A stretch of 63,117 bases of DNA, filler included, from Klebsormidium nitens (lineage: Eukaryota; Plantae; Klebsormidiophyceae), in NCBI GenBank assembly GCA_000708835.1. It is 6 parts of 6 records of this genome, joined end to end, with 100 filler letters (N's around TTAATTAATTAA, not from the genome) between each part and the next. Parts side by side here need not be neighbours in the genome. Positions count along the whole stretch, not along the records: positions 58,170 to 60,908 come from DF238646.1; 5 more parts are not named here. The stretch is one strand, 5' to 3'. Positions within the stretch are counted from its first letter, which is position 1. Each line of letters begins with the position of its first letter. Under the pieces are notes generated by a model. The model saw only the letters and a list, made by a program, of their open reading frames with translations. It was not told the DNA's origin and made no database searches. Shown here piece by piece: positions 1-63,117 of this stretch. Made by a program: the position numbers and the translations under genes.

Positions 1-683
1 CTCTCTGTGGGCATACGGAGTGTGTGGCGGCACTGACCTATGTGACTCCGACCCAGTCCGCACTTACTGCATACGCGCATTGACTTGCGTGCTCAGTCAA
101 ATCCGTACACATATAGCAGGTCTACGAGCAAGTTGATTTCTCAAGGTAACACTAGTAGGTCCCTACTGGCCTTCTTTGTGCACTTGATGATTCTCAAAAA
201 CGTAAAGCGTATAGAGTTGACGACTCAACCTCTAGATGCGCGCCCGGAGTTCCAATCTTGAAGTACGAGGTTTGATCCAGAAGCAGGATCCAGCTGTCTA
301 GTACCTTTCAGAGTATGTTCCTAAGCTGCAAAAAAATGGGCTGCCACCGTCACTAGTATCTTCGATGTGGACCCCGTATTCCTACATGGGCGAGGGTCCA
401 TTATTGATGGAATCTCTTCAAAAGGTGCTTCTCGGAAATTCTTTCTAGTCACCCTGGTTCTCCTCCACCGATGTGTTGGTTTTCGATCACGTCGCGTCGC
501 ATGGCACGTTCAATCCTGAAATAATCGCCCGCCAGCATTCATCGATCTATCTTCCTGGGATCCATTCTCTTACTCTGACTAGCTTGTGCCTCTCAACCTT
601 TGCTTGCGTCGTTTGCCTATCCCCGATCAGATTACGCTTATCAGTCCACTCTCCAAAGTTTTTGTTTCTTCGGCCCTGACCAG

Positions 684-966
684 GTTTTCCGGACGTGGGA
701 CGCGTGGCACGTACGAGGGCTTCCAAAAGGTGACGTTCCCAACGGGGGAGCCGTATGGGCTGTGGATGCGCACGTATCATAACCAGGAGGCACAAGCTCT
801 GGTAAATGCTCTCGTACACATAGAGGACTTCTGTTCCAAGAACACGAACGAGGGGGTTCTGGCCTCGTACGTACACGAGCCCGCTCGCCGCGCCTTCATC
901 ATCGAAAAGGCAGTCGAGTACGTCGATTCTGGCTTGGAAATCCAGATGCCGGGTCTAGGGCTGTAG
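684..966 (+). CDS. Probable last exon of an unidentified gene whose 5' part is unresolved
   Basis: Acceptor-like CTGACCAG at 676-683 followed by a stop-free, protein-like frame (FSGRGTRGTYEGFQKVTFPTGEPYGLWMRTYHNQEAQ...) ending TAG at 964-966. A possible earlier exon lies at ~302-423. No family recognised. Confidence 0.35.
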
Positions 967-2793
967 GATCTAATATAGTCAAGACTAGCGTAAAGATTCG
1001 ACAGGAGAATCTCCAACAAACGGCCAGTCTGAGAAGTTGGTGAACATCTGTTGAGTGGGCAGGATCGGATGCGATTCGGTGAAGTTCTCATGTGGCTCGG
1101 TTGTGTTTGTTTGCCTTTCTTCGGACAATATCGAGGATAGCTTAATACCAGTTTGGTACTCAAAGTGCCTGTCAATCCATGCACGCGCCCATCAAGGCCT
1201 GGAGCTGACAAAGGAAGCGTGATTCAGACAAAGTAAACACCAGGCTAGGACATCTCCATCTATAGATGTAGTTTTGTGAGCAAAAGGGAATCCATGATTG
1301 TGCGGTCAATCATGCAGCAGCATTTTCGGGGGCGACCTAAACTCGATTAGCATCTTCAATGTAGAAGAAAGTAGGTCCCGGCAACCGCGAGACTATAAGC
1401 AATTAAGCGGGAGCTGCAAAGAAGAGCAGAGCGAGCTCTCACCTGAAGGTCTAATCGAATAGCTGTCTGGCCTCTCTTGCTTCGCAAGACACGACTGGTC
1501 ATAGCTCTCGTGGTTCTGATCACGTTTTATGTTGAACGAGGCACGGCCAGGCATCACGTATGTATGGTCGGGCGCTAGCCTTTTAGAATAGGGCCCGACT
1601 GTTCCTCGATCACTGCAGTGACTGCACCTAAAACCCACTAAACGTAGAGCAATCACGAGGGCAGACTTGACAGAACATACATGAGTCATGATCGATCGAT
1701 CTGCCACCATCAGCCTGCCAACTGACACAATGCTCCAAGGAAACCGCAGACGGCACCGTCTGACCTTCACAGTACGTCTCGTTCTCGCTAGCTTTCGTTA
1801 TTGATTCAACAAGCGCATGATGCATGCCAGCTACTTGATATTAGTTCAGTGGCGACCTCAAGTCGGAGGCGCCGGGCCAATCATTGATGGCCTGGCCGGC
1901 GCGTTGCAGCCTGGCAGTGGCAGATAGAGCTGGCAAGTCACTATAAGCATCGGATGCCATGAGGGGCTGCGCTTGGAAGGATTCGGCTGCGCACAGTGAC
2001 ATGAGGTGTGCGGCGGCTGCCCAGACCGGCCTAATACTGTAGTAATAGTTTATGAAGAGATGCTTAATCAAATCGTCGAGTCACGATCTTTAAGTCTGCC
2101 AGTCCGAGTACGTCCTGCTTCGTGGTTCGTCCGGGCCAGGCTTGAAATTCAGAGTGTTTACTGTTGTGTTTACCTCAGCCGTCAGGATCGGATCAACTGG
2201 CTTCTGGTACTTCAGTACAGCTTAACTCAGGGCAAGTGGACCATGTCATAATCATGTCGCAACATGCACTGACTGGACTTAATCGACGGTGAATTAATTA
2301 CCAGAGATCCTTTGGCACTCTAAGCGAGAGGGCCGCGCTACATCTGCCGCGCATGGCAGATTGCAACTTTAATCCACAAGCTCTCAGTCTGTGGTATTCA
2401 ACAAGCTCATCATTGTTCCGGGCCGCCTGTCACCCTATGCGCTTCCATATACAATTCAAGTGGCCGGCAGCACGCCGGCTGATTTCGTTTTACTCGTGTC
2501 TATAATCAGATCAATGAATCGTTCTATGTACACAACGTACAACGTAATCATAGACTGAAGTATACTGCATGAGAGTCAGTAGTCGATATCTGTTGTCTTT
2601 GGCGGTCATGTGACAGTCAGCTACTCCAAGCTCGAGATTGTCGTGCCTGCCAACTCCGAGTGTGGTTGCAAAGAATGGCTGTATCGTATTTTCACAAATA
2701 CATCCTCTATCGATAATTATCATCATGGAACAATATGTCCCGGCACAGCTCGGCAACTCAATTCGCCTCCGCTCTTGTTAGCTGGTACTCTGA

Positions 2794-5700
2794 TTACTTG
2801 TCGACTCGAAAATCAGCCGTTTGAAGGAAGAATTCCGAGCGCTCCTTCCCACCGAACGCCTCGGCGAAAAAGGCGTAGTTGATGTACGCTCGCCCATCTC
2901 GTATGGCGACCGCTGTCGTGGAGATGCTGGGGTCCTATGAACAAACGCAGACGGGATCTGAGTTAGCCGCTTCCTGGGTGAACGATTTCACAAGTGGTTA
3001 ACCGCCGCGCTTGTAATCAACCGCAGCGTGATGTCCACGAAGTGTAATAGCAGAGGGCAAATCGCTCCGAATTCGATCTTTCTGCTCGATTGAAAAGTTG
3101 ATGCATGAAGACAGACGCCCGGACCTTCTTGAAACTGTACGCCGAAGTAAGACCAACAGATCCGTTAACAGCGAGTATCGATCGCTGACGAGCAACAATC
3201 ATCTTTGAAGGACGCTACGGTTTAACGCATTCCGATTGATTCACGAAGATTCTCAGACGAAGATTCAATTGCAGGCCGTTCAAAAGCGAAGCAAATCGAC
3301 TCCGTGGACTTCGTTCAAGACCGGTTCGCGTACCCAGGGGTACAAATACTCAGTGACACGTTTCGAATTTGCAGAGCTTCCAGATAAATCAACGGAAGTC
3401 GGAAAGGGGGAATTGCGAAGAAGGATCTGGTAAGGAGCAGGTCGGGAGACAAAACTGGTCATCGAGTGGAACCAATGCCGCACGCGTGAGCGCGCTCGAC
3501 TGGAAACCTTGGAACCCCCGGCTGCTCGGAAAGCAAATGGTCCTTCTAACCAGGCCTAAACCCGACTTCGAAACTTTCAATTTAACCAGGCCTAAAGGGA
3601 GTCCGAAACCGGCCGTTCAAACCGTGTCTGACGTTTGGCCGGTGAGCAGGTTTGGAGCCCGGGGGCCACGCTAGTAGTCTCGATTTTATGTTGAGGTACG
3701 GCTGTGTTGATTTATGTCATGCGCGGGGGACGGGTTGGGTTGGTTTGGGGTTTAATTAGGGTGGGTAAGGGTGCGGAGCATGTTAACTTCGGGTTTAATT
3801 ATGAGTTTGTCTGAGCCCGGGGAACTGATCTAACGCAACATAATCTTAACACAACATAAACTCGAGACTTATGGGTACGCTAACCTGGGGCACTTTGTCG
3901 AGAATCTTGGCTGTCTCCCAGCCGTCGGTGCTTTCCACCAGGTACACGCACTCATCGGAGGTCACCACGAGGCGCCCATCGGGGCGGAACCGGATTCCGT
4001 CTGCTCCGGGGAAGAGCCCGTCGATCTCGACCTTCTTGACGGGGGACCCATCCAATGGAACCTGAAGAAACAGATGCGAGGGCTTAGGGGAGCGTACTGG
4101 TGGGCGCGACGCGCGCGTCAACCGCGCAGCTCGCAGCACAGCCGGCCAGTCGCCCCGATTGTGAGCACGTAAGGGCCACGTGGTTGGAATCGTGGCGACA
4201 TTTGTACCGCTCGTGATTACCCGGAAAGGGACGCGAAGACAGGGTTTTTGGATATAGTAGGACACAGGAGAAATGTTTTACAAGGGCCGAAACAAAGGGC
4301 CGCTCCAGATCAGGTCGATGTCGTCATGTCGATCAATACTCATTTCTTTGAATCATGCGATTGAGCGCACTTGTGACGGGTTCCGAGAGACATGCCGCCA
4401 GGTAGCTTTGAGGAGGTCTGTCACTGACACAAAAGTAAGTAGAGCTCCAACGAACGCGCGAAAAGCAGATCTTGCTCCGAAGAACCACGGGCGGTACAAG
4501 CGAAATTGAGGAGCCCCAGATTCAGCACTCGCTGCAAACGTTGCCTGTATACGATGGCTTTTGCCACCCACATGGCACCAGCCGCACCCTAATCAGGCGG
4601 CGAAAAATGGTAGAGTTTCTTTCTTCCAGTAGGATCACGAGCGACTAAGCAATCGAGGCTTCCGCATTAATCACGGCCGCTCAAAGGTTGTGTGCTTTGA
4701 GTTGGTCGCGACGCTCGGCCAAAACTCCAAGAATCAGTAACGTGCTAGGAAGTTACGCGGCCCTCTTTTCTGTTGACGACCTTCATCTGCCCAAGCTAGA
4801 GAACCGCTTTGAATGCCTTAACTCGAGCTGTTGTCTAACGACCGACCCAGAAGAAATCTACCTTCCGGTGGTAGCAGACTGCAGAATCGAGCCCCTATTA
4901 GTCCTGCAGTGCTCGTGAGAGTAGGGCTAAGACAAAGATCAGTATCTGTAGCGACACAAAGCAACTTTCCACTCAGAGACGATACTGTGGGAGTAATCTC
5001 ACTTTGTATGCGACGCCAGCTCCCACGTGGGTTGTTATGATGTACCCGTCCTGGTGAACGACCAGACCGTTGAGCCCAAAATCGAACGGCCCGAAGTAGA
5101 CTTTGGGGAAGGCGGCGAAGAGGGGGTCCCCGGAGAAGAGCCGCGGGTTGCTGCCGTCTGCACAACAGCGAGTAATATCACACAATATCATATATAGAAG
5201 AATATATTTGGTTCATTACAACATTGTCACAATAAGAGGTGCTTGGATGTATTGACGTATCGCTGCAGATACAGCATTGGCGAACGGCAACCTACGAGAA
5301 GTCTGCCGAAGGCAGAAGTCCTACTTCTTCCTTCAAGTAGGAGGAACGCTTCAAGGGACGCGTTTCGACTTCATCCTGTTACAATCCTGTTGAGCAGAAA
5401 CCGACGTCGACAATCCGTCAAGCATCCGGCCCCCAGAAACGACCTTGAGTGAGGGTACTCACACATTGATTCGCCAATTCAGCAGCAATGCGCACATCAA
5501 TTCGGTTCTATGCGACTTTTGAGCATCGGCGTTCAGCCAAAACCTTCGGACCGGCCCTGGCTGAGAGAATGTCGATCCCATCGGAAAGCAGAGAGCTCGC
5601 CGCAAATGCGAGTTTATTGACTCAGCACATGTACATTTCTAGGCCCGGCCTGAATCCAGAATCTTGGCACAGGCACTCTTGAATTGTCGAGGCCAGCAAT

Positions 5701-8377
5701 CTGGCATCCCGAACTATAGTCCCACTCAATCACATTTACTTATGGAAAGGCTGATATCAAAAGGACTTTGGCCTCTGAGGTTTTGCAAATGGTTTTGCAC
5801 GAGAGATGATTGGGCACCAGTTCGAATTTAGGAGGACCCGAGATCTGGAAAAAATCGAGACTATTCTAGGTGCCCACCTGCGTCCGTCTTCCAGAGAAGG
5901 CTGCGCTGTGTGTCCGTGATATACACCTCTCCCGTCGCGGCGTCAACAGCGGAGTCGTTGGCAAAGATCGGCAGATTCACGGGAGGGGTTTCCACCGGCA
6001 CGTCTGAGAGCTTGGTCAAAAACTGGCGCTTGCCGCTGAAAATGAGGAGTATGAGGTTCAGGTTAAGTTGGTCTCGCTTTGTATAAGGTCAGTGACGGGT
6101 TGGAGTTAGCCTGGGGGTGTCGGGTTGGTTTCGCTGGGTTGCGCCGTATCACGCACGCTTTACTTTGGTGCTGGCAGTACTGCTCCCAGTTCCAAACGTG
6201 GATCCCAACCTGGCTCGGTTGCACCCGAGATAGGGACTTCTCTGGATTACGAGCGAGAAGGAGGGGCAAAGACTCTGCCAAACGATGGTCGTGTCATTTT
6301 AAGCCTGGAGATTGTGCAAACGCTAAGAGATGCCGTTCAGCTGATGTGATCATAGGGAAACTCAAACCCTCTGGCTATGACACGGAAATTAGCTGGCGCG
6401 TGGTTGCATGTTTTATGCTGTCGTATGGAGTTGCCTCCGTACGGAACATTCCGTTCCGCTCCAATCCCTTCCGTTCCATTATATGGACCTGCAGGAAAGA
6501 GTCTGACCCTCTTGGCCATGCTTGGATATCCTTCCAGCCTTTCTTTGTCCGCTCCACTCATCTTTCCGTCCTCAATAAGAACACGGGTCAGAAGAGACTC
6601 GGAGTGAACAGAGCACAGAGGACAAGATACGCCGAACTTTAACGTATACGTATCAAGGCACGTTGCTCAGGGTTGATGATCGAGTTTCGCAAAGGGATCG
6701 AGGCGCTTGAAGCAATGCTTCGAGAGTGATTTCTGCCCTGGAGGAGCCAGATTTTCTGGTCTTATTGGGACCTCAGATTTTTACAGGCGAAATCTTTCTT
6801 GATTGCATCTAGGACTAGGGGCCTATCAATGAATTGGCTTTAAACAGTCTATGTAGCAAGGAACTCTTCTAGCCTCTGTAAGAGGCGGATTTTTTTAAAG
6901 CCACTGTGACGACTTTTACAGCTGGCACAACATCACCAAACAAAGCTCTCCAAAATGAAGTTTCCAACTGGGACATGCACATGGTCGGGTGTGACCACCG
7001 AATCAGCTGCCATATGGACCGGCCCATAATAGCACAGCTACCGGGCGTCTTCCCCGCTCAGTATCTCACGCTGCCAGCTTTTGCGAGCTGTAATCGCTGG
7101 TCGCATGTCAAGTTACATCATGAACCCCCTCTCTCAGTGTTTAAATTGGCATGAGACACACTTAACAGCAGGTGTCTCAAGGGGCCATTCCCAAGCGGCA
7201 GTGACACGCGCGTAGAAGGAATATCAAAGGCACTTTTGATGTGACCAAGGAGCACAGGCCCTGGGCCCTGTGTGTTAGTTACGAGTCCTCAGATAGCCAG
7301 AAATATTGATTGTCTGCCATTCACCTGTCAAGGTCATACGCGGCCACTCCATCATAAGGCGCCGCCGGGTTATTGCTGTGCACAGTCACGACGAAGCGGT
7401 TCCTGGGCAAGTCAACTTGGAGACCCAAAGTTGCGCACCCGGAATACTCTTCATCCTACAGCAGTGTTGACAGGTACTTTGGCCAATTGTGTCAGACTTG
7501 CTATCAGATCTCTAGTGCTGTGCTATGCTTGATGATAATTTCTGAGTTTATCATTCTAGACCATGCCCAGCATTTGACAGCAGCTCAGCATTGCAGACCA
7601 CAACAAGGAGAGATACAATTCGAACTCTGAACAGGCAGATCTGAAGCAACCAGCTGGAAGTCCTCATTTTGAGTTAATGAGGTGAGAAAGCAGGTAATCC
7701 TGAGCAGGGATGCTTTCTCTGGCCCTCCAGGTGGCTTGAGAATGTGCTGGCAGATTTTGGAAGATAATGAAAGGTGTATTTAGCTGCTAGTCACCAACCA
7801 ACACTGGAATCCTTTCCCTTCTATGCATCTAGCGGCATCCAAAAGGAGACAGAAGTCAGCTGCTAATGAATGAGTAGCAAGCAGATAAATTGGAAAGGGC
7901 TCTCGCATGATTAGGTCCAATGGCTTTCGATACTGACGAGGGATCTGATTTTTGCCTCTTCCCTTGCTCCAGTGAGAAATAGAATGCGGCATTCATCCCC
8001 ATCAAACTCCTGTGAATTTCACCACAGGGACCATCAGATCCTCTTGATTAAACCTCATACGGGGCAGACTCTTTGTCTTGCGCAGCCAGCTTGTTCACCC
8101 TGTGAGGAGAAGGAGGCTGCAGGGAATGATTGATGACACGCGCAAGCAAAAAGCCATGTAAAATTTAATCTGAGAATTAAAAGAAACATAGGCGCACCAG
8201 CACCTGCTTGCTCACCTTGACAACTTCCTTTGTGGTACCATCAGGATAAATCGCCAGGATGTTTCCCTTCAGCACTGATCCTACAAGGAAGCGCCCATTC
8301 TTTGCATCCCAGTCAATGCCTTCCGGAAATTGCTGCGGCGAATTGTAGACGACCTTGTCTTGAACCTGCGCCGCCAT
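2794..8377 (-). CDS. SMP-30/gluconolactonase/LRE-like six-bladed beta-propeller protein (calcium-dependent phosphotriesterase superfamily), 6 exons, 307 aa from the Met at 8377
   Basis: Exons 8377-8216, 7455-7325, 6035-5878, 5157-5003, 4061-3885 and 2934-2794, all GT-AG with consistent phases (924 nt). Family motifs: FPEGIDWD, LGLQVD.PRNR, FANDSAVD..GEVYITD, GLNGLVVH.DG, GADGIRF.PDG, TTAVAIRDGRAY. An additional upstream exon is possible (acceptor-like CCCACAG just 5' of the ATG). Confidence 0.9.
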
Positions 8378-8590
8378 AGCAATCCTGTGGGACAGGTTAA
8401 AGGCGCGGCAGCGCGGTTCAAGCACCCCTGCAGTTAGCGAGTCCAGCCAAAACAAAAGAGCGTCTCTTGAGCGTAATGCCGCTTCAGTCCTTTGAAGAAG
8501 CCTTCGGTGCAATCAATGCGATTGCCAGGAAGCAGTACTGTGCTGTTCAGGCCGAGCGACCCGGAACGCCCGGCGACATACCGCCGCAGG

Positions 8591-8718
8591 GTACCGTACG
8601 TCGTACCGACGTTTGCCGGTACGCACGTACGCATGTTGGAAGCTTCACATGACGTCATCGTACTGCGAGGGATCCCTGGGCGACGCGTACGTGTGAGCTA
8701 TGATCGCCCTGGACGTAC
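8591..8718. promoter_or_regulatory. Cluster of 8 GTAC cores (6 as CGTAC) plus a TGACGTCA palindrome upstream of the SMP-30-like gene
   Basis: GTAC at 8591, 8596, 8603, 8619, 8627, 8660, 8687 and 8715; TGACGTCA at 8650-8657. The cluster lies 210-340 bp upstream of the ATG at 8377. Function is inferred only. Confidence 0.4.
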
Positions 8719-11700
8719 GTTCGTTCGCAAATGCGCGCCTCAATGGTTTTAAAACGATAATTGCCGGCAAAAACACATATCATATCCTACAAGCTGGACT
8801 CTGTAAAAGATCAAAAGGTTTCAGCTGATCCAGTTTGCTGAGTACGTCTGCAGGGTTTGTAGCAGTTGATCAATGTTTGTTATGAATGGCCCGCAGAAAC
8901 ATCATGCAGAACGGGTGCAGAACTGATACTATACTAATCCCATTCTAATCAACTGATTGTGCGGAAGAGACTCAAGAACTTGCAGTGATAACAAGCGGTA
9001 CTATGCATCGACTGGCAGTATTCACGCAATGAGTCAGCCTGCAACTTTTGCGCTGGGCCGTGAATTAATTCCTTTGAGATATTTCCAAGATCGAAGAAGT
9101 GACGTTGGCCGGCCGCGATTCCCCGGACGGCACAGCTGTGAGCACTAGGGCTGGGAGCTTGCCGCTGCTGCCCCCCCTGCTGCCGCGCCAGATCCTTCAG
9201 GCTGCCAGGAGCGACGCAGCGATGTCTGCTTCATATGCGCGCAGCGGACTGGCACGATGACACAATTGGAATTGGGCCAGCTTGAATAGACAGGGACAAA
9301 AAGTCCGGTTCAAGCCGCCCGCGGTGATCCGGTTGAAGCTGATGGGCCAGCTTGCGCTTTGAGACTGGTCCAGCAGTCCCTTCCGCCGGAGGATCTGGTC
9401 CGAGCCTGCAATTCCAATGTGTCATCGTGCTAGTCCGCGTCGAATTTGCCAGATTTGAGGCGTCGGCTCTGGCTACGTTTTGAGGGCCCAAGAGGCTAGA
9501 GAGATCCCCGGCCGGTTGAGATTTACCACCAGATGGAGCACGAAACGAGCCCATTAGCCGACTCGGACAACTGGAGGAATGGGCGTTTTGGGAGTATATG
9601 TTTCCTTTCAAACAGGTCACCACGATTGATGAATTAGTGATACACATGGGCTTCACTGCTAGCTCCGGACGAAGGAGGATTTGTCTGCGGCACTTTGTGG
9701 TGATTCGGTCTCCGGCAGGTCAAAGTTCCGGGATTCAAACGAGCCGTCACCGTTCGCTCCCGACTCCCCTGAAAACCGGCGTCGAATCCATCAAGCTGCT
9801 TGCTACGGGACGCGTTTCAGGATTCGCTTTCGAATCCGCCCTCATTGTCACAGAAACTCTCTTTCGCCCCTAGAAGCTTTGGTCTTCCCTTTTGCCCCAC
9901 GCGAGCCCCGCCCACAGCGGTCCTTGGGGGCGGAATTCGTAACGGCTGACGTGCAACGGAGAGCTTTGTCCGTTAATTGCTGACGCGAGCGGCGCTGGTC
10001 GATACCAGGGTCCTGCCTGCTTTCCGTGTCTTCCATTTCATTTCACAGCTCGTCCCCCCTTCAAATGAGCGACATGACGGCCGGCATCAAAACTTTCAAA
10101 AAAGTAATAGCTAGCGGCATGCTCGAATGTACTAGACCTGCCTGCTGTTATGGTGACAAGTGCGAAGCTGCCACGTGGCTCTATTAGCGACCTCGCTGCC
10201 TGCAGCTCCGTGCCTCCGTCCCTTCCGTTCGATTCGAAAAAGTTGCTGGAAGCTGAGGAAAAAACCAGTGGGCTCAAAGCCTAATCCGAGTCACGTGATT
10301 CACCTAAGATGAGATGCTCACAGGAGTGGGGATGCACTGAGGAGGCTGCAACCGGTTTATCACGGTCCGTTGCTTTGGGTTACTACTTTTTGGATTCGGA
10401 CAGTCGAAAGACTGGAAGGCCGACAGAAGGATTCCACTTGCTCCAACAATTGCTGTTCCGGTCTTCTCCTTCGAGGCAGGAAGTGCGGCAAAGGACGAGG
10501 ACTTGATTTGACGACGAGTGCGTCAGAGAGGATGGTAAGGCGGCTAAGAACCAAAAGAAGCGCTCTCACTGCTAAAGAAGTAGGGAGGGGGATCGAATAG
10601 AACAACGAAAGATGCGGGTTTGAAAGGCCGGGCACAAAGTCCTTGCACCATTCAAAGATGATTAGCATCCTCATCGTTTTCATCTAATTTGTACACAGTT
10701 TAAAGAACACAAGTCGGAAAAGTTTCATCCTCGGAAAACGCGGCTGCAGAGGCGGGGCCTGCTAAACGCTTCTGTGCGAGGTTTAGCGGAGACGGAAACA
10801 TGGGTCCACTCAAGGCCGCTGCGCGTGCGACTTTCTGGATAACACAGGCCGGAAGCTCTGGTCTGGATGGATTAGAGTTAGATGCAAAATATGCATGTCA
10901 TCATGAGTTGGCTCGCTGACGTCACTGTCAGCTTGGTTGCTGCGCTGATCCCACGCCAGTGGTCGATCGTCGCGCCAATTTGAAAAGTTAGCAGGGACGG
11001 TACGGAGGCGGCCGCCAAGCGACCGAACTCCCTGGGGGGGGCGAGGGATTGGGGTTCCGCGGCAGAAGAATGGCAGAAATGGTCGCCAGACCCGGATCCT
11101 TGGGGATCAAGAGGGGGAGGATGGGGCATTTCTAGGGTATCAGCCGAGGAAGTGGCCCGAGGACGTTCGATCGTTCTGGGCGGCGCTCGTCACGCAACGA
11201 TCGACGGCCAGCCACGCATCAATTGGTCGGTAGAAAATTCTGTACGCGCTTGCGGGGCGCTTAGCGAACATGGCAAGTTTCGTCTTGAAGAGACCAGCGG
11301 TTTCCATTTGAGACGCACGAAACGCCCCGGACTGGGGCGCGCTTGGCTTTCGTGAGCGCCCTGTGTCCGTCTTTGTGTCGATTGATTTCGCAAGTCCGCA
11401 GAGGGATCGACAGGGCTCTCTTGAGAGATTGGCGACCCTCCGCCCGCACGCCGCCGCTGGCGAGATTGGCGAAATTGGCGTCAGCAACGGCGCACGAGGC
11501 GCCGGGTGGATCGAAGTCCTTCAAGGGCGGCCCTGCGGGAGCCTGGGGTCGGTCTGGAGCGTCTGATTAATGAAGTGGCGCATGGGGCGTCCGCCAGGCA
11601 GGGGCTGAGATCTGGCTCCCACCGAGACATAACATTTCTAACTTACTGAGATACTGAGTGCTCCGTCAGTTGTACCCAATGGCTCCCAAGGGACCGGTCA

Positions 11701-12769
11701 TACTGAGGGTCGATAATTCGAAACAGCCAAAACTCTATCGTCGAAGTTCCTTCGAGAGTTGATGAGACTGAGTGATCACTCCTTGAATCTACTGAGCCCC
11801 TCACAATGAACTTAAGTACGTAACGAAGTCCGTTGGTAAACAAAGGGATAAGTCCAGGTGATCAGTGCAGGAAAGCGAGCCAACGTCCACAAGTGAGCGC
11901 GGCCGCCCGGCCGCGCTCTATATCACCGTCACATTGCGGTATGTATCGATTTGTAAGTCTCCAGGCTGTATTTTCCTGATTGCTTAAACTAGAACCGTCG
12001 CCGCTTTGAACTGCAGTAGCATACTTATACGATCATTGGATCTTGGCCGTACGTATTAGCCCGTCGGTCGCTTATATTGCATGATGCAGGTCAGCGTTCC
12101 ATGACCGTTCTCTAGCGTGTTGCAGCAACAATGCGAATCATGAAATTCTAGCTCGGCGCGCGCGTGCTTGAACTTGTGACAGACATTCAAGATTGACCGC
12201 CTCAAACTGCAGCCGGTGGGCTTTGTTCCAATTTTGAGTTCAATTAGCGTTTAGCAGTGTATCTACCTAACATCATCATCACATATTGCTCCTACGAATA
12301 ACGTACATCGGTCGCGAGCACAGGCTAATGCTTGCACGCCTTCCGGCCAGAACGGATGAACCGGACTATAAACCGTACGCATATAATGACGTTTTATATT
12401 GCAACTAATCTAAAGACCCCCATGCATCATTTCCTGCGTAGTTGGATGCTCAGCAACCAATCAGATGAAGCCCGGCGGGTCGGAACTAACAAGCTGAAAG
12501 CCAAAAAGATGGGCGGTACTTAGTAGCGAAACAGGCGCCACATTACGTGTTAAGGTAGAAGTATGGCATTCAACCGCCTGCAGAACCCTAGGTCACGTTT
12601 TGGGTTCACGAAATGCTCCACACTTAACCAAATCAAGTCGAGTTTTTTGCATTGGGTTCGAGGCCCCAAGGGGGTCCTAGGACCCGGGTCTCGAGGTGTC
12701 TCGACCCCTCGAGCCACCCCCACCAACCGAGGATTCTTGGCTCTCTCAGAACTTGGGGGGGTCATATTC

Positions 12770-12869
12770 NNNNNNNNNNNNNNNNNNNNNNNNNNNNNNN
12801 NNNNNNNNNNNNNTTAATTAATTAANNNNNNNNNNNNNNNNNNNNNNNNNNNNNNNNNNNNNNNNNNNN
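12770..12869. other. Artificial contig linker (N44-TTAATTAATTAA-N44)
   Basis: Identical 100-bp cassette with stops in all six frames, repeated five times in the window. Confidence 0.98.
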
Positions 12870-13024
12870 CGGCTCACTGAAGCCGATCCATCCGGGATAT
12901 TACGCCGTCTTGCAGACAGCCACGCAGTGCGTCGTTAAGACGTAACCACCGCCGTTTCGCTAACTCGCGGTCAACGAAATCCTGTCGAGAACGAGGTTAG
13001 GCTTAACCAGTCGTAATCGTTACA
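12870..13024. mobile_element. Terminal fragment of a repeated element, probably an LTR end (...TCGTTACA; reverse complement TGTAACGA...)
   Basis: 12966-13025 is identical to 48521-48580 (60 bp), then the two copies diverge just after TTACA. Both copies sit at contig starts. Confidence 0.6.
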
Positions 13025-13601
13025 ATAATAAATGATTGAAAATCCAAATAGTGTCGGTGTGCGGCATTGCAAGGCGGCATCAAAGCAATGTCACAAGGCC
13101 GAGTCTTCTCGGCGATGAGCTAAACCATGCATGTTTTCCAGAGCGCTCGTCCGCGCCGCATCCATCATCCTGCATTCCACACCCCTATAAGTACTATCCC
13201 CTATAGCTATATAGCCGATGCCACACACCCGCCAGCCTGTTGCCAAGCTGGCGGCCACTCCCCTTCCCCTTCAGGCCACCATGGCCAACCCCCAATATTA
13301 AAGCAGGCTGCGCGGTACTGCATGGCACGTGATTGTTACAGCTGGTAACGGTTAAAGTGGGCGTTGGGATATAAAACCGGTAGTTCCAAGGCCGACCCGG
13401 AACCCGCTCAATTCACCGTGGCTCAGGTAGCTACACCCGGGTAACCCGGATGACGTGGCAACTCCGACGGGTTGTGATCACAAAACTTTATGGTTATCGA
13501 AGAGACCTAACCCAATTGAAAGTAAACACTATATAATCTAAAATAAACCCTGAATGCGCTAGCATTTGCGCCAATGTTGTGCCTTTAACGCTTTTGCCCT
13601 C

Positions 13602-13687
13602 GCCGTAGTCCGTAGGGAGCTAGAGCGTTCGAGCGCCTAGCGCGGGGTCGAGGGTTCGATTCCCACCTTTTGCAACTTTTTTTTTTT
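13602..13687 (+). ncRNA. Degenerate tRNA-like / SINE-head cassette with a Pol III terminator-like T run
   Basis: A-box-like TAGTCCGTAGGGAGCTAGAGCG, B box GGTTCGATTCC at 13653-13663, T11 at 13677-13687. Acceptor and anticodon stems pair poorly, so it is not a functional tRNA. Confidence 0.45.
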
Positions 13688-16494
13688 GAGCCCCCACTTT
13701 TCTACATTGGCATAGGTCAAGTACATTCGAAAAAGGTTCGTTGCCTATGCATGCAAGCTACGGCGGGGCCACAAGAATTCTTCTACTGAAAACAATGGGT
13801 GACCATAAAACTATAAAACCCAACGTTCGCAATGGTCACTTTCCAACATCCCCGCGCGTATAAATGGTCGATGGGGTTACCGAAACCACATCCTTAGGCA
13901 AGCATTGTAACGTCCAGGGCTTCTTACAGACTTTTCTGAGTATCGTATGAGCTCCGGCGGTCGGCTTATGTGGTCATAACCGGCCGGGGCGAGCATTCAA
14001 TTCTGGCTCCCGGGGAGCCAATCATTGAATCCATGCGCGCGCACTCGCTCGCTCAGTGTGTGTCACACTGAAGGTCAGGTAGGGGTCTACCAAAGGGTAC
14101 CAGGCTGACGGATGGTTAACGATTCTTAGCCGTTCGATCTATTGATCGACGGCCGGAGTTGTCACATCCAAGATAGCCTTATCCCTATTGTGATTGGATT
14201 ACGGCGTGTGGCGGCGTGTGGCGCCCCCAAGCCAGTCCTACCTACTCTCAAACATCTCAATCGTGTCTTGGGGCCGTACCTACTAGGAGGGACCATTCCA
14301 AGCATTCCGAGGAGGAGGATGAGGAAGGTTTCTCTCTAGCAAGGGCGCCTAGACTTAGACACGACCTTCCTACGGGAGTTTATCATCTTGTTGCATGGGC
14401 GCTAGCGCCAGGGTGCTAGCGGAATATAACGGTCATTAAGTAGGATACGTTTCAAGCATGCCTTTGCCTTTGACATCATCCACCTGAATTGGATGGAAAG
14501 CTTTTGAAGGTGCCAAAGTGGAAGCGTTACCATTTGGGGGTGCTTGACAAATGAACAAATTTTCAAGCAAGTTGGTGAAATCCCCACTATTTTATTGGAT
14601 TTTTGTACCGGTGCCGTTCCAGGCATTCAAAACGCGCCAATCACGTTCACATATTCTGTTTGGAGTCAACGATTTTTCAAAATTGATAAATCACCATTCC
14701 AAGAGGTATCCTGCTTGGAACCGAAAAAAAGCTCCGTTGCAAAACTTATTGACCCGGGTGTAGCGCGCTTTAATACCTAAAACTTCTAAATATTAAATTT
14801 CGGCCGAGAAGGCCCGGGCAGGCCCGGGTTCGTGGGTTCGACTCGTCAGGTCCAACTTTTTGGCATGCCATTTTCAGCTGGCCTCCGGCGTTCCGGTTTT
14901 TTGTTGTTCCGTCGAGCGGAAAGGCAAATATTAGTTGAAAGCCGGAAGCCGTGGGAATGAGTTGGGGGCGGTCTTCTAGGATCGGGCCTCCAGTAGTATC
15001 GGGCAATATTGGGTCCGCTAAGCGAATCGCCCCGCATACGCAGCGAAGCCGGTTTTGGTTCCATATTCGGATTTTCTTGAGATGAAATGCACGATTATCT
15101 AATTTTCCAAAGTACCGTCCGATGGAAATTATCGAGGGCTTGCGACGCTCGGCAGACTCGGCACTCGAGTCGCAGACCGTCCGTCTACCGGCTTATATAG
15201 TCATAGTCCGTACGATTTGACGCAGATAAAAACTTGTTAGCTTGTTCAAGTCATGTGGACTTCGATCTACCATTCAAGCTAGCGTTTTGGCGTTTCACTA
15301 TATCCAATCTCCATCCCACAAACAAATTGATCGGACTGCATTTTGATGGCGCGAGCAATGATAGGCGGTGAGACTAGTAGCTTAGGATTCGATCTGCTCG
15401 GTACTGCCATGATTCCATGTAGGTAAAACTTTGCCAAAGCGCATGTGTTTGGACGTCCGTAGTTGAGCGATTTACGTTACCATCACAGTGATATTGCCTG
15501 CAAAGGTTGTCGCTTGCACAAAACATATTGGTTGCTTCTGAAGGAATCTTCTTCGTCAGCAATGCATCAATGATCCAGCATTCATTGCTTAGATGTCGTT
15601 ACAGAGCGCTTGCATCTGAAATCCAGAAAGTTGGTGAGAGCCAATGCTGGACAAACCTAATTATCTTACGTGTCTTCACTGAGTCATGATGCAAATGTAG
15701 CACTAACACCTAGTTTTCGAAACATGGCACAGATTATATTGCACGCTACAGCATTGTCACTATCACTACTTGTTGTTTGTATGCTCAGTTTACTCATACG
15801 GTGCAGATGAGTTTTCCCTTTGAGCCATAGCCCACTTTTACAACTTTGCAAAATTATAGTGGGGCTGCTTACTTGGCAGCCAATCCAACCCTTCTCCTGT
15901 TATTGTTCAGATTTCTGTCCTTCGTAAATCACATCTCGACGGAAACGCCTGGACTTATCACAAACTTGAACGATTATCCCATCTCAAATGCACTCAAACC
16001 AGTGTCGATCACCACAGTGAGTCCCGGACTCACTGTGGGCCAGCTGATCTGAGTTTCAAATCTATTCGCGCTCGGTAAAATATATATTCAACCGTTCAAC
16101 AAGATGAAGAATGGTCGAATCTTAAGGAGCTTTCTTGTTGTCACTGGACTTTGGCTCAATTCTTTGCAACTCAGCGGACTGGTCAATAGTAAGCTGCATA
16201 TACCTATGGTCGAAGACATGGCTCAATCTGGCAAAGTGCTCAAGCGTACACGAATTCGCCTTTTAATCCAGCTCACCATTGAACAGAGCAATTAGAAGTT
16301 GCTTGCTAAGCTTCTCTAAAGAAGTATACTTTGTCGTCCTAGCAAGTCACGCTTAAACCGTATGATCAGATCTAAACAAAAAATTGCAGCCCACCTACAA
16401 AAGACGTCCTAGAAGGATCTTAGTTCTGCAATACTTACCCTGCGCCAATCTGTGCAAAATGCTAAAAGGTGTGGCAGAAAGCCTTACCTTACCT

Positions 16495-17678
16495 CACAGG
16501 CTAGTTATATGAGGTTTGGCGACCTCCGGACGATTGGAGGGTCGGTCTGTCGTTCCTCCGGTCAATCTCCGGTCAAATGCCGGGCAGAGAATTCTGCCGC
16601 GCGTCCAGTCGGAGTTTGAATTATCGAGTCTNNNNNNNNNNNNNNNNNNNNNNNNNNNNNNNNNNNNNNNNNNNNNNNNNNNNNNNNNNNNNNNNNNNNN
16701 NNNNNNNNNNNNNNNNNNNNNNNNNNNNNNNNNNNNNNNNNNNNNNNNNNNNNNNNNNNNNNNNNNNNNNNNNNNNNNNNNNNNNNNNNNNNNNNNNNNN
16801 NNNNNNNNNNNNNNNNNNNNNNNNNNNNNNNNNNNNNNNNNNNNNNNNNNNNNNNNNNNNNNNNNNNNNNNNNNNNNNNNNNNNNNNNNNNNNNNNNNNN
16901 NNNNNNNNNNNNNNNNNNNNNNNNNNNNNNNNNNNNNNNNNNNNNNNNNNNNNNNNNNNNNNNNNNNNNNNNNNNNNNNNNNNNNNNNNNNNNNNNNNNN
17001 NNNNNNNNNNNNNNNNNNNNNNNNNNNNNNNNNNNNNNNNNNNNNNNNNNNNNNNNNNNNNNNNNNNNNNNNNNNNNNNNNNNNNNNNNNNNNNNNNNNN
17101 NNNNNNNNNNNNNNNNNNNNNNNNNNNNNNNNNNNNNNNNNNNNNNNNNNNNNNNNNNNNNNNNNNNNNNNNNNNNNNNNNNNNNNNNNNNNNNNNNNNN
17201 NNNNNNNNNNNNNNNNNNNNNNNNNNNNNNNNNNNNNNNNNNNNNNNNNNNNNNNNNNNNNNNNNNNNNNNNNNNNNNNNNNNNNNNNNNNNNNNNNNNN
17301 NNNNNNNNNNNNNNNNNNNNNNNNNNNNNNNNNNNNNNNNNNNNNNNNNNNNNNNNNNNNNNNNNNNNNNNNNNNNNNNNNNNNNNNNNNNNNNNNNNNN
17401 NNNNNNNNNNNNNNNNNNNNNNNNNNNNNNNNNNNNNNNNNNNNNNNNNNNNNNNNNNNNNNNNNNNNNNNNNNNNNNNNNNNNNNNNNNNNNNNNNNNN
17501 NNNNNNNNNNNNNNNNNNNNNNNNNNNNNNNNNNNNNNNNNNNNNNNGGACTCGATAATTCAAACTCCGACCGGACGCGCGGTAGAACTTCTGCCATTTG
17601 ACCGGAGATTGACCGGAGGAACGACAGACCGATCCTCCAATCGTCCGGAGGGCGCCAACCTCATATAACTAGCCTGTG
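16495..17678. mobile_element. Non-autonomous DNA transposon with ~130-bp TIRs (CACAGG...CCTGTG) and a 2-bp CT target duplication; CMC/CACTA-like; interior is a 916-N gap
   Basis: 16495-16631 is the near-exact reverse complement of 17548-17678. CT flanks both ends. N run at 16632-17547. Confidence 0.7.
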
Positions 17679-20600
17679 CTTTTTCCTTGACAGAAATTGC
17701 CGCTGACTGTTAGTGGCTGTGACGACCATATGCATCACCGTGCGGTCATTGTAGGCAGCAGTATCCGAGCTTAGCCTTTGGAGTCATGCAGGCCAAGGGA
17801 GGCCTGGCAAAACAAATCACAATGATCACGCAGATCAATATCATGTAGATCGGGGGACGTGAACTGTCTGCATTGCAGCGTCACAATGTCACAGTTCGTT
17901 TAAAGAACGGGGATTGAATCTCAAATTCGTTCCTCGGAAACTGCGCAGTGCGCAGCAGATGAAATGGAAGTGCACAGTGACTTGTATCCATCAGAAGTCT
18001 CGAGCACGCTTGAAAGCATGAAATTTGCAGTTGCCCCACAGAAGCCCCCAGTCACTATTTCAGGTGCCAAGATTGACAAATGCTCGTTCGAACTCAAGCT
18101 GAGAACTAAAAGCATCAGTAAACATGCATCGCAGACCTCTTGACACTGGCATCGTGAATCTTGCTCAGTTGAAACCTGCAGCATCCAGGCAGAATTGACT
18201 ATGTGCTGACGTCCTGGTTGTCCATCAACTTTGGTACTCCGATTGCCTTCTGTTTCACCATGTCATATATCGTAAGGAAAGAAAGTCAGTGTTCAGATCC
18301 TCGTCCAGAATAAAAAGCTCACTCCTGAAGGCTGATTACACATCTGCGCACTGAGAGTAACAGACGCAGTTAAATTGAGAAGGCAGCCCTGTGCTGGCTT
18401 CCCAATTCAACTGCACAGTGCTTACACATATTAAAGGATCTGAGATTCTCTCTTGCATCCTGATTTGTTGAAAATTCATTCACGATCTGGATTTCTGAGC
18501 GGAATAACTCTGGCTCCTATGATTAGCAGATGGTGATGGACACAGTGAGGATGAGCGATAGCGAATGAGCTTTTGATGGAAGGTAGCCTGCACAATGAAA
18601 TGCAAAAGGGGACTCGCGGATTGAATTTGACTTTGACAAGCATGTTGCAAGAACAAGGTGTTCTGCTGAGAAGGGGAAAAATCAGAGCTTGGGACCGCAA
18701 TCCAGCAAACTTGATACAGCTTTGTATGTCCGCATCTTCAAATACACATGGTCTTTCAAAGTAGAGCTGCCCCAGAAAGTAAAAGGTGCACAAGCATGAG
18801 CTCTTTGAAACAGGAAAATCTACATCAGTTGATTGAGACCTAGCAAGTGACATCAGGATACAGAAATTATTTCAATCAAACGGAGCAGACCAGAAACGTC
18901 CGGAGCTGACAACCAATCCTCTGTAGTCTGCTAAACATGCCATCCCTTCCAGGGATAGACCCTTTGCCTCGCTGCATCTTCAATTTTTTAAAGGCAACAT
19001 AAATCTTAGGGCATCTCATTCGCACCGGCGAGATAGTGCTCTGTTGCACGCCCCCGCTGCCAGATAAATCATGTGCAATTTGAAAAGGAATGAAGCAGGC
19101 TGCTGTGGTCTTCTTGCCATGGCTGCGGCACGTGATAATATGGCCCAAGCTAGCTTGCGTCCAGCTTGCCGCGCGCCTCTTTAGTTCTCAGAGTCAAAGT
19201 GCGAAGTGCTGGCAGCTCTGCCTGCCAGCGTAGTCAGCGTGGCATGTTCTCAGATTTGAAAGTTTTTCAGCAATGAGCCGTTCGATGATCCTGAAGTTGT
19301 TGCCAACCGTTCGATGGCCATCCGTTCACTGGATATTATTGACGAAGTTTTTTTGACTCGTCCGATCAGGTTCAGTGAGTTGCAAGGTTGCGAAGAAGGT
19401 GAGGGGCCGAACTTGGAGGCCTGGTTTCTTTTTGCCCGTAGAAGTTTTAGAAGTTTATAACTTCTTTTGATCTAAACTTCGGAATGTCCACGTATTTTCT
19501 CGATGATTCTCTGAGTATTTCAAACAATAGAAGTTTATCAAGAAGTTTTTCAAAAAGTACCGGATGCCGCCACGTACCATTTTTGATCATCATTCAAACG
19601 AAAACCCATCTGGCCCTATAACCCTGGTTTAAGGCCCAAACCTCCTGTTCGCTTTTGTCGGACTTTTGAAAAACTTTGTCGAACGGCTCGAAGAATTTTA
19701 AATAGGTAAGAACTGCCGGTGCCTACACAGCCTTCGGGAACATACATGTATTGCACAGTACGAGGCCGGTAGGTACCGAGGTTCCTATCCTACACGCCTG
19801 TGCGATTACCTAGGTAGGTACCTAACGTTGGCAGGTACGCTAGGCTTCAGCTAGGTACCTAATCAGTACTGAGTACAGGGCTCAGTAGAGCAGAGTACAG
19901 CAGTGCCAGGGACCAGAGGGTTGCTGGGTTGTGGCAGCACTGCGGCAAGGGCGGCATGGGCGACATGGGCGGCAGTCTTCGCCGGCAGATGGCAGCGTGG
20001 GCGGGCCGCGGCTCTCACAGATCCTCACTTTAGCTATTCAATGTCACAAAAATGCGGATATCTGAGCTCAGACTCTCAGGAGACTCGTTGCGATATACAT
20101 GTTTGATAAGAAAAGGGAGGCACAGGGCCAAGGACCATTATGCAGGAAGTGCGCGGACTTCCAGGGCGCTTGGCACGAGCTGTAGTCAGTGAGCGACGAG
20201 TCTACAACAGCCCAGGACCTTGCAACCTGCAGGAAGAGCGGGGTCAAACAATCTGGAGGTGGCAGTGGCAATTGAGCGATTGCATTCTGGTCCCAGTAGA
20301 GCGCACAATATGCAAGACCTTGGTCTGAAGCTCTTGGTGGCGGCTCGACATGGGCTTACTAATCGAAATTCATCAGGTAATCTATTTATCAGCAATGTGC
20401 TTGGGCTTCAACTGCAGTGCTGCTTCAATGCCGTCCACAGATTGCGTCGTACGTGTTGAGTCACCTGTACGGGCTGCTGACATGAGCGTTCATTTGTTTC
20501 TTATTGTCATGCTCTCTGGCTTTCTTAGAGCGTGGCATCCATCTTCTGGTTCAGACAAAGGCAAAAAATGGTCTCCTTGATGAGCCATGGGATTATTGCA

Positions 20601-23600
20601 TCTCACTAGCATAATCAGGCATGCCGCTAGCAGACAGCAGAGCAAGTATACCAGATGCAGCTCGACGCAGTCCATCATGGTTGTCAGCTACTTGGTGATT
20701 AGAGATTCAAAAGCTACATGTCAGATGGATTAGTGGATTGCATGGCTGTGTTCCTAGTATTTCTTGAAGTCGGCAGGTACAAGTACAGCTGTTGTAGTTG
20801 CCGCTCTGGCAGGGTTGACCTGAAAGTTGACAACATGCTTGAAAGGTGTGTGTATCCTCTGATCAAAGAGGGTGTTTGAATAACCAAAATCTGACCCAGT
20901 TTTGAGATCGTGGAGATTGCAGCTTATGTCCTCCTCTGCCCATGCAGGGTTGCACGTTACCTCGCGCCCCTGCCCGCCATGGAAGGGAGACAAGTTCCAT
21001 CATCGCAAGCAGACCTGATGCACATGCAGTACTGTAAGTTGATTTAAGGGCTCTGACTTTCAAAACTCAGGTGTGCAAATGGAACTCACAGCACCTGCTC
21101 AGGATGAAAATTATGAACAGGTCTTTGACCTCTTGTGTATTTCAAAGAGCCATTTTGATTGTTTCCCTCAGCTGTTTGGTGGTGGAAAGTTCAGGTTGAG
21201 GTCTGGTGGCGCTTGAATGAGACCATGGTCCTACACTGCCGGCTGAGGCCAGAAAGGAACGGAAGAGGTGCTTCTATGACGGCTTCATATCCACGCCAAT
21301 CTGTGGCAAGCTGTTCTGACTGCTAACTTGGACAAATTACGAGTGAGCTGCTGCATGTCTTCATTGTCTGGGCTCGTGAAATTCCCCTGGAAGTTACCTT
21401 TTATACAACAGGTTTATATAGCAAACTGATGAATTAGACGTATCCCTGATCGCAGGCCTTACCTTTCTTCTTGGCAGACAATCTGCTCTGCTTTGGCGCT
21501 CAATTCAATCACGGCGGGCAATGGCCAGCTCAGCTAATAGTGGTGAGCGACTCTAACGTGTCTGAATTGTTGTGAGCCAAGAATTGTTTTAGCCCTCAAC
21601 CCCCATATTCTTCCTTGCCTCTCCTTTTTAGAACACCCAAGTTTCAACTTGGACTTCCTCAATATACTATTTGGTCTCATTCCTTTCGGGCCTAACATCG
21701 ACATAAGGTGTGTACATGGCAATATGCGAGACAATAATTGTTCCAATCATTCTTCTCTACAACAATCTCTCCGTTGTAGTTCCATCACCCCCAGACCACC
21801 GCTCAGTGTTTTCTTGGAGAAATGTTAAGCTGTTCCCATTAGTCTCCCCTCTGCTCGACACAAGCGCAATTGAGGTTGACGTGGTCCGGCAGCTTGGCAA
21901 CAGGTGTGTGTAATTGCGTTTGTCCATTTTGAGCTTTAGTGGCCTGACCTACTTTCCAAACACCTGTACAAGGAAAAGCGACGCTCACATGGTGCTCAGT
22001 CATGCCTGGTTTTGAAGGGAGCCGGTTTGCTGGCCCGGTGTAAAAGTGGTAAGAACTTCCTGCGGCTGCGTGCGCGTCTTGAGGTGAGTGGTGCAGGCAA
22101 TGTGTAGAATCTCTTTCCAATGTTCACTTCTCTTTATGCTCCAATCCAAATGAGTGGGAATTAGCTTGGATGAACGTTCTAGGGTATGCCTTGGTTTCGG
22201 GTCCTTTGAGCTTCTTTCGCTTGTGAGCACGTCTTACTTCTTGACTCTATAAAGGTTGGTCCTTTCAAGGTTTGGAGGTCTTTTAGAGTTCCCCATCCTA
22301 CTCCTCGCCCTTCAGTCCGTTGTGTTCTGCTTAGCCGGCAGTAGATTTGTAATATGTATAGATTAATCTGATTCAAAAGTCCAATCTCTCATGCATCAGA
22401 GCAGCTTCTCCCAAATCATATGCTACTTCAGCGTTCATCGCATCAAGGATGAACAAGTCAGACGTTTAATTTTAAGCCGTGATCTCTGTGGCATTCGCTT
22501 TTTGCCGGCCTGTCACAAACTTCGCAAGACGGCGTTGTCTGATCAATGCACTGCTCAAGTTCCATCTTGAATCTGATCCGATGTTCCGAATTTGCGCAAT
22601 TGTAGGTTAGCAATCTTACCTTAATGACAAGAGCATGTCATGGCAGGATGCCGCCAGCAAGGGATATATTCATCGTAAAGGTGCTGGACGAGCAGCAGAG
22701 TCTCGCCTCGTTGTTTGCTTTAGATACTTGATGTTCTACTCGAGCAATTTAGTCGGGAAGAAGTCCTGTTGTCGGGCTTCTTTCTCAAAGCTGAGAAGCA
22801 TATCATCAAAATCATGGCATTTCACTTGGCACTTTAGGTGCCTTTGGCGGCCGAGCGTGTTCTTTTCTTGCAGCTGAGCAAAGATACCGTCTGAAACTGC
22901 ATTTGCCCGGCGCTCGCGTACTTTGCAAGGAAGTGAGTCCCTTCCACATATCAGTTCTTGAGAGAGTCACGAACTACTTTCAACGATTGTGATGTCGTCT
23001 CGTACTAAATGGTTTATTTGATTGGATGTCAGACTCGTCGTGTTGCCTTTAAAGAGGATAGATGTCTCTTACTTGATGGTCTGATGGGAAGGGTCAACCA
23101 CTCTCAGTCTGGCACTGGGCACTTGTTGATCTTGTGCTCTCTTTGCTTTGCTCAGAAATTGTTCTGCCGATCGCTGACGGGCCGATACTCAGACCTGGAA
23201 CCTCACGAAACCCGGAAGTACTTCAAGCAAGTAGACGTGCATGCAATTGAACGCTGCAAGTACAATGTCCAAAGAGTCATGCAAATTATCGTGCTATCGC
23301 TTGAATAACTTTCCGCAAATCTCTATTTGATGTATGGCACTCAAAGTGGGTAAGAGGTTCGTATTTGTGATGTAGAAATTCTTATGCGCTGAGATTCTGT
23401 TTGTTTATGTTTGTCAAGTATTCGCAGTGATGGGAATGCTTGAAGTCAGCTCAACGATTGTGCTCGCTTTACTGACTTCGCAGGCCAAACGTGGCATCCC
23501 AAAAGACGATGCCCAACTCTGTCGAGCCGCCGGGACATAGCTCGACATCACCTACGAAGTAAGATAAAGCCTCAAAACATGCCGCCAACTGGTCTTTTGA

Positions 23601-24789
23601 TCTGCCGTGTGGCACTTAAAACCAAGTTGTCCTAGATAAGCTCTTTCAAAGCTGGTGTTGAGATCTGCAAACTGGTTGTAGCTAGAGACTTGTGGCAATC
23701 AAACTGCAAGGTATCCGGCTTGTCTTGATATCATTAGTACAGACTGGGACCAATGGTTTCAAGAGCGTTCATTTGGCCCACGTCTTGTTCTCCATTCTGA
23801 GGGTTTCGTTGCTTTCTTGAAATGAGGGGAAGTGCTTGATCCCCTCGGAGCCTGCGCTTCCGCTTCTAATCTAACCAAGGAATCCATGGCAGTGTACGTT
23901 TTGCAATTCGGACAGGTCGAAGTCCAAACATTATCGTCTTTCCGTCATAAAAGGAGCATCACTGAGCTGGTCGTTCGATACATAAAGGGAATCTTCCTCG
24001 TTCGCACTAGCTCTTTTAGAGATGTCAATAAGCGTTCTGGTAGGATTCGCTTGACTTCTTCTGTGATAGCGGATGTTCATGCGAATCCTGCAGCCTACTT
24101 GGCCAGAGCGGACCCCTTTCTTCGGCAAACGATTCCAACCGGTTTAGGCTCTAGGTTCTCTTCTTTCGAATGAAAAAGCGCAACGCAGTTCAAAACTTTT
24201 TGCTTTTTAGATTGATGCAGTCCAAGCTGGTCTCCTTCAAATCAATCGTCTTAGTCCGCTTCCTTCATTGCAAACTCTAGCTTGAATTGCCACACCTCGA
24301 ACTCTTTTGCAGGACGAAGGGACTTGGTACCGTGTTGGTCTGAAGTGATCCGTTCAATATGCTGCTGGATAGAAGACGGGTTGCGATTCGTATGGTCGTC
24401 ATGATGTCAATGAGGGCGCGTCTGCTACTGTAGTAGCATAACTTATTCAAGTTTGAGCATGCCAACTCTGGCTCTCAATGGTATCGTCAGAGTATGCACG
24501 GAACTTTAGTAGGACAGTTGACGGTTGATGCACGTAAGTATGTTCACCAGTAAAAATTGATTACTAGTCCCATGATCATGAAATGATCCAGTGATTATCT
24601 ACTGTAAATCAGTGTATTAGGAGTACAGTACTAAGGCATTATGGATGTGCCAAGATGTGCAGGCTATGATGTCTCGTGAATCGAATGGACATGTACACAG
24701 CCTCAGAAGTTATTTGCTCCGGAACAGACGTGTCAAACCACCATGACGTGACATTTGGTCGAATGACGGAGAACTTCCGTTATCTCGAG

Positions 24790-24857
24790 TGGGTCGCCTT
24801 CGGCGACCCATCCCTGCATTTAGCAGGGGATGGGGTCGCCTTCGGCCACCCCATCCC
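24790..24857. repeat. GC-rich multi-hairpin palindromic element
   Basis: TGGGTCGC-CTTCG-GCGACCCA, then CCCTGC-ATTTA-GCAGGG, then GGGATGGGGTCGCC-TTC-GGCCACCCCATCCC. GGGTCGCCTTCGGC occurs twice. Confidence 0.75.
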
Positions 24858-25561
24858 ATGAAGTTTTGCCGTTTTCAGGTAGATCGCTTCATTCTGGGCC
24901 CCCAGCCAAAACGCAAAGCTGAACTTCGGAGCGGTCGGATTTTATGGAGCTCAGAGATCGGACGGCTTTCCTTCATCCAGACTGATTTGACGTCGAACTA
25001 GAGCTGGGAACATGCTGAAACATGTACAAGAAACCTGCTTGCAGCTCATGCTGGTCAATATGCTGTCAATGCCAATGGCTTCCAGAGCCTCTTCCACTGC
25101 CACCAGAACAAGGGCAGCACGAGCTGGAGCATGACTATGACAACCTCAGGTTCAGTTTCTAGCTAAAGCAACCTGCAGTGGTATGCTGAATTGCTCAGTA
25201 GGCCAGCTGGCAAAGTGATTCCCCGTAAAACTCTTGCACTTCAATGTAATAGCTTTCAAATGATCAGTGCATTGAATCGAGGAAGTACCAATGGGGAATG
25301 AAGGATTACAAGATTAGACATTCATTGTCATTTTCATCATCATTCTAATTTTTAGGTATTTTCACAGTGAATTTATCAAGAAATTCAAAAATAAAATCAA
25401 TATTCATTGTGAAATCCGGGTTACACAGCTTGTCAGCGTAACCACAAGCCAAACCAGTCTGCTTAGGGGGAAGCTAAACTCTACCATGCTGGAATTCCGC
25501 GGAAAATCGCAGCAACCAGTCTGCGACCAAGTCAGAAGTGTGTTGCAGCCAAACTATGACA

Positions 25562-25643
25562 GGTTCCGGCCGAGGATCGAACCGGCGACACTGGATACTA
25601 CTGTAGTAGTAGGCTAGCGCACTAGCCACTAGGCTACCGCCGA
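25562..25643 (-). ncRNA. tRNA-derived cassette with intact A and B boxes (SINE head or tRNA pseudogene)
   Basis: Minus strand: A box TAGCCTAGTGG (25636-25626) and B box GGTTCGATCC (25583-25574). The anticodon arm is replaced by a TACTAC-TACA-GTAGTA hairpin and the acceptor stem does not pair. Confidence 0.55.
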
Positions 25644-25710
25644 CTCGCTGCTGCGGTCCGACCGCGTAAAATATCTGTACCGTCCGTACGCGGTTTCCGG
25701 TCGGGCCTTG

Positions 25711-25870
25711 CCTGGGACCGGGTGGGGCTGGCCGGTGGTTAGGGTGGGTTAGGGTAGGCGGGGGGTACGCCACTACCCTGGGACGGGTGGGGCTGGTCGG
25801 CGGTTAGGGTTAGAGTTAGGGTTAGGGTAGGCTGGGGGGTTACGCACCTACCTGGGACGATTTTAGGGTT
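25711..25870 (+). repeat. Two-plus copies of a ~66-74-bp G-rich unit containing TTAGGG telomere-like motifs
   Basis: Units start CCTGGGAC at 25711, 25777 and 25851; several GGTTAGGG inside, and TTTTAGGG near 25861. Confidence 0.75.
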
Positions 25871-25970
25871 ACGTCCCCTATACCCTAGGGTTTTAGTGTA
25901 ATTAACCCATTTTCCGCTGATTTCCAGTATGGTATAGTTAACCTTTCCAGTAAATCTGCTATACCCTCCA

Positions 25971-26114
25971 TTCACTTGGTTCATCATCATCAATTCCACT
26001 TAGTTGGTTTTTGACCCTTATATAGAGCTAGTTCACTAAGTTCATCATCATCAATTGTACTTAGACGGCTTTTATCTACCCCTATATACTCGATTCAAAA
26101 TCTTCATCATCAAC
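25971..26114 (+). repeat. ~61-bp tandem satellite running into the contig end
   Basis: TTCAC...TTCATCATCATCAATT units start at 25971, 26032 and 26094. Confidence 0.8.
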
Positions 26115-26214
26115 NNNNNNNNNNNNNNNNNNNNNNNNNNNNNNNNNNNNNNNNNNNNTTAATTAATTAANNNNNNNNNNNNNNNNNNNNNNNNNNNNNN
26201 NNNNNNNNNNNNNN
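26115..26214. other. Artificial contig linker
   Basis: N44-TTAATTAATTAA-N44. Confidence 0.98.
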
Positions 26215-28006
26215 TAAACCCCTGGTCAACCTCCCGGTCGGGCTTAACCTGGCCGATAATCCGCTGTGTACGATCGCCGTTCATCTGAAGGAGAAGAGTG
26301 AGGGTTCTATTAGTTCGACCGTTGCGATTACGGAGAAGCACATTCACTATGCGTGGGTCGGACAAAAAGGGGGGACGCGCGCGGCGCTGTGGGGAATGGT
26401 CCCAATGCTGCCCCCCGCCGCGCGCGCGCGCGAAACGATGGCCGCGATGACGGCGGCAAAGTGGCGCTGCTGGGCAAAATCCAGGAGAAACTGAACCGCA
26501 TGTTCGTGCTTCTCCAAAGGCTGCCGCCCACTTTGCCGCTTGCATAAGCACGGAACCTTCGAAAAGCTCGGAACTCACCCCAACTACGACCGTTCACCGA
26601 GTACACGGACCTTCTGACCGTGTTACGGAGAGCTGACTTTACGAGGCCAGATCAGGTAAAGAAAGTCAGAAAACCGGTCATCACGGCTGTCGACGTACAG
26701 AAATCATTGTTGGAAAAGGCGATACAGAATCCGGCCACGCAAAGGATTGGTCAGTTTTCGCATACAGAAGGAAGAAAACCTTTTCCCCGATGCAAACTTG
26801 TAAACTGTCGTACCTTCAATGCAATAAAGTCACACGTACTGCGTTCAAGATGATATTAGGGTACCGTCATTTTGTAGTAGGGGCGGGGTAGGTATTCTGA
26901 TGGGGGGGAAAGGGGCTTCGCTAATGATCTGCGCTGAGCCGAGGCCTAGGAGGGAGGGGGGGGCTTGAGAACGAGGCAGTCGACGTTGAGAAAAGCGGGA
27001 ACGTTCAGGCTGAGAACAATGCCAAGCTGTTAGCTTTGAGGAGCAATTGTGGAACGGAGATACATGTTACAACGACCTCAGAGCAAGCTGCGCAGGCATC
27101 ACATGCTTGGGACGCACAGGATAAACTGCATCTGCAAGCACATTACAATCTACAGGAGTTGCTAATCATATCATAGTGCTGAGGCAGTCCTTCTTCTAGA
27201 CTTGTGTTTACAATGCAATAGTTAGAGAATGTAAAGGCATGACAAAACTGCCTGGCAGTGGAACTGGGGGAAACCAAGGTTGAGTAAGTTACAAACACCT
27301 TTTGTTTACAATCTGATTTTCTAGAAGAAATTTCCAAGCTTTAAGTTCTCGTCCATGTATTACCAGCTCCAAAGCAGTGAGCTGAGTTTGTTCAGTCAGG
27401 GTGCTTGTCAATCTGGTTGATGCTTGATCCATTGAGAGGTTCAGTTGTGTTGCACGCTTAAAAGTAAACTTCTATGAAACACCTTGGAGATTCTAAATCT
27501 TTCTCTGCAATAAAATGCGGTGTCCTGACTTTTCTGTGGGAGAGGTCGAGCGCGCAATAAATGCTGATGAAGAAAGGGGTGTTTCTATTGCTTTTATGAA
27601 ACTACTTGTTTCCATTCTTACAGCTGATCAAAATGATCCCTTCACATCGTAAGAAGGAGCCTGTGTTGATGACATCGCTTTTGCTGATCATGACATTACA
27701 AAAGTTTTTTTGCGTCATTCTCCTTGACGTCTCTCTCTCAGAAGGAAATTTCCTTCAGGTCCACCTGTTTCACCACCACTCAAATGTAGCAGTTTCAAGG
27801 AAGACTGATTCTTTATTCAAGTGCCTCATCTTACAAACAGAGTCACATTTCATTAACACTAGCGTCCGGCCTGCGTCGAGCTGGTTTTCCATTCTCTTTT
27901 TGACTCACTTCTTCCAGACTTTCCCCTCAGGTCAAGGCCCCGCACACGTCGCTACACCATGCACGGTTGACGCCCCCGCTCCCCGAGCGCTCTTCCCCAC
28001 TGCGCG

Positions 28007-35109
<7,103 letters not shown>

Positions 35110-36846
35110 CTTCGCCAAGGGCTGCCCCGCTGCGGCTGCAGTTGTCCGGGCCGGCAGAATAGGAGTCCGTGTGCCACGGGCAGATAAGGTTTTCTCTTGC
35201 CTTCCAAACACTTGAACGGATTCACTAGCAATTCCACTGGCCTACAAACAGTCGAAACTCGTCATGCTGGAGCCCCGCTATTGCAGAGGATGGGTTTGCT
35301 TATAGATTGCTCCGGGGCATTGTTGACGCCAAAGGACTGTAAGAGGAGCTTAGAGCGCAGCTTGCATGAGCATCGAGTTGTTAAAGATTTGTGGAAGTCA
35401 GTCAGTAATATTATCATTTACAGCTGTCAAACACAGCGCGCTTGTAGTACTGTAAGGCAAGGGTTAAGAAAAGCTTGGTCAGGAGGTTCCTTGTCACGGT
35501 CTACTATCGGAAAGTTTGGTTGCATGATCGGTGCCATGTCAGTAACTCAGTGCTCCTAGCGCAGCTTTCAAGCTAGTCTTAGTATGGTGTGCATCAGAAT
35601 TGATTGTATCTGTACCCGAGCAATCGTACGCTGTAGTATTCCGACTTGGTTGTTGTCATTGTGTCACATTGAAGCTAGTGCCTGCGGATTGCCATGCTGG
35701 CCGGTCATTGGGCTAGTGACGTTCATTGCGCGCGTCCTGAGTTTACTCCGTGTTTCCATATGCAGAACGTGCTGTCTTCATTTCTTATATCGCACTATAG
35801 CTTGCCAGCATAAACAACTGGATTCAATTAGTTTCGAGATCATATGTATAATTTGTGATGTGAAGTTCACGGCCATGTAGAGCTATATTGCCGTACGTTC
35901 CTGCTGGTCGCTCAGTGCTGCCGTTAGTACGTGGCGCGCGGATCCCGCGGCCGTCCGATACAGTGCACAGTACCAACGCGTTGGGCCCGGCCCTGCTGAT
36001 GGCTGCGCGCGCAGCAAGAGGAACCCCTTGCCGTGCACCGGCCAGCCGAGCATTGCATGATCATATACGTTTATATCGATCCATCATCGAAGCATGCTCA
36101 TGATCAGCACATGACCACCGTCTGACGTTATAGTCACGTGGTATGTGGTTTCTCTAAGAGTCATATTGCTGTGCGCGCCGCATGAATCATAAAGCGGCCC
36201 AGCCTGGCACATGCACATGTGAGTACAGTGACCGTCAGCGCCTCATGGCGTGGGCGGCTATGACATGCGGAGGCCGCCTGGTTTGGAGCATCGCCAATTT
36301 ACCGAGTGTGTACAACTTAACTGAGACCAGTAGGCCGGTATAGTCGGACAGTTTGCCTAGGCGATATCTCCCTCTACCGCCGTGTCTTCTATCTAGCTGT
36401 GACCGCGTATACCATATTGGAGTGACTGCAGACGTGTATCGTATGTACCATGGGAGACCAATTAGCGCCCGGGTGCCCATCCTTGATCCCTGACTCATAT
36501 AGTGACACGAAAAGTTAACATTGTCCTTATATTGTACATTGCTTTATCCTTTCTTGGGCCGCACCTCAGGCAAGCGCAGCTGTACTTATTGTCGAAGCGT
36601 TTGGCCTATAGGCAGTTTTAGTCGCTGCTAGATCTCGTTCGCATGTGGCCGAATTGCCCCCGGAACCCGATTAGTTGGACGTAGTGCGGTGAACTTGTAT
36701 ACACTGTTCTTCCTATGTGTAAAATATAAAAATGCTGGCAAGATTGGCGGCCGCGCGGCTACTAAAATCAGAGTGCCCAAGCAATCCTATCCATATTTCT
36801 GAACGCGGAGCTGACGCAGCAGTATGAAGTCGAGCTTTCGTTACCC

Positions 36847-39800
36847 TTATTTATGCTTTTGTGTTCTTGTATACAATGTGCTGTCAATGGGCAAAAGCCA
36901 GAGTCGCAAGGCCCGAAGGTGGATTATCTTATCAAGACCGTGGATATACCTGCACACAAAAGGCGGGGTCAAGGAGGAGCAAACGGAATTCTAGAGAGTA
37001 ACATCGGTTCAAAAGAACCTTGACCTAAAATATTTGGATCCTTCGTCCAATTGATGTAGTGCCTGAGACACGAGTTGCCACCGGAGTTGATCCACGTTCG
37101 CGAAGGAAGCAATCTTATCAATCCCGCTTTTTCACAAAAGGACTTCGCAACCCACTGTCTACTGGAAAGAAGTTAAATTCCCTGGTTATCTATAGATGAA
37201 CGTGGTTCTGGAGTCGAGAGTTGTGTCTGGGGCTCCAACAATTCAACCACAGTAATGCAAAAAGCAAAGCCCGCAGGATCTAAGCACGAGTGCAAGTAAA
37301 GCAACAACAGAAGAAGTAAAAATCAAAGTTGGGTTCGAGACGAAGATTGTGAACTTCAAGTTGACCGGAGAAAAGATCCGAAAGCAGAGCAGGATACACG
37401 AATCCGCGAACCAATTGAAATGTTAAGGCAGATTCAACCCAAAAACCTGGAAACCCTAAAAGTCTGGAACTCCAAGCAATCAAAAACATTTCCACACGGC
37501 ACCCACCCGCAGTGCACAATTACGCTGTCCACCGGCAGGCCCAGCCTCCGGCGCGCCCTGAGCGTATTCACATTGTGGAACTTCTCCAGCGGCAGCAGCC
37601 GGAACTTGAGTCCCGCCAGCTTGCGCCGCCGCTCGCGAGGGGGGGGTGCGTCCAGCAGCGCACGGCGGGGGGGGAAGACGAAGCGCCGGCGGCGCTCGTC
37701 GGCAGAGAGAAACGGGAGGACCTCCGTCTGCCACATGGCCTGCTCCCAGAAGCCGGGCTGCCGGGAGAGGTGGAAGACCTGCCACGCGACACGGTGACGT
37801 CAGCACGAGAGGGCTTTCGCGTTTACAGCATGAGGATTGCGAGGTGAGCGACGTGGGGCGTGGTAGATGACGTCGGTACGAACGGCGCCAAGTGCTTCAG
37901 ACAAGTTTGACATCCAAGGATTACATCGCTTGAAGCAAGGAAGTATCAGGCGAAAATCAAGAAGCGGTGTGGAACCAATAGAGTGGATATTGCTAAGTGG
38001 CTCCCACACGCTGCGCTCACAAACGAAACCAATGCACTGATTGCCCGTAAGTCTTACCGGTGCCCCCAAAGCTTGTTATTTTCCAGCGGAAATCAAACAT
38101 AGACCGTTCGACATTAAAAGACCGAACCGCTCAAAGAATGAAACGCCGCACAGTTACGCAATAGGCACGGTCGGGACCCATTGTCGCGGGAGTCGCCGCG
38201 TAGCTCCCCCGCCTGGCGCACACATATTGGGGAGCTTTGATAGTCCGTTGTCTGATCCGGTGAAAATGAAGACCAGGAGCGTGAAGCTTATAAACCAATC
38301 CCCAAAACCAAGTATGACGGGCAGAAACGAGGAAGGAGAGGACCCACCGCCGCCGAATTCTGCGACGTACCTCGCGCGAGTTGCACGCACAAAAAGCGGG
38401 TGCATTGGTAGTCGTGTCCCCGAACTTGTCAGTTCCGGCGGAAAGGTAAAGTGGACCGTTTGAATCTGAAAAGGCGATGATCAGAACCAAGCGCAAGACG
38501 AGACAAGAAGCGTCAGAACCTACCATAGCCGATATCGCGGCGTAGCTTGCGCGCGTCGCGCGCACGAACATGACGCCCGTGCTCATGCACGGCCAGTTGG
38601 TGAAATAGTCGCCCAACGTCACCAGCGGACAAATGGCGCCGCTCTCGTTGTGGTAGTCCGACACCTCCGCCGGCTCGAGCCCGCCGTTCATGTCGTACAG
38701 CCCCTGCATGCCACGTGGCACATTCTCAGCCCTACCTTCTGACGCCGCGTGTTAAGCTGGCGCTCGAGAGCTTGAACGTATGGATTTTCGTGCGGACTAT
38801 CAAGCGGATCGATCGACCACGTGCCATTATACTTCATAAGCTAGACCTTGTTTTCATGTCCCATGTTTCATCCTCGAAGGGCATGCCTAATCCATCTGAC
38901 GACATTCGCAAGGGAGACCCGAATGAGTCACGGACAGGTGTCACTTCTTTAGTCGACAATGCGTCCTTAGGGTGCCCATTCCCTCGGCGAGAGTGACGCA
39001 AATCTTTCTCCGTGTCGGTCACAACTTTAGGGTCGAAGGACTGATAGTGCGGATTCAAATCGTGGAAGTACTTCTCTGAACACGGTCCTAATCGAGGAGA
39101 TTCCACAACACAGTTGAGTGTCATCACCTTTCGCCTACATAGCGGGTACACAGAGCAGGATCAAACTCTATCTTTTCTCATTTCAAGTTTCTCCAATTCA
39201 CAGAACGAGACCCGCTCAAGGCACTCCGATCGACACCTATGCGAGTGCTTTCACCAGTGCAGTAGAGCACGTGGCATCAGTTTTGCTTACCTGAATGTCG
39301 AACGCCCTGTCCCAATGCTGGAATGGATCCTGCGAAGCAGAGCAAAGCTTGCTTGGTTTCTAGAACCCAAACATTGTCGTTGGTGCCAGCCGTTCAAACA
39401 GCAATCTTACAGTGGGTGCCGCTCCTCTCTTGCATGTCTGAGATTAACCGGAAACCGAAACTGGATGCCTCTGTCCGCTTGTCTCATTCCGAATCATCTT
39501 ATCTTTCAAGAGTCGAAACCCAAAAGCATAAGCACCTAATTCGTCGTATAATGCTCTGTTTGGCGACGACTGTCCTCACGATCCTGCTCTTTGAAGCCAG
39601 GTCTTCTGATCCGGCTGAAGAGAACGTTATAAGCCGCATACTTTCGCTTTTATAATTTTCAAAATTCTTATAGTTCGCACCTCGATTGCACACTTTTCAG
39701 TTCGTGCTGGTCAACGTATCACTTTGACTGTCCTTCCGTGATATGGGGCTTAGGAAGTACAGAGACGTAAACGCCCCTTCGACCTTCTGAAGACATCTCA

Positions 39801-42167
39801 TTGGAGCAACCTCAAGTTTCTCAACCTTCTAGTTGCAAAACACCGGGGTTAAGTCGGGTAGTTAAGTAACCCGGCCTCACCTGGAGCACGACGGCGTCAT
39901 TGTCCAAAAAGATGGGGTGGTAACCGCGGGCCACAATCTGCTGGAGGTAGAACCACTTTAACCCCACCTGTAACCACAAAAATAACTTGCATTCAAAATC
40001 TGCAGTTTATGACTTAACTGTTGAAATTTTCGGTTTCGTCCCTCCTTTTTGAGACAAGGGGAGTGCGATAGCGAGCCGAAAGATGCGTGTCTCACCAGCT
40101 CAATCCCTGTTGGCAAATCACCGTCTGCAATGCTCGGAACTTTACCGGTCAAAGGAACATGATGGATACATAGATATTACGTCTCGACATTATGTCTCAC
40201 CAACAGACTTGACCAACTAGGCTGACGATCTTTCTCTATTACTCAGATGATCTGAGTTGAAAGCTGCTACGATCGCACTCGCTCCGTCTGGCAGCAAGCT
40301 TTCTTACAACGCTTACTGACAAGATTAACAGCTCAGATGAAAAGGAATATGCCCACTATACCCTCAGTGCACAAAGTCCAACAGCCCAATCAAATAACAA
40401 CAGTGCCCTCACTCTGGCACACTCCCGTTTGGCCCCATTTGGTTTTCAGGCTTTGGCGGCCCCCTCTTGCAGGGGGAGGTTACCCCCTTCCTAACCACTT
40501 TGGTTTGCAACTCCCCCAAGGCTAAACCCCCTGAACTTTCACAGCACATTTATAGGTCCCAAAAAACCCAAAGAGACTTTTACTCCAGGAAAAGTGAAGT
40601 TTCCCACCTGCCTTCCCCTGTAAAACTTGGCGTCTGGCATCCACCCCAGCTCGTCTTCGTAGCAGGGAATCCCCACCTCGCGCGTCATCTCGCACGCGAG
40701 CTCATCGGTCCCCACGATCAAAAAGTTGGATATGTTCTGCCGCCGCAAGTGGCCCACCCAGTTGAGATTCCACGCCGTCATGCCGTATCGGCGCTCGACG
40801 TCTTCGTCTTCGTACTGGCCGGAGATTGTGGTGATGATAAGCTCCCGATGATCGTTGCTGATGTTGCCGAGCACGCTGCAAAGAGACCGAGGGATATGCG
40901 CTGTGATTGACAGCATAGCTTATGGCCGTTCACAATGCCAGGCTTCCAAAGGACTGACAACAGAGATGCACTTGCTGTCGTTGTTGCTCACCCGAGAAAA
41001 CGAGCACGGAGGACAGTGATGGGGGGGATGCACAAGTGCGTCATGTTGATTCATTTCCCATGCTCCAGTCCATTTTCAGAGTGGTTCAGATCGGATTGCC
41101 CAATGATTGTCAGAGGATTTTCTTTGAGGGGCTAGATAGTGGTCTGCAGGGCCTTAAGAGTGCACCCCTGTTGGTCGGCCCTCACAGCGGTGCAAAGTAA
41201 CATGGAATAAGTTGATTGCCTTTACTCGAAGTTTGCTTCAGAGAAAGTGTTGCTCATAACAGCTTGTCAGTTTGAAACGAGAAAGGATTTAGCTTCTCAC
41301 GCTTGAAAAGACAGAGGCGCTCCATTTGTACATTGCCACTGCTTCTGAGAAGCTCCAAATTCAGAACTTAAGCTCAAGCACATTGCTAGAGCTCACAGTC
41401 TGTCCAGATTGTTTTGCAAGGTCAGCTGGCCCTTCCCCAAAAGGGAAAGCACAAAGCGAAGCAGGTGCTATTAACCCTCTGAGAAAACTTTTGTGTATGA
41501 CGACAATCAGGTGTGCACATAAATTCCAAGAAACTTCTCTTCAACGATTTCCAGCCTGTGTGAGGCAGCAGGAGAAGAGCAACTGGAAAGATCAACACAC
41601 CTCACGGTCTCTGGTCTTATTGAAAGTAGGAGTCAAGACATTGACCCCTTGAAATACTTGTGAGTCTAACGAACTAATCTGCCAGCCTCATGCCGACAGG
41701 AGGAGTGCCCCAGCAGACAAGTAGGCAATGCTATATCAGTTTTCAACAGAAGCAGCTACATATCACAGCATTGGACAAGCCCATTCAAACACTGCTGCCT
41801 TTTTAGCCAGAAACCAGCTGACTTTAGATCTCAGGCGTGAGTCTGTTTTTCCAATTTACGAGGTCATGGGCCCCTCTACAGCAACTGCTCACCTATCTAT
41901 GTTCTCCCAGGTGATCACATGCTCCTGCACTGCCGCTGATTCTGGTGTCTCGTACACCATCTGTTGCATAGTTGACATAAGACTATGCGTCGTAAGCTTC
42001 AGGCTCTGCAGGGAGTTGCTCCACCACAGCAGAAGAAACACACACGCTACTGTCGGAACGGAGGTGATGGCCGCCTTCCCAGGCCCCAAAACCCCCCTGC
42101 ATGCATGCATTTTGCTTTGCAACAAGCTAACGTCATCGCACATGTCAGCAGAGGCGCCGCCGCACAT
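36847..42167 (-). CDS. Nucleotide-diphospho-sugar transferase (GT77/RRA-XEG113-like), type II membrane protein; 7 exons, ~407 aa
   Basis: Exons 42167-41893 (alternative Mets at 42143 and 42110), 40875-40608, 39967-39881, 39329-39291, 38703-38524, 37778-37507 and 36949-36847, phase-consistent (1224 nt). TM segment VPTVACVFLLLWW; RELIITT; DxD motif FLDNDAVVLQ/DPF; STGVMFVRAT; WEQ; VIVHCGYIHG..K. Confidence 0.85.
37970..38430 (-). repeat. Three decaying copies of the 3' end plus donor region of GT77 exon 5 in the following intron
   Basis: The exon end FVRATRASYAAISAM|GTAGGT is echoed as FVRATRARYVAEF (~38430-38340), YVCARRGSYAATPATMG (~38260-38170) and FVCERSVWEPLSNIHSIGS (~38040-37970). Confidence 0.7.
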
Positions 42168-43050
42168 GCTTCCTGCGGAAGCTGAGCGGCGGAGTTTCGA
42201 ACGACTGCTTTCCAACTGGGGGCCCTGGCATTGCAAACATTCAGCAGCGTGACTGCCAATGCGTAATCTTCGTGAGGACCAAGGGATGCTAAGCTTTGAA
42301 CACTTCAAGGAGCCGTCTTTGGGGGACTCGCTACAAGCCGCTCGCAGGGCTGGCTTCTCCCAGGGAGCGGCTCCTGCCTTGGTGGTCCCCAGCTTTCCCG
42401 ATCAACAGACATTCCAGTTTTCTGTACCCCTTCCCACACACCTCTGGCAGCTTTATTATGCGGCGCTAGAAACGAGAAGGGAGCCACAATTGCAGTAGCC
42501 TGTCAAAGATTCGCACCAAGTCTAGTAGGAAGGAGAAGATGGCTGCGAGCTGAAATTATCAAAATGCTAGAAATTGATTCACTTCTGACTACCTAATAGG
42601 TCAGCTTGCGGTTAGCCAATATGGGTTCGCAATGAAGAAGTGACGGTTTTGCCGCCGGTCTCCCGCGCGGGTCGGCGGCTCAATCCCAGGTCTGCATTTG
42701 CCGGCATACCGCTTGTTAACCGTTCCCTCTATTCGCGGTCCCATAAAAGGTTTAAAAGTGTTCGCAAACCCTTGTGCAAAGCATGCCAAAACTTCAAAAA
42801 GGATGAGCTGGCGCTGCATGATGCCAATGCCATGGCTGCTGACTCCTGGACCTCCTGTCACTGATGAAGATGTGTTGGGCTTCATGTGCAGCTCGCTGAA
42901 TCAGCTGCAACCTTGAATGACGCTGATACCCTGGGCTTGCGCACTTATTGTAGAGCACTTTCCTGAGAGGGCCACAACGTCCGAGCTACCTCTTCTGCGG
43001 CGAGGAACAAAACCATGCTGGTTTGATTTGAGTGCTTTCGAGCGTGATCA

Positions 43051-46000
43051 ATGGCTTCCAGGGTCCCTCTGAGCGGGCTCGCAGCTTTAGGTGGACTGAA
43101 AGACCTCCTGTCTCCAAGCACACAGTCCGGGGGGTTGGTACAACCAAAGGTCTCCAGGCCAGAAGATGACTGCGCTAATTCTGGCAGTAAAGAGACTGGG
43201 AGTCGAGAATGTCAGGGAAACCCTCCAGAGTCAATGCCACGCAATGCTGAAAGCGCTGAGAAAAGCAGCAAGAAGGCAATCGATGCAGAGCAGTTGAAGG
43301 CGCTCGGCAATGCAGCGTTCGCTCGTAAAGATTATGATGCAGCTGTTGAGTACTACTCTCAGGCGCTCGACATAGACAATGAAAATGCAATCTTGTACGC
43401 CAATAGAGGTCAGGCTCTGCTCAACCAAGTTCGCTATGTGAGCGCCCTCGACGATGCTAATCGCGCGGTTAGCCTCAACCCAACCTGGTGGAAGGCGCAT
43501 GCGAAGAGGGCCCAAGCGTCCGTGGCGCTCGGACACTTTCAGTCTGCGGTGGAGGCCTCAGAGGAAGCGCTAAAGCTGCAGCCACACGACTCTGCACTGA
43601 AGAAGTACCTGGCGGATACAAATGCTCAGGTGCTTACTCATGACGCTGCTGAAGGTTTCAGACTTGCATTTGGTTCTCTCCCTCACATGTTTGTGACTTA
43701 CAGAATCCAGCGAGACTCTTACTTTGGGGACAGTCTAAGACTTCAGAAACATTCGGTGTTTGCCTGGTGCTGTCAAAGAGTAGTGGTAGCGAGCAGTGTC
43801 ACAACAAAGTCAACACTAAGGTTCAGGTGTAATCAGGGTTCAGGTTGTGATGCTTCTCTTGTGGACCAACTCTGTGATAACTGGGTTCGCAGCCTGCTTC
43901 ACATTTCAGCGACTGGCCCCAGGGGCCCCTTTCTTTTGTTAAGGACAAAGTCTTCTTGGAAAAATGTCAAGCACGAGGGCAAATTTCTTGATTTGGTGGC
44001 CGCCAACCGCACTGCAACTTAATGAAGCTAGCTCTCTTGCCAGACAACAGGCGAGCCTTGCAAGGCTTCGCAAAGCGCTTGGGCCACCACAATTATGAAT
44101 ATATATGCAGGCTATATCAATTAGAGTACGTTGACTGAGCCCACTAGCTGGGTTATGTATATATGTGAGATATATCCACAAATTGCAAGTTGTAGATATG
44201 ATGATCTGGTCATATCATTCTGCAGCTCCGGTTGTGGAAGAGCAAGTCGGATCCACAGAGGATAAGCTTTCCCGGCTGGGAGGAAACACGAGCTGACATT
44301 CTGAGCACCATCGACATCGATAAGCAAGTCAACATCAGCCTGACAACTGCGGGAGGGAAGACGGTGTCGAGAAAGACAGGCCTCAACTATCTTCACCAGG
44401 TATGTTAATTGCAATATTCCCCGTCACAATCCCCTGCGGATTGTGTCCGTCTATGGGGGCGTGAAATTGTTTCTCTCTGAAGGCTCTGTACATTGCACTT
44501 TCAGGCATGAGCTCTTACAAGCCAAGTCGTCCGGCTTCCCTCGGTCGAAGTCCCTCTAGCTCACTTTCAAGAACCGGCTGAAAAGTGCTGCACCGCAATC
44601 AGCTCAAGCACAGTCATGTCGGCCGGTCCCTCGTTCCCTGAACGATGATGAGCACCTCTGCCAACAACGTTTTGCAGCTTCTCGATCAAGGTTTGTGACA
44701 CACCGGGAATCCACAGTACCCGTCCAGGCTTGACAGAAGTCCCCGAAATCGTCGACTTCATCATTGGCACACAGTTCCAACCTATCTCGGAGTGTCCATC
44801 AGACAGCGTATTGGACTAGCCAGGAATGTGTTCCTGTGCCAAATTGGGTACTCAATACACCGAAGAGCGATACAGGCTTGCCTTTTGCAGGGCTGCTTGA
44901 AGTCGGATGACTTGAATGATTGGTCGACATTGAGGTTTTTAGAAAACTGCAAAAGTTCGTAGATTTCCCTCTTGACCTGCAGGCAGTCCTTGGGGGCGAC
45001 CTCCCCCTAGTTGTCGACATAGCGCGCCTCGGCGCCGGCCTCAACGTCAAAACCTCCACCCTCTACCCCTGCACCGCCCTCTTTCTCGCAATTACCACCA
45101 AAGCCCGCGCTGCCGAAAACCCGCTTACCCCCCTCGAACTCGCCCGAGCGATCCCCGATCTAAAAGGCCAGGCTCTTAGCGAAGCTCTAGAGGTGCATTA
45201 CTACTCAACCGGGCTCGGGGGGAACACGCAGTTGGTCGTAGCAGAGTATCTTCTCGCCCTGGGGGCAGATACTGAGGCAAAGAGCGCGGAAAACGACCCC
45301 CTGTTTCCGGGGATGACCCCCCTCGCGGCGGCGGCGGAGCAGCGAGACTGGGAAGCCTGCGATCTGCTGCTGAAGTTCGGCGCGGATCCGAAAGCCACCG
45401 TTTCGGGGGGGTCTTCTAAAGGCCGTTCGGTGGAAGACCTCGTCTCGGGAGAGGATCCAAATCGGACGCCCGAATCAGCCGCCCGAATGGAAGAGCTACT
45501 GTCCGGTTTGAACGTCGTCGAGCTTCACCGGGGCACGAACGGACAACCGAGCCTCGTCGAGCACGTTTCCCGGGCAGATCTGGACCGCGAGCAACGGGAG
45601 AGGGTTTCGAGGTTTCGGGCGCTCGTCGAGCGTCGCGGCCGCGACCCGCGGCCGCCCGTTCTGTGCCGCTGTGGGAGCCGCGCGCCGGTGCTTGAGTGCC
45701 ACGGGCGGGGTTTGGAGGGTTTGGACGCGGGGGCGGTGCTGCGGCGGCTGTCCCCTGGTGCGCCCTGCCCGTGCCAGCGGCCAGGGATCACGTATGAAGA
45801 TTGCTGCTGGAAGACTCAGGTAAGCAATGCGCAGACGAATCTGGCACGGCTCTGTTTCAACCTTTGATGAGATAACTTATTGAGTTTCCCGCCTTTCAAA
45901 TCCGTACAACAAGCGGTGATCAATACGAGCTTGCTACTGGAACTCTCAGGTAAACGATGCCCCAACGGTTGACACTGCTTATGTTGACAGAGGTCGTGCT

Positions 46001-47045
46001 TTTGATGGCGGAACTTGTCCCCCGTTTGAAATTCGTACGACGGGTGGGGATCACATACGAGCATTTCTGCTGGGAGACTTAAGTAAGAGCACAGCGTATT
46101 CAGGATTGGCTCTGGTTTTATTCACAAAGGTCGTGTTTTCGAGGGTACGAAAGGTTGGCTCTTCTCTGCATTTTGGCGACGTTGGAGAGTGCGTATGACG
46201 GGTGCTGTTGGAAGACTCAGCCAGGCGCCCATTTGACCGGTTTATGTTCTTAGAGGGGGCCTGGTTTGCGGCTAAAGCAAAAGCTACAATCATCGATTTT
46301 GCGTTGCTGCTGTTCGAAGACTCAGGTGTGCGTCGATTGACCGGTTGGTCTTTTCGAAGAGGGCCCCTATACTGCGTTGCTGGGGGTGTCATCGAGTAAC
46401 GAAGATCGACTTCGTGTTGCTGTTAGGATCGGAACACCAGACAGTCATTCGGCGACTGTAAACGCCAAGGCAGTCGGTCATTGGAAGGGACGCGTCGTTT
46501 AGCAGTGTTTTAAAAGTAGGCTGAATGCTTCTCCCTTAAAATCCCTGTTGAGAGTATCAGGTTGCTGTTTTATTGCGTTGGAAAAAGGCAACCACTCTGG
46601 CTGGTAAGTTGATATGATTGCCACGAGATTGCGAAACTGCACCCCTTTTCACAACAGGGAGACAATGGTTTTGCATGCAGTTGTATGGCACCCCCTGAGA
46701 GGCCCCCCGCGGCAACAACCAACACATTTTCGATAAGCCCTCGGAGCCGTTCAAGTGTCTGAAGATGTCCAGCCTGTCAACCATTGTCTTGGGGAACCTG
46801 ACTTCTTCTTATTTAGAATAGGTACATCAAGCTCAAGTTAGAATAAGAACGAAGCTAACCCTGAAAATCTTAACCCAGATAATCGCCCGCTCCACACCTG
46901 TAAACACCCTAACCCCCATACTAACCCTACCCGGACGTTGGCTTGAGCTCACTATACAGAACGATCTGACTTTTCCCTCCGACCTCCTTTCTGCGCAGGA
47001 CTGGGTGCTCGACGACGACACCGGGTCGGTACTGAACATTCGGAG
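43051..47045 (+). CDS. TPR + ankyrin-repeat + two SEC-C-like Cys motif protein; 3' end unresolved
   Basis: Exons 43051-43629 (three TPRs: AEQLKALGNAAFARKDYDAAVEYYSQAL...), 44226-44399, 44983-45819 (LHQAVLGGD; MTPLAAAAEQRDWEACDLLLKFGADP; CRCGSRAPVLECHG; CPCQRPGITYEDCC) and probably 46999-47045. Later exons were not determined. Confidence 0.75.
45905..46330 (+). repeat. Four decaying copies of the 3' end plus donor of TPR-ANK exon 3
   Basis: True donor at 45820 (TGCTGCTGGAAGACTCAG|GTAAG); echoes at 45950, 46083, ~46221 (GT lost) and 46326. The 46047-46087 copy matches 45784-45824 at 33/41 nt. Confidence 0.85.
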
Positions 47046-48420
47046 GTTACGAGCATAAGAAACGCATCCAACTCCGGAGACTGTTTTCTGTCCGTGAAGC
47101 AAGGCCCTACGCCTGACCTTCAGTCAGGTAATTCCCTCTAGGTTTCCTGACGTCTCATTTTGCTTGAATATTCAGTACATTCCAGCAAACGCTCTCTCAT
47201 GCCACAGCGCTTCTCAACTTCTCTGTCCGAGCTACCGTACAGATTGATGAAGGCCGCTAACATTTTGCCGGTAGGCTGGCTTGCTGTACCAAGTGTAATA
47301 TTCATGTTTTCAAGCGCGAGCGAGGCGCATTCGGTGTCAATCACAGCAACGTAAGCTGGCCCGCTTAGAAGAGTGTCGCGTTGCAACGACGATCGTCATT
47401 CGCAAGTTTTCCTCGATTCCAGCCTTTGGTGCCACATTGATATGTTGCTGTTAAGCAGCCCCTAATCAACTTTGCTCTGCAGGTGCATGCCCTCAACTTG
47501 TCACTCGGGCGACTCTTTCAGAGAAGAGACCTGCAGAATCCAAGAAAGTGATTTCAGGTCGGGGTGACGCTCCTTCGTCCGTCAAGCAGCTCTGGTACCT
47601 CAAATAAGTCTTCAAGCGGTTTTGAGCTTCATCAACATAAGAGCAGACGCGGCAAGCGTGCAACACTTATGTATAGCCAGCAGATAAGTTCTCAAACGAG
47701 CCCTTGACTTGAGGTTTGGAGGCGTGCCATTGCGGGCGTGACCGATCCCGTCCGGTCAAAGACACATATATTTTGAATCACACGTACACGTGCCTAGCTC
47801 CGACATACTGGCGTGGTCCCTGCATCGCGAGAGGTCAAATACCGTCCCGATTATGCACTGGCATTCCATCGTAACACAGCTAGTCCGACACTTAATCGTG
47901 TCTTATGGGAAACGTATGGAGGATTTCGTGGCACCGAAAATTGTGCGTACAACAGGCTGATTGGTGAGATGTTCCGGAGTCCCAACGCTCGACTCCGGCA
48001 AATCATCGAATTTTCGGCACAAACCTTTTTCATAGTTCCTTAACAAAAGTTAGAAAGTCCCTGCACCCCTCCTGCATGGCATTCAAGTCAGCGATATCGC
48101 CAAAACACAGCTATTGCGGGAGCGAAAATCTGCACGATTGCATGAGGTATCAGAACTCAGGCTGAATTACTGCCTTGAACGATGCTAGCTAGTGACAGCT
48201 GGTTGTCACGCCAGATTGGCTCCTTGCCATAGCGTGTCCTGAGCGTGCGCGCGCGCGCATCGCGCCGCCGCCGCCACAGGCTCATAGCCTATGCACGGCC
48301 ATAGTCTATTCATGTTGGACCCTTCGTTTATTGAGGTCCATGCATTTTGGCCCCTTTGCATTATTCGCATTTAATGCATGGCGCAACCCTTGACCCCCTC
48401 AAGGGGGATACCTTTCGACT

Positions 48421-48520
48421 NNNNNNNNNNNNNNNNNNNNNNNNNNNNNNNNNNNNNNNNNNNNTTAATTAATTAANNNNNNNNNNNNNNNNNNNNNNNN
48501 NNNNNNNNNNNNNNNNNNNN
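48421..48520. other. Artificial contig linker
   Basis: N44-TTAATTAATTAA-N44. Confidence 0.98.
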
Positions 48521-48579
48521 CGCGGTCAACGAAATCCTGTCGAGAACGAGGTTAGGCTTAACCAGTCGTAATCGTTACA
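48521..48579. mobile_element. LTR-end fragment inserted in the Plavaka-like transposase
   Basis: Identical to 12966-13024, ends in TTACA, and directly abuts transposase-gene sequence. Confidence 0.6.
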
Positions 48580-48580
48580 A

Positions 48581-50912
48581 GCATACTGGAGATCACATGC
48601 AAATACTCGACAGTCCAAGCTGTCCTCGGAAATACAAGGACGTTCAAGATGCCCCTTGCCAGAAGAGCAGGCGTCCTACAATCATTCCAGCGAATGTATC
48701 ATTGTTTACCTTGAGCCTGGGATAGACACCGGTCCTTGTCGACTCCTTTTGAGCATCCCCTGCGGACATTTGCCGCATTTCCCGTCTGTGCGTCTGCTTG
48801 CCCGCGACGGTCCGTGTTGGATACCCTAGGTTCCTTGCCGCCCGCAGGTCTGCATACTTTGCCAATGGCACCTGCCAGGCCGCACAATGCTTCGCCATCA
48901 CCCCAGCGACAGTATATTGCTCCCCAAGGTCCATCGCGAAAATGAAAAGCAGGGGGTAAACCTTCCTAACTTCCCCGCTTGGATCCTTGCACATCAGGCC
49001 GGTGTGACCAGCTATCCTGAGGGAGTTGTTGAAGGTTGCCAGACCCTTGTTCACGTAGTAGCGTGCCTTGTACCTGTCAAGCATGGGTACTCTCATGAGT
49101 ACGCTCATCGGAAGGAGTCAATCAAGAACGTAACGACCGACGACAACTAGGTGCTCGCAGGAACAGAAGAAATCTTGCATTGTTGAGCTTTTGTAGTTCA
49201 GAAGATTCGGAGGCAGGTGGCATACTGAAGGATTTTCAATGAGAGCAGATATGGTTGGTCAACCTGCAAAGTTAGCCCAGGGCAGCGAGATGACTGAGCT
49301 TCTATGACGGATTCTGACAACGTAGTTATGAGGTATGACCATCAGCTGTACTTCCTTACTTGAATTCAGGGGAATCCTTCGTCCAGCCCACGGCAAAGGC
49401 TTCCGGCTTCGGAATGGGGAGGAGAGCCACAAGAACATAGCCTTTCCGTGCCTTTCCGATGAACTTCCGGGAGTAGTTGCCAAGAGACATATACAGAGGC
49501 GCCATGATATAGTTTCCCACAGCGTCAAGGTGGGTCTTGTCATAGTGCAGGATGTATGGACACGCGTACACCGCGGGTTTTTCCATCCCTTCCGGCTGCT
49601 CCTTCTCCTCCTCGCGGTCAACAACCTGCAGATTACGAAGGGGAGTAAGCAAACAGAAAGTCGCCCCTGGCATGGAGGACCTACTGACAAGCAGTACTGA
49701 ACAGGCCCCCAGGCGCAGCGGATCCCAACCGGGAACCATTGAGAGGCGGTTTCTGCTTTCGTGCTTACCAGCTGGTTTGCCTTCTCCCACCACGTCCCTC
49801 TCTTGACCTCGCCGTAGATGCGCACATGTCCTCCCTCAGCATTCCGTCGAGTTTTATCCACCAGAGGTTTGGGGCGGAGGAAGAAACCGTCGGCAGCGTC
49901 CGGTTCGCTGAACATGTGCTTGAAAGCATCTGTACCTTCAATGTATGCACACCAGAGAGGGCCTGGGTCTCCGGCCTCAGCTAGATCCACCATGTTCACC
50001 TTCTGCAAGAGGAGACAGGTCGTAATCAGGAGTATGCTGAAAAGCTAAATGATCTCAAGAACCCTTGGCCTTTACAATGTCCCATGTCGTCCGCGGCGAA
50101 TCATGTCCAGTGCAGAAGATTTTATGATAGTGCAACAGAGACTTCTCAACTAGACCAACATGCAGCAACTTCCGGGGTCTTACTAACATCACATCTTCCG
50201 TTACATCGTTGGAAGGATTGGACGGGATCCTTGCATGAAAAACAAAGAAACTTCTGCCTTTCTCCATGTCTATGCTGGATCGTATACTCACCGTTGCAAT
50301 TGTCATCTCGGCCAACATCTTGGTAACCCTCCCAGCGTCTTTCAGCTCCTTGGCCACCTCACTCGGGTCGTAGTTGTCATGGTTTAGGACGCAAAGTATC
50401 CGGTTCATTCCCGCAGGGGTGAGCGGCCTCTGCCTGCGGCCGGCTGTCTGGAAAGCAAGGACCAACTCTTCCACACTGTCGAATTCGCGCTCCGTTTTAC
50501 TGGGCCCTCCCTCGTTGAGGCCCCCTGTATCGCTCTCCGCCGCTCCCCCCTCTCCTTCCTCTTCAAACGCTGCCTCAACCATTGCGTCTACTTGCGCTTC
50601 AAAAGGTTGAGGCGCCTCTTCTTCCGGGTCCCACGTATCGCCGCCGTCTTCTTCCTCGGCGTCCCGATTATCGCCGCCGAGGTCTTCCCATTCGTCGGCA
50701 ACGGGCTCCTGCTTTTGCTTCTTGGCCTCATGTTGGCCGCCGTCATTTGTCTGGATCTCGCGAAGCATCTTTGCCATAACCTGCTGGGCGATGCAGAAGT
50801 TGGAAGTCTCCTCATGGGATCTCCGGGCTGCTCCACTGGCGAAGCATTTATGACAGTATTGGCACTCATTGAAATCGGGCGGCGCCCTGCGCGCTGGCCC
50901 ATACTCGTTCAT
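48581..50912 (-). mobile_element. Intron-containing Plavaka-type (CMC-related) DNA transposase gene with an N-terminal C2H2-like finger, truncated by the LTR/contig edge
   Basis: Exons 50912-50292, 50002-49769, 49625-49360 and 49073-48710 are phase-consistent. Motifs: CQYC..F..RRSH; IYGEVKRGTWW; ILHYDKTHL..GNY..APLYMSLGNY; YVLVALLP; IAGHTG.MCKDPSGEVRKVYPLLFIFAMDLGEQ. Confidence 0.8.
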
Positions 50913-51974
50913 CTGAGCAGGTACAGGGAGTTGAGATCATCTAAGTCAGGGGCGTGAACCTGGAAGTTTTGCAAGCAATGGTGGCTGTTGCTATATCAAT
51001 CTGTGACCAGCTGTGCACACTCAAGGCAACAATCTGGCCAGTATCATCCGTCACAATCCTTTTTCTTCTTGGAAGGAGCAGCGTACAAAAAAATGAAGTT
51101 AGGTAAGACACAGCCGTATTAGTATGGAGCAACACCCACTGGCAGGGCGTTCGCACGATCAGGTAGGGCCAAAATTGTCTCAGCATTTACAAAAATAGAC
51201 ATAACCGGCCGCCATTTTGTCGCAATTTGACCAAATCGAGTTCCGTTTTTTGCATTGGGTGCCCCTATGGTATCTTTAACCCGTACCAGACTCAGTTTGG
51301 TCAAAAGTGGTCGGCACCCGGTAGATACTTGCACTGCCCGGTACAAACCGAGGTCCAAAGGAGCAACCCACGGAAGTCCAAGCTAACGTCGGAAATTTTT
51401 GATGTCACTTGATCACTAGAGCCTACTAAGGTAGATCTTGTGCCCCACGGGCCTACTTCCGAAATTTTCGTTCAGATACTACCTCCACGGATGTCATAAC
51501 CGGGTACCAGATTTCAACCGGTTCCTTAACCCACACTTGCTGTCCCGTAGCAACCGGGTCCCAACGAATTCTTGAAATCTGAAAACTTGGGGCACAAGAT
51601 TCACCTTTATACGAGATAGTTGCCAAGTATCGCCTTCAAATATTTAGATTGGGTTGGACTTCTATGGGTTGCTCCTTTCGTTCTCTAAAATGTTTGAATC
51701 TCTACCGGGCACTCGCAATTCCAACCGGGTCCGGACCCAATTTTCAAAAGCTACCGGTTGGTCGTCGAAAGGTACTTGTGAGCAGCCTAGTAGCAAAAAA
51801 CCGACCTCGATTTGGCCACGTTTCGAGTGGTTGGTGATAGGAAACGTGTTACCCGTACCGGGCCGAAAACGGGCAAAGTGCTGACATACAGTGTAAACAG
51901 TGGGCCGTACTCGACCTGTACATGTGTACTTTTCGACCGTCCGAGTGTACATTTTCGAAATTCCCGGGGGCACG

Positions 51975-52033
51975 GACCCACGGGAAGGTCTTGGGTTCGA
52001 TCCCCACCAAGAACGCCAAAAACTTTTCTTTTT
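51975..52033 (+). promoter_or_regulatory. tRNA T-arm/B-box-like motif followed by a T-rich tract
   Basis: GGTCTTGGGTTCGATCCCCACC (B box 51994-52004), similar to the cassette at 13645-13667; no clear A box. Confidence 0.35.
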
Positions 52034-53684
52034 ACCATGCCGCAACGGAGCTAACAATAGGAGTGCCGGAATTGGCCTTACCTGATCCTGCGAACGCCCG
52101 GCAGGTACCTACTACCTACTTCCTGTTGACAGAAGACCAACGCTCATACTGCTCATACGGTACTACCTATACCGTCACTCTGGGCATCTTCAAGTAGGTG
52201 TAGAAATGCAGCTCTAGGAAATGGCGGGACCAATTTTTGACCAAAGGGCTTATTCACACTGAGAGGTTGGTCAAAATTCCGGTGGCACGGTTGCAGTGTG
52301 CATTGAGTGCGGCCCAAGGTACCAGTGGGTACCTGGCAATGGCGCATCACGACTCCTTTGAGCTCTTTTGACATTTTGAGAAGGGTACAAACTTTGGAAG
52401 GGGCGAGGGACGAGGCGAAACCTGCTTTCAAGAGGGAGTGTCAGGAGGCTCATGCGCAGTTTGACGCTCAAGAAGAAAGGAACTTTTGCTCACTATTTAA
52501 CAAGCGCAACATGAGGGAAATAAACGTGCTTCCTGTTGGTGACAAAAATGGACATGACGCAGAGGCAGTTCATTCAGAGCACGCAAGCATCAGTCGAGCA
52601 GGTGCTGGAAATGCAGGGTCACATGGCGGACATGTCAGCACTGCGTTGGGGGGAGGTGTTGCAGCATGTTCTGGGGATGGAGTCCGGTCCCAGCAAGCAG
52701 ACGCATCAGATGATGCAGCACAGCAGGTGAGTACCTATGCAGGTAGTGGGCATGCAAGTTTCATTACCCCGCCTACCCCGTAGTGGTACGGGAAATTCGC
52801 ACCAGCCTCGTACGAAAATCATTGTATTTTGTTTTTCCATTTTGCAAATTGGGTTAAGTCTAACGTTCAGCCCGTAACGAGCCGATAACAGGATACTCTA
52901 GGGGTGATATAATTCCGGACTTTTCGTACCGAGTCCGCCAGAATAATTTTTGATGCGAATTCCCCGTGCCACCACGGAGGATTTCAGGTACGTAATAGGT
53001 ACCTACGGTAGGCATAGTACCTAGGCCTAGGTACCTAGGTACCGTCTCGATTTCAAGTTGACTAAGGGCATGTTGACTACGGAAAGCACCCGGGGGACAG
53101 TTATGGTTAGTTTTGAGGATAGGTGCGGAGCGTTCGCGATTTATCGGGTCAGATTTTAGGTTCGGTCGTGCCCCCGGGCACTGTCTGGTCAAGTTCCGTT
53201 TACCGTAGTCAAGATGAAATCGAGAAGTACTATGACTCGGAGGTCGGTTCACGGGTACCTACTAAGTACTGACCGCCGCGCGCGGGAAGCGACTTTGAAT
53301 TAACGGTACGTACCAGGTATTTCTAAGCCTCTCCACCCGACAGGACGTGAAATTCAAATGCGCGAGATAATCAGCCGTGAGATAAGCAAGATTCGAGATC
53401 GAACGGGCCTGCACACACCTTGAAATTTGAATCGGGCGCCCTCGGGACGCGGGTTTTGCTCGTCATGTAGGTACCGACACCAGCAACAGATCACTCCCTC
53501 CATTTCAATCTCATACTACCTATCTACCGTAGGTACCGGTCCCTACTGTCCCTGTAGGCTGTGACTCTTTGAGATGGTGCCAAGAGGGCGCCGAGAGCTT
53601 CAAAGGTTGCAGTGAGGAGGGTCACAGTGCTTCCGTGGGGCTTCTAAACAGCAAGGTCTTTAAGTCCTTTCACGTTGGAGCAGC

Positions 53685-56600
53685 ATGGCGTCCAGAATGG
53701 CACGCCAAAGAGAGGAGATCATACAAAGCATGGCGAAAACCAAAAGCGGGCAGACGATTGACGAGCCTTTCTCGAAAACCCCACCTAAATTGAGGAAGGG
53801 AGGCAGAGTGATAAAGTCATCTGTACAAAAGTCCTTCCAGGAAAACAACGGCAAGAAACTTCCAAAGGGGCCTAGAGTTTATGGGAGACCTGAAGCGAGG
53901 GCAGACGAAGACCCAGAGGATGACGAGGAGGAGAGGCTGGGTGATGATGACGAAGGTCCTGTTGCCGCAGGATATGCGTCTGATTAAAATCAGTACAATG
54001 TGCACTGCAGGCGGGAGGCGAAGCCCACTCAGAAGGGGCAGTTGGTTGGCGTGGAGCAACCTCTCATTGGCACGTATGGCAGGATGAGCCAGGAAGAAGC
54101 AAGAGATTACGAGCCAAAGGTGATTTTTTGAGTTGCCATCTGCAGACTTTCGCTCTCCAAAAAGAAGGATCTATGCATCTGCAACTGTGGAGATGGTGTG
54201 AAGTAGCTAGTGCAGCTTTGCAATTGGGAGGACGCTGATGAGCTGGTGCTGGATAGATGCTTATACTCCCAAGCACCAGATACTTGCAGATGGTATTCTA
54301 TCCTCAATCACAGAATCTATGCTTAGTTGTGCCACTTAATAAGCACTAGGTAGTCCAAGGGCATCACAGATTCAGATTGGCCCCCTTGTTGTTCTGTATG
54401 TAGACCGCTCCTTGAATATTCAACTTCGCTTGCAGATGCACATGTACAAGCGTAACATCTGCTGGGAAAACATAGCGGGGCATTGGCGAGATGCACAATT
54501 TACGCCACTCCCGATGAGTTGGTGGTCCAGTTTGTGCAGACCGCATATCCAGATACACTGAGCGCGGACCTACCAGTTGCAGAGAAGGTAAGGCGTCTGC
54601 GTCGGTGGGTTTGCTAGGACTACGAAGTTGCTGATGGTTTGCAGACTCTGAAAATAGCACCTGGGCCAGAGCATCATACAATTCTGTTACTTGAAGTGGC
54701 AGATTGAATGCACTCTTTTCACATTCTGCATATGCGACGGTTGACGGTTTAGTCTTCTAGCCATGTGAGCATAGACTATCGTCTTCAGACTGTGCTTCCA
54801 GCGAAGTTCCAGATGATATAGGGGCCAAGGCACGGCCTCACGAGTTTGGCGCAAAGAAAACCTTTGCAAATCTTGACTTCCCTGTTGGCTTCGTCAAACA
54901 GATGCAAGAAGCCTCTAGGTTCTTGGGGTCGCCCCTGTACAAGAAGCTAAGGGTGGATTTCCGACATTGCATCAACTCCTACCGGTCGGAGAAGTCCTCT
55001 GGTACCTCAGGCCTAAAGAGGGCAGCGAGAGCAGAGTGGGGCCTTGATAAACTTGAGGAAGATGACAAAGATGCATATCGAGCGAAACTTGCTGACCTCT
55101 TGGAAGGCAAGTTATTAAACCTTTTGAAGTTGGTTGCGTGCTTTGGCCCATTGCATCAACATTTACTGAAGCAAAGCTGTTGGTGCTGCAGTCGACCTCT
55201 GACCTCTTGTCTCGTACGTCCATTGATTCCTGTGCCAATGCAAAAGGTCGGTGTATAGACTGTAAAGTTGGCTGCGAGCTGTGAAGATGAAGCAGATCCT
55301 CTCCTACCATCGTTCTGCAGCCTTTGGGTTGTCAGCATCCTTATGTTGAAGGCGTCAATCTATATTGGTAGATATCTCCCTTTGCTACTTTTGTGTCCGA
55401 ATCCTTTGAATGCGTCGATACTCAAATCTGCAACCCGTGCTTACTGCTATGCAGATCGAGCTTACCACGTTGGGAGATTCAACACCCCTCTGGCCAACCC
55501 GGCCTTCATCAAGATCATCAAGAAGACATGTGGAACGGTCAGGATTCCAATGGAATTGCTGACATGGAGCATGTGTGTGGTAAGTCAACCCGTGTGGAAA
55601 TGATGGTGCTGTATTGTTCTGCACTCGAAACATGTGCTTCTCTACAACGTCAGTAAGGGAGGTCATCGGGCTTTGAAGACCTTCATAGGGAGTCTCAGAA
55701 ATTGCTAGCCAGTCACGAGTGCTCTTAAGGTTGGAGTCTGTCCGGATTATTTGGTCATCCATGCTTGAGTAGGTTGAGACCGTTCAAGTAGTTTTAGTTA
55801 GTGGTTGCCAGATGATGAGAAGGCTAAGATTCTCAATCCCTTTCTGAGTCTAGTTTTCATACCATATAGCCTGTGACACGCACAGGAATTGGGAGTTTTG
55901 GCCCTGTCGAGACGTCTTCGTATTCAATTTATCAGGGATGATGTTTGCTGCCCATATTTAGTTGGCCGGAACATTGCTGCAGCCAATAAAACGTGTTTGG
56001 GATGACCTGCGATTCGTTTGAGAACCCCACTTCTGCTCGTCTGAAGAGCTGAGGCCTTCAGACAAGACAAACCTGCATTCAGACACGTCTGCTGGTTCTG
56101 CTGCAGCTGGAGGCGTTCTTCGTGGGCAAGAACATGGACAACGACCACAGTAGCAACCAGGACAAGATGCTGATCATAGGCGTTCCGCTCAAGGCGCAAC
56201 TCCTAAACCTGTCGCAGCGGCAGAAGCGCGAGCCGCGAGTGGAGATCAGGCCGAAGACACGCATTAAGGTAGCCGAGTATCTTCAGCAGAAGAAGGTGGA
56301 AACCGTCAGCAGGAAGCGGAAGCGGAACGAGAGACGCGATTTCTCTGGTATGGACATCAGTGCTGCTGAGGCTGAAGCCATGGAGCCGGAGGCTGAAGCC
56401 ATGGAGCCGGAGGCTGCGGACGAGGCTGCGGACGAGGCTGCGGACGAGCCTGCGGACGAGGCTGCGGACAAGCCTGCTGACGAGGCTGCGGACGAGGCTG
56501 CGGACAAGTCTGCGGACGAGGCTGCTGTGCCCGAGGCCGAGAGGTTGAACGTTGCCCTGCAGGAGGCTGACGACTTGCCCCTGGGCAACGCTGGTAGAGT

Positions 56601-57575
56601 GGATAAAGACGCTGTGCCTGCTCCGGAGCCACCAGGTAATCATACGAGTCTTAAAGTTTGGTAAACAGAGCTCCACCTTCGGATCATATATATTCCCTCG
56701 TCAGAGCATTCGTGGTTGCCTCCTTTTCTCTGCAATGCTTGAACCACAGTGAGTATCCTGTACTCCTCGTACCCGTGATCCCCAGTGATTCGATGGTGTT
56801 TCTTAGTCCTCGAAGTGATCCTTCTAGGCAAGGTTGTTCAATCGGTTGCAGCCTGTGATGTGAAGCAAACGCCCTTCTTCACAAACGTTGTCATCCTTGA
56901 ATATTCGTTTCAATCCGGATTACTCCTGGACCTACTCCTGCAGGCAGCGCCAAGGTTGGCAGCCGCCACGGCAGTGAAATGAGCGGTGGAGTGCTTCCAT
57001 CCGCCTCCACGGGAGAGCACACTGACGGGCTGAGGCGCTCATCCCGTGCGGGCACACCCGAAAAGGACCCCACAGGTCCGGATCCAGCTGAAGTCAACTC
57101 CCCATCCCCAGCCGATCGCGGAGGCGAACAACCGCCCTCTCAGAAGCGAAAGTTGTCCACATCAAGCGGGGGTGTAAGTTTCGCTTGTAATATCCAGGGC
57201 CCCACTTTTTTGCAAGACATGTACACCATTTTGGATCCTCTTGAGTTCGAGGGCTGTGGCCACACAAGGAACAAAGCAAGATGGAGGGTCTTCAATGAGA
57301 GTTATGTTGAAACTATGGAAGAGCATACGAAGAGCGGTGTCGCTATGCAGTTTAGATGCATTTCCGAGTTGCTTCTTGAAGGGATGATAAGACGTCGGAA
57401 CTGTCGTGAGCGAAGTTGCTGCTGGGCTGAAAACGAAGATCTCCTGGGATCCTCGGTGTCGTGCTGTTCTCTTTCTCAGTCTGCGGCGTGGCATGTCACT
57501 TTTTCTGTCAAAGCATTTCTGCTCGACAGCAAAGGGAGTATTCTGCAAAGATTATGCGACGTGTCCAGGCCTTAA
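53685..57575 (+). CDS. Probable multi-exon, possibly decayed, transposon accessory gene transcribed away from the Plavaka transposase
   Basis: Exon-like blocks: 53685-~53980 (basic then acidic), ~54900-55130 (AARAEWGLDKLEEDDKDAYRAK, HMG-like), ~55450-55579 (GRFNTPLANPAFIKII; donor GTAAGT), 56107-56635 (RKRKR, AADE repeats) and ~56944-57172. The full splicing path was not resolved. Confidence 0.4.
56368..56525 (+). repeat. Coding minisatellite: 2 x 21 nt (EAEAMEP), then ~9 x 12 nt (GAGGCTGCGGAC; AADE)
   Basis: Directly visible tandem array inside ORF 56122-56664. Confidence 0.9.
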
Positions 57576-58069
57576 GCACCGAGGTTGGTAAAAACTGATC
57601 AGCAGTGCATACCCAGGACGTTGGAAAGCTGACAAAGCTCTGTCCGCCAGCTTGAGAAGGCATGCAAGTCGCTTCCCTGACGGACAAGCTGCGGTGATTC
57701 GCTATGGGACCACTATGCTTGGGCAGTGCTAACTTGTTAACCTGCGGTGTCGTACAGGGCGTGTCGCAGCTCTTGACGTTCACAGAGATTGAAGAAGAGT
57801 CCCTGCAAGCGGTCGCGAGCGGCAGGAATAAGTAAATCTTGCTGTAACGACGACGGCGACCTTTTGTCGCCTGCTCACTGAACACTCAATCGCATCGTTC
57901 GTGTGGTTAGTGTTGCGAGGTTTGAAAAGTATGGCCAACCTCGTTCACAGGCACGACGTTCTGTGCGCTTGATCATCACTCAATGTGCCTTTTTGATGCA
58001 GCGGCACGCTTCTCGTTGCATACAAGAACCAAGACATCACGAGACAAATTGCCAAGAGTCTTCTGGCGC

Positions 58070-58169
58070 NNNNNNNNNNNNNNNNNNNNNNNNNNNNNNN
58101 NNNNNNNNNNNNNTTAATTAATTAANNNNNNNNNNNNNNNNNNNNNNNNNNNNNNNNNNNNNNNNNNNN
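58070..58169. other. Artificial contig linker
   Basis: N44-TTAATTAATTAA-N44. Confidence 0.98.
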
Positions 58170-58354
58170 CTAGCGATCAGGTTTGAGTTCCCAGTGTTAC
58201 TCTTCGCGGCATTGAAGCCCAAAAATATGTTCTGAGTGCCACCCGCATCCACGCCCGTGCCCTGCCCTACCGCGACCGAAGTGCCGGTCGAATCTGTGAC
58301 GTACGAGGACGACGAGGACGCGCCCAGACGGCCGGTGAACGGCAGGCTCGACAT
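58170..58354 (-). CDS. N-terminus of a Gly/Asn/Thr-rich beta-repeat protein resembling large-DNA-virus fibre or surface proteins; truncated by the contig edge
   Basis: ATG at 58354; VAVGQGTGVDAGGTQNIFLGFNAAKSNTGNSN fits the N.F.G..A...NTG..N repeat style. Only ~60 aa are visible. Confidence 0.45.
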
Positions 58355-58516
58355 CTCTTCTACGGGACTTCCTCCGAACCGGAGCTAAGGTCTAGGATCG
58401 ACTTTAAAAATGCACCTCGAGACGCACGCCCTCGCCCCCTCGCGACGGGCATAAGGAAGCGGCCACATCAACGTGGACCACCCTATCAAGCCCCCCCTTA
58501 AGGAGGACCTTTAGCG

Positions 58517-59899
58517 ATGAAAGACGCAGGCAGTAAGCCTAAGCGTAGAATATGCGTCCATGACGACTGTACTAACGGAGTGGAAGCGAAAGGCTTGTGC
58601 AAGAGGCATGGCGGCGGTCGCAGATGTCAACACCCATGGTGCGGCAAGTCCTCCGTCAGCGCAGCCAACTTCTGTTCCAAGCACGGCGGAGGGCGACGAT
58701 GTCAAGCCCCAAAATGCAACAAAGGCGCGATAGGAAAAACCATATTTTGCAAGGGACACGGCGGGGGGGCCCGGTGTCGGAAGACAGAATGCAGCAAGGC
58801 TGCAATTGGACCGTCCGACTTATGCAGAGATCACGGAGGCGGACGGCGATGTCATGATGCCGAATGTAACAAGCTTGCGCAAGGGTCCACAAACTTCTGC
58901 ATCAAACACGGAGGCGGTCGGCGCTGTCAGGAGCCAGGATGTGATAAGTCGGCGATAAGCACAACCAACCTGTGTTACAATCATGGGGGCGGCAGGAGGT
59001 GCGCTGGAGTCGACTGCCATAAGTCCGCGCAGGGAGGAACGTCTTTTTGTAAGCAACATGGTGGTGGCAGGCGGTGCCAGGAGAGCGGCTGCAGCACGTT
59101 GGCGGTCATACGTTGTACCAGACACGGAGGCGGGCGGCGGTGTGAGGAGGCTGGATGCGATAGTGGCGCTGTAAAAGCGACACGATTTTGCAGATTGCAC
59201 GGAGGTGGTAGGCGATGCAAGGAAAACGGATGCGATAAGGGCGCAGAAGGGGCAACGGATCGTTGCATCAAGCACGGCGGCGGCAAGCGGTGCCGGGAGG
59301 CCGGGTGCGACAAAGGGGCCCGAGGATCAACCTTCTGCAAGAAGCACGGGGGGGGGCGTCGTTGCTGCGTATGCTCTGAGGTCTCTGTGCATTTTGAAGG
59401 CGCCGCCTGCTACACGTGCCGGTCCGGTACCTCGCTCAAACAGTGGGAGGTATACACGACCAGGTGGTTGACGCAGCTGGGCTGGGCATGGTCTTACTGC
59501 GATCAGCAACTCCCTTGCGCCCGGAACCTGGCGACGCAAAGCACTTCGTGCATCACACGCCCCGACTACGTCTTCGTGTTTCAAACACATGTCGTCATAT
59601 TGGAAGTTGACGAGTCCTACCATCGTTACTATGCCGTCGAGTGCGAGGTCGACCGCATTGGCAAAATTAAGGATGTTTTAAAGGTGCCGCTTCATCTTGT
59701 GCGCTTCAATCCTTCAAAGGGACGCTACAACCTACTCGAGAACATTATGCGAACCCTATTTCTTGACCACGAGAGCGCGCAGAATGAGGCCGGGGTACTG
59801 CTTCATTTCATAGGCTATCCGGAGGAAAGGATCTTGGAATTGGAGGACGAGTCGGAGTTCTGCTACCAGTATAGAAAGATAGCAGGAGTAGAAGTGTAG
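58517..59899 (+). CDS. Intronless 460-aa protein: 11 tandem C-x4-C-x7/10-C-x2-H-GGG(R/K/A)R (WRKY19-type) repeats, a CxxC...CxxC motif and a C-terminal PD-(D/E)XK-like endonuclease domain
   Basis: Single open frame from ATG to TAG. Repeats counted directly. C-terminal RPDYVF.....VILEVDE..H..Y..ECE..RI.......P...VRFNP resembles the restriction-like nuclease domains common in nucleocytoviruses. Confidence 0.85.
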   Translation: MKDAGSKPKRRICVHDDCTNGVEAKGLCKRHGGGRRCQHPWCGKSSVSAANFCSKHGGGRRCQAPKCNKGAIGKTIFCKGHGGGARCRKTECSKAAIGPSDLCRDHGGGRRCHDAECNKLAQGSTNFCIKHGGGRRCQEPGCDKSAISTTNLCYNHGGGRRCAGVDCHKSAQGGTSFCKQHGGGRRCQESGCSTLAVIRCTRHGGGRRCEEAGCDSGAVKATRFCRLHGGGRRCKENGCDKGAEGATDRCIKHGGGKRCREAGCDKGARGSTFCKKHGGGRRCCVCSEVSVHFEGAACYTCRSGTSLKQWEVYTTRWLTQLGWAWSYCDQQLPCARNLATQSTSCITRPDYVFVFQTHVVILEVDESYHRYYAVECEVDRIGKIKDVLKVPLHLVRFNPSKGRYNLLENIMRTLFLDHESAQNEAGVLLHFIGYPEERILELEDESEFCYQYRKIAGVEV

Positions 59900-60143
59900 G
59901 AGTGTAATCCAGCAAAGGCGTAGTTGATGCTTTCTAACCTAAACATTACGCTTGCTGAACCATGTATGCCGTCTCTTGCTGAGGCGCCTTGTCTTTCATG
60001 CGAACGATGTATGCATCGAGTGCTGCATTTGTGAGAGCTAAATTTCTCAGACAAATAATGACCCACATGAGCATTCGGATGTTTTAACAAGTAGATTCGC
60101 GTTCTGATCTGACAAATAAATCTGCAACTAGTTCTACCTGAGC

Positions 60144-60908
60144 ATGCCTAGTCTCTATGAGAGCCCGCTCTACAGAGCCACCATCGCGGAGTTCATGGGC
60201 AGCGGCCTCTTCCTCTTCACCGTCATCACCACCGCCGTCAACTACCCCGCCGATCAGGCCCTAGGGGGCGCGAACCTGCTAGCCCCGATCGGAGTGGCCA
60301 CCGTGTTCGGCGTCACCATCAGCACCCTCGCATACACTTTCGGAGACGTGAGCGGAGCGCACTTGAATCCGGCCGTGACCCTGGGCTTCCTCGTCCGAAA
60401 GAGCATCGAGCCGACCCGAGCAGCTCTGTACGTCACCGCTCAGCTTCTGGGAGCCATCAACGGAGCGTGCCTCGCCCGTCTCGTCAGTGATTGGGACCTC
60501 TACGACGCAGGCGGCAGGGGCGTCAACTACGTGACGCACGGCCACGCCCTGTGGCAGGCCCTCTTCGCCGAGATCGTCGCCACGGCCTTCCTCGTCACCG
60601 TCGTCCTCCACGTATCATACCTGGCCACCAAGCAATACGGGCACGGGCCGCTCGCGATCGGCGGCGCCGTCCTCGTCTGTCACCTCGCGCTCATCCCCAT
60701 CACCGGAACGTCGATCAATCCCGCGAGGTCCATCGGGGCCGCCGTCGCGTCCGGCAGCAACGCCCACCACCAATGGTCTCAGATCTGGATCTTTCTAGCC
60801 GGGCCTCTCGTCGGAGGTGCGATGGCGGGTCTCAATCCCCTATGGGACGACCGAGCTCGAACGGAGGCAGATCTACCCCAGCCCACGCCCGCGCCGGGTC
60901 TCGCCGCC
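60144..60908 (+). CDS. Intronless aquaporin (MIP family, PIP-like); last residues lost at the contig edge
   Basis: Two NPA motifs (SGAHLNPAVT and GTSINPARS), PIP-like YRATIAEF and HLALIPITGT, and WIFLAGP. ar/R residues F, H, T, R by manual alignment to plant PIPs. Confidence 0.92.
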
Positions 60909-61008
60909 NNNNNNNNNNNNNNNNNNNNNNNNNNNNNNNNNNNNNNNNNNNNTTAATTAATTAANNNNNNNNNNNNNNNNNNNNNNNNNNNNNNNNNNNN
61001 NNNNNNNN
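60909..61008. other. Artificial contig linker
   Basis: N44-TTAATTAATTAA-N44. Confidence 0.98.
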
Positions 61009-61258
61009 ATCGACGGTTATCGCCAAGTCATTCGGGTGTAACGCTGTAACCCGCGCGCATTTAACCGTGTAACCGTAACTTCTAGTTACCATCGAGTTAC
61101 CGTCGACGTCGTGATCCTAAAACCCTAGAATCACCCAGAGATTCGGTCCCTAAATGCCCGTATCTCAACACAAATACTCCTCAATCTCAAGAAAAATCAA
61201 GACCAAAGACTTCTTAATCCTAATCAAAGATTAAAACCAAATTTTTTAATCTGAAAAC

Positions 61259-63017
61259 TCCCCCCGGCACTAGATATCCTCGGCAACTCCTATCTCCCCC
61301 AAGCACTTGGAGAACTTCCTCGGTGTCAACGCCTTGATCAAAATGTCCGCCTTCATGTCCTCCGTCTTGCAATATGCGAATTCGACCTCCTTCCGCGCCA
61401 CCCTCTTCCGCGCAAAGTGACGAATCATGTCAATGTGCTTCGATCGCTGTGAGGCAATCGGATGCTTGAGGAGCGGTGTTGCCCCTTGGTTGTCGCAATA
61501 AATCTTGACCGCGCCGAGGTGCAACCCAAGATCTCCCCCGAGTTTGCGGAACCACAACGCCTCCTTCACGACTTGTCCCGCGCATATATTCTCCGACTCC
61601 ACCATCGGATCTGCCCCGTCGATTGAAGACGGCTCGACCAAGTCACCGCTCCCATGTACATCAAGAAGACGTTGTAGAACGCCTTGTGTCAACTTCCCCC
61701 GCGTAGTCGGCGTCACAAAGCGCCTCTAGGACCTCGCCAACCCCCTCAAAGGTTATTCCCGCTTCGCGGCCCCCACCAAGTAGCGCACCACCCTAAGCAC
61801 CACCGCCCAATGTGCCTCCGTCGGCCCGACTGTGTAGCGCGCCAATGCGCCCACGGCTTGAGCAATGTCGGGCCGTGAGCACACGCTCAAGTAGAGCAAA
61901 CTCCCGACGAGCTCGCAATATGTAAATTTCGCCGTCAAGCGGCTTCCCTTCTCGCATTCATTTCGCCCCCGCACCGAGGGGAACCGAGCGCGCCCGTGCG
62001 CCCGCCAACCCGTGCCGTCCGAGCAACTCACCCATTATAGCTTCTGCTGCGTCAGCTTTAGAGTGTGCCCCTCCCGATCGCGCGTCAACCCCATCCCGAG
62101 GAAGTACGTCGCCTCCCTCAAGTCGTGCGCGTCGAACTTCTCCGCCAAGTGTGCCTTCACCTTTGCTATCCGCTTTGCTCTCCGGGCCGCGACGAGGATG
62201 TCGTCCACCTACACGAACAGGTAAACCTGTTCCCCGTTCACCACTTCCGAGAAGAGGGCCGCGTCCGCAAAGGACGTGTTGGAATTCGGTGATTATGGTC
62301 AGCCGAATCACGGTGATTAGGGTTCGGACCGAATTAGGGTTTCGACTTGGTGAACGCCGACGTGCGTGCAGGGAGGTTAGGCGGTTGAGAGGACCGTCAG
62401 TGTAAGCCGTAGATATGTAATCGTACGGCACAATTAGAGTGTAAGTGTGATCGAAGCTAGTGAACCTAGTAGAGTGTGACTCAGGTTTGTAAGCCTAGTA
62501 GGCTAGTGAGCCTAGTGGAAGGAGAGATCCGTGAGACAATAGTAAGGAGAAACACTACTGTCATATATCATTCTAAGAGAAGTTTGTGGAGAGAAGAAAG
62601 CCGCGTGAGGCGCTCCTTGTGTTCCTTTGAGGATGCACGGCTGCCATCAATGAGTGATGAGCATGAGTGCCCGGCACTACGATAAGACCCGATGACGAGT
62701 GAAACCTACACAAATCTAGCCCAATTTCAACAGGGCGCCACGAATACGAAGTTCTCGAGCTCATCCTTTAAGCGCGTGTGCCACGCACGCGACGCTTAGC
62801 GCAATCCGTACAAGGTGCGCTTGAGGTGGCAAACCATGTCCGGTTCGCCTTGCTCGTACCTCTGCGGATGTTGCATGTAAATCTTCTCCTCGAGCTCACC
62901 GTTAAGAAACGCCCTCTTAACTTCCAATTGGCGCAACTTCAAGTCGCGGTCCGCGACCACCGCTAGGAGCGCCCGCAAGATGGTGTGCTTGCTCACGGCG
63001 CACCACGTCCCTAGGGA
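61259..63017 (-). pseudogene. Decayed Ty1/copia retrotransposon pol (RT + RNase H) with stops and frameshifts, followed by a PPT-like tract
   Basis: QLEVKRAFLNGELEEKIYM, LKRTLYGLR*, V*VDD (YVDD mutated), ELVGSLLYL...RPDIA, IYCDNQGA, SKHIDM, DMKADIL. A GGGGGGAG purine tract follows the stop at 61270. Confidence 0.9.
62277..62732. mobile_element. 456-bp solo LTR nested in the copia RT
   Basis: Termini TGTTGGAATT...AATTTCAACA (9/10 inverted match); 5-bp TSD GGACG (62272-62276) / GGGCG (62733-62737). Removing it restores the RT frame ENFVFVASFADAAL. Confidence 0.88.
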
Positions 63018-63117
63018 GTGAGGGCGCAAGCATTCGATTATAGGCCTCCAAAACGGTGAAAATTGAATTTGTGCGCCAAGGTCGACCAATGGTTATCTCT
63101 TGTCAATGAAGGTATCT

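Follow-up and report, generated by a model that had tools for sequence, protein, structure and literature searches.

T-even phages carry the free-standing homing endonuclease genes Seg and Mob, which spread by intronless homing. These nuclease genes lie in the intergenic space between conserved genes, their families replace one another at a single site, their copies decay frequently and their homing was proven by crosses; the enzymes that they encode are of the GIY-YIG or HNH type. The R2 element encodes a protein with N-terminal zinc fingers in which a Cys-rich zinc motif stands just before the PD-(D/E)xK domain. In the engineered ZFNs and TALENs, cleavage is left to a separate domain from the restriction-enzyme superfamily, which is attached to tandem small repeats that have a fixed frame and variable surface residues. 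Two further reference points are Vsr (1CW0), which is a T:G mismatch nickase, and the DUF559 proteins (NGO0050, 3HRL; E. coli YcjD). The homing endonuclease I-Bth0305I (3R3P; PMC3239194), which represents the EDxHD type, lies in a group I intron and combines NUMOD/HTH binding with a C-terminal Vsr-like catalytic domain. As for the repeats that are considered here, the EsV-1-7 and WRKY19 cysteine repeats have been described only as a possible new zinc finger class. In brown algae, these repeats have expanded, with hundreds of genes in each genome, among them the developmental regulator IMM; the published brown-algal EsV-1-7 proteins reportedly contain no further Pfam domain, and no biochemical function is known for them. 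The literature that we found on this finger type reported no DNA-binding data.

We analysed a stretch of 63,117 nucleotides from the Klebsormidium nitens assembly GCA_000708835.1, which is referred to below as the window, and describe one of its genes, in which 11 Cys3His repeats precede a Vsr/DUF559-like nuclease domain. The open reading frame (58517..59899, + strand, stop codon included) is intact and uninterrupted, has its own ATG start and its own stop, encodes 460 amino acids and is free-standing between two genes. An exact look-up of the 460-aa protein found no record, while homologues of its C-terminal part are 54–69% identical. None of the RNA runs contained the stretch, run X19 being blank as well, which does not prove that the gene is silent. 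Because an intact array and a Vsr-like domain are encoded together in a swappable cassette, in place of which relatives carry other nuclease genes, the gene is most likely a selfish one that encodes a site-specific nuclease, and there are hints that its Cys3His repeats bind DNA. On balance, we favour a homing-type endonuclease that is free-standing and belongs to a giant virus or an endogenous viral element. Like I-Bth0305I, such a protein would have an N-terminal DNA-binding region, here putative, and a C-terminal Vsr-like catalytic domain, and a mobile-element life style is suggested for its gene. Unlike I-Bth0305I, to which the protein has no significant sequence similarity, the gene lies in an intergenic cassette and encodes 11 Cys3His repeats and a CxxC...CxxC ribbon. 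It does not appear to lie inside a self-splicing intron or intein, having its own start and stop and standing free; such a location is not obligatory for free-standing homing genes.

The preliminary description of this DNA had proposed 11 units of 22–25 aa with a C-x4-C...C-x2-HGGG.R frame, and both a regular-expression scan and a Pfam match confirmed them. The array (58553..59362, + strand, aa 13–282) consists of consecutive units at aa 13–36, 37–61, 62–86, 87–111, 112–136, 137–161, 162–186, 187–208, 209–233, 234–258 and 259–282, all 11 of which share the frame C-x4-C-x7-10-C-x2-H-G-G-G-x-R. The strings that were said to lie between the cysteines (KSSVSAA, KGAIGKT, KAAIGPS, KLAQGST, KSAISTT, KSAQGGT, KGAEGAT and KGARGS) are all present. 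The composition is equally regular; there are exactly 33 Cys, i.e., three per unit, and the array is basic (pI 9.5, 53 K+R). Pfam Zf_WRKY19 (PF24906) matched the protein in 10 stretches and scored 173.9 bits (cut-off 27; E 4.4e-52), which places the array far beyond chance. There was no match to Pfam EsV_1_7_cys (PF19114) at E <= 1, nor any match when the array alone was searched against the PDB sequences. The two finger families are nonetheless alike in that both have Cys-x4-Cys...Cys-x2-His units and are linked to giant viruses. WRKY19-type fingers were also found in oomycete-labelled clusters, as had been expected from the earlier statement that the repeats occur in oomycete proteins. The DNA of the units forms a 75-nt periodic family with an identity of only 61–82%, and thus the array is old and diverged rather than recently amplified.

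The variability of the repeats bears on how such an array might recognise its target. The repeat number across the homologues ranges from 1 to 12, which answers to the variation that the preliminary description had proposed to look for. The frame residues C1, C6, C17, H20, G21–23 and R25 never or almost never vary, and the non-synonymous within-array differences concentrate at the loop positions 7, 9, 11, 13 and 15 as well as at positions 2, 4 and 18. Between the second and third Cys, this produces a period-2 pattern, in which positions 8, 10, 12, 14 and 16 are conserved. Position 11 is the most variable: 79% of all within-array pairs, and 90% of those in L002, the most homogenised array, have different residues there. 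The natural arrays of the L001 and L002 homologues differ mainly at this position. These features, together with the joining of the same nuclease domain to EsV-1-7 and C2H2 arrays, are what would be expected if each repeat read a fixed number of bases via a few hypervariable residues and if the array could be re-targeted by repeat change or shuffling. We consider this doubtful, because the variability is shared among some eight positions and does not clearly exceed that of position 4 (75% of within-array pairs) or 18 (69%), because any solvent-exposed face would give such a pattern, and because almost every non-frame position differs between the repeats of the window's own array. Of the proposed likeness to ZFNs and TALENs, the two-part build of array and nuclease holds for this natural protein, although it has another finger type and a Vsr-like nuclease instead of FokI; a base code is so far not supported, as the variation is not confined to one or two code positions. 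Programmability would in any case refine homing and does not exclude it.

Downstream of the array, the CxxC..CxxC and RPD...ILEVDE..H motifs stand as they were first described. The CxxC...CxxC element (59363..59419, + strand; C283, C286, C298 and C301) is a putative zinc ribbon before the nuclease core. Among 89 relatives, C283, C298 and C301 (positions 2, 17 and 20 of alignment A4) are invariant or at least 90% conserved, and at C286 Cys is the majority residue in the consensus. Weakly and locally, the element resembles the L37e zinc ribbon. N-terminal fingers and a Cys-rich ribbon before a PD-(D/E)xK domain are shared with the R2 protein, unlike which the window protein has no reverse transcriptase.

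The nuclease domain (59420..59896, + strand, aa 302–460) was delimited using a structural model, its structural neighbours, residue conservation and hhalign. The AF2 model of the C-terminal domain, which was built from an alignment of 89 sequences, had a pLDDT of 89.9 and a pTM of 0.81. Its elements (helices at model residues 25–40, 93–106 and 120–135; strands at 70–73, 78–83 and 111–116) agree with the alpha-beta-beta-beta-alpha-beta core, to which a C-terminal beta-alpha-beta extension and the N-terminal zinc ribbon are added. In VIA-align, by whose own scale a Z of 8 is a middling level, the top PDB neighbour was the DUF559 protein NGO0050 (3hrl, Z 8.0, rmsd 2.8, 90/94 residues), followed by I-Bth0305I (3r3p, Z 7.8, rmsd 3.2, 95/98 residues) and Vsr (1cw0, Z 7.2). 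A first, shallower model had the same top three, the further neighbours included RAP domains, Bax1, Can2, PspGI and Hjc, and most of those at Z >= 5 were PD-(D/E)xK nucleases. The model thus bears out the PD-(D/E)XK-like C-terminus of the preliminary description and supports its narrower placement as a restriction-endonuclease-like fold of the Vsr/DUF559/EDxHD branch.

Other searches with this part of the protein were less informative. Pfam, NCBIfam, PHROGs and PADLOC gave nothing useful for the C-terminal 180 aa, and neither DUF559 nor Vsr appeared in Pfam even at E 10; a blaEFM match was rejected as noise (13.7 bits against a cut-off of 610). A phmmer search and two profile searches of the PDB returned only chance matches (glutamate receptor, thioredoxin and L37e). 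Using Foldseek, neither model had a PDB match at E <= 1e-3, the best one, which was non-significant, being the RLE domain of the R2 retrotransposon (E 6.7e-3, TM-scores 0.33). The metallo-beta-lactamase rows that Foldseek returned for the first model were rejected because they vanished with the better model.

The putative active-site residues are E311 (codon at 59447), D350 (59564), E363 (59603), D365 (59609), H369 (59621) and E377 (59645), with RPD at 348–350 and ILEVDE..H at 361–369. Across the 89 relatives, whose identity is only 25–66%, D350, E363, D365, R380 and R396 are invariant and E311, E366, H369 and E377 are at least 90% conserved. The canonical Lys of PD-(D/E)xK enzymes is replaced by an E-x-D...H arrangement, as in the Vsr/DUF559/EDxHD branch. 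The conserved residues match the EDxHD active-site positions that were described in PMC3239194: a Glu in helix 1, an Asp at the start of a strand, an acidic residue at the position of Vsr F62, a His and a later acidic residue. The His, however, follows the Asp by four residues, as in DUF559, and not by five, as in I-Bth0305I. The PD...h-h-E-x-D-x-x-x-H and RF/NP motifs are similar to the signature of DUF559, and Vsr residues 19–54 can be aligned to the region of the helix-1 Glu and RPDF. Using hhalign, Vsr E25 and D51 fall on E311 and D350 with a probability of 18.7%, and the E-x-D-G-x-x-H of DUF559 (YcjD) falls on E363...H369 with a probability of 2.5%, both values having been obtained with single-sequence templates. 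Unlike the window protein, Vsr and the DUF559 proteins are bacterial single-domain proteins.

That five acidic or His positions are nearly invariant speaks for catalysis rather than for binding alone. This bears on another reading, in which the protein is a DNA-binding regulator with a nuclease-like fold, such as a viral transcription factor, or a Vsr-like mismatch-nicking repair enzyme. Such a role would suit the facts that Vsr is a repair nickase, that the DUF559 proteins are without a known function, that EsV-1-7 proteins such as IMM have been discussed as developmental regulators and that one homologue follows VLTF3 directly; yet copies of the gene decay by frameshift, stop or deletion and vary in position, which would not be expected of a core regulator or of a gene for repair, and the apparent VLTF3 fusion is an artefact (see below). 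We therefore regard it as quite improbable. Since RNA is a frequent ligand of Cys3His fingers and of RAP-type Vsr-like domains, an RNA-directed protein that processes viral or host transcripts is conceivable as well, and RAP proteins (FASTKD4 and mitoribosomal RAP proteins) are indeed among the structural neighbours at Z 6.6. The RNA-binding Cys3His finger has the spacing C-x8-C-x5-C-x3-H, from which the C-x4-C-x10-C-x2-H of these repeats differs. DNA nucleases, moreover, outscore the RAP domains structurally, and in the genomes the gene behaves like a cassette that moves at the DNA level, which makes an RNA-directed role highly improbable.

The nuclease-domain family comprises 1501 cluster representatives at E <= 1e-3, and the Atlas clusters with this fold are 88–100% viral, mostly Nucleocytoviricota. 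This agrees well with the initial statement that the domain is common in giant viruses, and the owner of the gene is most likely a Nucleocytoviricota virus or viral DNA that was endogenised in a Klebsormidium-like green alga. The N-termini of the relatives differ: among the 136 that were scanned, 32 have EsV-1-7 repeats and 12 have WRKY19 fingers, and C2H2 and MerR also occur. Pattern matches among viral and metagenome contigs were not confirmed as relatives and have no bearing on absence. The homologues occupy about eight different sites amid NCLDV genes (PCNA, VLTF3, A22, capsid, D5 and Prim-Pol). One copy is frameshifted (L007) and another has an in-frame stop (L002). At L002, a paralogue is flanked by two diverged copies of a helicase 3' end (66% aa identity, E 6e-31); such a flanking target duplication was seen at this one of seven loci and was absent at L001, L004, L005, L007, L009 and L011. 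At L004, a homologue lies directly downstream of VLTF3. A VLTF3-nuclease fusion protein (P0005) was rejected as a gene-model artefact because the L004 reading frames are separate, with VLTF3 at 9187..10242 and a 411-aa zinc-finger nuclease at 10349..11584.

A large, virus-specific and multi-copy family with conserved putative catalytic residues might also consist of conflict nucleases that degrade host DNA or cut competing viruses or virophages, the array directing them to non-self sites, and, like many conflict genes, this one is accessory and variable. However, models of known defence systems gave no match, neither a partner methylase nor an immunity gene is seen beside the nuclease gene in the window, and the swapping of nucleases at one intergenic site along with the 3' duplication of a neighbour is more typical of homing cassettes. 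A role in conflict is, therefore, rather unlikely.

The comparison of the site with related contigs is consistent with the homing-type endonuclease that we favour. To the left lies a divergently oriented gene (58171..58354, − strand), of which the first 61 codons are present before the edge cuts it, and to the right a MIP/aquaporin gene (60144..60908, + strand; Pfam MIP E 1.6e-56), of which 255 codons reach the edge of the piece. A conserved non-coding left flank (58355..58462) was delimited by blastn end points, alignment A5 and DNA runs; its similarity to L016 and L017 stops at about 58461–58464, and the DNA runs X1 and X5 have a loose end at 58461. Between this flank and the aquaporin gene is a variable cassette of about 1.63 kb (58463..60096, + strand) that contains the nuclease gene and its own short 5' and 3' non-coding parts; the conserved flank on its right side is 60097–60143. 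At the same flanks, L016 has a 2.07-kb T5orf172 cassette, and L017, which is also from Klebsormidium nitens, has a cassette of about 2.05 kb that encodes an EsV-1-7 array and the same nuclease domain (hhalign probability 97.9%); sister proteins of the window protein that have this nuclease domain carry EsV-1-7 repeats, one of them at the same K. nitens site. The DNA of one organism (run X1) contains both the window form and the L017 form. In the near-identical contigs L014 and L015, a segment (58495..59678) is absent according to blastn and alignment A5. It begins 22 nt before the ATG and ends near codon 387, and window positions 58172–58494 and 59679–60907 are only 8 nt apart there. What L014 and L015 contain is a deletion remnant of the nuclease gene. 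The related contigs had a remnant or other cassettes, and no truly empty site was found among them. There is, accordingly, a replacement polymorphism at a fixed site between collinear genomes, which is a trait of homing genes, although the site could instead simply be a hypervariable island.

The preliminary description had considered homing, restriction or the degradation of host DNA, and of these three roles homing fits best because of the alternative cassettes at one site, the deletion remnant, the broken copies and the one 3' duplication of a target gene. The basic N-terminal array, whose 11 Cys3His modules would probably hold one zinc each, may bind a long DNA site, and the zinc ribbon and the Vsr/DUF559-like domain (E311, D350, E363-x-D365, H369 and E377) would then cleave the DNA, using a divalent metal ion. 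When the break is repaired with a genome that has the cassette as the template, the cassette of about 1.6 kb would be copied into the site between the upstream gene and the aquaporin gene. The parallel with the Seg and Mob genes extends to the intergenic position between conserved genes, the swapping of families at one site and the frequent decay, while the enzyme types differ and homing is here suggested by comparisons only instead of by crosses.

If true, this would add a widespread virus-specific branch (>1500 sequence clusters) to the Vsr-like (EDxHD-type) homing nucleases; a catalytic domain with interchangeable repeat arrays would be nature's version of the ZFN build, and the WRKY19/EsV-1-7 cysteine repeats would gain their first functional context. 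Because mobile cassettes time and again encode these repeats in fusion with a DNA nuclease, the idea that they are DNA-binding modules becomes directly testable, and natural arrays whose repeats differ are material for decoding specificity. A bolder and, in our opinion, improbable extension is that the WRKY19/EsV-1-7 repeat is a natural modular DNA-recognition unit whose loop positions 7, 9, 11, 13 and 15 read bases, that viruses re-target Vsr-like homing nucleases by repeat turnover, and that the thousands of orphan brown-algal EsV-1-7 proteins, including IMM, and the plant WRKY19 finger descend from viral nuclease arrays as DNA-binding domains. The site also documents a hot spot in giant-virus or endogenous-virus genomes at which unrelated selfish nuclease genes replace one another.

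The genes on either side of this hot spot are conserved. In tblastn, the left neighbour matched the beginning of a 640-aa gene of L014, L015 and L017 with 79–82% aa identity; the sole domain match of that gene was a weak one to Glyco_hydro_49 below the cut-off. The aquaporin has 95% identical 255-aa proteins on metagenome contigs, and its pN/pS against L014 is approximately 0.22.

The sole long ORF in the piece 58170-60908 lies at 58517..59899 on the plus strand and encodes a 460-aa protein, the window protein, and we lean towards reading its gene as that of a homing-type endonuclease, free-standing and site-specific, whose source would be a giant virus or giant-virus DNA endogenised in a Klebsormidium-like alga. 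In such an element, the repeat array would bind zinc, the protein would bind and cleave DNA, and gene conversion would spread the cassette. A pattern scan resolved residues 13-282 into 11 back-to-back units of 22 to 25 aa, each with the frame C-x4-C-x7-10-C-x2-H-G-G-G-x-R. The array holds exactly 33 cysteines, and Pfam matched it to Zf_WRKY19 (PF24906) in 10 stretches with 173.9 bits (cut-off 27 bits; E 4.4e-52), which confirmed the 11-unit array of the preliminary description. The strings that it had quoted between the cysteines were all found in the protein, as were CxxC...CxxC (C283, C286, C298 and C301), RPD (348-350) and ILEVDE..H (361-369). A search of the solved structures with the array gave no match. 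The repeat DNA forms a 75-nt periodic family in which identity between units is only 61-82%, and the array was not reported by Tandem Repeats Finder; it is thus an old, diverged one. The pI is 9.5 for the array, which is basic (53 K+R in 270 aa), and 5.4 for the acidic nuclease part. That the protein is RNA-directed seems very improbable to us.

Variability was assessed on 153 repeat pairs, each within one array, from five genes. At the frame positions C1, C6, C17, H20, G21-23 and R25, change was almost exclusively synonymous. The non-synonymous difference peaked at position 11, with 79% of the pairs overall and 90% of those from the most homogenised array, followed by positions 4, 18, 2, 9, 7, 13 and 15. 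Variable and conserved residues alternate in the Cys2-Cys3 loop (variable at the odd positions 7, 9, 11, 13 and 15, conserved at the even positions 8, 10, 12, 14 and 16), a period-2 pattern consistent with an extended loop, or a hairpin, that exposes a single fast-evolving face. Such a face could serve in recognition, but the pattern does not prove it. A nuclease with a strict repeat code, which would refine the homing-type reading, is in our judgement unlikely.

Residues 282-460 had no match in Pfam, NCBIfam, PHROGs or PADLOC, nor, by sequence, among the solved structures. Twelve close homologues of this domain were found (54-69% identity), two of them Klebsormidium nitens entries titled 'hypothetical virus protein', and the profile built from the twelve retrieved 1501 cluster representatives at E <= 1e-3 from a library of 1.84 billion proteins, nearly all with the motif P/A-D-aromatic ... 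h-h-L-E-V-D-E-x-x-H. An alignment of 89 sequences (25-66% identity to the window protein) has six invariant positions (C298, D350, E363, D365, R380 and R396), and C283, C301, E311, C334, E366, H369, C376, E377 and P399 are at least 90% conserved in it. AlphaFold2 reached a pLDDT of 78 with a 12-sequence alignment and of 89.9 (pTM 0.81) with the 89 sequences, the better model having an alpha-beta-beta-beta-alpha-beta core. In a structural search against all representatives, the same trio from one branch ranked top with both models; for the better one, NGO0050/DUF559 (3hrl) gave Z 8.0 (rmsd 2.8, 90/94 residues), the catalytic domain of the homing endonuclease I-Bth0305I (3r3p) Z 7.8 and Vsr (1cw0) Z 7.2, with RAP domains, Bax1, Can2, PspGI, VRR-NUC and Hjc ranked lower. 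Foldseek against the PDB returned nothing significant, the best rows being an R2 restriction-like endonuclease and PspGI. In short, low-probability hhalign alignments with E. coli Vsr and YcjD, E25 and D51 of Vsr fall on E311 and D350, and the E-L-D-G-G-Q-H motif of DUF559 falls on E363...H369; these same aligned positions define the EDxHD active site (PMC3239194). The PD-(D/E)xK-like nuclease proposed earlier was borne out for the fold, by AlphaFold2 and the structural neighbours, and for the active-site pattern, and the domain is predicted to be a Vsr/DUF559-like variant without the canonical lysine, a putative nuclease. Sequence statistics did not place it in the Vsr-like branch of PD-(D/E)xK. 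A regulator or repair factor is an improbable alternative to a homing-type endonuclease that carries this predicted active site.

Downstream lies a MIP/aquaporin gene in a giant-virus context (60144-60908, plus strand; MIP E 1.6e-56), with 255-aa copies on metagenome contigs (95% identical) and a partial match in K. nitens (97% identical). Purifying selection acts on it (pN/pS of about 0.22 against L014). Through the 95% identical proteins, contigs with both window flanks were found. In two of them, L014 and L015, which are 90-94% identical at the nucleotide level, 8 nt separate window 58172-58494 from 59679-60907; the deletion took out the promoter-proximal part and the entire array along with the catalytic half (codons 1-387), leaving only the last 70 codons. 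In a third, L016 (about 73% identity), similarity ends at 58461 and restarts at 60097; the 2.07-kb cassette in between encodes a 458-aa T5orf172 protein (PF10544; 23.2 bits against a cut-off of 20) as well as an ORF of 137 aa. In K. nitens DF238441.1 (L017; 89-96% identity), similarity ends at 58464 and restarts at 60143 around a cassette of about 2.05 kb, whose product joins EsV-1-7 repeats (E 1.8e-15) to a nuclease domain of the window protein's family (hhalign probability 97.9%, E 6e-13). The DNA run X1 contained loose read ends at 58461 and before 60143 that match the L017 junction sequences, and therefore the window and L017 forms coexist in the DNA of one organism. No evidence of the stretch was found in RNA runs. 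X1 also yielded several variant contigs of 58170-60908, 24 of them at least 99% identical and 26 less similar, so in that run the locus is polymorphic or present in more than one copy. Two runs under other organism labels held pieces up to about 98% alike (e.g., 3 differences in 196 letters), and freshwater and moss metagenomes small shares of 58170-60908. The T5orf172 gene (L016 5978-6015) and the EsV-1-7 nuclease gene (L017 411-448) have their first 13 codons in common (MDLTA.ILAHPRV; 84% over 38 nt) and are otherwise unrelated, which suggests that they share a 5' leader or were joined by recombination within the start of the ORF.

ESM-Atlas clusters of this fold are 88-100% viral, for the most part Nucleocytoviricota; an unnamed cluster comprises 1703 members, and in others the domain is accompanied by WRKY19 fingers (79 members), EsV-1-7 repeats (55) or C2H2 fingers (55 and 106). 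Among 136 relatives, Pfam found EsV_1_7_cys in 32, Zf_WRKY19 in 12, C2H2, MerR or HNH_3 in a few and Hjc in one. Giant viruses thus use the nuclease domain as a module and join it to differing DNA-binding-type N-termini. Close homologues stand amid hallmark giant-virus genes at a different site each time: PCNA, UvrD helicase and OTU (L001, K. nitens), VLTF3, an A22-like gene and a protein kinase (L004, K. nitens), capsid and VLTF3 (L005), dNK, Prim-Pol and D5 (L007), and ribonucleotide reductase (L011). A conflict nuclease aimed at the host or a competitor is a doubtful explanation next to the homing-type one. An apparent VLTF3-zinc finger-nuclease fusion (P0005, 657 aa) proved to be a spliced gene-model artefact; in K. 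nitens DF237661.1 (L004 9187-11584), the VLTF3 ORF (351 aa) is adjacent to, and separate from, that of a 411-aa zinc-finger nuclease. The EsV-1-7 motif, related to the window's repeats, has been described as a possible new zinc-finger class of unknown function tied to giant viruses, with no other Pfam domain alongside in Ectocarpus, and published work mentions Vsr-like homing endonucleases in introns of mirusviruses. No description of an EsV-1-7/nuclease fusion came up in the literature searched. Modular homing nucleases with a Vsr-like domain are an already known kind; new against the papers searched is the Vsr-like domain with an 11-unit WRKY19-type Cys3His array, and the family-wide repeat-array exchange and the nuclease-cassette swap site are also undescribed there.

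Several copies have decayed: one is broken by frameshifts (L007), one has an in-frame stop within the first repeat (L002) and one homologue retains a single repeat (P0008). The L002 gene has on either side a copy of the 3' end of the upstream helicase gene (its last 77 codons); the two copies have diverged (66% aa identity, E 6e-31) and are spaced 1821 nt from each other. Such a flanking duplication is left when an invading endonuclease gene brings a foreign copy of its target's 3' end; none was detected at six further loci. Together, the broken and reduced copies and the helicase duplication appear to be signs of a selfish life cycle. One metagenome (JGI samples 3300060284 and 3300060285) holds four contigs (L002, L005, L007 and L009) with one paralogue each, one intact, one interrupted by the in-frame stop in repeat 1, one frameshifted and one cut down to a single repeat, which indicates a multi-copy family within one virus population. 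The L002 paralogue is adjoined by a second MIP gene (41% identical, apparently frameshifted). By tblastn, an inverted repeat of at least 270 nt (L002 7624-7905 and 13298-13637; arms of 132 nt at 93% in a first scan) encloses roughly 5.5 kb with the helicase, the zinc-finger nuclease paralogue, the orphan helicase 3' end and the MIP gene; a rearrangement could explain this block, or it could form a larger mobile unit. For residues 1-285, the Atlas also gave WRKY19-type finger clusters with Oomycota labels, and diatom clusters in which the finger co-occurs with the CxC6 motif of KDZ transposases (all scores below 0.9), a lead to a further tie of this finger to mobile DNA.
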